This document shows positions 1 through 64,000 of a stretch of 64,000 nucleotides of DNA, piece by piece. Each line of letters opens with the position of its first letter. The first letter of the stretch is position 1. The DNA is from Lophium mytilinum (taxonomy: Eukaryota), in assembly GCA_010093605.1 (NCBI GenBank), contig MU004191.1, positions 356,816 through 420,815 of the forward strand, written 5' to 3'. The notes under the pieces were generated by a model. The model was not told the origin of the DNA and ran no database searches. It was given only the letters and a program-made list of their open reading frames with translations. A program made the position numbers and the translations under genes.

Positions 1-2922
1 TTTTTAATATATATATATAATAGTTATAGAGCTATAGACTATATCTAGCCTTAAGGTATAGATTATATCTAGAGTATAGTAGAAGAACTAGAGGTTTAAT
101 AGAATATATAGTATTATTCTTACCTATATAGGGGGTAATAACCCGGCAGATACGCTAGCTTAGTTTTATATAGTTAATAATAATAAGTTTATATATAAGG
201 TTATATAAAGTATACTAAAAAAGAAGGAAAACTAAGAGACTATTAGTACTAAGGTAACTACTAAATATACTAATTATATAGTGTATATAGTTCTATAGTA
301 GATATTATAAAATAAACTATTTTAACTTCTACTTCTATAATATACCTATAATTACCGCGTTAATAAGTATACTATATCTACTATAGGTCTACTATAAACT
401 ACCTATTTTTAATATTAATATAATCTACTTAACTATATACTTACTATAAGGCTTAGGTATTAGTAGTGTAAGCCTTAAATATAATTTAAGGCCTAAGTAT
501 TAGTAATATAAACTATAGTATTATATAGATAAATATCTATATAGTAGCGCTAATACTCTATAGGCCTGCATATATTATTAGTAATATTCTTGCATATTAT
601 AAGGTATAGAAAGGTTATAAGAACTTTTTATTCTACCCTTCTAATCTAGACTATAGAATATTAGTAGATAGTATATATTTAATCTTACTTATATTTCTAA
701 TAAAGAGATTTAAATAGAGTAGCCTATAAATTAGAGTATACTATAGATCTATAGTAGTATAATTTAGTGCTATATATATATACTAGCTAAAAGAAAATAG
801 GTAGAAAAGTATATACTTATTAATACTAAGCCCTTTCTAGCTATCTATATTTTAATATACTACTAATACTATAGCTAATTAGATATAGAGATAAGTTAGA
901 TTAGTTTTAAGATAGTATAATATATTTATATGCTACTTTATAGCTAATTTAGATGCTATTTATTTATAACTTTTCTACTTAATTTAAAAAATACTCTAAA
1001 ATACTATTATATTTATTACGCTTCTTAATATATCTAAGTTACTAGAGAAAGTATATATTTCTAGTCCTAGCTATTATATAAATTAAATAAGAGTATTCTA
1101 AAATAGGCGTGTAGGCCTATACTTTTATAATATTAGTATCTCTATACTATATATAATTAGCTAAAGCCCTAAAGTATTATAACGGCGCCCTATAATAATA
1201 TTAATAATTATAAAAAAGGGAGCACCGCCTAAGTATATATTTAGATAAATAAACCGGGCCGTTATATAGTAATAGTTAATAATAGAGTATTATTTATAAT
1301 TATCTCTAATACTTAAGTGCATAAATATATTAGGTAGCAGTATAAAATATAGAATTTTTAGCCTAATACTAAACTATCTAGATCTTATACTAATAACTTA
1401 ATAAATACTAGATTACTATTAATATAAAGGGGCTTTAGTTTCTTTTNNNNNNNNNNNNNNNNNNNNNNNNNNNNNNNNNNNNNNNNNNNNNNNNNNNNNN
1501 NNNNNNNNNNNNNNNNNNNNNNNNNNNNNNNNNNNNNNNNNNNNNNNNNNNNNNNNNNNNNNNNNNNNNNNNNNNNNNNNNNNNNNNNNNNNNNNNNNNN
1601 NNNNNNNNNNNNNNNNNNNNNNNNNNNNNNNNNNNNNNNNNNNNNNNNNNNNNNNNNNNNNNNNNNNNNNNNNNNNNNNNNNNNNNNNNNNNNNNNNNNN
1701 NNNNNNNNNNNNNNNNNNNNNNNNNNNNNNNNNNNNNNNNNNNNNNNNNNNNNNNNNNNNNNNNNNNNNNNNNNNNNNNNNNNNNNNNNNNNNNNNNNNN
1801 NNNNNNNNNNNNNNNNNNNNNNNNNNNNNNNNNNNNNNNNNNNNNNNNNNNNNNNNNNNNNNNNNNNNNNNNNNNNNNNNNNNNNNNNNNNNNNNNNNNN
1901 NNNNNNNNNNNNNNNNNNNNNNNNNNNNNNNNNNNNNNNNNNNNNNNNNNNNNNNNNNNNNNNNNNNNNNNNNNNNNNNNNNNNNNNNNNNNNNNNNNNN
2001 NNNNNNNNNNNNNNNNNNNNNNNNNNNNNNNNNNNNNNNNNNNNNNNNNNNNNNNNNNNNNNNNNNNNNNNNNNNNNNNNNNNNNNNNNNNNNNNNNNNN
2101 NNNNNNNNNNNNNNNNNNNNNNNNNNNNNNNNNNNNNNNNNNNNNNNNNNNNNNNNNNNNNNNNNNNNNNNNNNNNNNNNNNNNNNNNNNNNNNNNNNNN
2201 NNNNNNNNNNNNNNNNNNNNNNNNNNNNNNNNNNNNNNNNNNNNNNNNNNNNNNNNNNNNNNNNNNNNNNNNNNNNNNNNNNNNTAATAATTTTAATTAA
2301 TATAGCTAATATAGATAGATAATACCCCTATATCTATCTACTCTAGCTAGTACTATACTATTCTTCTACCTATACCTATATTAGCCTCTACTAGTTATAA
2401 ATACCTACATAATAAGATAAATAAGTAAGAGATTAAAACTATAGAAAAAGTTAAAAAGAATATAAGGGTTATATAAGAGATAAAAGTATAGAACTATAAA
2501 AGATAGAAAACTTAAATAGTATAAGAGTCTATATATCTAGCTAATCTAATTTATAATTAGACTATTTTATAGCCCGCCTTACTAAGGAAACTAGACTAGA
2601 ACTATACTACTTTAAGGCGGGGCCTTATTATAACCTTATACTATCTTACTAGACTAGAATATAAATAGCTTAATATCTCTATATATAGGTAGTATAGAGT
2701 TATCTAAACTATAGCTATTATTAGAACTAAAAGTATAGCTATATAGCTAAATATTCTAACTAGGTATATAGATTCTATAGAGGGGGAATTTACTACTAGT
2801 AGACTACTCTTTTATTCTTCTATCTAGGGACCTCTTTACTATAGAGGAGTACCCTATAATATAATATATAACTACTTATAGTATAGTAACTAATAGAGGG
2901 CTAGAATTATAAAAAGAAGGCC

Positions 2923-5389
2923 TAAATAGTAGTAAAGAGAGTATTTTAGGCTAAGAGAGAGAAGAATATAATAGCTTAAGGTTGCGCAATTTAGTTAGTA
3001 AAGATAGAGGTATTTATTATAGATAATATAGAAAAGGGATATATACTATAGCTAAAGAAGATAGCTAGTAGGTTATTTATGCCTAAGTAGGTTACCTAAC
3101 TAGGGATAAAGTTAGTAATAAGGGGATAGCTGCGTATTATAATATTAATACCTCTATTAGGGCCTTTAACTTAGCTAGCTATCTATTTAATAATATAGAA
3201 TATAAAGTCTATAATCTCTTAATTAACTACTATTCTAATAGTATAGAAGATACTATCTAGAAATAATAGTAGAAGGTAGTAGCGCGCGTATAGTAATTAG
3301 TAGAAGTTAATATAAGTATATAAGTATAAGCTCTAGTCTAAGATAATATAATAGAAGAGGTAATTATATAGATAGAAGTATTTAATTATATAGAATAATA
3401 GAGCTTTATTAAAAGGGGGATAGAGAAAAGGTATATAACTAGCTAAAGACGCTAAGTTAATATATATAGACTATATCTAGCTAGCTCTATTATATTCTAT
3501 TATAATAAATACGCAACTTACTTTCTCTTTATTCCCTTCTCTCTACGCTACTTAATTATAATCTACTTTACTTCTCTTTATAGTTATTATTCTCGCACTC
3601 TATCTTAAGAAATAGAATATTCTTTTACTATACGCCCCCTATCTATTATTTAGTAAGGCTTAATATTACCTACTTAAATATAGTAAAAGGTAATATAAAA
3701 CTATCTCTCTCTACCCTAAATAGAGACTTACTATATAACTTAAATATACTATACTATATACCCTATCTATAGTATATATTAATATATATATAGCTAATAT
3801 ATATAACTATAGATAGTAAAGAAGTAAAAATACGCTACCTTAAAACTAATTAATATAGTAATACGCCTAGCTCCCTTAACTCTAACACCTACTAACTAAT
3901 AATAAATATATAGAACTTAATAAGTAAAAGAGAATATACTACTAGAATATTCTAAGATAGTAATGCTATATTATCTTAGCCGTCTAGCCGCACCTTATCT
4001 TATACTAGAAAGAGAAAACGCGGTATAGAGAATAAAAATAGGCATATATCTATTTTTTAATCTAGTAATACTAACTTCTGCGTATAAATAGACTTTAAGT
4101 ATAAGATTAGCTTATATATATATTATAGCTACTCTACTAAGTAGTATATACTAATAAATACCTATTAGGGTACTACTATAGTCTAAGATAAGATAGCGGC
4201 TAGAATAGAAGCCCGCAGGGCTATTAACTAAATAACTAGGTCTAATACCTTTATATTAAGCGGTCTACTATTCTTCTCTTTTACTAGCTACTTCTTAGGT
4301 ATAGGTAGAGGCACACCCGTCTATAACTATATTAGCTTTCTTAGTATAAAATAATATAGTAAAATAATTTAAATATAGAATAGTATAGATAGGCATACTA
4401 AAGTACTAACTATAAAGGTAAAATATATAGTAGTAGAAAAATAAATAAGATACTAAATACTTAGAAGTATAGTATTAGGCACTAATATAATTAGAAAATA
4501 TAGTAATAACCTTATAGCCTAGACTAAGAGTATTAGGCTAGATATATTTTAGTAAGTACTAATATAAATATAGGTAGATATCTATAAAGACTAACTATTC
4601 TATACTTAAGCTAATATCTCTACTACTCTAGACCCTTTTTACGCGTAGAAGGTATATTACTTTCTCTCTACTTCTATAACCTTATATAATAGCTAATTAT
4701 AATATATAACCTAGATTTATAATACTTTTAATTATTTCTATAACGCTATAATAAAGGTTGCTTATAATATTATATAAGAATACTATAGTCTTAGTTCTAT
4801 AACTTTAAATATTACTAGTACCGCGTTAATACTAATAAAGAATTAGAACTATCTCTTTAGAGTAGATAAAGACTAAGCTAAGGTTAGTTACTAATCTAGT
4901 ATTAGATAGCATTCTAATAGATTATAGAGGCTACTAGTAATCTTTATAGCTAAGGCTATCTAGATAGTAGTTATAGACCTACTCTTTATAGAATAGTCTA
5001 TAAACGCCTTAAAGATATAAAGATACTTAAAAGAGTTTTTTAACTCTCTTTTAGGTAATACTATTATATATATATATACTTACCTCTACTATACTATTAG
5101 TAAATATATCTTAAGCTAGAAGCGCATAAACCTAATTTATAGAGTTGCCGCTACTAGTATTAACTACTGCCCCCCTTATATAAGACTATGCTAACTATAA
5201 GCTAGAGTAGTAAATTATAATAAATATCTCGCCTAATAGCGGGCACTTAGCTTATACTATAAGTACTAACTATTATTCTACTAGTAAGAATTTATTATAA
5301 AATAGGTAGGTTAGCATATAAACTATAAAGAAGATAATAATAAGAATATATATAATAACCTTAACTACTATAATATATTAGATTTAACT
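2923..5389 (+). repeat. Copy A of an unidentified RIPed repeat (inverted partner at 6540-9006)
   Basis: The reverse complement of 6540-9006 aligns at both ends (taaatagtagtaaagagag... at 2923; ...tattagatttaact at 5389). Both segments are 2,467 bp, and the differences I inspected are mostly C/T and G/A transitions. Confidence 0.9.
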
Positions 5390-6539
5390 AAAGATATAAT
5401 ACTAGAATAATAATAGGCCTTTACTATAAGGGTGGCGAGAATAGAAGTAAAGAAGTAAAATTAGTAGTAGAATTTTATTAACTAATATAAGAAGATACAT
5501 GCGCTAATAAAGCGCATTAAGAGCAAAGTATAACTATTTAACTCTAGATACTTATTCTTACTATATTTAATTCTATCTAGCCCCCCTCTTAGGGATACTT
5601 TATTAGATATTATAGATAGTATAGGTAATTATATAAGATAGAGAGCTAAAGTATAATATACTAATTATATTAACTATAGAATAATAAGATTAATAATATA
5701 GAGCCCCTTACTAATAATAACTTATACTACTTAGCTCTAATTTATAGAGAGGCTAAGAAGAGTATTAAAATAAAGAACTACTAGAAGCGGTGCCCTCTTA
5801 ATCTCTTATTTATATAATTTAGGTAGCGGTTCTATATAAAGAAAGATAAATACAGCTAGTATAAAAATAATACTATAATTATATCTAATAAGGACTAATA
5901 TTAAAAGTTTATAGCTGCCTATATTAAGATATAGAATTCTAGAGAAGGAAGCCTACAGCTAGTTATTAAGTTGCTTAAGAGTATTAGAAATAAGGAATAG
6001 TAGTATAGAATTAGTAAATAGGGTATAAATAGACTCTATCTTATACTTAGCGTTATCTTTCTATTTTATAATATATATACCGTAATTAGATGCATTCTAA
6101 ATTACTATATAGTCTACTATCTAACGCGTAATATATATATCGCGTACTATTCTCTAGCCTAGATATCTAGCGCACGCGTTACTAGCTCTAATAGTCTACT
6201 AGAATATTAAAATTATTAAGGTTAGTAATAGTTATATAATTCTTAGAAATATATATAGGCATTACTATCTATATAATATATAAAGTCTATAATATATATA
6301 AAGTTACTATAGACTATAAAGCTCTAGTAGAGGTAGTAAGAAGAGATAACTAGATATACTAGTATAACTTTAAATTTCCTACTATATATAATAATTATAT
6401 ATTTAGTATATAAGGCCCTATCTATATTATTATCTATCTATCTATAACCTAGGTAGATTAGGCAGTTTTAGAAGGTTAGATAGAGAAGGTAGATAGCTAT
6501 ATTTATAAGAACTATAAAGTAGTTATTAANNNNNNNNNN

Positions 6540-9006
6540 AGTTAAATCTAATATATTATAGCGGTTAGAGTTATTATATATATTCTTATTATTATCTTCT
6601 TTATAGTTTATATACTAACCTACCCGTTTTATAATAAATTCTTACTAGTAGAATAATAGTTAGTACTTATAGCGTAAGCTAAGTACCTGCTATTAGGTAA
6701 GACATTTATTATAATTTACTACTCTAGCTTATAGTTAGCATAGTCTTATATAAGGGGGGTAGTAGTTAATACTAGTAGTAGTAACTCTATAAATTAGGTT
6801 TATATACTTCTAGCCTAAGGTATATTTACTAATAGTGTAGTAGAGGCAAGTATATATATATATAATAGTATTATCTAAAAAAGAATTAAAAAACTCTTTT
6901 AAGTATCTTTATATTTCTAAGGTATTTATAGACTATCCTATAAAGAGTAGATCTATAACTACTACCTAGATAACCTTAGCTATAAAGATTACTAGTAGCC
7001 CCTATAATCTATTAGAATGCTATTTAACGCTAGATTAGTAACTAACCTTAGCTTAGTCTTTATCTACCCTAAAGAGATAGTTCTAATCCTTTATTAGTAT
7101 TAATACAGTGCTAGTAATATCTAGAGTTATAGAACTAAGACTATAGCATTCTTATATAATATTATAAGTAACCTTTATTATAGTATTATAGAAATAATTA
7201 AAAGTATTATAAATCTAGGTTATATATTATAATTAGCTATTATATAAGGTTATAGAAGTAGAAAAAGGGTAATATACCTTCCGCGCGTAAAAAGGGTCTA
7301 GAGTAGTAGAAATATTAGCTTAAGTATAGAATAGTTAGTCTTTATAGACGTCTACCTATATTTATATTAGTACTTACTAAAATATATCTAGCCTAATACT
7401 CTTAGTCTAGGCTATAAGGTTATTACTATATTTTCTAATTATATTAGTACCTAATACTATACTTTTAAGTATCTAGTATCTTATTTATTCTTCTACTACT
7501 ATATATTTTACCTCTATAGTTAGTACTTTAGTATACCTATCTACGCTATTCTATATCTAAATTATTTTACTATATTATTTTATGCTAAGGAAGCTAATAT
7601 AGTTATAGATAGGTATACCTCTACCTATACTTAAGAAGCGGCTAGTAGAAGAGGAGAATAGTAGACCGCTTAATATAAAGGTATTAGACCTAGTTATTTA
7701 GTTAATAGCTCTACGGGCTTCTATTCTAGCCGCTATTTTATCTTAGACTATAGCGGCACTCTAATAGGTATTTATTAGCATGCACTACTTAGTAGAGTAG
7801 CCGTAATATATATATAAGCTAATCTTATACTTAAAGTCTATTTATATGCGGAAGTTAGTATTACTAGATTAGAAGATAGGTGCGTGCCTATTCTTATCCT
7901 CTATACCGCGTTTTCTCTTTCTAGTAAGAGATAAGGTGCAGCTAGACGGCCGAGATAATATAGTATTACTATCTTAGAATATTCTAGTAGTATATTCTCT
8001 TTTACTTATTAAGTTCTATATATTTATTATTAGTTAGTAGGCATTAGAGTTAAGAGAGCTAGGCGCGTTACTATATTAATTAGTTTTAAGGCAGCGCATT
8101 TTTACTTCTTTACTATCTATAGTTATACGCGTTAGCTATATATATATTAATATATACTATAGATAGGGTATATAATATAGTATATTTAAGTTATATAGTA
8201 AGTCCCTATTTAGGGTAGAGAAAGATAGTTTTATATTACCTTTTACTATATTTAAGTAGGTAATATTAAGCCTTACTAAATAATAGATAGGGGGCGTATA
8301 GTAAAAAAACATTTTATTTCTTAAGGTAGAGTATAAGAATAATAACTATAAAGAGAAGTAAAGTAGATTATAATTAAGTAGTATAGAGAGAAGAAAATAA
8401 AGAGGGAGTAAGTTACGCGTTTATTATAATAGAATATAATAGAGCTAGCTAGATGCAGTCTATATGCGTTAACTTAGTATTTTTAGCTAGTTATATACCT
8501 TTTCTTTATCCCCCTCTTAATAAAGCCCTATTATTCTATATAATTAAATACTTCTATCTATATAATTACCTCTTCTATTATATTACCTTAGACTAGAGCT
8601 TATACTTATATACTTATATTAACTTCTACTAATTACTATATGCGCGCTACTACCTCCTGCTATTATTTCTAGATAGCATCTTCTACGCTATTAGAATAGT
8701 AGTTAGTTAAGAGATTATAGACTTTACATTCTATATTATTAGATAGATAGCTAGCTAAGTTAGAGGCCCTAATAGAGGTATTAATATTATAACGCGTAGC
8801 TATCCCCTTATTACTAACTTTATTTCTAGTTAGGTAACCTACTTAGGCGTAAATAACCTACTAGCTATCTCCTCTAGCTATAGTATATATCCCTTTTCTA
8901 TATTATCTATAATAAACGCCTCTATCTTTACTAACTAAATTATATAACCTTAAGCTATTATATTCTTCTCTTTCTTAGCCTAAAACACTCTCTTTACTAC
9001 TATTTA
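6540..9006 (-). repeat. Copy B (inverted) of the 2923-5389 repeat; whole contig between two 10-N gaps
   Basis: As above; bounded exactly by N-gaps on both sides. Confidence 0.9.
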
Positions 9007-9299
9007 NNNNNNNNNNTCTATAACCTAGGTAGATTAGGCAGTTTTAGAAGGTTAGATAGAGAAGGTAGATAGCTATATTTATAAGAACTATAAAGTAGTT
9101 ATTAACTATAATAATTACCTATAATACTAGATTATCTATAATTAAGAATTATCTACGCAGCCTACGCGTAAATTTTATATAAGAAGTAGGTAAACTTTTA
9201 TAAAGTAGTGTAAAGCCTATAGAGTAGTAAAATGCGTAGTCTTCTAGAAGATTATGTAAGTAACTAGTATTCTCCGCGCGTTTCTTAATTTAGAAATTT

Positions 9300-12200
9300 C
9301 TAATAATAAGTATTTATATAATACCTAGTAATTACTAGAGAAAGATACTATCTATATATAGCCTAAGTACTTTAAACTAGTACTTATAGATAAAAAAGTA
9401 GAAGCTCTAGTATATACTAAAGAATAACTATATAAACCTAGTAATATTATTATAGGCCTAGCTAACTTTACTAATAATTTAGTAGCTATTAGTCTCTACA
9501 CTATATTAAAAGATAATTAATAGAAATTCTTTAAAAAGATAGACTGCACTTCTATAACTTATAAAGAACTTAAGGCGCTTATATCTTAGAAATATTAGGG
9601 CTTTCTTAATATATAGAATCTAAAGAAAGCTAATAAACTACTACTATATTATAAGGCTAAAGATAGTATAGATATTAATTACTATATTAATATTAAACCT
9701 AGTACTAAAGCTCTAGCTTAAAAGGTATATAGCCTCTTATATAATAAAATATTAGTAGTTAAAACCTTTATTAATAAAATATATAGGAAAAGCTATATTA
9801 GAAAAAGTAATAGCTAATATACTGCCCCCGTTATTATTATTTATAAGCTAGAAGAAGGCCTTTATATTTATATAGACTATTAAGGTCTTAATACTATTAT
9901 AATTAAGGCCTATAACATTTCTCTAGCTATAAAGGATACTTTAGCCTTACTTAAGTATACCTAATACTATACTAAGTTTAATATTATTACTACCTTTAAT
10001 GCTATTTAAATATAAGAGGGCGATAAAAAGTACACCGCGTTCCTTATAAGATATAGCTTATTTAAATTTACTATTCTACTCTTTAGCTTATATAATACCC
10101 TAGCAATATTTTAAGCCTTTATTAATAATATTCTCTTAAAATACTTAAATAATTTCTATATAGCTTATTTTAATAATATTCTTATTTTTAGTAAGATATT
10201 AGAGAAATATATAGGCTATATTAAGAAAGTCCTCTAGTAACTCTATAAGGCTAGTCTCTTTCTTAATATTACTAAGTATAAATTCTATAAGTAGAAAGTT
10301 AAGTATCTAGGCGTTATTATTAGTATTAATAGCCTTAAGATGGACCTAGCTAAAGTTAAAACTATAGTTAACTAGCTATAACTATAAAACCTCTATAATA
10401 TATAGGCTTTTCTAGGCTTTTATAACTTCTACTAGTAATTTATTATTACCTATTCTAATATTATAGAACCCCTTATAAGACTTACTAGAGCTAAGGTCTA
10501 TAAGTAGTTTACCTTTCTATAGTAGAAAGGGAGCTTAGAAGACTTTTTATTTAAATAAATAAAATAAGCGTTTATTAATACTTCTTAGATAGCTTATTTT
10601 AATCTAAATCTAGAGATATAGGTAGAATATAATATATCTAATACTATTATAGCTACTATACTATCTTAAATATAGACTAATAGTATTCTCCGCCCTATTA
10701 CATTTATATTCTATTAAATAAGCATAGCCTAACTTAACTATTAGATTTATAATAAAGAACTTCTAGTAATTATCCGCGCCTTTAAGAAATAGTATATAGA
10801 ACTTACTAGCTATAAATATAGTAATCTAATTAAAGTTTTTTTAGATTACTATACTCTATAATACTTTATAGAAACTAAGCAGCTTAACTAATAATAGGCT
10901 AGATAGGCTAAGTTTCTTTCTAAATTTAACTTCTAAATTACTTACTAACTAGGCAAGAATAATAGTAAGGCTAATCTACTAACTAAATGCCTAGGTAATA
11001 TACTAGATTAAGATAATAAACGCTATAAAATCTAATAATAAATAATCTTAAAGAACTATAACCTAGAACTAGAAATATATTACGCTATTAAACTAGCCTA
11101 TATTATAACTAATAGCGTTACCTATAATATAGTTTCCCTCTTAGTAATATTATATAACTTTAGTAAAGTAGAACTTAATTAGGGGGAGTTTTAAAGTAAC
11201 CTTAATAAAGAACTATAAAAGTTACTAAGGTAGGGAAAGTTATAGAGTAACCCTGCTAATAGTACTATAGAGTAAGATATAGTAGATTATATATAAGAAG
11301 CCCTCTATAATAATACTATTAGTAACGCTATTAAAGATACTATTAGAGCTAAGCTACGCCGCCTGCCTACTAATATAGTTAAAAATTATAGTATTAAGCT
11401 TAAGCTTTATAACTATATAATTTATAATAGCCTTATCTTTATTTAGAAGAACTACTTATATATTTCTACTAAAGAAGAACTTTAATTAGCTATTATTAAA
11501 AGTCTATATAAACCTCCCCTAGTTAGCTATAGTAGAACTATATCTATATATAACCGGGTTTTAATATATTACTTTTAGCTATAGATAACTAATAATATTA
11601 ACTAGTATATTAAGGCCTGCTAGCTATATAATTATATTAAATATGTATATAATATAAAGTAAGGCTTTCTTAAACTACTACTAATTTCTAAAAGATATTA
11701 AACTAATCTTATAGTTAACTTTATTAGCCTACTATCTAAATATATATAATTTAGAAGAGACTATTAATATATTATAGTAGTTATAGATAGACTTTCTAAA
11801 ATATATAAATTTATTTCTATAGTTACTATAGACGCTAAGAAAGTAGCCTAAGTCTTTCTTAAATAGGTATAGCGCACTAAAGAATATCTATAGTCTATTA
11901 TTTCTAACTAAGAAATGTAATTTATATTAACCTTCTAGTCTTACCTATATAAGTATATTAGTATAAAGCTAAAGCTCTCTACCTTCTTTTATCTAAAAAT
12001 AGATAGATAAATAGAAATTACTAATATAGGCCTAAAGTAATACCTTAGAGCGTATATTAACTACTAGTAGAATAACTAGTATAATTTTCTTACTATTACT
12101 AAATTTAAAGCTAACTTATTAAGAAACGCCTTTACTAGAGTAGCTCCTTTTATAGCTACTAAGAGCTATATTTCTAGCGCGGGCACTAAACTAGCTATAT

Positions 12201-13600
12201 AATTACCTAAGAATATAAATATACTAACTATCTATCTTACTAAGCTAGTAGATAAGCTTATTAATAAACTAGATAAGCTATATATATTTCTCCGCACGGA
12301 AATTAAATAGGCCTAGGCTAAGTAAAAGAAATATACTAACGCTAGATAATAACCCGCCTATATATATTATCTAGGCGATTAAGTTATACTTAATAGACGG
12401 TTTATTAAAATAAACCGCCTAAATAAGAAACTTAACTTTAAAAAGCTAGGCCCCTTTAAGATTCTAGAAAGCTATAAAAACAGTAGCGTATATAAGCTTA
12501 AGCTACCTAAGAATATAGAGAATCTATACTCTATCTTCTATTCTTAGCTACTTTACCTAGCTAATATAGTCCCTATAAAAAAATAGTATAATTCTAAGCC
12601 TCTACCTATATAAATAATACTAATATATTAGAAAGATAATACTAAAAAGGTTATAGATAGCTACCTAGATAGAAGACGCCTTAATTCTACTACTAGTAAA
12701 AGAGGCATACTATAATATAAAATTAAATTTATTAGATAGAATAATAAGCCCTAATAGAATAACTATAACTATACTAATAGCTATCTATACCTAGTTATAA
12801 ATTTCTACTACTATTACCTAAGAAAACCTGGCCCTTATTTATTATTCTAACTACTATTAGACTAGAAGCTAACCTTAGCTACTATTCTTACTACTATAGA
12901 CCTCTATATAACTAATATTATAGAAGCTATATAACTTAATTACTAGACTAGTAGTTAAATTAATTTATTAAGAAGGCCTAACTATAGATATATATAATAA
13001 TTAATATAATATACTAATATAGATTATTATAAGTATCTAGTAGTAGGTTAGTAGCTATAAAGGCTATATAGCTTCTTATAGCCCCGTTATAGCTAGCTCT
13101 AGTCTAGATAAATAAGGCTACTTATAGTAATACTACGTATAGTAATACTATATATAGTAATACTACAGGTAATAATACTATAAAGCTTATAAAAGAAAGA
13201 CTATACTAAAAAATAGTAAGGCTATAGAAGACTATATAAAAATAAAAAAAATAAGTAATTCTCTATAAATTAATTTATTTCCTTTATTTACTTATAGCTA
13301 AAATATAATTAGGTACTTTCTTTAATAGATATTTAAGCGGTTATAGATACTCTAGTATAGAAAGAACTCTCTCTTATAAAAGCTTTAATTAGGGGGCTTC
13401 TTTAGAGGGGGGAGATATATTATAGCTATATAATTATATATAATATATAACTAGAGATTATATAATAGAGGCTCTATAAAACGGGCGAATATTACTCCGC
13501 CCTTTAGGTTATTATAACGTCTATTCTAGAAACCTCTTTCTCTCTTATATTTATCTTTTATTAATATTAATACTATTTAATTTAATAATTCTAACGTTTT
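9300..13600 (+). mobile_element. RIP-inactivated Ty3/Gypsy LTR retrotransposon (pol: RT-RNaseH-integrase, probable chromodomain; PPT and probable 3' LTR)
   Basis: Allowing RIP transitions: RT (V)DY(R)GLN at ~9872-9892; YFNN = YxDD at 10166-10177; RNase H IY(D)KELL(A)IIRAF at 10745-10783; integrase VV(V)DRLSK at ~11777-11800; KKL(D)FKKLGPFKI (GPY/F) at ~12425-12463; chromodomain-like stretch ~12640-12820; polypurine tract agaggggggaga at ~13404-13415. RT-RH-IN order is Gypsy type. Boundaries approximate; no 5' LTR recognised. Confidence 0.88.
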
Positions 13601-15900
13601 AACCTTAAGCTCTAATATATACCTAGTAAATTAGCGTATAGATTTTCTTATAGAAAGTAGAAGGCTTTACTATTTACCCGGCCTATATATAATAAATAGC
13701 TACTAGTACTCTTCTTAGTATACTACTTTAATATTAGCCTAAAATATATAGATTTTAACAGTTTTTAATACTAATTTTAATATACTAGCAGCCTTATCTA
13801 TCTATATAATATATAACTAGTTAGCTATTATTTAATAAGTGTGCGCCTAAATAAAGGTAAGGTAATCTTAGTAGTATTTTATATTAAGATAGGGCTTAAA
13901 TATAGCTATATAGTAAGTATAGCCCTTCTAATTAAGTATTTATTTAATAGTTTTTACGCTAGTAGTAATTCTAGTATAGAAGCTAAGCTTTATATAGGTA
14001 ATAGATTAAGCCTATAAATAGCTAGTAAGAAAGTCTACTAGATACTTTCTAGCTAGAGTTCTATAAATCTTTCTATTTTAATAGTAGCTAAATTAACTAA
14101 ATATCTATAGCTTCTAGTAGATATAATATATAGTAGATAGTATAGTACTAAGTATAGTAGAAATTTACTAGTAGAAAAGTACTATATAGTTATAGAGAGT
14201 CTTTATAAAATACTAGAGCTTATATAGAATAGCTATAGGCTAAGAATTATACTACTAGTAGAATAAATTAAGGTTTTTATAAGTCTATTACTATTTCTCT
14301 ATATTATAGATTATATATTATATAGCTCTATATATATTAGTAGTCTTATACTACTACTACTAGTAAATATAGTATAGAAATACTACTAAGCTATCTTAAC
14401 TATAGTATACTAGCGGCGTAAAAGAGCTCTAATTAGATAGAATTAAGATAATTAAGGCTATATATATAGTAAGGCGAAAGCTATACTATATTTAAATAGT
14501 TAGTAATAGAGATAGTAATATAAATAGAAGTATACTACTATAGTATATTAAAGAAGAAGAAATTAATATTTAAGAAGAAATTTAAGTATACTAGAAAGAT
14601 AAATTATAGCCTAGAGAAGATATAAAGTACTTAGAGAAGGTATAAAAGAAATTAAAGGCTATAAATATAGATATACTACTACTAGATATATAGCTAGAGC
14701 TACTAGAGCTTAATATATAGCTAAAAGCTTCTATTATATTCTCTAAGAAAGAGAGAGTAGATAGCTAGTTCTATAGTATTTAAAAAAGATCTAAAAGAGA
14801 GCTAGGCCTAAAGTAGGTACTATAGTACCCCTATTTATTATAGAAGATAAATAGGTAGTAAGGCCTAAGAGAGAGTATAGTATTAAGTAGTAAAATAAGT
14901 AGAAAAAATAGATATATTTAAGATTATTAATAATTAATACTAATTATCTATAATTTAGTAGTAAAAGTAGTAATTTTAGATAGATATATATATAGTATAA
15001 TAGCTATATTATATATATATATATTATTTAATAGCTTAGCTATAAGCTTAGCTATATTTTTAGCTAATTTCTTTCTTTTTTACTATTTTTTATCTTTCTT
15101 ATAATTCTTCTTTTTCTCTATAACTACTACTATTATTAAATCTATTAAAATAATACCCGGATATCTATTTCCCAGCCTTCTAGCATATTTTTAGGGTCTA
15201 CTAATATACTCTACGCAATAATTAAGGTTAGGCGGGCGCTTAGCCGTAAGGAAACTTAGGTACTAATTTAGTTCTTAGAAAAATACTACTAAAAAGAGGG
15301 GGATAGCTAGCCTATATACGCCTCTATTATAATTATATAGAACTAGCTAATATTAAGCTTTAATATTGCTAAGAGCCGCGAGGCCCGAATTAGCTACTCC
15401 TTAGCTACTCTAGGCGCGTTGGAGGAACCTCTATATTCAGCTAGTTCGTGGCTTCACGCCAGCGCTAGGCCACCGGACGCATACAGGTGCTGTACATCAT
15501 CCCTCGGAGATCTCAGTATCGGCACAAATGGCAACAAGTATGACTGATCTGCATCAGTTGGTTGAAGAGGAAGACAGCGGGTCTAATTCCACCAGTTTGC
15601 TGATGCGTAGGTTGCTTTAACAGTCTCTTGGAAATGGGTCATGTTTGTTAGGGTACGTATCTTCTTCGAGTGGAGACGGTGCAGGCTGGGATGGCCCAGG
15701 GAATTTACAGGCTGTCCAGAATTATACGTCTATATCTCTTCCCGAACGTCCAAAGTGTGATCAAACATCATTGACAGCAGCGGCGAAAAGCTCTCCATTC
15801 TATCTACTCAAGCGCGGCTCTTCTCCGCGCCGCGCTATGACCACCTAACTTTTCTAAACTTCTTCACTAGTCCAAGGGTACATCGCTGGAAGCGGCCACG

Positions 15901-17071
15901 ATGGAGGCAAAGGGTGATGGGCACGTAGCCGAAATTCTTCACGGTATACCATTGATATTCGCGACCAAGCTTATCCTAATGCTGACTGCCTCTCGCTTGA
16001 GTGTTCGATTTCCCACAGCTTTACACCAAGCCCACCGCTCAATCGCTCCTGAATACCCTCACTCTCCTCACCTCAGCTCCTCCGTCCTGGGAATGTAGCG
16101 ACTCGGAAGAAGACTATGACATATCCGTGGGACTAAACAAACGAAGAGCTAGCGCTGCAACGAAGCCGAGGCCCGTCCAAATAAATCCAGAGGGACTGAC
16201 GAGGTACCTCACAAGTATCATCGGCAACGACTTGGGGTGGATATACGACGACAACATGAAGGAAGATATTTGGGAGGAAGCCAGCCTGCGGCTGAGTGAG
16301 CGCTCCGGGAGATCTGCCATGCCAGCCATGTCTCGCGAGTTCCGGGTTCCCACGAAGTCAGGGCGTGTGGATATCACCATTCATGAGCCGGCTCTGACGG
16401 AGGATAATATTGGCTTGAAGACATGGGCTGCTTCGTATATGCTTTCCAAGCGCCTCCATACGATCAAGCTGCCGCAAAGCAAAGACAAAGCGCCGCCCCG
16501 CATGCTCGAACTTGGATCAGGAACCGGCCTAGTTGGGATCGCTGCTGCAGCAGTTTTTGGCTCTTCCGTACTCCTAACTGATCTGGCTGAGATTACACCA
16601 AATCTTGCAGGGAACATCGAGGACAATCGTGCTGCCATCGAACAATGCGGTGGTTCGATGGACTGTGCTGTTCTCAACTGGGCAGAACCGTTCACTTGTC
16701 AGTCCTATCTACGAGGTCTGGGCCAAATTGAAGATGCGAGAAATGCTACTTACAACGGATCGTCTCCCAAATATCCTGTCATTCTCGCAGCAGACTCGCT
16801 CTACTCACCTGAGCACCCCAGATTGCTAGTACAGACAATTGATGCATGGCTTTCGCATGAGAGTACTGCCAGAGTGATTGTTGAGTTTCCATTTCGAGAC
16901 GCTTATGTTCCGGAATTAGGCGACTTCAAGACTCGCATGGCTAGCATAGGCCTCTGCGTCCTAGAAGAAGGTGAGGAGAGTGGATATGACGACTGGGCGT
17001 CGGAAGGCGGTCGCAGCGAAGTCAGGTGTTGGTGGTCGATATGGGGTCGTATACCTGAATCTGGCAGGTAG
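15901..17071 (+). CDS. SAM-dependent protein-lysine methyltransferase (METTL21/Efm2/Rrg1-like)
   Basis: HEPALTEDNIGLKTW, motif I MLELGSGTGLVG, LLTDL, ILAADSLY. ATG 15901 with a probable intron ~15944-16001 (acceptor uncertain); stop TAG at 17071. Confidence 0.85.
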
Positions 17072-17223
17072 GCCGAGTGCTCCCGAATGTCATCTGAGGA
17101 TTTCTGATGTCACGCTGGTCAGGAAAAATACCTCTCTTTCTTCTTCTTAAATTCCTTCTTTTCCCTCAGCTCGTGAGCGATTTGAAGGATATCCAATAGA
17201 GCATAGACACATAGAAATAGATA

Positions 17224-17243
17224 CGGCTAAAGCGCCGGTTAAA
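17224..17243 (+). promoter_or_regulatory. Tandem CGGNTAAA motifs (XlnR/AraR-type) upstream of the polyol dehydrogenase
   Basis: CGGCTAAA at 17224-17231 and CGGTTAAA at 17236-17243, ~220 bp upstream of ATG 17456. A CreA-like GTGGGG lies at 17341-17346. Confidence 0.55.
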
Positions 17244-17455
17244 TTCAGACCGAAATGGCGGGAGATCCACCGAAGCTAGTTGATCGCGGTATCCACGCGT
17301 TACCACCACGGATTTTTTATCTCTGGCTCGAGGTCCCGCGGTGGGGCCATCTTTTCTATAATCTTGGGTCCCACCACATTTCCCTTTCCCAGAATTTCCT
17401 TCTTTACTTTCTCCAACTTCAATTCTAGAATACTTTACCCACTGAAGCATCCAAC

Positions 17456-18715
17456 ATGGCACAGAAGGTACGTCCATTACCCCTCCATACCCCACTATCA
17501 TCGCATTCTTCTTTCGAGCATATCCGGCCATGACGTCCTAACACACCACAGAACCCATCCTTCATCCTGCACTCCCAGGGTAAAGTCCTCTTCGAAGACC
17601 GCCCCATCCCCGAGCTCAAATCCCCCTACGACGTCCTCGTCGAACCCCAATGGACCGGCATCTGCGGCAGTGATGTACGCCCCCTCCCCACCCTCACCCA
17701 CTTCTTCATCTTAACCCTTCCGCCAACAGGTCCACTACTGGGTCCACGGCCGCATCGGCCACTTCATCGTCGACGCGCCCATGGTCCTCGGCCACGAATC
17801 CGCCGGCACCGTCTCCTCCATCGGCGCATCCGTCACGTCCCTCAAAGTCGGCGACCGCGTCGCCATGGAGCCCGGCGTGCCCTGCCGCCGCTGCGTGCGC
17901 TGCAAGGACGGCAAGTACAACCTGTGCCCGGACATGGCCTTCGCCGCGACGCCCCCCTACGACGGCACTCTCGCGCGCTACTACGCCCTCCCCGAGGACT
18001 ACTGCTACAAGCTGCCCGAGGGCATGAGCATGGAGGAGGGCGCGCTGATCGAGCCGACGGCCGTCGCGGTGCACATCTGCAAGCAGGGCGGCGTCAAGCC
18101 GGGGGATAGCTTGGTGGTGTTTGGGGCCGGGCCCGTGGGGTTGCTGTGCGCGGCCGTGGGAAGGGCGTTTGGCGCGAAGAAGGTGGTGAGTGTGGATGTG
18201 AATGAGGAGAGGTTGAAGTTTGCGAAGGGGTATGCGGCGACGGATGTGTGGCGGAGTAAGGCGGGGGAGACGGTGGAGGAGGGCGCGAAGAGGTTGGTCG
18301 AGGAGTGTGGGTTGGGGAGTGGCGCGGATGTGATTATTGATGCGAGTGGTGCCGAGCCGTGTATTCAGATGAGTGTGCATGCGTGCAGGATTGGGGGGAC
18401 GTATGTGCAGGTGAGTGACGAGGGGATTTTTGGAGATTGACGGAGGCGGGGCTAATTTGAGTGTTGTAGGGTGGCATGGGCAAGCCGGATATTCAGTGGC
18501 CGATCATGGCGATGTGCACGAAGGAGCTCAATGTCAAGGGTAGCTTTAGGTACGGCAGTGGCGACTACCAGCTCGCGGTCGACTTGGTGGCGTCGGGGAA
18601 GTTGAGCGTGAAGGAGTTGATCACGGGCAAGGTCAAGTTCGAGGATGCAGAGGAGGCCTTCAAGGACGTGAAGGCTGGGAAGGGAATCAAGATCCTTATT
18701 GAGGGGCCGAAGTAG
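17456..18715 (+). CDS. xdhA: Zn-dependent xylitol/sorbitol dehydrogenase (D-xylulose reductase)
   Basis: Exons 17456-17467, 17552-17674, 17730-18410, 18470-18715 (GT-AG introns). Motifs TGICGSDVH, VLGHES, structural Zn CxxCxxCx7C, GAGPVG, GSFRY. Confidence 0.92.
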
Positions 18716-19664
18716 TGAAGAGGTGAGAGAGGCTTCAAGGCCCAAGAATGCGACACTCGCATCAGTGTCTAATAACACTCCAAGAATTCAAAAAGCCAGC
18801 ACGGTGATGAGAGATCTCTCGGGGACCGGTGAGGTGAAACAAGAGCCGAGCCGGTGAGCGCGTTTGTTATTCGGGATGCCGAGTTTCAGGGTCCAATCTC
18901 ACGAACCATACCTTATATACTTTTTATTTTCCAAACCGTCCGTGAACTAACATACAGAGAGAGAAGTACCCCGCTCAGCTACCTAACGGTCCCGTATAAT
19001 TGGAAGGGAAAAGCTGGGCGCCCAGGCGAACTCTTTTTGCTGCTCGAGGGTTAGGGGTTCGAGCGCCATGGCGGGTGCCTTTTTCCTTTTTTTGGAGTTT
19101 TATTTCTTTTTCGGTACGAGATGCGTAAAAGCTAGATCCTTGGTAGAGGATGCGTCATTGACGACGAAAGGATGCGATGTAAATCCAGGAAGTGCCAGAG
19201 GAGAGACGTGGTGGGAAGTGAGCGATGTCTCGGGAAGCATCCAGCTAACTGTGACGGAAAGTGAGGCTGGCTCGACCAATGCGTCGAGACATTCTAGAAG
19301 ACCATCATTTAAGGATTCGTGAGACTGTCTGAGAGGTTAAACTTACTTCGAAGTATGTCCAACGTTGTGCTGTCGTACTAGATGAAGATACACATACTGC
19401 TTATGTTGCCGGTGCCTCCCGCCGCGGTTGTATGATTCACCGTTGGTTCGGGCAGCGACTCTTATGGACCAAACCACACAACATCACTCGGCATGAGGCC
19501 CACACAGATGGTCGAGACTGATTAGATTTGAATGCCTGACTGCTACTGATGTAGGTGGTACAATGACCATAAATATATGCAAAACGCCACGCTATGCCCC
19601 CAGCCTTAAATCATAATGCTCATCACACGCTAGGGAATCAAGAACAAGGAAAAGGTTGCGCGAT

Positions 19665-20248
19665 TTACACACCCATCCTCGCCCTCGCTCCCCGCTTCGG
19701 TAATGTCCACGGTTCCGCGCACACAATCTGTCTCAATCAGCAACTGGCTTCCTCATATTGGATAGTTGTAGCTTACCTCGCCTTCACTATACGCCCAGAA
19801 ATATACACCCATCCCTATCATATAGTACAGCGCAGCATTGGTGGCCTGGTACTGGAGGACGGCAGCTAAGGCGCTCAGCGGGAAGATGATCAGGCGAGCT
19901 TCGATGGAGCGGTGCACGGCGGAGCCGGCGATGAACTTTAGTGGCCATTCGTAGGCGAGCCCCATGAGGCCGAGGATGAGGTTTATGATTTGGAGAGCGG
20001 GGACGGGCTTGACGGCGCCGTCGAGGTTCTTGGTGAGGAAGTCCCAGAAGATCTTAGGCCAGAAGAAGCCTTCGATTGCGGCGGCGACTTGGTCTGGGTT
20101 GATATCAGTATGGGGGTCAAGAAGTTGAAGACGGAGGTTTGAAAGCTTCAAGATGCAAGCTCAAGAGCGATTCGAAAGAGAAGGACGTACAGATGGCAGC
20201 GGTGAGGATGATGAGGCGCGCCCAGTGGTTCTTGATCAGCTTGCCCAT
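19665..20248 (-). CDS. noxD: NoxD/Pro41, fungal p22phox-like NADPH oxidase subunit (145 aa)
   Basis: Exons 20248-20191, 20093-19777, 19727-19665 give MGKLIKNHWARLIILTAAIYQVAAAIEGFFWPKIFWDF...YEWPL...YFWAYSEGEIVCAEPWTLPKR, which matches the NoxD/Pro41 family as I recall it. Confidence 0.9.
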
Positions 20249-23200
20249 GGTGGAGTATGTGGAGTGAGGTTGGCGGGGTAGAGCGAGAGGACGATTGACC
20301 GATCCGGCGGCGAATCTCTTGCTTGGATTAACGATTGTTGCTTTCGCGCGAGCTACCAGAACTATCGAGCTCGCATGCTGGTCGGGGTCTGGAGGGGATT
20401 TTGATGTTCAATGGCGCTCTCGGGCAGGCAGTGAAGATTTGGAAGAGGCGGGAGGGCGGTTTGAGGGTTGAGGCTGGCTGGTGTCAGGTCGCAGACGTCG
20501 AACTCGTACAGTCTCAAGGATTGCGGCATGATGGGCTTTTGGTTCATGCGAGCACTCTCGGACGCCCACCGCACCGGGCGCAGGCGCCGGATGAGGAAGA
20601 GAGGGACTCTGTGGGCCGTGGTGCATGAATTAACCGCCCTGCCCATCGCGGGACGAATCACGGCTGCGATCTGCTCCCGTCGCACAGGCCGAGACGCACT
20701 GTCACACCAGACGCCATGGGGTAACGGGCCCTGATTGGGGGGGCCCCTCTCCCTCCCCTGGAGTAGCAGCTTTGAGGCGTCCACTGTATGAGCGCCGCCA
20801 CCTGGCAGCGTCGAGTGTCTCTCCACCAGCACAGTCTCGGCGCAGGAAATCGTGGTCGCGAGAAAGCCACACGACGATAGTCTGCTCAAGAAGAGAACGG
20901 CCGATAGAAACTACTGATAGCGAGCTCTATCACCGTGCAGATGCTAGGTTGGAACGCCTCTTTTCACAGCACACGCAGTAGTCCAGCTGTCGTCGAGAGC
21001 TCGTGGCACCCGTCCCGCTGCCGTTGACGTGGGAATGGGTGCAGAATCGCCGTGGCCCAGCAGGCCCAGCCTCCTCGTCGTCCTCGTCTAGCTATCGATA
21101 TCCTCCTCTATCGATACACGAGTCAGACCAAGACCACGAGACCCGGCCCATCGCGACCTCAACTCTGCAGGGCCTGGTGCCAATCGCGTCGGCTCGCACA
21201 GTTCACCATCGGCACATCTTCTCGCCCTGGGCCTCGATGTGATGCACCTCGCAGCCGGGCCTGCAGCACGCCAGTTCTACCCCACACGCTGACCATTCCC
21301 CAGGAGATATCTGCAAGTACAGTCTGTACAGAGGAAAGCATCTCTCTCGTCGCCCGCACATTGACCAGGAGGGTCTGGAAGGCTGCCAGACTGGCCCGTA
21401 TGCGATTGGACAGCAAAGTATATCAAATAAGGCCCTGTCTTCCGTCTCAACATGCTCTTCAGTAGGCGCCATCTAAATGTACTCATAGCCGTCTCGAATT
21501 AGAACAGTTGAATCGAGGTACAGAAGCCCCTCGACAGACTATTCGATACGACTGTTTGTCTGAGCGGTGAAGGATTTGGATTTGCTGGTCACGAGCAATT
21601 CAACCCCTAATAGCCGCAATGCTGAGCAGTCCCTTCTCAACACCCATTCGCAGACGGAAATGGACTAGACGGACGGGCCGACAGACGGCTTCACGATGGC
21701 AGAGAGAGGGCAGCAGGGCACATGGCGGGCGTGGCCGCTCCTTTGACGGGCAAGACATTAACGAGTCCAAATATAGCTCCGCTGACGCCAGTGCGGGCTG
21801 GTCGCGGGCTGGTCGACGGCGGCACCACTCGGCTCGTCCCCCAGCGCTTCGACATCGGCAAGGATTGGCTCGCCTGCTTTTTGAGGCTGCACAGGGGAGA
21901 CCAAGAGAGCAGACTCGCTGTTGTTGCTGCCCTCCACGCACCACTGGCCTCGAATCTCCAGGGCTTGCACCACGCCAGCGGCGGCCTGCCAGCCCTAATT
22001 GAGCCCAGCAGCGTGATTAAGTTCCGTGCCGTACAGATGCGACGGCAATCATCCGGGGTCTTTTGAACCCTCGCTTGCCCGTGGAAGAGCCACCTCTCCA
22101 CCACATCGTTGAACGTTGCTGCAGGCGTTACCAAGCTTCCCCACGCCCGTCACTCCTCAACACCCTCAACACGCCTGGGCACTCGATCCACGACCTCCTC
22201 CCCGTCTCTCGCAATTGCACCCGTTGACCGTACACCTCACCTGCCTTCCCCTGCCTCCGTGCTGTGCTGTCGCGACTCCGTTGGCCCAAACGTCCTGTGT
22301 TTGGGAGCCCCCTGCGTATCAGATTCCGGCGTCTCCAGTCCCAATTCGACACCCACCTCCTGCAACCGCCGCAAAATCGCATCATCGACTCTGCTCTGTC
22401 GAAGAGTTTGCACTGCCTCCCTACTGTCACCGGATTGAATTCAGCGGTTCTGTGTCAGCAGAATCAACGTAAAGCTGCTCCATACGTCCTCAACTCCCAG
22501 CGCCACAATCCGCGCCGCAGCCTCACCACTCCCACGCGCCGCATTACGAAGTGCTCTCGCTTCTCAAAGTCTCATCGCTGTTTAAGACCCGCCTACGCAG
22601 GAACCGTCCCCAGATCGCCGTCCAAGCGCACCTAAAAGTAGCCCTACGCCCCGGTATCAGATTCAAAGATGCTCAACCCGCGCACGTTACACACCTGAGA
22701 CGCCTGTCCGACACCGCTCACCGAACGCATTTGTCTCCCTCCCTTCTCCCATATTACCCTCCGAAGAAGGACTACTGCCTCAGGACTGCTTGATTGCCCA
22801 CCCGTCCCCATCTTTTCGGCAGGCAAAAACCGTCATCGGCCTTGGCACCTCGCTCAATACGAGAGCATCTCAGGCTACCAGTTTGAGCCACTCTACCTAC
22901 AGCCTGTCCACGGCCTACCTCAGTTTCAGCAACCTACTGCCGGCCCGCCCTAATCAAGCTCTGGTCGTGCGAGTTCCACCAGACGCCAGGAAACTCGAAT
23001 CGATCTAGTCAAAGCTTGTCCTCATTAACTCATCACCCCTCCTGTTGTACGATCGATTCACCGCAATCCTTCCCGTCTCTTCGACACTTCCACTCCTTCC
23101 TTTCGTTCTCTGGCTGGCCGGGTTGAACCGCGACTTCACTTTCTTTCCGGTGCAGGGCGCTCTTCTTACGACCTACTCGCTTTAATCTTCTAATCGCACC

Positions 23201-23311
23201 CTTCCGTTGACCGGTGGTCGTTCCTTTGTGTTTTGCTCTCACAGCAGGGTCTTATCCATCTCCTATCTCGACTTCTTGTTCATCGTCACTTGCTCAAGCA
23301 AGACCGCAACT

Positions 23312-25113
23312 ATGATCACAGCCGCGTCACTGAAGAGGTGGTTCACCATCAAGAAGAGTCTGTTCTATATCTTGTTTTGGGGTTTTCACTGGAGCATGTT
23401 CGCATATGGATGGTATGTTTGCCCTTCTCTGTTCACTCTGGTCCCATTGCTAACCTTCAAAGGTGGAAACAAGCCGGTGATGAGCGACTAGCGGCACTAA
23501 ATGGACTCAAATTCTCCGTGTGGATTTCTCGAGGAGCAGGATTGGTGTTGTCGATAGATGTGTTGTTGATTCTTCTGCCCATGTGCAGGAATATCCTCAG
23601 GTGGATTCGACCAAAGGCTAGGTGGTTGCCATTGGACGAGTCTCAATGGTTCCATCGACAAGTCGCCTACGCTTTGCTTTTCTTCACAATTGTTCATACC
23701 GCTGCTCATTACGTCAAGTAAGTTCTCATCCCTTGTTCTTCAGGTTCTGGGCTGACTCTAGTAGCTTCTTCAATGTTGAGAAGACACAAGTCCGCCCAGA
23801 GACGGCAGTGCAGATTCATTACACCCAAGCGGGTGGTATTACAGGTCATATCATGCTTCTCTGCATGATGCTAATGTACACCACCGCTCACCATAGGATA
23901 CGCCAGCAATCTTTCGAGACTTTCTGGTATACTCATCATCTTTTCATCCCATTCCTGTTGGGCATGTACACTCACGCCACTGGCTGCTTCGTGCGTGATA
24001 GCGTTGAGCCGTTCTCACCCTTCGCCGGTGCCGGTTTCTGGAACCATTGCATTGGCTACGAGGGATGACGATGGGAGCTTGTTGGCGGCGGATTGTACCT
24101 CATCGAACGTCTCTACCGCGAGATTCGTGCTAGGAGAGAGACTCAGATCGTCAAGGTCGTCCGTCATCCTTATGGTAAGTACATGATATCACATACTATT
24201 GCCATAGCTAACTCTCCCAGACGCTGTGGAAATCCAGTTTACCAAACCATCAATGAAGTACAAGCCAGGACAATGGCTATTCCTGAATTGTCCCGACGTG
24301 TCACACAACCAGTGGCATCCGTTCACCATCACCTCATGTCCCTTCGACCCGTACGTCAGTGTGCACGTACGACAGGTCGGGGACTTCACCCGAGCACTCG
24401 CTGATTCACTTGGAGCCGGCCAATCGCAATCGAAGCTCTATGACGAGCTAGATCCCATGGGAATGTACGAAGTTGCGCTGCAGCATGGCCAGAAGATGCC
24501 AAGACTACGCATCGACGGCCCCTACGGTGCTCCCGCCGAGGATGTCTTCGAGAACGAAATTGCCGTGCTAATAGGAACTGGTATCGGCGTCACGCCCTGG
24601 GCCGCCATCTTGAAGAACATCTGGCATCTCCGCCTCTCTCCCAACCCGCCTAAGCGTCTCCGCCGTGTCGAGTTCATCTGGGTCTGCAAGGACACCAGCT
24701 CGTTCGAATGGTTCCAAGCGCTGCTCTCTTCCCTCGAAGCACAGTCGATGGGCTCGCCCAATGGCGGTGCCGAGGGTGCTGACTTCCTCCGTATCCACAC
24801 CTATCTCACCCAACGCATGGACGTCAACACTGCTAACAACATCGTGCTCAACTCCGTCGGTACCGATAAGGATCCGCTAACAGAGCTGAGCAGCCGGACC
24901 AACTTCGGCCGGCCGAACTTCTCGCGTCTGCTCACTGGCATGCGCGACGGCATCATGGACCGCAGCTACATGAACGGGCTCGAGAGCTCGCTGCGGACAG
25001 ACGTCGGAGTCTACTTCTGCGGGCCCAGCGTTGCGGCGCGGGATATCAAGAAGGCGTGTAAAACGGCGACGTGTCAGGAGGTCAACTTCAAGTTCTGGAA
25101 GGAGCATTTCTAA
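23312..25113 (+). CDS. noxA: NADPH oxidase NoxA/Nox1 (gp91phox homolog) with an in-frame TGA at codon 220
   Basis: Exons 23312-23412, 23463-23717, 23765-24174, 24221-25113 (552 aa if read through). Haem His (WFHRQ..VHTAAHY, YTHHLF..YTH), FAD motif HPFTITS, NADPH motifs DGPYGAP and GTGIGVTP, FCGP, C-terminal KEHF. TGA at 24066-24068. Confidence 0.93.
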
Positions 25114-26254
25114 GCTCCCAACCCTACTTAGGTTGTACTTTTCCCTTGTGTCGCTCAGTGTACGAATGGGGTTCTCTAGCAAGAAAGGATGAGGTGATGC
25201 TAACAACGGCAGTCAATACCAGGGCAAGGCAAGGCAAGGCAAAGGCGTTTGATCTCGTTTTCTCCAGCTACATAGATTCTTGTAGGCTGCTGTATGCTAC
25301 GTTATGTGTATTTCTCGAGAGTCTTTCAGCGAAGAGCAGCGTTTTAGCGTGAGTCTCTATGAGTAGGATGCATCACGGAGGGGGAATTGTATCGATGGGG
25401 AAACTCTATTGAATATGAATATCTTTCTGCAACAATTCTTTTTGGTTGATAAGGTGGTTGTCCGCATTGAGGCATGCTCTTGGAGCTTCGTTCGAGAATG
25501 AGGCTGACAGGCGGTTGCTGGCGCAGAGGATGTGTCGGGTTTGATTGGATTGGTAATTGGTATCACCATTTTTATCTGTCACCTTTCGCAATCCTCGGCT
25601 CGAAATTGGTTGCATAATGCCTCAATGTGCGCCTGAGAGATCTCTTCTCTCGTTCACGAAATTGGGCTGCTCTCCAGCCTGAGCAGTAGCTGTGCTGGGG
25701 TGAGCACATCCTAAGCTGATACTAAGGTGGAATTGTAACCCCAGCCCTGGGCGCTACATAAGAAGTCACCCTGCATCGGACGGCCTACAGGCCTGCAGCT
25801 TTGTCAATTCTAGTTTCCGGGCCCTGGGTCTTAAGTAAACTTGCTCTCAGATATGTTACGGGCAGTTCTACAAACAGCCAAGGATCTTTACTCTGTAAAC
25901 GTCAGTAAAAAAAGGAAGGTTGTCTCCTTAGATCACGTAATGTGACTTTTGGGGTGTAGCTTCACGAACACTAGATGTTCTATAGAAGACCGCTACAAAC
26001 GGGCATGATTTTCCATTTGTCTGCCTTGCGAAAAGAACAAATATGGATTGGGAAAAAGCGGTATCAGCGCACTCCGCCTGCATTAGGGCTAAGTCTCAGC
26101 CTTGCGTCCTACCTCCATCCTCACTCTTTCCTACCTCTCCCCTTTCCATTATACAACAACTCTCTACTAGCCATTCCATTTTCCGCTTCTTATGAGCAGT
26201 TTCCACAGCTCCCTTTGCATCGCTACATGCGTCGCCCCCCATCTCGGCTAGGCT

Positions 26255-28049
26255 ATGGAAGTTGCTGGCCTCGCGCTCGGTGTGGCCGGCCTTGCTAGGC
26301 TCTTCTCCGCCTGTGCTAACGGTTTCGCTCTCATCCGCCGAGGCCGAGCGTTAGGTCACGATGTCCGGATCCTCGAAGCCAAGTTCAGTAATCAAGAGCT
26401 GAGACTCAGAGCTTGGGGACGGGCGTGTGGGTTTGCTGAAGACGGCGAGGCTGGGAGGCGTGGAGTCGAAGGCGCTGAAACGAACAAGAACTATGATGAG
26501 CGACTCGATGTGCCGGAGTTGAGAGCGAATGTTGCGGAGACGCTGGAGTGTATTACGACGTTGCTTTACGATGGGGCTGGGTTGCGGGGCCGGTACGGGT
26601 TGAAACCTTTCCCAGTTGATGAGAATAACGACGCGTCGTCGCCGACTGCTGATAGTGCGGATGGGGTAGAGAAACGGAAGAATTTCAATCGACTTAGTTT
26701 TCTGCATAGTAGCAGGGCCAACAAGGAAAAGAGCAGCTCGTTTCGTTCGTCAGCGGCGTGGGCGATCGAGGACAGGTCCAAGTTTGCCGAGCTGGTTTCT
26801 CTTCTCAAGGACTTGGTTGATGATTTGGAGGATATTACTCGAGCCACAGACATCCCGAGACGGCAGCTGGTGTTCATCGGGTACGAAATAGAGGCAATAA
26901 CGGATGTGGAAACTCTAGAGGAGATGGAAATGACTGGAGAAGGAGAACATGACACGGTTTCGGACGCTGCGAGCTTGAGGCTTGAGGTTATCTCAGGAGC
27001 TGCTTCTAGTGTGCGAGCATCGATCGGATCCAGGAGTCTACGGTCGTTCAGAACGCTGCAGTCGTATGAGACTGCGAGAAGTCGGTTCTCTGATCCAAGC
27101 AGTCGGTCCTCCGTTGCCAGCACTGCGGACAGAAATACAAGAGTGGATCTCAAATGTGCTAAGTAAGACTGGTAGACTCGAAATCAACATTGGAGAATGC
27201 TTGCTGATTTAGTCCAGAGTACTCGTCACAGGACCACTAGAGTCATACAAAACGCACTTACTCCAGAATTTCATTTCTACCTCTATCCTCAGACATTATA
27301 AAAGAGCTGTCTTTGAGAGGTATCAGGCGGCATCGCCAGCATTCCTGTAAGTGTATACCGTCGACTCCGGGTCTATAGAATACACTTACGGCTTGGACAT
27401 GATCACATAATCTGACCGTGGTGAAATGTAGTCTTAATGGTCACATCGTGGTACCGTTCAGATATGACGATCATGAGATAATGTTTTCTCTTTGGGACAC
27501 AGTTGGAGAGGAAAATTATGATAGACGACAGCTTTACTCAAATGCTGACGTCGTCTTAATATGTAATTCCGCGTCCGTAACCGGAAGAAATGAAATGCGA
27601 CAAACATGGGCACCTGAGGCGAAATCCAGCAACACCCCTTACATGCTTGTAAACATAAAGCCGGGTGATGGTGATAATGGCGTGTTTACGAATGTGGCAG
27701 AAGAAACAGAAGAAGGTGCTCATGTGTCCACGTCGGAGATACTCGGGTTAAATCTTGGTGATGAATTTGGGGCGCTTTCTTACCTTCAATGCAGCTTGTC
27801 CGATGAGAACTCCGTGACCCAAGTTTTTGAACGGGTCAGCACTCCGATAACCTTCCATTTGAGAAGACATTTAACTAAATCCGCTCTCTGACACAGATCT
27901 TCCAGTACTTTATACCAAATTCAGCTAAGGCAACACAGACACAATTGAGTAGAACTTTCAATGTACCGGCAGACTTGATGATATGCAGGTGGCCGAATGA
28001 GGTTCCTTCGATGACTGCTAGGAGACTGTGGCCAAATAAATTTCCCTAG
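26255..28049 (+). CDS. HeLo (HET-S/MLKL-like) domain fused to a degenerate Rho-family GTPase domain (~520 aa)
   Basis: Exons 26255-27162, 27218-27346, 27462-27834, 27897-28049 keep frame. N-terminal MEVAGLALGVAGLARLFSAC...ELRLRAWGRACGF...WAIEDRSKFAELVSLLKDLVDDL is HeLo-like. C-terminal KVLVTGPLESYKT / YKRAVFERY / LWDTVGEENYDR / YSNADVVLIC / YLQCSL..VTQVFE is Rho-like. Last exon least certain. Confidence 0.8.
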
Positions 28050-28196
28050 CTTTGACCTTTGCATTGTGTATGGAGTTTTGAAAGCGTACGGGGGTACCCT
28101 AAGCAGTGGCAAGGAGTGACTAAACCTATGCCTTGGTACTGTAACGTGATTCATATACCGAGAACGGTGCGAGCGAAAACGTCCGCCTGATATGGT

Positions 28197-28364
28197 GTCG
28201 TCGTGCTTGACGTGCCGATATGAAGGATTCATTCCGCGATGTTGCTTCATAGGTGACACTGTCAGAGATGCCTCAAGTGGCTACCCAAGCAACTAGCACA
28301 ATGTCAAGAGCTTAAGGTCCCAAGTGAAGAGGCTCCAGCAGCCGCGTTGACGTACAAACTACAG
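28197..28364 (+). repeat. Diverged ~170-bp direct repeat, copy 1 (copy 2 at 31351-31518)
   Basis: Colinear shared blocks gtcgtcgtgctt, ccgat, ttgctt, cctcaag, acaatgtcaagag, tgaagaggct, cagcagccg, ttgacgtacaa at an offset of ~3,154 bp. Confidence 0.8.
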
Positions 28365-28795
28365 AACCGACGACCTCCGTAGGTATATGATTCTGCACAA
28401 CTGCAAATAGTCTTACCTACCCCTACAAAACGCCATCTCTAGAAAACGTTCAACCTCATCTAAGTTAATCTTTGCCTACAGTTCTACGGGAGCGCTTCTG
28501 GTAGAATCGATATGAGTCACGCGGTTACTCCACAAAAATGCTGGGTAAGGTATCGAGAAAGAGCTTTGCATTGCGAGCCCAATCTTAAGGAGCGTGAATG
28601 CTGCTACTTAGAGCAAACTTCCCAAACTTTTTCTTCACCATGAACCTAAAAGAGCGTGGTAAGACTTTAAACACCATAGCCTCCGCCTCTCCGCCTTCCT
28701 CCCCCACCACCCTAGATTCCTGCAATCTCCCTCACACCTTTCAAGAAACTCACGCCATTCACGGCATGGACAAGTCTGTTGCGTCCGCCCTACAC

Positions 28796-29153
28796 TTAAA
28801 GCTTGACGCAGTTGAGTGCGTTGATAGAAATAATGGCGCCCTATCATTGGTACAAGATCAGCTCTGGGTGGCAGTAGCGCGCTAAGGGAAGAGCAGAAAG
28901 AAGCTTAAATTGGAATCGGGAGGGATTGAATCAGAGGACTAAATAGAAGAGGGTTGCTTACAGTTGTGGCGTCAGTAGAGCAGCAGTACGTCGAGGCGTC
29001 ACAGTTGCTGCCGAGCACTTGGACCACGCAGTTGAGTACTCCGGTGCAGCACACCTGCTTGTTGTTCCCGCCGTTGCAGCTCCCCCCATCATTAGGGGCA
29101 GCAGAGGTGGCGAGAGCCAAGGAAAGGATGGAGAAGACGGTAGATGGCTTCAT
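28796..29153 (-). CDS. Small secreted 8-Cys hydrophobin (78 aa, atypical spacing)
   Basis: Exons 29153-28962 and 28840-28796: MKPSTVFSILSLALATSAAPNDGGSCNGGNNKQVCCTGVLNCVVQVLGSNCDASTYCCSTDATTGAIISINALNCVKL. Signal peptide plus C-CC-C-C-CC-C pattern. Confidence 0.88.
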
Positions 29154-31010
29154 TTTGGGATGATATGGAGAAGAGTTTTGAAGTTGGAATGGATGATATG
29201 ATGAAGTGAAGGTATGGTGCTTGTTGCTTCTGGCTGTTTGCGTTGTGCTGATGATTGCAGATCGGAATGAAGGGCCATGGCTCTTATATAGACGCCCGAG
29301 CACGTTCAGGTAGAGCCTTAGCTAGAAGTCACGTCCCTTCTCAGCTCAGCTTTCCTCCTCCTTTTCCAGCTGTACAGGGTCTACCTAGTTTCATTAAATC
29401 CCTCTTGATGCAGAAATTTCTATTGGAACGTAATGAAGTCGGCATGTTGACGATTAACAGGAGTGCATTAAGGTTTCAACTGCAAGCCTCAAAGACGCCT
29501 CTTTATCCATCACACCGCTCGTGATGCAAGAGTTTCCACAAAATGTAGAGAAAACTTTCAAGGGAGCGCATCTACGATCCTTATTCATCCCTTACAAAAT
29601 AACAAAGCCATAGCAAAGCAAAGAGCACTCTAATTCTCCCAGAGACCGGAATAGCTAGCAAAATTACGCAAGGGAAACAGATCAAGGCGGATATGCCAAC
29701 GATTTGTGCGTGAGACTCTAGGAGATATACTGGAAGAAGTCTACATTAGCAATTGTTTAGCCGTCAGGGGTTTCCATTTATTACAGTCTACTGCGCTTCT
29801 GCGGAGCTATTCATACTCAATTATTTCCCAAGTAGTGGTAGTTAGCATATCCCCAAGGCAGAGATATCAAGCTATACAAAACACCTAGCTGACCAACCGA
29901 CCACAAACCTTTCAACCAAACTTTCTAATACAACACGCTGCGGTGTAAAAAGACTCTGAGACATAATCCAAATGCGGTTGCGGGGGATCGTCGAGCTGCA
30001 TCTATGACGCCTAATTGGGGCCTGTGGGTTCCGCGGGCCGGACCTTAGACTTTCCGCAATTCTGAGCTGATTCGGTGGACGCTTGGAAAGCTTAACCCCA
30101 GATACCAGTAGCTTCAGATGGAGACTCTGCCCGAGAGGGCTCAGGCCGGCTTCTTCCCCTATTGGCAGAGCAGCGCTCCGGAGTCCACTGATGACTCCCC
30201 GTGCCGCGATCCGATGCGCGTGCTAAAGAATCTGCATTAGCTCTTGTGTTACGCATAGGTACCATACTGGCGGCTACGCGTAGTCTACTACTGGGAGCAT
30301 CAAGTTCTTGGCAAGTTGGTTGACGGTCTTGTGTTGTAGACTCTTCAGTCTGCGACTACTTAGCTTTCACGTCATGTGTGGCAGGCTAGGATCGGCTCCC
30401 TCAGGCCTCTACTGTCGACTTTGAAAATAGCTTTCACAGCTCAATGAAGCGGTCAGTGAAAGCCAGTTGACGCACAAGCCGTCAAGTGAGCGAACCAGAT
30501 ATACAGCGTTGCATCGAAAGCTTGCAACCACATGCACGAACTGGAACTGGCGAGCAGTCAGCTGCCTGGTTTGAGCGAAATGTCGGTGGATGCTTCTCAC
30601 GAACCAACTACTTTTCACCGGTCTCTTTCCGGCATGCAGCATTGTCTATACTCCTCATATAGCCCACACACACGGGACACACCGGTTGTTTGATGGTCGT
30701 AGTGGGCGGGAGGTTCCGCAAGACACCGAAAGTAAGGCTACTGCCGTCGATGGTGAATCAAGTTAGCCTGCCGTTCCAAGTATCTGGTTCTGGCAACTGG
30801 TCGAATGTTTTCCATAGCGTTATGCCAGTACATTGAACAGGAGGGTTTCCGGACTTTGAGACTCGTTTGACTGATCGTAGATGTGACCAGCCCCGTGGCA
30901 TCGAATTCTCGAATCGAGAGTTGGGCTTGGAAATACTCCCTGCGTTTCTGCGATTGGAACCGCCCCCTCAAGCACCGCCATATTCTTCCAGATCTGCCAG
31001 GCTGCTGTAA

Positions 31011-31084
31011 GTGCGTCCGCGGAAGCAATCAGGATGTGTGTCCGCGGAAGAAATCAGGATGTGCGTCCGCGGAAGCAATCAGGA
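31011..31084 (+). repeat. Three tandem copies of a 25-bp unit (GTGYGTCCGCGGAAGMAATCAGGAT)
   Basis: Units at 31011, 31036 and 31061; no spacers. Confidence 0.95.
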
Positions 31085-31350
31085 AAGGTCGGTCGAGGAA
31101 GCCTTTGGCCTCTAAGTGGTGATTGCGTTGTAACCAGCGTCCTGTTCTCTACTTGCTCGCGGTGTCTAACTCTTTTTTTACTTCAGATTGCGGATTCGAC
31201 CTTTTGGTTTATACGATCCTCAAGAGGAGTCTGGCCCATCCATCATGTGTGGCTCTGTGACAAGAACTGGTAGTGAACAGTGAACAGCTGGTACTCTACC
31301 GTTTCGAACACTAGAATTAGCCCCTTTTGGTGGCGTAATCGTAGGAAGGC

Positions 31351-31518
31351 GTCGTCGTGCTTAACGACCGATGTAGACGGTTCGTTCGACAATCTTGCTT
31401 TAAGGGCAGCATTGTTAGGGAAACCTCAAGAAGCTGTCCAAGTCAGAGGTACAATGTCAAGAGTTCAGAGAGTCCAAATGAAGAGGCTTCAGCAGCCGAG
31501 TTGACGTACAACACACAG
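31351..31518 (+). repeat. Diverged ~170-bp direct repeat, copy 2
   Basis: See copy 1; lies immediately downstream of the LysRS stop. Confidence 0.8.
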
Positions 31519-31598
31519 GCCCACTGGACCCTCGCCCGTATCCGCACAACCCTAAGTCATCCCACAAATTCCCCAACACACGGTGGCGCCCCTAACAT

Positions 31599-33446
31599 CT
31601 ACCTATCCTTCCCATTCCTAGCAATAGCAACCACATTCCTCAACGTCCCAAACGGCAACACATCCGCAATCCTCTTCTTCCCCCCAAACAGCATCACCAG
31701 CCTATCCACTCCACAACCCCACCCCCCCGTCGGCGGCATCCCCCACTCCAGCGCCTCGATATAGCTCTCATCCACACAGACCCCGGCGTCCGCTTTCGCG
31801 GGTTGGAAGCCCAGCTGCTGCTCGAACTTGCGGCGCTGCTCGAATGGCGAGTTCTCCTCTTCGTACGCGTTGACGTACTCGCGGCCTTTGATGAAGAGCT
31901 CGACGCGCGCGGCGACGCGCTGGTTGGTGATGGGGTCGAGGAAGGATTTGGATAGCGGGGAGAGAGCTTCCGGGTGGTGTGTTATGAAAGTGGGCGTGGT
32001 GCAGAGGGGCTCGATGTAGTGTTCTGCGAGGTCGTCGAGGAGGCGGGGAAGAGTGGGGTTTGTGGGAACGGTGAGGGAGAGAGTCTCATAGAGGGAGAGG
32101 ATGGTGGAGGTGGCGTCGGGGGCGGAGAGATCGGGGAGGGGTTGGCCGATAGCGGATTCAATTGTGGGAATGAAGGCGAGGCGCTGGAACGGATTGGAGA
32201 AGTCGACGGTTGGGGCTGGGATGGATGGGAATTCGGTGGCATGACAGCCTTGGATCATTGAGGAGATTTCGCGGAAGAGGGTTTCTGTTCGAAGGATGAG
32301 GTCCTCGAGGGTTGCGCCGACTTCGTAGAATTCGCAGATCGTAAATTCGGGGTTGTGAGTGGTGTCGACGCCTGATGTAAATGAGTAAAATGTAGGAGAA
32401 AAGCTTCTAGGAATTATACCTTCATTGCGGAACACTCGTCCCATCTCAAAGACCTTCTCATTCCCAGCAATGACTAATCTCTTGAGAGACAACTCCGGGG
32501 CTATTCGCAGCCGTAATGTGGCATCCATCATCTCTGTCGCCACGGTCTCAAAGGGTCTCGCAATTGCACCACCAGCTCCAACATCAAACATGGGTGTTTC
32601 CACTTCCATGAAATCACGATCGGTAAGGAACGTCCGAAGTAGCTGATATATCCGACTGCGTAACCTCAGAATATCCCCTGATTGTCGATTGACTAACTGA
32701 CGAACGTGTGGATGTCTGGAGAGAGTCTCGAGATCTTCAATGGTCTCGGGAATTGAGTGCAACGACGGCGCCAGTGATTTAGGAAGCTCTGTTGCAACTA
32801 GAGAAAGTTCTCCGCTCGAAGTCCTTTTCGGGTATCCGGTGATGGCTACCTCGTGTTAGAATGATTGACGACAGAAGAAATGAGAAGCAGATCTTACAGA
32901 ACCAGTCCCCCTTCCTCACGACCTTCTTGAACTGCTTAAAATCCTCAAGGCTCACACCATGCTCGGCCAAAACACCAAAATCGCACATGCCCTGAAATTT
33001 CCCAGTTTGGCGCTCAATGTCGAGGAACACGAGCTTATTCCCTGCCGTGCGGCGCGACCGTATCCTTCCTAGAGCCGTCAGCTCGTAGTTCTGAACGTCC
33101 AACAGCATAGTGATGTACCGAACATCTCCACGGATTCATTTAGTAGCTTGTCCCCAGCCTCGATGCCCTCATATTTGGCAAGAAAAGAGGCTACAGAGTG
33201 CCGCTGTGCCGCAGAATTGTCCGTCAAACGTGGATGGTATGCATTCAAATCGCCCGCCCTCTTGAGCTCAGCCAACCGCTTCTCCGCATCATGATTAGAC
33301 GAAAGCGTCGAGTATATATCCTCCGATACGTTGTGTGAAAATCGTCGTTGGATGGCGCAATATATCCTCGCGTGGTCAGGGTTCGAAATCGGCTTGACGT
33401 TCCTCGAGAGGTACGGCCGGAGGAACCGACAAGCGTTCCTGCTCAT
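31599..33446 (-). CDS. MSK1: Lysyl-tRNA synthetase, class II, probably mitochondrial
   Basis: OB-fold GRIRSRR..KLVFLDI, motif 1 FMEVETP, LRIAPEL, motif 2 FRNEG..HNPEFT, motif 3 GMPPTGGWGCGVDRLVML. Arg-rich N-terminus MSRNACRFLRPYL. Introns at 33118-33069, ~32900-32850 and 32419-32372. Confidence 0.9.
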
Positions 33447-33901
33447 ACTTTCAACGGTCAGCTTCGTTGTTCTCGAGTATATAGCAGAATCTAGAAACAA
33501 AGACAATAGAGGCAATCAGCGGTACAGTAGTTATGATCAAGCGAGTGAAAAAATCCACACGTCATTCGCAACGGTTCTAATGTTATGGTGTAAATTCATC
33601 ATTAAGGCCCCATCAACAGAACAAAGAGAGGTTCATACCATACCTGTTCCCGATCAGTTGCGCGCGCTGCTCATGGCATTGACGTTGTAACCTAGAAGTC
33701 AGAGAACTTCGAGGATGGGTGGTGTCCGACACACCGCCGAAATTCTCTACACGTGACTATCATATGGCCCAAGCTCCGAATTTCTCCCAACTATCACCGA
33801 CGTGCCTTTTGGGATCGAGCAGGCATCAACCCAACCCCATTGTGCCATCTCTCACAGATCCCCACCACACCAAACCAATCCCCCTTCATCCTCCTCTCAA
33901 A

Positions 33902-34287
33902 ATGTCCTTCCTCTTCGGCGGCCGCCCCCAAATCTCCTCGGAGCAGAAGATCGCAAACGCAGAGGCGGAGATCGATATGGTATCCGACATGTTCTCGCGG
34001 TACGCAACCCACTCCCCTCTCCAATCCCTACACTACCTCCCCCATTTCCCCCTTCTACCCCCACCCGGATGTACCCAAAACTGACGTCTGAGGCACACAG
34101 CCTCGTCAACTCATGCTCTAAAAAATGCCTGGACAAAGACTACCGCGAACCGGACCTCAACAAGGGCGAGTCCGTGTGCCTCGACCGCTGCGTGTCCAAG
34201 TTCTTCGAGGTCAACGTCAAAGTGTCGGAGAAGATGCAGGGGGAGGCGAGCGCGAATGCGGGGGGCGGGTCGCCATTTGGGATGTAG
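33902..34287 (+). CDS. TIM10: Mitochondrial intermembrane-space small Tim chaperone Tim10
   Basis: Twin CX3C (CSKKC, CLDRC), DLNKGESVCLDRCVSKF; one intron ~34000-34100. Confidence 0.95.
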
Positions 34288-35133
34288 ATGGGGGGGTTGA
34301 CGGACTGTATGCATACAAGGAATGAGAGGGTCGAAAGGACGTGAGGGCTAAGGGACGCAACCGCTGGCGAAACATATGCGAGCGAGGGGTGGAAGGGTGG
34401 CGGAGAAGTGGGATGCGCTGCGTGCGGATATTAGGAGGGATTAGGAGGGGAACTCTGCTCTGCTTGTATTGGGAGTTTTGGGATGTGCAAAATTATAGGA
34501 TATGAGGGATGCTGTGCCTAACGGGGTACGACGACCAGTGTAGGATGGGGGATGGATCAGGTTATGCCTGAAATGTATAGTACTAGGGAGCGCGGATGAG
34601 CTTGCGCAATCAATTGGAGACAGTTCTCTGCGTCACTTTCTTGCATCTGCGATTAAGCACCATTCGCTTTCCGTATTCAACTTTCTTCCTTGCAGCTTCT
34701 TCCAGCTTTTCTCGTATACTTTCACATCACGTGGAAAGATTGCTCCATTCGGTGGAAAACATATAATTTTAGTTTACTGGAGTATCAACTAATAGCGCGC
34801 TATGTACCAATCGCTCTTGATCAACCAGGAGCTGTCGTCGCTATGTGCCCAGGGTATCTTATACAAACTCGAACAAATATCAAACCCGCAGCCGACCCTA
34901 TATCAATTTGAGAAAGAGGCCATCTCGCAAGTTCCGCGGTATAGCAAATTCTGCACCTTCCTGCCCAACCAGACCCAACCATCCCAGAAGCCGTTACCCG
35001 TTCATGTACAAAACGAGGCCGTCGTACAGATGAAACAATCTTTTGTGACATAAAAACTATTATCTTGGTGAAATGAAGCTCTCCTGTGTAACCAGTACAG
35101 GAGAGTATGGGAAAAAAGAAAGCGGTGCTCTAT

Positions 35134-36821
35134 TTAGCCTTGCATCGCCAGCGCTCTGCCTTGGCTGCTCGGATGCATCGATGCAAATGCTGAGTAGTCG
35201 GGAAGTCCATCAGGGCCCCCCATCGGAGACGCTTGTACAGGGGCAACATTGCGAGGCGTCCACATCTCATTTGCGTCTTGGATGGCCAGGCTTTCAGCGC
35301 GCGTTTCCCGTATCCGCGCAGCGCCGCTCTCGGAGGTGTCGGCCGCGATTTGAATGGGGAGCTTGACGGTCATGCTGGGGTCGGCGATACCAGGGGCGTG
35401 GACTGAGAGGCTCAGATTCAGGGCGTAAACACGCGAGATGAGACAAGAGTGAAACGTCGGGACGAAGTTCTTGTTCTCGGGGAGGGTGATGGGGACTAGA
35501 AGCGTAGCGGTGTAGAAGGACTTCCCCTTGTAGTTCTTGGTGGCATTTGCGGTGGAGTAGGTAGATGTGTTAGTGTGCGGTAAGCTGCTCGAGCTGTTAC
35601 GTCCCTGCTCGGAGCAATCTGATACACCAGAGTCACGGCGCGACAAGGCGAGCGAAGCTTCCGATTCATGACGATGCCATTGTGCGGAAGCAACACACAT
35701 CTTGGACAAATCGACCATTTCCGAGTAGAAGCCGCACATGAGGTCGTAATCATTTGTAGATCGGTTGGGGAAGTTAATGCGGGGGTTGCTTGCGAAGAAG
35801 GTCGTGACCTTGATCTTGGAGTTGAGGGAGCCGAAGCGTGGCGGTTGCGCAGACTCGTCGGCGGGATCGAATCGAAGCAGTATCTTGGTCATTGTTGAGA
35901 GAGTGGAAGGCGGCGATCGAGCCCCTGGGATCATCAGAGCCTTGGGTTGCGAGCTCTCCATTACCAGTGTTCCAAGCTTGCCCTTGAACAAGCCCTTACG
36001 GATGACCTTCTCTTGTCGGAGACGGTACTCCTTATCCCTGGAGTCGACGTTGATTGGTGGCTGCACCTCATAAGCGGGCTTGACCCGGATCTTCCTCATC
36101 TTTTCGCCGAGGGTGTATATGGTAGAGTCGGCATCCCGATACTGCGTGACCTTCACCTTGATACCATATGTGATGCGGGACATGTCCGGTGCAAAGTCGT
36201 CAAGTAACATGCCATTGAAGCCCGCCAACTCTGGGTCGCCTAGACTCGGCGGTAGCTCAAGATGCCTCTGGTGCACATGGTCGCTAGCGACTTTGTGGGT
36301 GCAGGCTCGTGGTAGTAGCTGCTCTGGGACGACGAAAGTGAAAGGAAAGTTCTGTGTCTGTCCAGCATACAGGATTCTCGGCTGCGGCATGAGTGAATGA
36401 TCAAGCGGCATCACTAGCTTGAGAAACCGATGGGTTGCCTCTGACCGGCCCGAGATGGTGGGCGTACTGGTTAGCCGGTCAACGTGAGTCTTTGCGAGGC
36501 CTATAAGAATTCATCAGTGACGGAGCTTGGTGGGAAGACATGGAGCTATAACCACTCACCAATAAAAGCGATTTCGATTTCATCAAATCGCGTGTCGCTA
36601 CCGGCAGTGATTGCGACAGTGCCTTGGATACGGTCCATAGTCGAATAGCTCGTGACGTATGAAGCCCGAACAGCGCCACTCGTTTCGGCATCATCGAGCT
36701 GGATGTCGATGGTGGGCCGGCCAAGTTGCGCAATGTTGCGCACTTTGGAGGTAATTTGACTCCCGATCGAGGTCATTGTGTATGAGGTCGATGCCGCCAT
36801 GGTGGACGCAGTATAGGACAT
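35134..36821 (-). CDS. Arrestin/Bul1-like adaptor protein
   Basis: YSTMDRIQGTVAI..FDEIEIAFIG, HRFLKL, FPFTFVVPEQLL..LPPSLGDP, VPTFHSCLISRVY, C-terminal LPDY PY-like motif; one intron ~36559-36502. Confidence 0.8.
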
Positions 36822-39028
36822 GATGGGAAGAGATATAGAGAGAAAAGCGAGGACAAAGAAAGCGGAGATGCGACGCGAGATAAGGTGCGGCCCAATGCGG
36901 TGAAAATCCGGGGATCACTGGAACCTCATCCGCAGACACAGAACGGACACTAACGGGAGAGTGTTTGCGCGTTGTTGTCGACGTGGCCGTGGTGTTTTGG
37001 GAGAAATATGGGCATCATGAGGGGGGGGCCAGGGGCTTATTATATCCCCGGGTTCTACGAGCATGGTATGGCAGCGCCTTGGGGCCTGGATTTGAGTCAT
37101 CTCTTGTTCGTCTTGGCCGTGACTGGGCTTGCTGGAGATCGACGAAGGATGTGTGAGGATGCTTTGGAACATTGGGGGCGCGTAGACTGTCAGGCACACT
37201 GTCATGCGTCAGGCTCGGGTAGAGGCACGCAGAATAGACGGCATACTGAATCTGGTACTGTCGTACGCAAAAATAACAAGCATCCAGTAAAGTGTAAGCC
37301 TGCAATATGCACTATCACACGCTACGGGATGTCAGGATATGGACAGAATACGAGCTCCCAGCGCTCACCAATCCGCTTGCGCCATCTAACTGCATGCAGC
37401 GGACATGTCAAGTTGAAAGGCGTGCCGCGTTCGGCATCACGCAGGCTCCCCGTTTCTTGCGCATATGCGCTGCTTGGATCTCAGACGCCTCATACAGGCA
37501 CGTTGCGGCGCTTCGCAGCTCAAGGCTTTGCACTGAGCCCCACCTAATCACCTCACTGATCCCTAAGAGCAGTTTCAGCCATAGTTGTTTGTCACGCCCC
37601 GTGGCGGTGGCCGTGTACGTTAAGTATACACGCCCACAGCTCCACCATGCCACCGCGAAGTGGATTCCAATAGTTTCACGTCGCGTCGCCGCGACTTTAA
37701 CGGCATCGCGCAACTTGGCTGGTTGCCCCGTACCGTGCTGGCTCTGCGTCGAGGGAAAATTTGCGCATCAAGCTGCAAGACTCACACTTCGATGCCGCAT
37801 GCTTCGCCGAAGAATTTTCCTAGGGAAGCATCGCGGAACCAAGGCAAGCCACACGAGCTCGCGGCGGCAGGGCTAAGGGGAGATGCTTTCAAACTAGGGG
37901 ATAAGAAACAGGCGTGCGTGTTGGAATAGTCGTACCCCCTACCCGGTTTTGCTTAGGGGCGGGCTCTGTATCTCCGGTATTGTCAGACGTCGAGTACAAA
38001 CCCCAGCTCGACCATGGTTCTGGCCTGCCCAGCTGCCTGTCTCGTCGAACTGATGGTTGACGTCTAGCAGAACTGTGGTCCCCCAGCCCTCCGCATAACT
38101 CTGTTTAGTGGGCCCGATACCGGCGTTGGGCCCAGAAGTTCTACTCCGACCGATGCCTGCATTCCGACAACCAGTCCGACGATAGAGGCTTTGTCCGACG
38201 GCGAGGAAATTCAACCCCGAACCTGAAATAGCCGGCCGGCGCTGCTGTGTGACTCTTCGAAACCGGTTTCTAGAAGTTCGAGAAGACGCGTCTGACCGCC
38301 GCTGCAGGGTTTCGGGTATTACTAAAGCTGCGCATGTGTTGTTGTGTCGCGGTGAGCGTTTGTCATCCAGCAGCATGAGGGTGAAGTGCCAAGCTGGTAG
38401 TTCAGCCACAGCGCCCTTCTCGCATTCAATCCGACGACCTGCATGTCGCTATAGGGCGTGCTATCTATGGCCTCTTGTACTGCACTAATGGTTTGCAACG
38501 ACTTATCACTTTAAAGCGCGCAGATCTCTTAATCTGATTGGAAATCCAGAGATAAAGAGGTGACTCCAAATGCGGATAGTATACTTGAAAGTGGCATCAT
38601 ATTCCGATTGTATGAACTCATAGTACTTCATCTAACTCAAGACGATAATAGGTAAATCAAACCCTTCTCAGGCATTGTCGTACAGACAGCTCGCTATAAT
38701 TCAACTGCTCTTCTTCCTCTTTGACAGTCTTGCCTTGATTACATGCCCAATTCCTCCCTCTACAATCCGAGCGGAATAATCTTCATCATCTACTCTACAC
38801 GTCTTGAAAACACATTGTGCACCCCGAAGAGTCGCAAGCAAGGGTTTTCATTTTAGCCAGTTAGCAAGAGAGCTACTCTACAAATTTCAGGCCGCCGCCG
38901 TGAACGCCCCCAGAGCCAACCTTGGTACGCAAGAAACCCACTTATCAGGCTTCCATGCCTCCTGTCGATATCTCAAATTGTGTGCCTGGCGCCTTCCCGT
39001 ATTGCAGCATCTCACGGGAGCGAATTGA

Positions 39029-40699
39029 TTACCACTCAAACTCGCCGTTGGCCTTGTGGAAGAGAAACTCCCTCTTGTTGGTGGTAAGAATGCCGTCCTT
39101 GAGCGTGCACTTCCACTTGTTCTTGACCCGCTGGACCTTGTCATAGGTGCAGAGCATGTAGTCCATATTCTCGTCATTGCTGTCGTCGCCGCCGTCATTC
39201 TCATCTTCCGGATCATCGAGATCAGAATTGATAGCATCCTCGTCCCGCTCTTCTTTTTTGTCCTCGTCATCATCCTCTCCGTCCAGCTGAGCAATGCGAG
39301 GAGCCTTCGAAGGGCTAGCCTCGGACGGGGACGCCTGCTTTCTGACGCGGCGGGTTGCCTTGCGCTTCCTGCCTTTAGCGAGCTCGTCGAGGGGCACCAT
39401 GAGTCCGCTGTCCTGGTGCTGTGCCATCGCCTCCACCTGGTCGCGCATCAGACGATCAGCAGCATGTCTGCCGTTCGGACCGTCTTCTGGCTCAGCCTTC
39501 AGGCCTGCATACAGTGTGCTCCACTCTTCCAAAGCATCACCAGAGCCGTCGTTTTGCGCAGAGTACAAACCGCTCTGGCGCTGGGCGATGTGCGGAGGAC
39601 GTTGGCCCTGCTGGCCCTGGCCCGGCATCTGTTGACCAGGCATTTGCATGCGCTGTTGCTGGTGCTGCTGCGGGTGTTGTTGTTGATGCTGTTGCTGACC
39701 GGGCTGGGGCATGTTGCCGCCGGGTTGGCCTTGCTGGCCCATTGACAGGTTGCTGCTCTGGACTCCATATCTCTGCTCTAGGATGTGGTCCCTCCGTTGA
39801 TGGGCAGTGAGCTGAGGGTTCGGATAGCCCCCGGATCCCGCGAAGCCATTCGGCTGCTGCTGGAAGGTCGCGGACACCGGGCTATCGTATCCTGACTCGG
39901 TCTTGATGCGTGTGCCGCCGTAGCCAGTCTGAACTGGCTGAGTAGGCATGGACGGGATCTGCGGCGAGTCCAACGGCTCCTGCTTGGGTGCATTGGAGGG
40001 CACAGTTGGCGTATTGCGGTCCTGCACGACGGTGGCGGGGCTCCACGGGAACTGTGCGATGCCGAGATTGGTGAGCTTAGTCTGCCAGACCTATAAATAT
40101 CATTAGCATCTATTGCCGTGTCTGCATGAGTAAATAAACGAAGAAGCTGAGACGAGAACAGGGCATAAAGTCATGTGATGGCTAGGCCGAAGGGAGGAAG
40201 GCGGGAAAAGCGCGGCGGGGGCCTGGTGAGCAGGGCTATAAAAAGGCTCCCCATATACGACGGCTGCCCCGAGACCGACGCTCGCAGCTGCGACCGGCAA
40301 ACTCAGCCCGCCCCGCTTTTGCCGCCGCACCACCCAGGCTGCCATGAGAGCACTGCGACGACGAACGACGCCTTATAAGCCCCGGAAGCGATGCGAAAAT
40401 GAAGAGGAGCCCAGGAAATCGATGCAGGACGCCGCGCCGGGCCAGTGAATGAAGGAACAAAGGGTGCAAAGCGACGCGCAAGGGACGGCTTGTTACGCAC
40501 CTCTCTCATCTCGGTCAGCGTCGCCTGGTCGACGCCAAACTCCTCGAAGTCATTCTGCGACGCCTGGATGACCTTCTCGATGATCTGCTGGTAGATGGTG
40601 CCCTGTCGCGCGCTGTCAGTCAGGTTGCGCTTTCAATGGCCGCTGCTGCCGGACAAGCAGCCGGGAGGACAGGGCACTAACCACGACAACGTTAGACAT
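39029..40699 (-). CDS. TOA1: Transcription factor IIA alpha/beta subunit
   Basis: N-terminal MSNVV/GTIYQQIIEKVIQASQNDFEEFGVDQATL, Q-rich linker, QLDG cleavage-like site, AINSDLDD, C-terminal MLCTYDKVQRVKNKWKCTLKDG...GEFEW. Introns ~40681-40604 and 40500-40091. Confidence 0.95.
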
Positions 40700-41807
40700 G
40701 GCGCCGGTTCACGAATAGAGATATCGGACGGGAAGGGAGCGGGAGGAGCGTGGCTGCAAGCATGCAGTTGTCTGCGGCTCGGTGTCGTTGGCTTTCACTC
40801 TCGGAGCTGGGTTGGCAATTGGGAGACGACGTCAGCGCGAGAGGCAGCCGCGCGACGATAGCCCTGCGTGGGGCACTCTAGCTGTCCAGCGTCACGGACT
40901 ATTTGGCCTGCGGAAGCGTTGTCTTGTATTTGGAGGACGGTCCGAAGCGCTGGCTTGGGGGTTGTCTTGGTCCAGCAGGTGGTTGCAGCAGTGAGGAAGC
41001 AGGGCCGCCGCCGGAGTCTGAAGACATGCCTCTCGCTTAGTCTAGCTACCGCGCTAGCGCCTAGCGTGCCTTGTCGCAGTGAACCTTGGACTTGCCAAAC
41101 TGCTCTAGATGTGAGCTGCGCAGAAGTGTCCTTCATGTCTTAACGGATACATGCATGTTTGTAGATGTTGGTGAAGCAGGGTGGTATGGCATGGTTGTGG
41201 CGCCACAGTGTCACAGTCCCGAGCGATCCACTGTCAACCGTGGAACTTTGGTTCTAGGGAGGACTGTGTAATTTCACGACACCTCATCATTCTATTGCAC
41301 ATACTGTTTCAGGCGTATTGAACTTTGCTCGAATTCCTTGAACGTGTTCCCAGGAACTTGAATGATATAGGAGCCTTTTTTGCACAACTTGATGCTTGGC
41401 CGGGTAATTTGAGACAACGGCCGATTGACGGTAGGTTTAACTTATCGCTCTTCACTTTGCATTCTCACAAGCACCAAAAGGGGTCAGCAGACTTTCGTAG
41501 CCGTACTTTAGATAGGATCGATACTGTTTGTCATTTTCAGAACCATCGCCATCGGAAGCGGCCTTCATTAACGCGAAGAAGTATCACGCTGGCTCCCTTG
41601 CAGAAACCCGAGGCACTGATTTCACCCAAAACTATCCCACCAGAAAGGCACCAAACACCACGCAGATCCGAGGTTGAGACGAGTGTACCATCCCACCAAG
41701 TAATGACTGATGTAACTCCGAAGACCATTGGTCGCAAAACAAGCCGCTAACACCACGCTGAAACCCGTGAGTCCATTATTTTTCGCACCACGCAAGACCT
41801 TTGGAAT

Positions 41808-44022
41808 CTAGAAAGCCTGAATAAGCGCTGACTTGAAGGCCATGTCGACATCTTTGCGACGGTAACCGGGCGTACGGCCAAGACACACGGCCCTCTTAAC
41901 GACCTCTGTTCGGATAGTTAGCAACAGGCCTGAGAAGGAAGAGCAAAGGGCCAGCATACCCTCAATGAGCTTCGAAACATCGACGAGAACTGCCTTCTTC
42001 ACTTTCCGCTTCACAGGCTCCACCCCGATCATGTCCAAGCCTAAGCTCATGCTGGTGTTGTCCATGTCGAAGCCGCCACCAAGATCAAGGCCCAACGGCT
42101 CGAACATACCACTCGTGTCCAATCCCGCAATCCTGCCAAAGTTGGAGAAGTCTCCAACCCCCATATCGAGTCCATACGGGGTGTCGGTCTGAGCAAGTAA
42201 TTGGTCCAAGGTCGACATCCCAGGCGTCCGCGGTGGAGAGTGGTCGGTAGCACTGTCTCCGCTCGAGCTACTGTGCGACTGGCTCTCAGCATCAAATGGC
42301 CTGAAATTGTCCCCTACAGGATCCATGCTGAGCGGAATATCCGTGCCGTAGATCATAGCGGGCATATCGGGGTGAAGCCCCTCCTCAACATCAACGTACG
42401 CTTCGGCGAACGACGCTTGCGGGTCGATACGCACGCCCAGCTCTTCGAGATAGCCCTCTACGTCGTGTGCATCAAACCACTCGCCTTCGAAGCCACGAAG
42501 ATCGACGTCGATGACTTGGTTGAGAGTGCTGTCCACGGAATTCTCTAGGACGAGCTTTTTCATAGGGCCAATGCTCCGTACATTCCACGAGTTTGGCGGG
42601 GGTGAAGTACTGCCATTTGCGTCTCTACGGGGATAGTGAGTCCCAGCTCCGCCCAGGTGGATGAAAGGTGTTTGCCAGCAATCTAGAGTATCGGAGTTGG
42701 ATTTGGTGAGAATGGCGCGGAACCGGGCAAGCATTTGATCGCGCGTTATGTATGGTAGCGATAGCTTGAATACATGATTGACTGCTGCGGGGTGCAGGGA
42801 TGATGTGCTCAAGAGATGGAAGCCCCGTTCTACTGTAGCCCGTGTCAACCGCCGGGCGAAGGTTGTTTCTTGGAAACTATATGTGTACGGCGCTCGCAGG
42901 CTCAGTGTCTTGGTGAGATTTGGTCCATCTGGGGAGTCGAACCGCGCGGGTAATGGCAGCTTGTCTGAGATGGGTGGTAAGATATTAGGGGGGGTAGGTA
43001 CCCTGGCGAGAAATGTTTGTGGTTGAATGGAATTTGGAGAGACGTTTTGCATGAGTGTGTCGATCAGTGAGAACGAATTATTATTCGAGCTTCCATTAAG
43101 GATGGGGGTCGAGTAGTTGCCGGTTCTCGAAGTTACGAAAGGGCTGTTCTCTTTGCTCAACTCATAGGGAGAATTGATCATGGCTGGGAAGAAGGTGCGC
43201 GCAGAAAGGTTATTGTTATGATCTGGCTCTGGCGATGAGGAATCTGAGACCGGCTGGGCAACATATCCCCAGCCGACTTCTGTATGCTCTGGAACAGGAG
43301 GCGCAGTAGGCCTTTGTGTCGAGGAGCTCGCACGGGCAGCTCTCGCGATTTCAGTCGCTTTGTGTAGCTCTGCGGCCGGATCAAACTCGAGCTCTCCAGT
43401 TTCCTCATCGTAATTGCCTCCATCAGCAGCAGCAGCCCGCGCAATCTTGATAAAGGTTTCCATAGTCGACTTCAGGTCCCTTCCCAGTTCTGGGCGGAGG
43501 CTGAGAACGCCGGAACTGATAGCAGAATCGTTGAATTGGACAAACGATCGGTTCATTTCCTCGACCGCATTTTGGAGTTCAGTGACCTGTCTCTTTAAAG
43601 ATGAGATGGTCGTCTCTTTTCTTTGGCGGTATGCTCGCTGTGCTAGTCGGATTTGTGTACGACGACGCTGGGGGCAGTCAGCTTCTGGTCAGTAAAATAT
43701 TGAAGTGTTTCAGATGAGGTCATGCAACCAGCGGTAAATGACTACGAGTAGGGAATCCTTCGCTGCGAGTCTTAGATTTTAACGTTTGGCACTTCAGATA
43801 AACCCCGTGGTGAACCTTGCTACGGAGGGTTTCTAGTGGATCCTAAAGAGGCATTTGGATAGACTGTAATATGTTGTTACTCACGTCTGCAGCGGTTTCG
43901 TCTTGAGTGTCCACTCGCGGCCGACCGCGAGATTTCTTCGCAGCCGCATCTTCACTGCCAGGGCTCGTCCGCGAACGCTTTCTTGTTGTCGCAGACCGCT
44001 CTTCGCTTTCAGAGGAAGTCAT
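41808..44022 (-). CDS. Fungal bZIP (YAP-like basic region) transcription factor
   Basis: KKSRGRPRVDTQDETAAD|RRRTQIRLAQRAYRQRKETTISSLKRQVTELQNAVEEM; conserved-looking YSFQETTFARRL and CLGRTPGYR. Introns 43884-43668 and 41959-41906. Confidence 0.85.
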
Positions 44023-45090
44023 CGCTCTTTGACGTATCCCGTGACCGAATATGAAGTTGAGTAATGGGGAAAACCAGCGAGATCTCAGCGGTACGCAGAA
44101 GAATATCAAAGAACGGTAATCTCAAGAGGCAACGGATATGTGGGGGGGATGCGAGCGTCTTGATGCGTAGGGCGTGCGGAGCGGTCTGGTCTGGTGGCTC
44201 GCGGGCTGTCAAATGTAAGAATGCGATGCCTCCCCGCGTCGCCCGACAAATTGGAATTGATCCCTGAATATCCAGGCTTGGTAAGCTGGCGGCACACGCA
44301 GGGCTGAGTCACTAGGCCAAGCTTGTGTATGAATGCCTAAAGCAGGTCGTAGTCGTTGGCCTCAAGATGCCTCTCTGCACCTAACATCACTGTTAGAGCC
44401 ACCGGAAGCTTGAAACGTGGACAGTGCGGGTCAAAATGTACTTGTAGATGGTCGTAGACGCTCAGTCACGCATGGAGCAGAAGCCGGAGATTGTGCTATC
44501 GGCCATCTCTCAGCGGGCGAGGAGGAGGTCGTGAGTTTTGATGATTACTGAACCCTCGGTTCATGCGTTTACGGGCGCTTTGTACCAGCCCCGCTTGGCA
44601 TCAGGCAGACTGGTTGGCTGTGCGGCCATCTACATTAGGTATGGCGCTGTGCCACTTGCCGCTGTTGCATGGCCGTGAATAGTGACGTTCGGTGAGCTGA
44701 CCTATACCTGGGTATTTTTGTAGGGAAAGCGACTGCTGACGCGCCGTATGTTGGGCATACGGACGTAAGATAGGCATTTATATGGCAACGCTTGCGGCAA
44801 CTTGTCCCTGCACCCTGTTCTCTGCATTAACGATGCCGCAATACGGCAACGGGCATTCAGCGGAGCCCTTCGCACCAGCCTTTGAAGAGAGACAATGGTA
44901 TGTGGCGCACGCGGACTGAGAGCTGATAGGCCCCTGAACGAAGGCGCAAACATCTACTCGAGCCCCTTCAATGCTGATAGTTTTGTCATGACGCTAGACG
45001 GGCGTACGACAAGCCCTGTACAGCTTGGAAGCTAGACAATACAGCTAGATTATCTATTATCGTATCTGATCAATCATGTATACAACTATT

Positions 45091-46614
45091 CTACAGCTTG
45101 ATTGAGATTCCTCGATGATCTAACACTAGAGCCAGTCCGCAGACACCAGATATGTAGGCCACCAGTATGCCCATTGACGCCAGAGGCTTCACGTGAAGAG
45201 TCGGAACAGTCATGTTGACTAGCCCAGTCAGTAGATTGGCCAACAAGAACAGAGCGAGTCCGTTCCGATTGAACGCAGAGAGGATTCGACTCGTAGCCTC
45301 TTTGCCTTTTTGGCTTTCCAGTGGATCGTCCGCCTTTTGCAAGTTGGGGAAGCAAAGCGTCTCAACTGCGCAGAAGAGGGCGAGCTGGCCGCAATTGAAG
45401 GCCGTAACCCAGAGAAAATACGGGAGGTTCGCCAACCGGCGCGAAACGGCGAGGCCCATGCCGTAGAAGTTGGTCGAGAAGACGAATAGACATGTCCAAA
45501 GAAGTGTCCAGGCCACAAGACGAGCCAATGTGGACTTCTTCAGAATATCTCGCGTCGAGGCTCCCTTTTCAACGGGTTGCTGGCGGGGAAGAACATACAT
45601 TCCAGCAGCCTGTCCGGCTAGAAAGATTGCAAGGTATCCAAAGAAGGAGAATATTCCCTCTCTGTTTTTGGAGAGCAGATCAGTGCGCGGAGCTGTCAAA
45701 ACGAAAGCTTTCAACGTAGTGAGATCGAGAGCCGCCTCGTAAGCAAAACCTAATATGCACGAGAGTAGTGCGTACGATGGAATGAGTCTAAACAGCGAGT
45801 GGAAGATAGCGACGAAAGGAGGAAGGAACCCGAGAGTAAAGAAGAAGTTCCAGTGCACCCCGTACTCCGTAACATGTTCGGCATAGTCCAGGCCCTTGAC
45901 GCTGTAGAGGCGAATGAATCCTAGCACTAGGAGTGGTAACGAATGCCTGAGAGAGGCTACCAGTCTTTTTAGCAGCGGTGTTGACCTTTGGTTCATCTGA
46001 TCTCTCAGGATCGACCGAGCTGACACGACTCCCGAAGAAAACACAAAGGAGCCAACTCCCATATCCATGAGCGATGTACCCCAGTTTTCGACTTTTGCAA
46101 AGCGCCGCGGGAATATGTGAAAGTCCACCGCAAGTATAGCAATGCAAGTGACGACCAGCATACTGCCTCGGTAATTCGTAACGAAAGGCTTTATAGGAAA
46201 GGGTTCTGGGGCTTGTTCCGAATGTTCAAGCCGCCTCGATGGTCGCGGTTTAGCCTGCTTAGCTGTAGGTCGATATATGAGATATAACGAGGCAGCAGGA
46301 AGAATGATGAGGAGGTTCAGTAGCAAGGGCGCCGAAGAATATATGGTGGTTGCACAGAGGATAGCTGCACAGTTCAGGAGGAAGTCGATCAGGATTGCCG
46401 GTGTATTGTAAGGAGTGAATAGGCGTAACCGCGACTGGAGAACTGACCACAGCAAGACGGTAGACTAATGAGAACATGGTCAGCTAGGTCTACCAGCATT
46501 CTGGGAGACAAGCTTTACTGGAGCAACGAGAGTAACATAGTTGATTTCCCCGACGGTGCCTCCGGTCAGGCCGGAGACGAAGGCCTCCTTCATCGCCTTG
46601 TAACTGTTCGCCAT
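45091..46614 (-). CDS. GWT1: GPI inositol acyltransferase Gwt1/PIG-W
   Basis: KEAFVSGLTGG, ILAVDFHIFPRRFAKVENWGTSLMDMGVGSFVFS, EHVTEYGVHWNFFFTLG, NREGI, VSRRLANLPY, FNRNGL; one short intron near 46465-46518. Confidence 0.95.
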
Positions 46615-46868
46615 CGCGCTCAAGACTCTAAGCGAGTGCAGCTCTTACTCCAGCACTGTTTGAAGACCGACATACGTTGAGCAGTGCGCAGGTGGTGACG
46701 GAGACGAATAAAAACGTGAGGGCGGCGCGGAAAATCTACAGCTAAATATAAACGCGCAGGCACGGGCATGCGCGATCCAGACACGTCAACTACAACATAA
46801 CTTGACAGGGCACAAAGAGATCATTCACAGCAAATGTCTCCTCTTCCTCCGGGACATCCGAATACAAG

Positions 46869-48115
46869 ATGGCTTTTGACGGCATCCTCTCCCTGCTAAT
46901 ATGGCAATTCTTCATTCCCCGCGTATGTGAGCCGCTCTCAACTACTCTGCCCCCGCTGACGGTTGTCTGTAGTTCGTCGTGGGGTTTGTACAGAGCACAC
47001 TGTACTCCATCTTCATCCGCGCAGGAGACCCAAAACCTGCCGTTGGCTCCGCTAAGTTCGTCAAGCATCGAAAACAGATCCTCATGACCCTATATACGGC
47101 CTACTTCTTGTTCAGCCTCTACGAGATCACCCATGATATTGAGTCGGCTGGCAACCTCTACAAGGACCTTGGGGTACCTCTGGATGTCGACGACCGCAAG
47201 CTGCAGTCTCGGTTCAGAAGACTGTATGGCTAGTCCCTATCATTAGCATAACACAGGTGCTGACTGCCTTACAGGACTATTCAGTACCATCCGGACAAGA
47301 TCAATTCCTCCGCGGATCGTGACGCTGCGAATTCATACTACGTGCATCTTCTAGAAGCGCGCGATACCATCGTTGATAGTGTAAAGCGCTTCGCGTATGA
47401 CCGTTTTGGACCGGGTGTTTTGCAATGCGGCAAGAAATGCCTTACTACTCGCGACTATGTAGAACACTCGCTCCAAGGCACATTGCTTCAGTACGTAGCA
47501 ATCATAGTCGGCTTGGCTGGAGCTAATGCCCTGGGGTACTTCAATGAAGGGGCATATGTAAGTTGTTATTCCGTCAAGCTTGAGCAGGTCGACTAACTAC
47601 CTGGAAAATAGTGGCGATATCTTGCCGTATTAGCACTCATGACCATGGAAACCCGCATAGCACTTCGTCCAGATCATCCCCCAGCACTGGTCAAGATCTT
47701 CAACCCTCTCCTTACGACTTTCAGCCAGCATGCTCCGTACCTCCCCTTTCAGATCGTCACGCTGTTACGGAGAGGTACCTATACACTGGCAATATACCTT
47801 CAACTGCTGATTCCTCTGTACCGGATACAACCTCAACAAACAAACGCTGAAGGGGAGGAAGAGGCTATACACAAGCAGCTGGATAGACTTACCCAGCTAG
47901 CGAAGGATGCGCAGGTGGACGCATCAAGACTACTAGAGCTGGAAGTCATCCCATTTAAGGCTGACGATCGGCTCAGAGGCGATGTAAAGAACGCTCTCAA
48001 GGGATACCTAGTGAACAACATGATCCATGGCAAACCGGAAGTGCGTAACGCTATGGGGATGTCATTGGCGAAACGGCGTGCTGGGGCTCCTGCTGGGGCA
48101 AGGGGAACTAAATGA
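46869..48115 (+). CDS. Membrane-associated DnaJ (J-domain) chaperone
   Basis: Spliced product has hydrophobic segments and a J-domain LYKDLGV...LQSRFRRL|TIQYHPDK...RFAYDRFG. Introns ~46923-46972, ~47224-47274, ~47558-47611. Confidence 0.85.
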
Positions 48116-48365
48116 TTGCGAGATACCCAGACCACTTTAGAAGCAACATTCATTTAGACAGTCCTCAATACTTGCAACAGTAATAACATTCCATTTGATT
48201 TGTGAAATGTAAAGTGAAATTTAAGGTGAATAGCAGCTGCAGACTTCCCATTGGCTGGCATTCATGAGGCCCGTGCGAAGAATCGCGAACTTCTGAGATG
48301 ATCGCTAAAGTCGACGCATCTCCCTCCATGCTACACCAAGCTCACCCAGAACTACTTGCTGCACG

Positions 48366-51036
48366 ATGAGGCTCCGTCTCTCGGTACAGCGGAATGCGCT
48401 GCCTCCGACGGATATCCTTTGGACAGTCTCGGACGACCAGGTCTCCCAGAAGGCCTTCACTATTGCGCGACTGCTCGACGACATCAATCGGATCGTCCCA
48501 CTAGAGTCAGAGACCTGGGGCTTAGAGGATTATGTGGTGACAGTCGGCGGATATGAGTGTCTTCACTTTGCGCAAGTGGGCCACGTATTGAAGGACGAGG
48601 ACAGGATCTGGTCCGTTCAGCTAATTCTATACCATAGTATGTTCCTCATTGCTAACAGCTACTAGCATTCGATCACTACAGACACCCGAAGTCAGGGCTC
48701 GCACATTGACCGGCCGGTATCAGATCTCAGAAGGTGGCCAGCATCTCGTAGACGGCATTCCTTTTGGCCGGCCCCATTTGAGGGATCCGAATCGTCCACC
48801 AGTCCGCATACCACCTCGTAAACGGCGCAAGATTACGGAAGAAGAGGAGGTCGCTGTGGATGGATACTTGGTCGATGATGAGGAAGCACAACCAAACGGA
48901 CTGATACCTCAACACTGGAAGCTTGCGCTGGACGCCCGGGAGGACGACGAGGACGAAGAAGACGGGGATTATGCTTCCGACCCAGCTGCTGCAAAGTTGA
49001 AGAGCACGATACCCGCCAAACGACAGAAGAGTGTGCGCTTTGATTCTCTGCCTATATCACAGGAGTTGGTTGCGCTTCCCTCTGAGGATGAAGACGATTC
49101 AGAAGAGGAGGACTACAACCCGGACCAAGACATGGATACATCGGAGGCGTCAGAGGAGGACTCGGAAATCAGTGACTCAAGTGCGGGCGAAAGCGACTCC
49201 GATGATTCATCTTCTGCATCATCGTCCTCGTCATCGTCTGACTCGGAGTCTTCGTCTTCTGATGATGAGGAAAGCGATAATTCTCTCCCCGAAGAATTGC
49301 CCTCCAAATTACCGCCGAAGAAGCCTTTCAAGGATGACATTACGAGCACAGGACATGTCGCTATCGAGACCCAACAGAACAAACCATTCGGCACAGGGAA
49401 AGCTTCGACACGGGAAAGAAATAAGAGGAAACGCGATAGCAAAAGGGCTAATCTCCTAAAGCACTATGGCATCCTGGCTAAGGATGCGACAAGGGATGAT
49501 TTGAAAAAACTCAAGGAGACAATGACGGAGGAAGAGTTAAAAGAGAAAGCCATCTCTGCAAAGCTTGCTAATCCTAATTTGGCTGGGATGCCTGTTCAAA
49601 CTTCAACTCACAACAAAGATAGAAAGCGCCAAGCTCAGTCACACCTCAATCCCGCGAAACCCAACGCCAACGAAAAGGAGAGTATCAAGCTACGTGCCAA
49701 GAAGTTGCTTAAAGCGATCGAAGATGGCGGCATAGATGTCACGCTCGAACGGCCGACGTATCATCGCAACTCAAAGAAGGACACACAGCCCGAGCCAGCT
49801 GTAGACGCTAAGGGAGACATCCAAGCAATATCTGGTCACGACGATGTCTATACTAGTAGTGGAGACAGTGCTTCTAAGGAGACGAGAAATGGTGAAAACA
49901 ATTCCACGGAAATCGAAACCCCAGAGCAACCAGCCGCTAAACGTGCACGATTGGATCTCGCCGGATCTCGTCGCTTGCTTTTCGGGTCTCTTGGCGTTCG
50001 AACTCCTAAGTCGAAGGAAGACGAAGAGAAGCTGCGGATTCGACTGGCGGCCAAAGCGGAATCTTCTGGAAAAGCCAAACTGAATGTCGAACCCGAGGAA
50101 AATGAAGATCCAAGCGACCCAGAGGATGTCGACGCCTGGAAGGAGAGAATTAATTTGACGGCTTTTGAGTGCTGGTACGAAAACGTTGCATTGAGTACTC
50201 CACCTTTTCCATTTGTTCAACGATGGGACCCGCAGCAGAAGATCAAGAATGGTCGCAATGCTTCAAAGGGAAAGAAGCGGAAGAGAGCAAATGCTCAATA
50301 TTATGACGTTGGGGAGAAAATGTACGGGGAATTCCGTCATGGTGGAGACCAGGGCGAGGAATCAAGCACCGTGCAGCTGAACTACGATCACGAAGAAGAC
50401 CAAGGATATGAGGAGGACAAAGCCCTCGAGACTCAGCTGCAGCAGGATATGGAAGGCGCTGCCAGCCGTGATGACTTACCGATCCCTCCTGCCGACTTAT
50501 CTACATTACCCGACCTATTTTATGAAGACATCAAAAAGGACGCCATCATTGTCTTCAAGGAACTTGTCGTTAGTCATGAAACTGGATGGAAACCCACCAT
50601 ACTTCCTCATCGCACTGCAATCGTCGTCGATATCGAACCTGATCAACGAAGAATCTTCTTGAAGCTAGCGCAGCGAGATCAGTCTCAGCGGACGATCAAC
50701 TATGATGCTAACGGCAACCGCATATACGAGCAGTTCGAGATGGCGCAATCGGATAGTGAAGGCGACAGCGAGGACGCAGATTGGCTCTCCCTTACGTTTG
50801 AGGAGCTTTTGGAGGCGAAGCTCTTGCAACAGCCTTCCGAGGAGATCAATGCTTCGGAAACCGGATTTGAAGGAGAGAAGGCCAATGACGAGGTGCATAT
50901 GGAGGGCGCGAATACAATTCCCCCAACCTCTTCCCCGGAACCCCACTTGTCACCTGGACAGCATTTACACATGCTGCTAGAGAGCAGTGGCAGCAGTGCC
51001 GTTACCGTGGGCAAGGATCAGGACGGATCGACATAG
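48366..51036 (+). CDS. Acidic/Ser-rich nuclear protein, coilin-like (ubiquitin-like N-terminus, Tudor-like C-terminus)
   Basis: N-terminal MRLRLSVQR..LLDDINRIVPLE..YVVTVGGYECLHF..VLKDED; NLS-like RKRRK; long D/E/S tract; C-terminal DLSTLPDL..IIVFKEL..WKPTI..RTAIVV..LLEAKL. Intron ~48611-48665. The gene is solid; the coilin assignment is by recalled similarity. Confidence 0.65.
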
Positions 51037-51778
51037 GGCGAATCATTCCAGGTTACCCTAGTCCATGCATGCATCAATACGTCTGTCTATACTTTCTTCT
51101 TGCCGGTAAGGATGCCTCACAGCGTTTCCGAGGCTAAGCACAAAATGAAGGTTCCGAACATTTGTAAATAGCAAAATCTCTTCAGTCTGAACTTTCTACC
51201 ACTCATGTAGAAAGATAATACAGCCTCCTGAAAATACATTCAAGCGTCTCGAAGAGTGACAGAAAGATCAGTCAAACGCGGACAAAGCCCAGTGTTACAA
51301 TATAGTCCGGTGTGCTATGGCAGTCTTGGTCGGCAATTACTCTCGTAAAATCATAACAGGAAATGTCGCACCTGTATAAAGTTTTCCGGATGACTGTTGC
51401 CGTTGGGCCTCTCTTTCCAGGGACTAAACAGGCAATAGACCTGTCAGCAGGATTAACTGTGAGTGGCCACACCGGGCTAACGACGGCAATTGAAGCAGCG
51501 CAACAACTGCCGAGAGGTGGAGGGGTCTCGACGACGTCCCACAAAGGCGCCGGTCCTACGACTCTCATGATGTGCCGTACAACAAATTCTGCTCGTGGCA
51601 TTCAGCCCCCAACTGGGGAGGGGCGTCTGTATAAGACGCAATGCTCTCCCGAGAAATTCTGGGCGTGTTCGCCAGGCCACATCCAACCACATCAACCTCA
51701 ACTTTACTTCGCACGTGATATCGAAACACCAACACCTCTCTCCACGTCGTTGATATTTGCACAGCAGGCTCGGACGAC

Positions 51779-52906
51779 ATGGTTCTCCCCACCGGTGTAT
51801 ACCGAGCCGACCATGTAGGATCCTTCCTGCGGCCATCCGCGCTCCTCTCTGTGCGCGAGAAGGTCGCGACCAAGCAACTCCCCCCCTCAGACCTCCACGC
51901 CCTCGAAGACCGCTGCATCGCAGACGTAGTAAAGAAGCAGCTCGCAGCCGGCCTCCGCTCCATCACCGACGGCGAGTTCCGCCGCGCCTACTTCCACCTC
52001 GACTTCCTCCAGCACTTCTCCGGCATCTCCATCCAAGGGCAAACCGGCACGATCCGCCCCCACGGCTTCTCCCCCCCCGTGCTCGCCGTCACCGGCAAGC
52101 TCGGCCACCCTTCCACCCCGATCCAAGTCGCCGACTTCAAGTTCCTCGAAAAGCACATCGGCGCCGCCGCCGCCTCGTCCAAAGTCTGCATCCCCTCGCC
52201 CACAATGGTGCACTTCCGCGGCGGGCGCGCCAGCATCGACATCAAGGCCTACCCGGACCTGGACCCGTTCTTCGCGGACCTCGCGAAGGTGTACCAGGAC
52301 GAGCTGGCGGCGCTGTATGCCGCCGGCTGCCGCTTCGTGCAGCTCGACGACACGAACCTCGCGTACCTGTGCGACCCGGAGATGCGGAAGGCGGCCGCGG
52401 AGCGTAACGAGGATTTGGAGGCGCTGCCGCGGCGGTACGCGGAGCTGATTAATGCGGCGATTGGCGCGCGGCCAAGGGATATGAAGGTCGGGATCCATTT
52501 GTGCCGCGGGAATTATCGCTCGAAGTGGTTTGCGTCCGGGGGGTATGAGCCCGTGGCCGAGGTGCTGTTTAAGGAGCTGGATGTGGATGCGTATTTTCTC
52601 GAGTATGACGATGCGAGGAGTGGGGATTTTGAGCCGCTGAGGCATTTGCCCGAGCATAAGGTGGTCGTGTTGGGGTTGATGAGTAGTAAGAAGAATACGC
52701 TGGATGATAAGGCGGAGATTATCGAGCGGTTGGGACAGGCGGCGGCGAAGTGTAAGGGGGGCTTGGATCAGCTTTGTTTGAGTCACCAGTGTGGGTTTAG
52801 CTCGACGGCGGAGGGGAATGAGTTGACGGAGGAGGAGCAGTGGGCGAAGGTGAGGCTGGAGGTGGAGATTGCGAAGGAGGTGTGGGGAGACGATATTTCG
52901 AAGTGA
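51779..52906 (+). CDS. Cobalamin-independent methionine synthase-like protein, catalytic C-terminal barrel only (YxjG/H-like)
   Basis: RADHVGSFLRP, TDGEFRR, Zn ligands HLCRGN / FLEYD / SHQCGF; 375 aa, intronless. Confidence 0.9.
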   Translation: MVLPTGVYRADHVGSFLRPSALLSVREKVATKQLPPSDLHALEDRCIADVVKKQLAAGLRSITDGEFRRAYFHLDFLQHFSGISIQGQTGTIRPHGFSPPVLAVTGKLGHPSTPIQVADFKFLEKHIGAAAASSKVCIPSPTMVHFRGGRASIDIKAYPDLDPFFADLAKVYQDELAALYAAGCRFVQLDDTNLAYLCDPEMRKAAAERNEDLEALPRRYAELINAAIGARPRDMKVGIHLCRGNYRSKWFASGGYEPVAEVLFKELDVDAYFLEYDDARSGDFEPLRHLPEHKVVVLGLMSSKKNTLDDKAEIIERLGQAAAKCKGGLDQLCLSHQCGFSSTAEGNELTEEEQWAKVRLEVEIAKEVWGDDISK

Positions 52907-53071
52907 AGAAAGCTTGAGCGTTCAGAGCGTGGCATTTCTGGCATAAAATGAAGCACCTGCAAGCGATAGCATAGACACGTATTACGATAGTTTACGAATC
53001 TGGAACGTGGTCAATCGGAAGATACAGTAATGAGACGTCAGAGTCTCAACCGTGCCGCGTCCCCTATCTCG

Positions 53072-54965
53072 CTATAACGGCAGACCATTGGTGATTTCGC
53101 CGTAAGGAACTGGTTCATAATCTCCAAAGCAAGCGTATGTGAAATTCACTAGCTTGATCTGCTTCCTCTGCACCTTCAAGAACGTCTCCATCTCGCACCA
53201 GCCATCGTCACGCTTTCCACACTCTTGCATACTCAAACCTAGCGGGACTGTTCGCTGGTTGAGAACGAAGTGGACATAATTCGTGGGCGGGCCTGGAAGA
53301 TATACTGCCTTAGCTGAACGATTAGCGTCGACAGGCTGCGGCGTCCTGATAATCTCGATGTCTAATCTCGCAGCGAACGGGGTGACGTGGCTCACAATTA
53401 GCTCCCGCTCGACTATATGGGTCGGCGGTAACGTCTTGTTGAATTGGGTCAAGCCGAACGCGGTCATGATACCTAGAATGTTTGTGTCGTGAGAGAAATC
53501 AAAATTCAATGTCTGGTATATCGGGAAGGTGAGAGTGTTGTTGTCCAGAGTGACGTTCACGTTGTCCGTTGGGGAGTTTATTGTATGGTGCGTCATACGG
53601 GCTAAAACTTCTTGGACGTATCCTGGAGTGGAAATTCAGTGAGTCGTAATGCTGGGAGAGTACATGAAGATGGGACAAGCAGCGTACCTATTTCGTTGGC
53701 CCTGCCAGTAGGCGACTGGAAGCCAAACCAGCCCGCGAACTTGATGTCAACGCTGTATTCAAAGCCTTGCCATTCCTCGAAGGTGAATAGTCCGCACCAC
53801 CGAGAGTAGCCCAAAGCGACGGTCTCGTATGGGCAAAGCTGCTGCGCGGCGTCTGGGTTCATGTGAGATCATGAAGAGAATAGGTCGAGGTAGTCTATGT
53901 GCTTACATGTATCATGTACTGACCAGGACAGGCCTCCGCTTAGCATCTCCTGGAAACGCTTCGTAGCATCTTCGAGGTACGTAGCTATCCACACTTGCGG
54001 TGCTATGGAGAGTCAGCACATGTAGAACACCAGACTTATCAATGGCTTAATTCGCACCGTTGTAACCACCCTTTGGAACCCCTAAGTTTGCGTTCGGACA
54101 GTCATAGTCGCCAATCAGGGTATTGTTGTAGCCAGGTTCCTCGATGATGACTTCCAATCTTGCTTTACTTGGCCAATCTAGCCCAAAGAAGCCGGCCATG
54201 AAGTACTCTGCGGACTCGAGCATGCGGTTCTCAGTCGTAGTGCGGGCTACTATCTTGCTTCCATTGTTCGGATATAGATGTCCGTACTGGTAGTAGTGAA
54301 GTGTCCCGGAGTTGAATAGTTCTTGCTTTCCAATTGGAACAAGTGTTTCCTCCCCCAGGCCATACTTCCACGAGTTCAAAAACGAGAGGGGACCGGTCGC
54401 TTTGAACTTCCCAGTAGCGTCGTGAATCTTTTGCCCCAATCTTTCTGCGTCACTGCCAGCTGTCGGATAGCGACTCCCGTGTCGGGAAACCATATTGACC
54501 CAAGAGATGCTACTGCCAGGCGGGAGAGAGTACTCATTGACGCCAAATCCTCGCGGGTTTGGAAAGTACGGGCTCAGGCTCCCTAGGAGCTCGAAGATGT
54601 TCTTGCCGTGTTTGTTGCCCCGAATTGGGATCTGAGTCTCAAGAGGGCCATTTGGTACGTACGAGACACCGGGGAATGGTGCCGCATTCGTCTGTGCAAG
54701 CCGAGGGGAATCACCGGTTGCCGTAGGGCCTATGCAGTTAGTAAAGGTATTCTCGAGCCATGTCACTGCGGTTCCGCTTACCAGCAAACCATCCAAGGGT
54801 AGTGTCGAAGTAATCGGGGACCTTGGAGGATTCACTAATTGCTAGTGAAGCTTCGCGGACGTCAATGACGGCAGTCGTTGAGGAAGACGTCAAAATGACC
54901 ACGAGAGCGATTTTGAGCAGCATGGAGAACGACGTCATGAAGTTTAAGATGCTAAGAATCGCCAT
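53072..54965 (-). CDS. Secreted histidine acid phosphatase / 3-phytase
   Basis: RHGSRYP and SHD catalytic motifs, CPYET, hydrophobic N-terminus, about four GT-AG introns. Start codon could be 54965, 54938 or 54923. Confidence 0.9.
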
Positions 54966-55445
54966 GTATTCTTTGAGGCTCGTTTGAGCCTGATGTCAAT
55001 ACATAAGGTCAAAGATTCAAGAGGGGTGAGAGATAGAAACAAACACGGAAGTCAAGCCCGCAGCGTGCCTTCTACATCGCGGTTGCTAAAGATGGTGTAG
55101 CACCGCAGACCTCTAGATAACGAGTAGCGCTGAAGTACAATACTAGTCCATAAGTCTGGGCACACGGACTTATCACCCGCTGTTCGCCTCCAATCTTGCT
55201 CACTTGACACCACTGAGAAGAGCAGCATAGCCACTTAGTAGGTAGTGAGTGAAGTAGCAGTCTAATTTTGCACTACCTAAAACTCGGCATTGCGCCCAGA
55301 TACTTGAAACCTTATAGGAGTACCCCAAGCAGTAGTAAACGGATGTGCACACACTTCTAGCTCGGCATTGTAGCATTGCCCAATTATGATAGATGGCCAT
55401 ATGGATAATGAGCCAAAGACTAATATTGGAGTGATATAGCCTTTA

Positions 55446-55457
55446 CATCACGTGATG
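55446..55457. promoter_or_regulatory. Palindromic E-box CATCACGTGATG (bHLH site)
   Basis: Perfect 12-bp palindrome with a CACGTG core, ~480 bp upstream of the phytase ATG, in the region shared with the divergent glycosyltransferase. Confidence 0.4.
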
Positions 55458-56433
55458 GCCTCCGTGTTCGAGCGGTGTTGTGAATGTGGTCGCCTCCTGC
55501 AAAGTAGGGTATATATATGCTTTTACTTTGTCATCGTCGAAGTGAACCACTCAACACCCTGCACATTGTCAGTACTGGCGCGATGCGAGGAGGGGAATGA
55601 GTAAGTGACGGCCTCGCCAGAACTAAGTCTACCTCGCCCGTTCGAGGTTTCATTTTTGTACATTAAGATCTTGAGTTTGAATCACAGGGTCCTTATTCTT
55701 TTTCGCACTTTTATAGCAGGCTCTCTTCCTGACATTCACCTGTCTGCCGCATATGAAACTCTACCGCATAGGCTATTGGTTGAGAGAAACACTGACGTCG
55801 CCGAGAGAGCCCCTGTTGTGGTGGATTAAAGGGTTGACCGCGTCAGTAGCATCCTAGAAGGAAGCTTCAAGCTCGAGGAAATACGAAGGCCGCGTCGACC
55901 TCACAGACCGTTCAGGTGGGAGCAAAGCAGCGTTAGGTTTCCCTGTATTTTGATGCTGGTCCCGTGCAAAGCGTAGCGTACATTCTTTCGTTCATATTAG
56001 ACGGATTTCAGAGACGAATTGCACGGCCGTAGGAGGGAATTCGCCACGCAAATCGGTGTGATGAGGCTTGAGCTACTGCAGGCCCCTGGCTAGGCCCTCA
56101 TTCACAAATATTCATAAATTTCCAGCTAGTAGGGGGGCCCCTAGCTAGCGGAATACCTCTGCACGCCCGGAGACCTTATCTAAGGTCTCTGCTCAAGGCA
56201 GCTTGTGCAGGCCGGATACGGTAACGCGCCGATAAGATGGGGCTACGGGCTCTATCACGGTAGATCTCCCGAACTTCCTCACGTTAGGGTAGCTTGTCTC
56301 GTGACTATCTAGGCAACGCGTAGCTCTAAGAGGGCCTAAAAAGGGACCAGGGCTATAGAGGCAGCTTAGTAGAAGTATTTTACAACTCTATCTATCTACT
56401 TAGGGCACTTGGTATAGTATTAAAGATAAATAA

Positions 56434-56490
56434 GCTGAAGGTCACAGGCTTTTGCTGAAGGTCACGCGCTTTTGCTGAAGGTCACGGGCT
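56434..56490 (+). repeat. About three tandem copies of a 20-bp unit GCTGAAGGTCACNNGCTTTT
   Basis: Units start at 56434, 56454 and 56474. Confidence 0.9.
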
Positions 56491-57027
56491 GCTGACGTAG
56501 AGCCTCTGGCAGGTATCCAATTTTTGTGACCTGGTGGCGCCAGGGTAGCCCCCTGTGCCAATTTGTTAGTGTCACCACCAAAATCGGCATGCTTCCTACC
56601 CCTCTGAGCCTAGCTAAACGCCATGCAGATACTAGCGTAATTCCATTGAAATCCGTCTATTGGAGCAGCCAGTGGTGCGGGTTCATGTATGACGTGGGGC
56701 AGTAAGAGTCGTTGGTCAGCCACCTGGCTCTCTGTCAGCGGCTGCGTCTCCGAAACGCTGCAGCAATTGGCTCACACGTCGTCCATTTCCAGGTTCAAGC
56801 CACTCGTCATGGCTGCTAGTTGCGCCCCATGGTGGCCAGCGGTGGGGCCTGGACCTGCTGTGGGACAGGGTGAATGTCAAATGTCCAAATGGAGGGGTAG
56901 CGCAGTTGGCTGGCTTCCTTCAAGCTTTCGGCCGCAACCCTCCTGCCATCTACAACACTTCTTACGCTGTATCAAGCTGTGTCTCTTGCCGTCCATGTTT
57001 GTTAAAGGGTCGTAGCGTCTGGAAAAC

Positions 57028-60000
57028 ATGTCCTCCTCCAACGATCCCCCAGCATACCAGGATGCGCCTCCAAGTAACGCCCTACCTCCAGGCCTAGTAG
57101 AACAGGCCGCCCTCGCCATGGACACAGCAAATGCAGACCGAGGGAATCGCGAGACAGATCAACGCCAGGGAGAGGCTTCAGATCAGCCAAAGGCCGAGTA
57201 CTCGGCCTACACGGGCTCATATCGTCCAGGAGCAGATGGCCCAGCAGACGCCACCATAGCTGTGTATGGACATTCACCAAACTACTAATATACTAGTACT
57301 AATACGATTACCTCTAGGCCAACCGCTGTTCCCAATGGCGAAACACACGACCCGAACGACGTCCCTCCGCCTGCGTACAGCGAGACCTATGGACACATAG
57401 AGGACGATAATAGTGAAATTGGAACGAATGCGACAGTAGCTGGTATGCTTTCCCAATCTACTGTCTCGTCATAGGTCTGTGTATACTTGTCTGCCGCTAT
57501 TCAGAGGAATCCAAGCAGCGGCAACTCACCTATACACTATCTGTTGGCGAGGCAGTGTGACTGAACGGCAATTTTAACTGACTTTTGCAGCCGATGGTCG
57601 TGTCAATATCCGCATCAATCAGAAGTCTCGAAGACTCTCCCAACTCCTAGTCCCCACCCTCCATAGCCTCGCCCAGGCTGATGCTGGACCTGCTCTACCT
57701 CCTGGATACATTCCCGAATCGCTCGGTGGAGCGCCTGGCCAAGAACCACCTCCACCGTTGAATGTCGTCATACATGTCGTAGGATCTCGAGGAGATGTGC
57801 AGCCATTTGTTGCACTGGGAAAGGTTCTGAAAGAAACCTATAATCACCGAGTGAGGCTGGCCACGCATCCTACGTTCAAGGACTTTGTCACGGAGAATGG
57901 CTTAGAGTTTTTCAATATCGGAGGCGATCCAGCAGAACTCATGGCTTTCATGGTCAAGAATCCAGGATTGATGCCGGGCTTTGACACGCTTCGTAGCGGT
58001 GACATCGGAAAGCGGAGAAAGGGTATAGCCGACATCATCAAGGGGTGCTGGAGATCTTGCATTGAGACAGGGGATGGATTTGGTGTAGAATCCGTGAAGC
58101 AGACAGTTGAAGAGTGGATGGGCTGCCCGGATGACGAGTCGGAAGAAGCCCAACATCGACCTTTTGTGGCTGATGCAATAATTGCGAATCCTCCCAGCTT
58201 TGCCCATGTGCATTGCGCCGAGAAACTGGGTGTACCTCTACACATGATGTTTACGTATAGCTCCCTCTCCGCTACTACATTCTCTGACCCAACAAGCTAA
58301 TTGCTGCAGAATGCCCTGGTCTCCAACACAAGCGTTTCCGCATCCTCTAGCTAACATACAGTCTTCGAACGCCGATGCTAGTCTCAGTAACTTCATGTCG
58401 TATACGTTGGTTGATATGATGACTTGGCAAGGCCTGGGAGATCTCATCAACCGATTTAGAAAGGAAAGTCTGGGTCTTGAGCCAGTCAGTCTTATGTGGG
58501 CACCTGGCATGCTTGCACGGCTCAAGATCCCATACACATATTGCTGGTGAGCATATCTGCATTATTCGCTTTGCTGTCACTCCACAAGCTTGTATTTAAT
58601 ACTAACATAAGTGGCCAGGTCACCAGCACTGATTCCAAAACCAAGGGACTGGGGAAATCACATCTCGATATCTGGCTTCTTCTTCCTTTCCTTAGCATCA
58701 AACTACCATCCAGAGCCAGAATTAGCTGCCTTCCTTGCAGCCGGACCAGCGCCCGTATACATCGGTTTCGGCTCTATTGTAGTCGATGATCCTAATGCAA
58801 TGACTAAACTTATCTTTGATGCCGTCAAGAAGACAGGCCAGCGGGCTCTAGTCTCCAAAGGATGGGGTGGCCTAGGTGCCGATGAGCTTGGTATTCCGGA
58901 CGGCGTTTTCATGCTAGGAAACGTCCCCCACGACTGGCTCTTTCAGCACGTATCCTGCGTTGTCCATCATGGTGGAGCTGGTACTACAGCTGCCGGCATA
59001 GCTTGTGGAAAACCTACTGTGGTGGTTCCTTTCTTTGGTGATCAGCCGTTCTGGGGCGCCATGGTCGCGAAAGCAGGTGCTGGGCCTCTGCCAACGCCTT
59101 ACAAAGAACTGACTGCGGACAAACTCGCCGAGTCCATCGAAGAAGCTTTGAAACCGACTTCTCTCGAGAGGGCCAAGGAGCTTTCGCAGAAAATTAGTAA
59201 AGAGAAGGGAAGCGACACAGGAGCTCAGTCTTTCCACCAAATGCTGAAGGTTGACGAATTACGATGTACCGTGTGGCCGCAAAAAGCAGCTGTCTGGAGA
59301 GTCAAACGGACTTCGGTACGACTAAGTGCAATGACTGCTACCGTCTTAGCTCAAGAAGGAGAATTGAATTTTGGGGAACTGAAATTGTGAGTAAACCTAA
59401 TCATATCTCGAAAATCGCCCCTAATAGATCTAGGTATCGACCCCGTGAGTACGAGACTGATGACGGGCCTTGGGACCCCATTACAGGGGGAGCCACGGCC
59501 ATCATCGGAACTGCGTCAACAATGATGATGGGAGTTGCAGATTTCCCTACTGAAACTCTCAAACTACTCAACATTCATCCGGATGCCAGGAAGAAGTCCA
59601 AGAATACCGAATCAGAAGGTGCTTCTAACAATGGCGCTTCCAACAATGGCGCTTCTAGCAGTGGCTCTAGCACTATTCGTACGGGTCGATCGTCTACCTC
59701 ACGAACGGACTCTATTGCGTCGCCGTCGAGTAGTACCACAGCGCTCCCAGGATCAGAAACCCCGCTCACCGAAGTCAGCGCACAAGATATTCCACCAACG
59801 TCTCCCAACAGGTCCGGTGCTATGAGCCCAGTTTCTCGCAACCGATTCATGAAGGAGGCCATGCGGACCCAGACTCAGGTATCGCGACCAAGCTCCCCTA
59901 GCCGGCCATGGTGCCCCATCTGCCGGAAGGGGTCTTGCAATCATATCCGTCATCAGCGTTCAACGTCACAGTCAGAGTCAGAATCCACCGCAGCAAAGCC

Positions 60001-61570
60001 AGTAAGTCTTTGGGAGGAGAATAGTTCCAAGTTCATAACTCCAGAGAGTGCCATAAATACGGGCAAGGGAATCACTCGCATACTTGGCGCAGGTTTCAAG
60101 TCTCCCATGGATTTCTCTATGAACGTAGCTAAGGGCTTCCACAATGCTCCTAGACTATACGGCCAGGAGGTGCGAAAGGTTGACAAAGTCACTGATCTCC
60201 AAAGCGGTCTAAAGACTGCCGCAAAGGTATTTAGGATATGGTTCGTTCGCAGCACACCTGGCTAACTCGAATAGGAATTCGGCATTGGATTCTACGAGGG
60301 TATGGCCGGTCTCGTCAAAGATCCTTACCAAGGTGCGAAGAAAGAGGGTGGAGCTGGCTTCATCAAAGGCGTCGGCAGAGGCATAGCCGGCGTTCCTCTC
60401 AAAGTCATGGCTGGTGTTTGGGCAGTGCCCGGGTACACCTTCAAAGGTATCTATCAAGAGCTACAAAAAGAGAAGGGCGCCACGGTGCAGAACTACATCA
60501 TTGCCGCTCGAATGGCTCAAGGATACGATGAAGCCGGTCTGCTTAGTGCCAAAGAGCGCGCGGATATCCTCGCTCGATGGCGGTGCATCAAAATCAACGT
60601 CAAACGCAAGAAGAACCCCGGCGAGGAGCAACTAGAATCACTCCAAGCAATGCTGAAGGAACAACGAGAGAAGCGACATGCGCGGTGGGAGCACGCCCGT
60701 AACGCCCACCTCAACAAGAAGAAGCGCGGCGGCAACCCATACCCAGCTACTGGCAGCGACGCCAGCTCGTTCTCCGACCTCTCCCTGGTCACATCGCAGG
60801 AGAGCAACCCGAGTATCTCCCGCGCCTCCACCGAGATGGCTCGCGGCGGCCAGGTGGGCTCTTCCCAGCCGCTCACCCACGCAGCCACCTTCCCGCAGCC
60901 CCACACCCTCCACGACCCAGAAGACCACGACGCCGCAGACGCTGCCGACCTCGAGGAAGCTATCCGCCTCTCCGTCGCGGAAACCTCGAAAGGCAATCCA
61001 GAGGAGGACGCCCTCCTTGAGCGCGCCATCCGCGCCTCGGCCGCGGAGCTCCAGCGGCCCCCAGTCGACGGCGAAGACGAGGAAGCCGCTCTTCAACGCG
61101 CTATGGTCGCTTCGTTGAAGGAGGCGTCCGCCAGCGGCGCGACTGAGGAGGAGAAACGAGTCCTGGCGAGAGTGCTGCGGCAGAGCCTGTCCGAGACGCG
61201 CAGCAAACTGCCGGGCTCGGACAGCGAGTGGGATTCTGATGTCCTGACTGAAGACGAGGAGGACGTGAGGAGAGCGGTTGACCGGTCGAAGGCGGCGGCC
61301 GATGCAGTTGGGGGCGCAGAAGGAAAGGGGGAAGATCATGTGGATGATGATGAATCGCTCAAGAAGGCGTTGGAGGCGAGCCGGCTGGAAGACGAACAGC
61401 AGAAGACTACGCTGGAGAAGCAGAGGACGGAGGAGGAGATTGTGATGGAGTATGTGAAGAAGCAGAGTCTGGCGGAGGAAGAGCATAGGCTGAAGATGCT
61501 CGGGCGAAAGGATGGGGAGGAGGTTAAGGGAGAGAGCTCGGGTTCGGGGGCTGGAGCTGGCGGTGCGTGA
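57028..61570 (+). CDS. Sterol 3-beta-glucosyltransferase-like GT1 enzyme with C-terminal helical region and UIM repeats
   Basis: LNVVIHVVGSRGDVQPF, HRVRLATH, IIANPPSFAH, VYIGFGS, VPHDWLF, HHGGAGTTAAG, PFFGDQPFWG. About six introns (~57264-57317, 57443-57590, 58255-58309, 58547-58618, 59388-59433, 60227-60274). Stop TGA at 61570. Confidence 0.9.
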
Positions 61571-61744
61571 GTTCTTGAGCTTTGCGAATTGGGAGCGGCG
61601 GTTGTGATGTTTGCAACGAATGCACAGCTTGGTACATAGACTGTAAGGTTACGTGCGCTGATACCCAACACAATTTGATCGAAGTCTTTTAGTTCATGAG
61701 TGCCGCGTTTGCATCTCTAGAAGAGGGTTACCAACACGTCTACT

Positions 61745-64000
61745 CTAGTCGCCCCTACCCGACAGTTCCGATCCCTCGTCATCGTCAATCTCCTCTTCGT
61801 CCTCCGATGCTTCAAACTCCCCACCCTGATCCACCTCCATCTCCTCCTCTCGATCCTCCTTCCGCTTCCTCTCCTCCGCCTTCCGCCCCTCCTCCACCAA
61901 CTTCGCCCTCTGCTCCCTCTGCTTCCGCTGGCCGACCACAAACGCACCCAGCGGGCTCTTCTCCCACTCAACCTCCTTTAAGAACCCTTCCACGCCCGCG
62001 CGGTTGCTCGGCGCAAAATCCACCTTCGTCCGCCTCTCCTCCACCCACTTCGAGTTCGCCTCGAGCTTCTGCACAACCAATGCGATAGCAGAGTTCACGC
62101 GGCCATTCTTGTTCCCCTGGTTCTTCTTCGACATATCCTTGATCCACCGCTTCAGCACGACCATGACGGGCAGCGCGAGCTCCGGGAACGCGATGCTTTT
62201 CGCCCAGAGCACGAAGAACTCGGCGAAGAGCTCCGCGACCTGGTCGCCGACGCCGTCTTGGTACGCGCGGCTGCGGAGGTAGGTTTTGGGGGCGCGGATG
62301 AGGGTGGAGAAGTCGAGGGATTTCAGCGTGCTGGGCTTGGGGGGCTTCTTCATTTCGGCGGAGTTGAGGACTTCGAAGAGGGCCGGGGCGAGCGGGATGT
62401 AGGTTGCTGTGGCCATGGAGACGCGGAGGAGGGCGCGCATGAGCTGGAAGCGCAGGGGGAAATACTGCGCGGTGGGGATGAGGCGCATGGCGCCGGTGGT
62501 GACTTGGACGATGGGGTAGATTAGGGGGCGCAGGGGGGATTCTTTGCCGCTTTCGGCTTCGCGGAGGGTTTCGCAGTGGGCGGAGACGACGCGGGACCAG
62601 AAGTCGAGGGAGTGGACGTATTGCCAGTTGTAGACGGTTTTGTAGGACTCTTTTTCTTTGTTGGTGATGCTGGATCGGAGGTGGATCGCGAGTTGGCGGA
62701 TGAAGTTGAAGCCGGTCGTGTAGCCGATGTTGGCGTCGAGTCCCCAGAGCTCGGCGGCTGTGTTTTTCATCAGATTTATTCCTTGGATGGTGTGGACGGT
62801 TGTGTTGCGCGAGCCTTTGACAAGACCCTGGTATGTAGTCTTTAGGACGGCTTCTTTGATTCCGGGGTCACCGATGACGACCATTCTCCGCAGAATCAAG
62901 AAAGCAGCGACTCTGGTGACCTCGGTGCTCCCTGTGTCTGACCAGACTGCCACCACTGTCTTGACGACATCTCGGATGAGCTTTTTGAAGGATAGAATGT
63001 ACGGCAGGATCTCGAGTAATGAATCCAGCGTCAATCGCACAGTCGCGGTATCGGAAAGATTCTCCAGAAGATGATGGACTGATGTCGTATGGGACTTGAG
63101 CAGAGGACCTAGAGTGCGGTATTTCTTGGAGTCTGTAGGAACGCGGCTGTGTCGAATTAGCACCGAGCACAAATAAAGCTTAACTTCGGCTCTTACATTT
63201 TGCCAGCTGCTGTCTCTTTCGTTGGCAAATGATGCTTTATGACTTCTGGAACGTGCTTCAGAGCGATAAGTAGTAGCTCATGGTATACTATTATGGATCA
63301 GCAAAAGTAGACACTGTACTCATTCTAAGCCTACCTTCTGAATTGGAGATGGAGTACTTGTACTCTTTCCCATCCTCCTCGTTTAGATGTGATGCTGCTC
63401 GGAAAGCCAACACCACTTCCTTCGTCGCTCGCAGAGAGTGTTTTTCCGTCATTGCTGCACCCCATTTCTTCACCATAGCCTTTGTGACCTCGTCGCTGCC
63501 CTCAGTATCCTTCTTCTGCTTTTTCCTCGGGGTTGTTCCATCCTCATCCTCGCTCAACGCATCGATCTCGGCTAGGTCCGCATCCTCATCGAAGTCCAGT
63601 AGCTCGGCGTCATTCTCCTGGAGGTATTTGTAGAACTCGGGATCCTTGCTCTTGAGAGCTTCCAGATCGCCCTTGTGGGCTCCAATGCCGTCTTCTGACC
63701 CCAATTCAGACCCAGAGTCTTCCGCTTGTGCATCTGACAAGTCTTTGTCTTCTGCTGGGGTTGTGCGCTTCCTCTTTCCAGTCGTCGGCGCAACTCCATT
63801 GGCCTTCGCTGCCGACTTCTTGCCCTTTTTCTTAGGCATTTCTGGGACCTCGAAGCCACCCTGGAAGAAGTCGTCCACGCTCATATCCGCAAACTTGCTT
63901 CCATCCTGATTCTTTTTGGCCTTCTTGGCAGCTTCCTCTTCCTCGACATCGGCGGCGCGTGCATTGTCTTTCGCATTTCGTTCCTGTCGCTTGGCCTTTA
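61745..64000 (-). CDS. NOC2: Nucleolar complex protein 2 (60S biogenesis), 5' end beyond the window
   Basis: MSVDDFFQGGF, LKSKDPEFYKYLQENDAELLDF, FIRQLAIHLR, YKTVYNWQYVHSLDFW, LIPTAQYFPLRF, SIAFPELALP. Introns near 63337-63288 and 63197-63134. Confidence 0.95.

Follow-up and report, generated by a model that had tools for sequence, protein, structure and literature searches.

The window, the whole 64,000-nucleotide stretch of DNA analysed here, carries on its plus strand a four-exon gene (Table 1) that is noxA by descent and that, as written, encodes no complete NoxA, its frame being interrupted by a TGA at codon 220 in both DNA and mRNA. The coding sequence measures 1659 nt and ends in TAA, and its 552 codons compare with 535-575 aa in 85 homologs. 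Three GT..AG introns of 50, 47 and 46 nt separate the exons and are removed exactly as modelled in two contigs, X3 and X4, both recognised as RNA through their spliced joints. The domains follow the order PF01794, PF08022, PF08030, with neither an EF-hand nor a long N-terminal extension. Ferric_reduct is divided between exons 2 and 3, the exon 2 match scoring 24 bits, under Pfam's 28-bit cut-off for the fragment alone, and exon 4 supplies FAD_binding_8 (PF08022, E 7e-22), NAD_binding_6 (PF08030, E 2.3e-20) and the KEHF end, so that the FAD and NADPH motifs claimed downstream of the stop by the initial annotation, which was made from the letters alone, are present as Pfam domains. Flanking the stop, two parts of exon 3 align with human NOX2 chains, query 9-78 before it and, weakly at 10.9 bits, 103-136 after it; the THH...H stretch of noxA likewise aligns with human NOX2. 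The point of truncation lies upstream of the stretch aligning to human NOX2 residues 265-300 / 270-305 and of both dehydrogenase domains.

Table 1. Features of the noxA region and its surroundings, in window coordinates.
Feature	Position	Strand	Evidence or remark
AT-rich block (16-33% GC), ~8 kb upstream of noxA	1..15500	.	Considered for RIP leakage
noxD (145 codons + TAA)	19665..20248; CDS 20248-20191, 20093-19777, 19727-19665	-	Model
noxA exon 1 (ATG at 23312)	23312..23412	+	Joint 23411/23412 to 23462/23463 in X3, X4
noxA exon 2 (first part of Ferric_reduct)	23463..23717	+	PF01794, E 4.2e-05; RNA joints
noxA exon 3 (remainder of Ferric_reduct; carries the TGA)	23765..24174	+	PF01794, E 6.6e-09
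In-frame TGA, then CGA	24066..24068	+	A in X1, X2, X3; G in relative X4
noxA exon 4 (FAD-binding, NADPH-binding, KEHF end, TAA)	24221..25113	+	PF08022, PF08030

Divergent from noxA and ~3 kb away lies noxD, an open and intact gene for a Pro41/p22phox-like partner, whose splice sites were inferred from sequence, unlike the RNA-backed joints of noxA. Its product matches PF24853 (DUF7727, E 7.6e-41), with profile positions 1-21 in exon 1 and 21-139 in exon 2; we take DUF7727 to be NoxD/Pro41.

The interrupting TGA lies in frame with exon 3 in the reading CAT TGC ATT GGC TAC GAG GGA TGA CGA TGG GAG CTT, and exon 3 translates as HCIGYEG-stop-RWELVGGGLYLIER. Both RNA contigs cross exon 3 without a joint, which excludes alternative splicing around the stop and agrees with the earlier claim that no GT-AG intron surrounds it. 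The initial annotation had described an in-frame TGA at a conserved Trp codon of an otherwise pristine NoxA, and had kept a base-call or assembly error among its explanations; the DNA and RNA contigs confirm the description and dispose of the error. In favour of a true G, one deviating base in a conserved codon is the classic signature of a consensus error. However, two DNA contigs (X1 and X2, one per run, likely from the source sample and assembled independently of the deposited genome) both have A at 24068, at word depths of 163 and 146, and so does X3, a fully spliced RNA contig of 3,043 nt from another study at a depth of 315, these depths giving no basis for ranking abundance. X3 shows 0 differences from the window over 23300-25120 and 0 other letters across all four exons, and on this 100% identity it probably comes from the same strain. 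No variant at 24068 is listed in X1 to X3, contigs being constructs that lose rare variants and in which a minority G, whether in the RNA or in part of the nuclei, would be invisible. The stop is real in the DNA and in the mRNA, assembly error is ruled out, and we regard a sequencing or assembly artefact as vanishingly improbable.

We found Trp at this position in every relative. The residue is Trp in 240/240 protein homologs listed (120/120 longer and 120/120 fragment-length), and the codon is TGG in all 80 metagenome loci recovered by a protein scan (79 by motif, L063 by eye), none of which is closer than 88%; CGA follows the TGG, as it follows the TGA here, in 28 of the 80 (27 by motif, L063 by eye). 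An exact 30-mer scan of the metagenomes with window positions 24069-24098 gave 0 matches. The sole close relative found, represented by the spliced RNA contig X4 (~96% identical), has G at 24068 and reads TGG. The G-W-R-W-E motif that the initial annotation gives for fungal NoxA is verified at the position of the stop, and comparison with relatives shows TGG in X4 and Trp or TGG in every other one. Exon 3 is 88-90% identical to 'NADPH oxidase A' of Saccharata proteae and Macrophomina phaseolina and to other NADPH oxidases, exon 4 shares 88% identity with Glonium stellatum, and full-length NoxA is 87% identical to that of Cenococcum geophilum; judged by NoxA homology, the host fungus is a Dothideomycete. 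Other isolates were not found, the best protein matches listed being 90%, 92% and 89% identical, and truncated ORFs ending at the stop would score below the matches listed, which makes their absence there uninformative.

Outside the stop codon, noxA reads as a gene under constraint. An alignment with the 85 full-length homologs has 653 columns, of which 226 are invariant or broken by a single deviant; among these 226 the window departs at the stop and nowhere else. The conserved residues of the family, heme-binding histidines and FAD and NADPH motifs, are kept. The 40 differences from X4 that are listed, out of at least 63, comprise 36 synonymous changes, 3 conservative missense changes and the stop itself. 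Downstream of the stop pN/pS is ~0.03, and at the 5% level neutral drift can have occupied less than 19% of the lineage's own half of the divergence. These values, together with the Pfam match of noxD, bear out the claim that the downstream codons and the partner gene show no decay. The intact remainder of noxA and the intact noxD fit a function kept by recoding as well as they fit a recent lesion.

The explanation that we favour, and consider probable, is a recent nonsense allele, private to the strain or lineage, with at most unselected basal readthrough. A strain-specific null allele had been among the options raised from the letters, and it is now the best supported of them, with TGG in X4, Trp or TGG in the other relatives, and no decay in the rest of noxA or in noxD. 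As expected of a recent nonsense allele, the stop occupies a conserved sense codon, is real in the contigs and is absent from relatives; the allele has been seen in one strain or lineage, a scope within which 'private' and 'fixed in the species' look alike. An ancestral TGG would have become TGA by a G-to-A transition at 24068, leaving a noxA that is still transcribed and correctly spliced. Termination at the UGA would release a 219-residue fragment containing the first five membrane helices, without the last helix and without the whole FAD/NADPH dehydrogenase domain. Because it would lack these parts, the fragment could transfer no electrons from NADPH to oxygen, and because it could not, the strain is most likely a natural noxA null or severe hypomorph, as far as the predicted product can tell. 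With UGA-C as its context, the stop may be passed by a few per cent of ribosomes, which would be ordinary leakiness and no evolved switch. We infer that function is lost, that the lesion is recent and that no recoding takes place. The next in-frame ATG lies in exon 4, and reinitiation there can be set aside by reasoning, its product being one without the last helix and without the start of the FAD domain.

Selected readthrough, in which a near-cognate tRNA would decode UGA-CGA to give full-length NoxA and the stop would serve as a gate on ROS dosage, is unlikely. The tetranucleotide UGA-C does speak for it, since in yeast no stop context is leakier than UGA followed by C, which gives exceptionally high readthrough (PMC4748822), in line with the initial annotation, and since the fungal UGA-CU(A) element is built around UGA-C (PMC4207609). 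The strong purifying selection on the rest of noxA and the presence of its spliced mRNA are likewise in keeping with readthrough. However, the stop is not conserved, TGG standing in the ~96% identical relative and in 80/80 metagenome loci, and the +2 base is G and not the U of UGA-CU(A), although fungal readthrough efficiency is set mainly by the first two bases past the stop (CU), according to the accessible part of PMC4207609. Nor is a 3' stimulatory structure, as called for at sites without the motif, apparent in the 109 nt from the stop onward (24066-24174), which fold no better than shuffles (-30.8 kcal/mol versus a shuffle mean of -33.2, z +0.60, with 144/200 shuffles equally or more stable). 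At UGA-C, yeast prefers Cys-tRNA to Trp-tRNA (PMC4748822), so a readthrough product would often be without the invariant Trp. Known cellular cases, moreover, add C-terminal extensions and do not rescue internal stops. The UGA-CU(A)(G) stops of fungi and animals, which yield cryptic peroxisomal isoforms (PMC4207609), share UGA followed by C with noxA, as does UGA-C in general; in the account given by that source they are natural, conserved gene ends at which a short extension is added, whereas in noxA the stop falls inside the gene, is not conserved, and has G at +2 and no 3' structure, and any active enzyme from noxA would need readthrough. Of the programmed readthrough proposed from the letters, then, the UGA-C tetranucleotide survives, while the lack of conservation, the +2 G and the lack of a 3' structure go against it. 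The window as a whole holds 10 matches to TGACTA where 33 are expected, none of them at the noxA stop, a count that is uninformative.

Stage-specific A-to-I editing would turn UGA into UGG in sexual tissue, as in the PSC pseudogenes of Fusarium and Neurospora, and we hold it to be highly improbable here. As in those pseudogenes, the in-frame stop would derive from an ancestral TGG by G-to-A, which is the origin of most PSC sites (PMC10776026), the gene is transcribed and otherwise without decay, and both PSC pseudogenes and noxA are tied to sexual development; for some PSC sites, other Pezizomycotina classes also have premature stops, with editing there 'yet to be determined' (PMC10776026). 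Yet in the accessible part of PMC10776026 the stops of the 71 F. graminearum PSC pseudogenes are described only as UAG/TAG, with U at -1, and UGA/TGA appears 0 times in its main text. The noxA stop is a UGA whose A has G at -1 and C at +1, whereas at edited sites U is strongly enriched and the other three bases are depleted at -1, the position that is the strongest predictor of editing, and C/U are depleted at +1 (PMC9600606). The earlier remark that the preceding G is not a favoured context agrees with this preference for U. The favoured context further has A/G at +1 and the A in a stable hairpin loop, whereas the noxA A forms a one-base bulge in the stem of the minimum-free-energy fold, outside any hairpin loop, and the fold around 24068 is weaker than shuffles (z +1.10). 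The only RNA seen from this allele, X3, shows an unedited A, with the reservation that contigs hide minorities, and the stop is unshared with relatives. Finally, the host, a Dothideomycete by NoxA homology, belongs to a class not known to edit its mRNA: such editing has been documented in Sordariomycetes and in one Pezizomycete (PMC11087585, PMC7306014), and the Tad3-Ame1 interaction that enables it evolved in Sordariomycetes and, independently, in Pezizomycetes (PMC11087585). A-to-I restoration, as it had been offered among the options, thus finds no support in the stop identity, in the flanking bases, in the fold or in X3.

Either form of recoding could serve a broader proposal, that selection keeps the UGA as a conditional gate on NoxA, full-length enzyme being made only upon bypass of the stop, by regulated UGA-C readthrough or by an A-to-I editing undescribed in Dothideomycetes and acting on a UGA with G at -1; decoding would then be the step that switches ROS production for fruiting and hyphal fusion. 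Such a gate would agree with the pristine noxA and noxD and with the spliced mRNA, the unconserved stop and the poor contexts tell against it, and on balance we consider it unlikely. The null could also be real and compensated, either by a second intact noxA copy or by a minority of nuclei carrying TGG. Either case would explain the absence of further decay, and contigs drop rare variants. Against compensation, each DNA run gave one contig on this stretch, identical to the window, with no variant listed at 24068, and no protein more than 92% identical occurs among the matches listed. NoxA is single-copy in most ascomycetes. We rate compensation as quite unlikely.

Several other readings of the TGA were considered. 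Leakage of RIP from the AT-rich block is unlikely, because the mutated C lies in CpC on the other strand, generally the context least favoured by RIP, and transitions nearby were not seen. Genome-wide reassignment of TGA was addressed with a control of 40 frames in 15.5-64 kb, each with a single stop and at least 70 open codons on each side, scored with Pfam with the stop read as X. Four of the 40 frames had a domain match, none spanning the stop, and no control frame besides noxA had Pfam matches on both sides; this weak test gives no sign of reassignment. A tRNA scan of the window returned 0 genes. Selenocysteine was rejected, fungi being without the machinery according to the accessible part of PMC4207609 and the position being Trp everywhere.

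The closest parallels to a recent nonsense allele of noxA are laboratory noxA, nox-1 and PaNox1 mutants and nonsense alleles of human CYBB (NOX2), in which, as here, a Nox2-type enzyme is truncated before its dehydrogenase domain. In contrast to these, the present allele is natural, occurs in a genome-sequenced strain, and would be so recent that noxA and noxD are otherwise undecayed. Null Nox catalytic subunits are expected to abolish regulated superoxide production and, in fungi, to impair fruiting bodies and hyphal fusion. No described NoxA nonsense or edited allele was found in the literature searched. For annotation, the genome would be scored as NoxA-less or as carrying a noxA pseudogene, while the lesion would amount to one base changed recently in a single strain or lineage and no lineage-wide loss. 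As a natural knock-out, the strain may be missing a regulator that is key to the formation of fruiting bodies and to hyphal fusion; sterility or odd morphology in culture could be due to the loss of NoxA, and the strain would offer a noxA mutant without transformation. Were the stop instead bypassed on purpose, an internal recoding gate on a ROS-producing enzyme would be on record for the first time and, if the bypass were by editing, so would mRNA editing beyond the Sordariomycetes and Pezizomycetes, both unlikely on present evidence.

One observation counts against the favoured reading: exon 3 ends 107 nt past the TGA, and the full-length spliced mRNA contig was recovered despite a stop that lies this far before the last exon junction, a placement for which nonsense-mediated decay might be expected.

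The noxA gene of Lophium mytilinum carries an in-frame TGA at codon 220 (24066-24068) and ends at a TAA. Window positions 24060-24077 read GAG GGA TGA CGA TGG GAG, and the exon 3 frame translates as ...HCIGYEG-stop-RWELVGGGLYLIER..., as the initial annotation had it. The three introns measure 50, 47 and 46 nt, begin with GTATGT, GTAAGT and GTAAGT, respectively, and all end in AG. Pfam places Ferric_reduct in exons 2 and 3, and FAD_binding_8 (E 7e-22) and NAD_binding_6 (E 2.3e-20) in exon 4, and the translation finishes in KEHF.

Coordinates of noxA, noxD and neighbouring features (window numbering)
Feature	Position	Strand	Remarks
noxA CDS	23312-23412, 23463-23717, 23765-24174, 24221-25113	+	model from sequence, 1659 nt
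noxD	20248-20191, 20093-19777, 19727-19665	-	three-exon predicted model, open frame
Methyltransf_16 ORF (lysine methyltransferase-like)	16001-17071	+	between AT-rich block and noxD
Zinc-type alcohol dehydrogenase (ADH_N + ADH_zinc_N)	~17.7-18.4 kb	+	between AT-rich block and noxD
Hydrophobin match (Pfam Eas PF22354)	28638-29321	-	E 4.6e-06, just above curated cut-off

The stop is present in both DNA and RNA. We compared contigs of four of 14 listed public sequencing runs over 23300-25120. Two of these (X1 and X2) are DNA of one sample, possibly the source of the assembly, and each yielded one contig (word depth 163 and 146) that matches the window fully, including the A at 24068. A third run (X3), RNA from a different study under a different organism label, yielded a 3,043-nt contig that omits exactly the three modelled introns at their GT..AG joints and is therefore correctly spliced mRNA. 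It has no other letter over all four noxA exons and carries the UGA with exon 3 unspliced around it, in line with the original observation that no intron surrounds the codon; that first description was correct in every detail. X3 matches the window at 100% identity and so probably comes from the same strain, making it independent as a library and not as an isolate. At 24068, where a stage-resolved RNA check for A>G was envisaged at the outset, the X3 contig has A; contigs lose rare variants and would not display a minority of G. With A at this position in two DNA contigs and an mRNA contig of a different study, the base-call error entertained initially is excluded for practical purposes, and a true base of G is scarcely conceivable.

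Relatives carry tryptophan at this position. The contig of a further RNA run under a third organism label (X4) is spliced, has a depth of 6.5 and is ~96% identical to the window; it differs at 24068 by A>G and hence reads TGG. Trp occupies the position in 120/120 listed longer homologs and 120/120 listed fragment-length homologs in the protein database. A protein-guided metagenome scan found 190 relatives, and the best 80 of these all have TGG (79 by motif and one locus, L063, by eye), and in 28 of them (L063 and 27 identified by motif) the next codon is CGA, which indicates that TGG-CGA was commonly the ancestral context. The comparison of relatives that had been suggested for detecting a conserved TGA therefore found, in X4 and the best 80 of 190, only TGG, and points to one G-to-A transition on the window's lineage.

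The rest of noxA shows no decay. We aligned the spliced translation, its stop rendered as X, with 85 full-length homologs, namely those of the 120 listed longer homologs that measure 535-575 aa, the remaining 35 being omitted for length. Across these 85 and noxA, 226 of 653 columns were invariant or had a single deviant; the stop was the sole singleton deviation of noxA, compared to up to 6 in other aligned sequences. The 40 listed differences between the window and X4, out of at least 63 (23 more are unlisted), comprise 36 synonymous changes, three conservative missense changes (L105M, M455I and T494S) and the stop, and these listed differences give a pN/pS of ~0.03 downstream of the stop. 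Neutral drift over this lineage's half of the divergence predicts ~35 nonsynonymous downstream changes, versus at most 2 observed, and neutral evolution over at least 19% of the branch can be rejected (5% level), assuming equal branches and counting listed differences alone. With noxA otherwise undecayed and noxD open, the stop is therefore either recent or borne by a gene that is still functional.

The exon 3 query aligns with human NOX2 chains both before and after the stop, its residues 9-78 matching NOX2 156-225 (8kei_B) and residues 103-136 matching NOX2 265-300 weakly (10.9 bits), which places the stop just before the stretch entering the dehydrogenase domain. We take this stretch to be the last membrane helix. 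Termination here would produce 219 residues that keep the heme-binding helices and lose the exon 4 FAD and NADPH sites, a fragment that would, we infer, be unable to oxidise NADPH.

We consider it probable that the stop is a recent nonsense allele of noxA, making this strain or lineage a natural knock-out or severe hypomorph, an option already raised in the initial annotation and supported by TGG in relatives and by noxA and noxD being otherwise without decay. Compensation by a second noxA copy, or by TGG in a minority of nuclei, has a slim chance. Selected readthrough of UGA-CGA is unlikely, even though yeast stops of all three kinds are described as exceptionally leaky before C (PMC4748822). 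This leaky context makes some basal readthrough plausible, and it is the one point in favour of the programmed readthrough suggested earlier; a trace of full-length enzyme may result, possibly with Cys for the invariant Trp by analogy with yeast, in which Cys-tRNA is favoured at UGA-C and Trp-tRNA at UGA-A (PMC4748822). In Ustilago and human cells, the readthrough element is UGA-CU(A); efficiency depends mainly on the two bases that directly follow the stop, and sites lacking the element require downstream structure (PMC4207609). However, noxA has UGA-CGA, shuffled sequences fold as well as the 109 nt that follow its stop (z +0.60), and the stop is not conserved; nothing marks it as a selected readthrough site.

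Restoration of the Trp codon from UGA by A-to-I editing, also proposed initially, is very improbable. Fusarium graminearum and Neurospora crassa are known to restore premature stops by editing, but the stops of 71 pseudogenes corrected in this way are described as UAG/TAG, mostly derived from TGG, and UGA/TGA is absent from the main text of that paper (PMC10776026), whereas the noxA stop is UGA. Editing strongly favours U at -1, where each of the other three bases is depleted, and C/U are depleted at +1; no feature predicts editing better than the -1 base, and predicted hairpin loops contain >62% of sites (PMC9600606). The noxA stop has G at -1 and C at +1, and a 65-nt fold is predicted to place the A as a one-base bulge in a stem, being weaker than shuffles (z +1.10; 179/200 at least as stable). 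The Tad3-Ame1 interaction conferring mRNA editing arose in Sordariomycetes (PMC11087585), and Pyronema is proposed to have gained it independently (PMC11087585; PMC7306014). Homology places the host among the Dothideomycetes: its nearest named NoxA relatives are the proteins of Glonium stellatum (88%, exon 4) and Cenococcum geophilum (87%, full length), with Aulographum and Botryosphaeriales at ~90% (exon 3). The X3 mRNA contig is also unedited, and every point that could be tested thus weighs against editing.

A control scan of the window for single stops with at least 70 open codons on each side yielded 40 frames, of which 4 had a Pfam match and none had one across the stop; only noxA, among frames scanned, has Pfam domain matches on both sides, and the 40 frames gave no sign of general TGA reassignment. 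No tRNA genes were found in the window. No nonsense or recoded NoxA allele turned up in searches of the literature. Events of this kind are familiar, and the new case matters chiefly as a caution for annotation and as a possible natural mutant.

Its partner gene, noxD, is ~3 kb from noxA in divergent orientation and spans the entire Pfam DUF7727 profile (exon 2, E 7.6e-41; exon 1, profile positions 1-21), which we take to be NoxD/Pro41; its lack of decay, noted initially, is thereby upheld. Among the frames tested in the spacer between the two genes (20.4-23.3 kb), none matched Pfam. The X3 RNA contig runs 1,164 nt past 23300 on the noxA 5' side and 201 nt past 25120; the 5' extension may reflect a very long leader of noxA or a transcript from upstream that overlaps the gene. 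Positions 1-15500 form an AT-rich block (GC 0.16-0.33 in 2-kb windows) abutting a gene-rich region of 47-59% GC from ~16 kb, a junction that looks like a RIP-type isochore boundary. RIP disfavours CpC contexts, and we judged RIP leakage from this block an unlikely source of the stop because the block is 8 kb away and the mutated base, read on the opposite strand, has a CpC context. In run X4, several short loose-ended contigs fit only the conserved FAD/NADPH part (24508-25118, <90% identity) and probably represent a NoxB-like paralog or other organisms in the sample.

Follow-up and report, generated by a model that had tools for sequence, protein, structure and literature searches.

A HeLo domain joined to a degenerate Rho-like domain in Lophium mytilinum, with related genes in other ascomycetes

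The gene described here occupies positions 26255-28049, forward strand, of the window, the 64,000-nucleotide stretch of Lophium mytilinum DNA that was analysed. It was read from the sequence as four exons and checked by script, and the four in-frame exons of the original prediction stand: the joined coding sequence is 1593 nt, made up of 530 codons and a final TAG, and is free of internal stops, and its three introns of 55, 85 and 62 nt all run from GT to AG. The donors are GTAAGA, GTAAGT and GTCAGC and the acceptors CAG, TAG and CAG, in that order, and a branch-like CTGAT or CTGAC lies 12-20 nt 5' of every acceptor. The reading frame has its first ATG at 26255. A transcript-like contig from run X1, marked 'RNA?', starts at 26149 and runs collinear with the window as far as 27162, so that the 5' untranslated region covers at least 26149-26254.

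Exon 1 (26255-27162) encodes a HeLo domain and a linker. The HeLo domain takes up residues 1-258 (26255-27028), as delimited by Pfam, phmmer, AlphaFold2 (AF2) and Foldseek, and the end of the exon (27029-27162) encodes a Ser/Arg-rich linker, recognised by its composition and by low pLDDT. Intron 1 (27163-27217) is followed by exon 2 (27218-27346), which carries strand beta1, the P-loop, helix alpha1 and switch I of the Rho-like domain, as placed by tblastn and by aligning the ortholog from Mytilinidion resinicola with Rac1. Intron 2 (27347-27431) is supported by frame continuity with that ortholog. Exon 3 (27432-27834) encodes the core of the Rho-like domain, matches Pfam Ras and is 77% identical to Mytilinidion. 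Intron 3 (27835-27896) falls within helix alpha5, and exon 4 (27897-28049) supplies the rest of that helix and a tail without a CAAX box, ending in the TAG at 28047-28049. The positions of all three introns, including the one within alpha5, are shared with a Pleosporales-type locus, L003.

Two kinds of evidence bear on whether these exons are really joined. Searched against the window with tblastn, the Mytilinidion protein gives exactly four segments, one per exon, the one on exon 4 spanning 27882-28001. The X1 contig passes directly from 27162 to 27218: its 14 letters past 27162 have a single match in the window, at 27218-27231, where exon 2 begins. The contig speaks for junction 1 only, at a depth of 5.9 and with 14 bases of exon 2, and the run is presumed to be RNA. 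Taken together, the four segments and the contig junction indicate that the frame did not arise by chance. The contig also bears on the in-frame TAA at 27164-27166, inside intron 1, where a transcript ending would have meant no fusion: exon 1 is joined to exon 2 across it, at the predicted junction.

NCBI already lists this protein as a Lophium mytilinum hypothetical protein, of 483 amino acids and with a different last exon. By reading of the sequence, that model uses the same intron 3 donor and an acceptor at 27988. The four-exon model fits better, judging by the ortholog's C-terminus (25 of 33 residues identical to exon 4), the introns of L003 and the tblastn segments.

It was also considered that the gene might be a pseudogene in decay, or an artefact of gene prediction, whose fusion protein is never made. 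Retention of intron 1 would end the product at 303 residues, GTCAGC is a weak donor for intron 3, and the NCBI model ends differently. Against this, junction 1 is spliced in the contig, each of the four exons has an open frame and matches the ortholog, and a relative as distant as L003 has the same exon structure. This explanation is largely refuted and is regarded as extremely improbable. That the locus is a transcribed four-exon gene, encoding a HeLo domain, a disordered linker and a domain derived from Rho1/RhoA, is well supported.

The N-terminus is a HET-S-type HeLo domain, as first proposed from the sequence. Exon 1 matches Pfam HeLo (PF14479) with E 1.6e-40 and 139.5 bits (cut-off 23.2), and residues 5-223 cover positions 1-204 of the 205 in the profile, which is full length. 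With phmmer the HeLo part finds the HET-s structures 2wvn and 2wvo at E 3.6e-8. AF2 was used to model the exon 1 protein (pLDDT 70.9; helices from 10-26 through 234-258), and all four Foldseek matches to the HeLo model at E<=0.001 are HET-s/HET-S N-terminal domains (2wvq, 2wvn and 2wvo; TMt 0.65-0.66). Residues 3-27 are hydrophobic and Gly/Ala-rich, with a mean Kyte-Doolittle value of 1.69 vs -0.37 for the whole protein, and the region of this predicted N-terminal helix aligns with HET-s residues 7-66. The HeLo domains studied so far are pore-forming and cytotoxic, according to excerpts of PMC12881547 and PMC4835503, and in HET-S, as described in an excerpt of PMC10197012, refolding of the C-terminal domain triggers the HeLo domain and frees its N-terminal transmembrane helix.

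The linker that follows is predicted to be disordered, with pLDDT below 50 at residues 263-287 in the AF2 model and at 258-296 in the model of the ortholog. The 56 residues from 246 to 301 include 15 Ser and 9 Arg. A motif S-[YF]-x-T-A is conserved in the family, with S270, T273 and A274 invariant or nearly so in alignment A1, and the linker has conserved Ser/Thr positions and many R-x-x-S patterns. A hidden amyloid motif was looked for in the linker and rejected, as Pfam reports none and the composition is Ser/Arg-rich.

The likeness to HET-S of Podospora anserina goes beyond sequence and fold homology of the HeLo domain and its hydrophobic N-terminal helix: the last HeLo helix ends in an S-D-A-A motif directly before the C-terminal module, and in both proteins that module presumably controls the killer domain. 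The differences lie in the rest of the protein and its surroundings. The amyloid prion-forming domain of HET-S is absent here, where HeLo is the only Pfam family in exon 1 at E<=1; a Ser/Arg-rich linker stands in the chain; a globular Rho fold makes up the C-terminal module; and there is no adjoining NLR gene. The protein is thus not a two-domain effector of the HET-S type. In the window, the genes next to it encode a ferric reductase/NOX-like protein and a hydrophobin, whereas at L003 they encode a Haspin-like kinase and an annexin; neither locus showed an NLR gene or any other obvious partner beside it. Conserved synteny was rejected, since the neighbours differ.

The C-terminal domain has a Rho-family fold, as had been proposed. 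In the window protein, exon 3 matches Pfam Ras (PF00071) with E 1.1e-7 and 32 bits (cut-off 21.6). The Mytilinidion ortholog (P0006) was compared with solved structures, and Rho/Rac proteins were best by sequence at E ~1e-17 (Rac1 8.3e-18). The model of the ortholog gave TMt 0.71-0.79 against Rho/Rac in Foldseek and Z 18-19 against the Rho family in VIA (18.8 for S. pombe Rho1). The ortholog has a 13-residue insertion between switch I and strand beta2. In the Rho insert region it aligns with Rac1 with a 2-residue gap, and its model has no helix at 423-444 (pLDDT 61-72); Pleosporales members are shorter there. The tail of the model has pLDDT below 50.

All of the altered G motifs that had been listed in the original prediction are present. 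In G1 (GPLESYKT, 27231-27254) the second P-loop Gly is Tyr and Gly12 in Rac1 numbering is Leu, with Lys and Thr kept. In switch I (G2, YKRAVFERY, 27297-27323) Thr is replaced by Ala, and in switch II (G3, DTVGEENY, 27496-27519) the catalytic Gln is replaced by Glu, with Asp and Gly kept. In G4 (NIKPGD, 27652-27669) the TKLD of Rac1 corresponds to IKPG, so that Asp has become Gly, with an Asp at the next position. In G5 (QCSL, 27787-27798) Ala is replaced by Ser/Leu. The protein ends in WPNKFP, and the reported absence of a CAAX box is borne out. The ortholog's residues align with Rac1 G10-T17 in the P-loop and Y32-Y40 in switch I. The degenerate nucleotide motifs recur in this ortholog and, combined in different ways, throughout the family.

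The domain has the GTPase fold and the loss of G-motif residues expected of a class i pseudoGTPase, which by an excerpt of PMC12490416 has neither nucleotide binding nor hydrolysis. A RhoA variant with Ala at the same P-loop glycine (G17A) binds neither GDP nor GTP, as stated in PMC3460580. Because the window protein has Tyr at this position, where Ala abolishes binding in RhoA, lack of nucleotide binding is predicted, and the Rho-like domain of Lophium mytilinum is probably nucleotide-free.

A different view is that the domain is an atypical but working switch, which binds GTP (or, if base specificity is relaxed, ATP) and whose GEF/GAP-set state gates the HeLo domain. The phosphate and Mg ligands are largely kept in the family, counted at Rac1 equivalents: Thr17 and Asp57 in 14/14, Gly60 in 13/14 and Lys16 in 12/14, alongside F37 in 14/14. 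All four ligand residues are kept in the window protein, so that from the sequence some phosphate or nucleotide binding is possible. Of 16 members compared, 3 retain the second P-loop Gly and 13 have lost it, and three members of Sordariales type (P0181, P0203 and P0215) have a canonical GxxxxGKT. DxxGQ is kept in 10/18, and the ortholog retains the Pro-Thr of switch I and both Lys and Asp of G4 (IKPD). Weighing the other way, five positions are altered together in the window protein, the P-loop glycine of the RhoA experiment among them, and neither a canonical G4 ([NT]KxD) nor the G5 Ala occurs in any of the 18 members. A working switch is considered unlikely.

The gene is not unique to Lophium, as similar genes encoding a HeLo domain and a pseudo-Rho domain are found in other ascomycetes. 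That the architecture might already be in databases proved correct: among 70 HeLo relatives, 18 carry both PF14479 and PF00071, from Dothideomycetes and Sordariomycetes. Literature text searches returned no functional description, in agreement with what had been said at the outset. On the Rho-like side, relatives are few in word-indexed homolog searches (2/129 and 3/483 candidates). An exhaustive search of representatives with exon 3 gave 578 matches at E<=0.001, of which only its own cluster fell below 1e-30, and no HeLo domain was found in the 20 top or odd-length matches scanned. Screening 51 of the 68 remaining proteins from the HeLo search with an HMM built on the family's Rho-like part revealed no cryptic copies. 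Metagenome loci are at most 50% identical to the window gene in protein sequence. Loci L002 and L003 are 99.95% identical to each other.

A tree was used to look at the origin of the domain. In it, a branch with SH-aLRT 99 separates all 16 Rho-like domains from the 39 ordinary Rho proteins; a single origin for the family is not rejected by these sequences. P0181, a less derived member, is closest to yeast Rho1 (E 2e-34), and descent of the Rho-like domain from a Rho1/RhoA-like small GTPase is well supported.

Between Lophium and Mytilinidion, the Rho-like domain is conserved to nearly the same degree as HeLo: identity is 185/225 (82%) in the HeLo domain, 53/76 in the linker and 135/178 (76%) in the Rho-like domain, with one gap column. 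It had been pointed out that homologs with intact motifs would indicate decay, and this was not borne out, as the nearest ortholog is degenerate too. The 76% in the Rho-like domain against 82% in the HeLo domain indicates that the degenerate domain is constrained, as in a conserved pseudo-GTPase and not a decaying gene. The family has also conserved switch II (DxxGxE) and the residues of the hydrophobic core. Family-wide, the median pairwise identity is 33% for the Rho-like part vs 51% for HeLo. Ordinary Rho proteins are highly conserved, and the Rho-like family evolves much faster than they do. The faster change relative to HeLo fits a sensor under changing selection, and it also fits relaxed constraint.

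The closest HeLo relatives differ in their C-terminal domains. UQ_con is carried by 6/70 and AAA by 1/70, and Pfam recognises no further domain in 45/70, so the C-terminal module is interchangeable. The Rho-like domain might then be a passenger that provides bulk or oligomerisation, with HeLo triggered in some other way, for example by an unlinked NLR or by phosphorylation of the linker, where the conserved Ser/Thr positions and the R-x-x-S patterns would be suitable. However, the fold, the intron positions and the identity to the ortholog have all been retained, and a domain that arose once and was then kept in two fungal classes would be expected to have a selected role. Such a passenger is judged very unlikely.

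Rho1/RhoA-type proteins require membrane attachment, and the family derives from proteins of this type. CAAX, scored as Cys at -4, is found in 0/18 members, several of whose gene models may be C-terminally truncated. This would be consistent with a membrane-tethered Rho-like scaffold that is not a killer, in which the HeLo N-terminus replaces the prenyl anchor and the output is non-lethal signalling or polarity. What speaks against a scaffold is the HeLo domain itself, which is full-length, better conserved than the Rho-like part and of a kind that is pore-forming and cytotoxic where studied; 250 conserved residues are more than a simple anchor needs. A scaffold function seems quite unlikely.

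The reading to which we give slightly better than even weight is that the HeLo domain is a latent killer kept silent by a non-cycling, Rho-like regulatory or sensing module. HeLo would be the membrane-permeabilising executioner, as in HET-S, and the Rho-like domain, having lost GTP cycling, would be the built-in regulator or sensor that holds it silent. A protein that binds or modifies the domain through its conserved switch II face would then release the N-terminal helix. A fixed contact between HeLo and the Rho-like domain was not seen in the whole-protein model of the ortholog, which has pTM 0.56 and a disordered linker.

This latent-killer arrangement resembles MLKL and the HELL-kinase proteins of fungi and plants; according to an excerpt of PMC12881547, certain HELL domains belong to proteins with a kinase or pseudokinase, much like MLKL. 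Both have a membrane-attacking helical bundle, a linker and a dead copy of a signalling enzyme, and the predicted dead enzyme here is a small GTPase, not a kinase. The description of the protein as MLKL-like, made from the sequence, therefore holds as an analogy only: no kinase family turned up when the translations of the four exons were scanned with Pfam, and MLKL is not among the 50 Foldseek matches listed for the HeLo model. Kinship of HeLo with the MLKL four-helix bundle is taken from the literature.

Compared with Rho1, RhoA and Rac1, the domain agrees in sequence and fold, in switch II and in the hydrophobic core, and differs in its degenerate G1, G2, G4 and G5, its Gln to Glu change, its lack of CAAX and its position behind a 300-residue N-terminal region. 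It is also comparable to the middle domains of p190RhoGAP and to AAGAB, which have a GTPase fold with G-motif residues missing; excerpts of PMC5593906 and PMC12490416 describe pseudoGTPase domains as protein-interaction modules. Those proteins are unrelated in sequence and context and have no cell-death domain attached, and their lack of nucleotide binding is measured, whereas here it is predicted.

A more specific and rather improbable version is that the protein is a one-chain guard, in which a nucleotide-free mimic of Rho1 traps Rho-seeking proteins, the HeLo helix is released and the hypha dies. Candidate ligands would be activated exchange factors, microbial mimics of exchange factors and Rho-modifying toxins. 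This would amount to a form of effector-triggered immunity that needs no NLR, the integrated decoy being carried by the pore-forming executioner itself. Rho-modifying toxins attack Thr35, Asn39 and Gln61 of Rac1, and the equivalents of these residues are not conserved in the family, so a decoy for one specific toxin is disfavoured. The idea has parallels in pyrin, which guards RhoA, and in plant NLRs with integrated decoys (from excerpts of PMC6698799 and PMC11781737). In these systems too, immune cell death is tied to Rho state or to a copy of a pathogen target; here the putative Rho copy would be on the executioner itself, with neither NLR nor inflammasome. If the guard version were true, fungi would sense attacks on Rho signalling much as animals do through pyrin, and the UQ_con fusions in the same HeLo clade (6/70) might be further decoys of pathogen targets.

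HeLo and HELL correspond in fungi to the killer domain of MLKL, and are known to be controlled through amyloid templating by NLRs, through direct NLR fusion and through kinase-like domains. A conserved family in which a dead Rho follows HeLo would bring in a fourth kind of control, and would be a natural pseudoGTPase wired to a cell-death output. As a small single-chain protein it is convenient for experiments, and its natural variants range from the near-intact P-loops of the Sordariales-type members to the heavily degenerate ones of the Mytilinidiales.

Direct reading of 25800-28600, with stop-to-stop frames listed, and scripted joining gave a plus-strand gene of four exons: 26255-27162, 27218-27346, 27432-27834 and 27897-28049. 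The script, run on window coordinates, found a joined coding sequence of 1593 nt, or 530 codons plus TAG, with zero internal stops, which bears out the in-frame four-exon structure of the original prediction. The three GT..AG introns are 55 nt (GTAAGA...CAG), 85 nt (GTAAGT...TAG) and 62 nt (GTCAGC...CAG), and all three have a CTGAT or CTGAC branch-like site near the 5' side of the acceptor.

Three lines of evidence establish the locus as a real gene. One protein-database entry, the Lophium mytilinum "hypothetical protein BU16DRAFT_582840" (483 residues), carries PF14479 and PF00071 and is 100% identical over exon 3. The 527-residue Mytilinidion resinicola protein, 77% identical over exon 3, aligned to the window by tblastn in exactly four segments (residues 1-303, 302-346, 347-480 and 471-514) that match the four exons, and the same search found no second copy of the gene within the 64-kb window. 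Finally, a 1028-nt contig from X1, a single public run listed as "RNA?", equals 26149-27162 without mismatch and then continues for 14 letters, whose only occurrence in the 64-kb window is at 27218-27231, the start of exon 2 (shuffle control: 0/100 matches). The contig runs from exon 1 to exon 2, so intron 1 was removed in that molecule, and therefore the in-frame TAA at 27164-27166, which the original prediction named as a possible end of the transcript, is bypassed and is not the end of the product. RNA support for splicing is for junction 1 (27162 to 27218). That the locus is a pseudogene or artefact is largely excluded and has next to no chance of being right.

The database model ends differently, in ...VFERVAE. 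By our reading it would use the same donor, 27835, as the four-exon model, with the acceptor at 27988 instead. Within 27835-28000 this ending agrees with the joining of 27834 to 27989 and a stop codon at 27998-28000, which skips the conserved start of exon 4. It would be a mis-annotation or else an alternative isoform in which helix alpha5 is truncated. The four-exon ending is better supported: of the first 33 residues of exon 4, 25 agree with those at the Mytilinidion protein's C-terminus, the exon completes helix alpha5 (H470-484 in the model of the ortholog) of the GTPase fold, and a distant relative shares all three intron positions, one immediately ahead of strand beta1, one following switch I and one within alpha5. 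That relative sits on L003, a Pleosporales-type metagenome locus whose exon 1 product is 84% identical to the Lentithecium protein.

Exon 1 encodes the HeLo N-terminus that had been proposed. It matches Pfam HeLo (PF14479) with E 1.6e-40 over profile positions 1-204 of 205, and among solved HET-s/HET-S N-terminal domains it matches 2wvn by sequence (E 3.6e-8), in an alignment that includes the N-terminal helix as well as the last helix, which bears the S-D-A-A motif. The AlphaFold2 model of the exon 1 product, built on a 70-row alignment, has pLDDT 70.9 and pTM 0.66, and at E<=0.001 it found four PDB chains, all four of them HET-s/HET-S (TMt 0.65-0.66). Residues 3-27 are hydrophobic. The Ser/Arg-rich linker, about residues 259-302, has low confidence in the predicted models; 15 Ser and 9 Arg fall among the 56 residues 246-301.

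A Rho-like C-terminal fold was also found as proposed. Exon 3 matches Pfam Ras (PF00071) with E 1.1e-7, at 32 bits versus a cut-off of 21.6; exons 2 and 4 are too short to score singly in Pfam. Among solved structures, the Mytilinidion ortholog, P0006, is closest in sequence to Rac1 and RhoA (E about 1e-17). The model of the whole ortholog (pLDDT 72.6, pTM 0.56, 126-row alignment) predicts a confident beta1-alpha5 GTPase core and a low-confidence switch I (327-348). Foldseek matched it to Rac1 and RhoA (TMt 0.71-0.79), and VIA-align matched it to small GTPases (Z 18-19; 18.8 for S. pombe Rho1). P0181, a less derived member, is closest to yeast Rho1 (E 2e-34), so the ancestor of the domain was a Rho1/RhoA-type protein.

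The altered motifs GPLESYKT, YKRAVFERY, DTVGEENY, NIKPGD and QCSL are all present in the window translations, and the protein ends in ...WPNKFP with no CAAX box. The homologs share these losses in varying combinations (positions are numbered by the ortholog/Rac1 alignment). The G4 motif [NT]KxD, IKPG in the window, is canonical in 0/18 members (the nearest forms are IKPD in Mytilinidion, xEPD in several Pleosporales, and LKCE). At G5, CSL in the window, the Cys is invariant and the Ala at the next position is missing in 18/18, and a CAAX box is likewise found in 0/18. On the other side, the G3 Gln, Glu in the window, is retained in 10/18, and the P-loop GxxxxGK[ST] is canonical in 3 of the 16 rows with the region (P0181, P0203, P0215). 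Elsewhere the second P-loop Gly is replaced by R (six rows), H (four), Q (two) or, in the window, Y, while the Lys is retained in 13/16 and the Thr in 16/16. The switch I Thr, Ala in the window, is retained in 6/16, the Mytilinidion ortholog among them. Over 14 full rows, G10, T17, F37, D57, C81, W97 and C157 are conserved in all 14, G60 in 13, and K16, P34 and E62 in 12; these positions are the fold core plus phosphate and switch II elements. The nucleotide contacts that are lost therefore differ between lineages, whereas the fold and the switch II face persist; across these alignments, such a pattern is that of a pseudoenzyme retained for its surface. An atypical nucleotide switch that still works is unlikely, although phosphate ligands are retained and Sordariales-type members have intact G1-G3.

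When the ortholog's HeLo half was used as the query, 70 proteins were recovered from 7999 scored candidates. By precomputed Pfam architecture, 18 of them carry PF14479 with PF00071, six PF14479 with UQ_con, one PF14479 with AAA, and 45 PF14479 only; among these last, many of the entries of about 340 residues are from short contigs and may be exon 1 alone. In 51 of the 68 other proteins a Rho-like family HMM detected no hidden copy; it did detect the start of one domain in P0156, a second Mytilinidion resinicola paralog (379 aa). P0156 has 59% HeLo identity and a longer linker with repeated ETRSLR units; it ends 36 residues into the Rho-like domain, where the P-loop has an insertion, and is probably a truncated gene model. 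The HeLo + Ras carriers include Lophium (Dothideomycetes, Mytilinidiales), Mytilinidion, Clohesyomyces (two), Zopfia, Lophiostoma, Kalmusia, Didymosphaeria, Bimuria, Lentithecium, Zalerion, Cladorrhinum (two), a Naviculisporaceae species, Lasiosphaeria and Podospora fimiseda. Lineages were looked up for Lophium and Zalerion; the other sources we take to be Dothideomycetes or Sordariomycetes.

An exhaustive search with exon 3 gave 578 proteins at E<=0.001, with only its own cluster below 1e-30, and no HeLo was found in 20 top or odd-length matches (0/20). From its single-stretch matches, 39 ordinary single-domain Rho proteins were chosen by length and placed in a tree with 16 Rho-like domains, excluding the partial-domain fusions P0165 and P0167. 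A branch with SH-aLRT 99 sets all 16 fusion domains apart from the ordinary Rho proteins, so a single origin of the fusions is not rejected by this tree. The Mytilinidiales pair has a long stem of 1.48 changes per column. A protein-atlas cluster (look-up score 0.92, 164 shared features) has 77 Ascomycota members of about 555 residues, of which 96% carry Ras and 12% carry PF17111, also an N-terminal domain of fungal STAND proteins; as a lead only, it hints that HeLo-like + Ras architectures extend beyond the 18 proteins. Outside fungi, a death-signalling domain and a Rho GTPase have been joined independently in P0067 (399 aa), which combines a CARD death-fold domain and a coiled coil with a Rho-like domain whose G motifs are canonical; the protein ends in a C-x-x-x box.

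Between Lophium and Mytilinidion, identities are 185/225 for HeLo, 53/76 for the linker and 135/178, with one gap column, for the Rho-like domain, which at the sequence level is conserved nearly like HeLo and above the linker. Median pairwise identities in the family are 51% for HeLo, 33% for the Rho-like domain and 22% for the linker (91 pairs, 14 rows, with 4 gappy rows dropped). A Rho-like domain that is only a passenger seems quite improbable. The UQ_con fusions P0206, P0209, P0214, P0219, P0221 and P0223 belong to the same HeLo clade and retain the HPN...C active-site pattern, and P0220 fuses this HeLo to an AAA ATPase; from these fusions, C-terminal signalling-enzyme modules seem to have been exchanged on this HeLo clade.

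That the architecture might be in databases already had been suggested, and PF14479 + PF00071 proteins are indeed there with automatically assigned names, among them "P-loop containing nucleoside triphosphate hydrolase protein", "Rho-BTB domain-containing protein 1" and "gtp-binding protein rho2". The literature searched, which was that outside subscription journals, gave no functional description and nothing linking HeLo (PF14479) or PF17111 to a small GTPase; one genome paper contains both "HeLo domain" and "Ras". The main texts of two reviews of fungal cell death and immunity (PMC12881547, PMC10197012) do not mention GTPase or Rho, nor does that of a survey of fungal NLR effector domains (PMC9815663), where "Ras" matches RasMol only. 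We class the protein as a putative HeLo executioner whose C-terminal domain, for which we infer a control role, is of a type not described before.

Sections of PMC12881547 and PMC4835503 describe HeLo and HELL domains as cytotoxic pore formers, and the former places some HELL domains on kinase or pseudokinase proteins (cf. MLKL). In HET-S, according to part of PMC10197012, the C-terminal module changes conformation and thereby triggers HeLo, whose N-terminal transmembrane helix is released. RhoA G17A, changed at the same P-loop glycine, is described in part of PMC3460580 as binding no GDP or GTP and binding active exchange factors tightly, and a portion of PMC12490416 defines class i pseudoGTPases by neither binding nor hydrolysis. 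The architecture, its conservation and the motif states are directly established. We lean moderately towards a Rho-like domain, predicted to be nucleotide-free, that would act as a regulatory or sensing module for a latent HeLo executioner, with a partner that engages its switch face releasing HeLo. A bolder form, in which the domain would be a Rho1 decoy trapping exchange factors, microbial mimics of these or Rho-modifying toxins, is in keeping with the P-loop change and with the E2 domains of the sister fusions but is weakened by poor conservation of toxin-target residues, and we consider it doubtful. We give a little less credence still to a non-lethal membrane-anchored scaffold.

Directly upstream of the gene, at 23194-25113 (+), is a ferric-reductase/NADPH-oxidase-type gene (Ferric_reduct, FAD_binding_8, NAD_binding_6). 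Rac regulates NADPH oxidases in fungi, but since the neighbours at L003 differ from those in the window, the proximity of such a gene to a Rho-like one is probably a coincidence. Just downstream, at 28905-29321 (-), is a small secreted hydrophobin-like gene (Pfam Eas/hydrophobin, E 8.3e-8).
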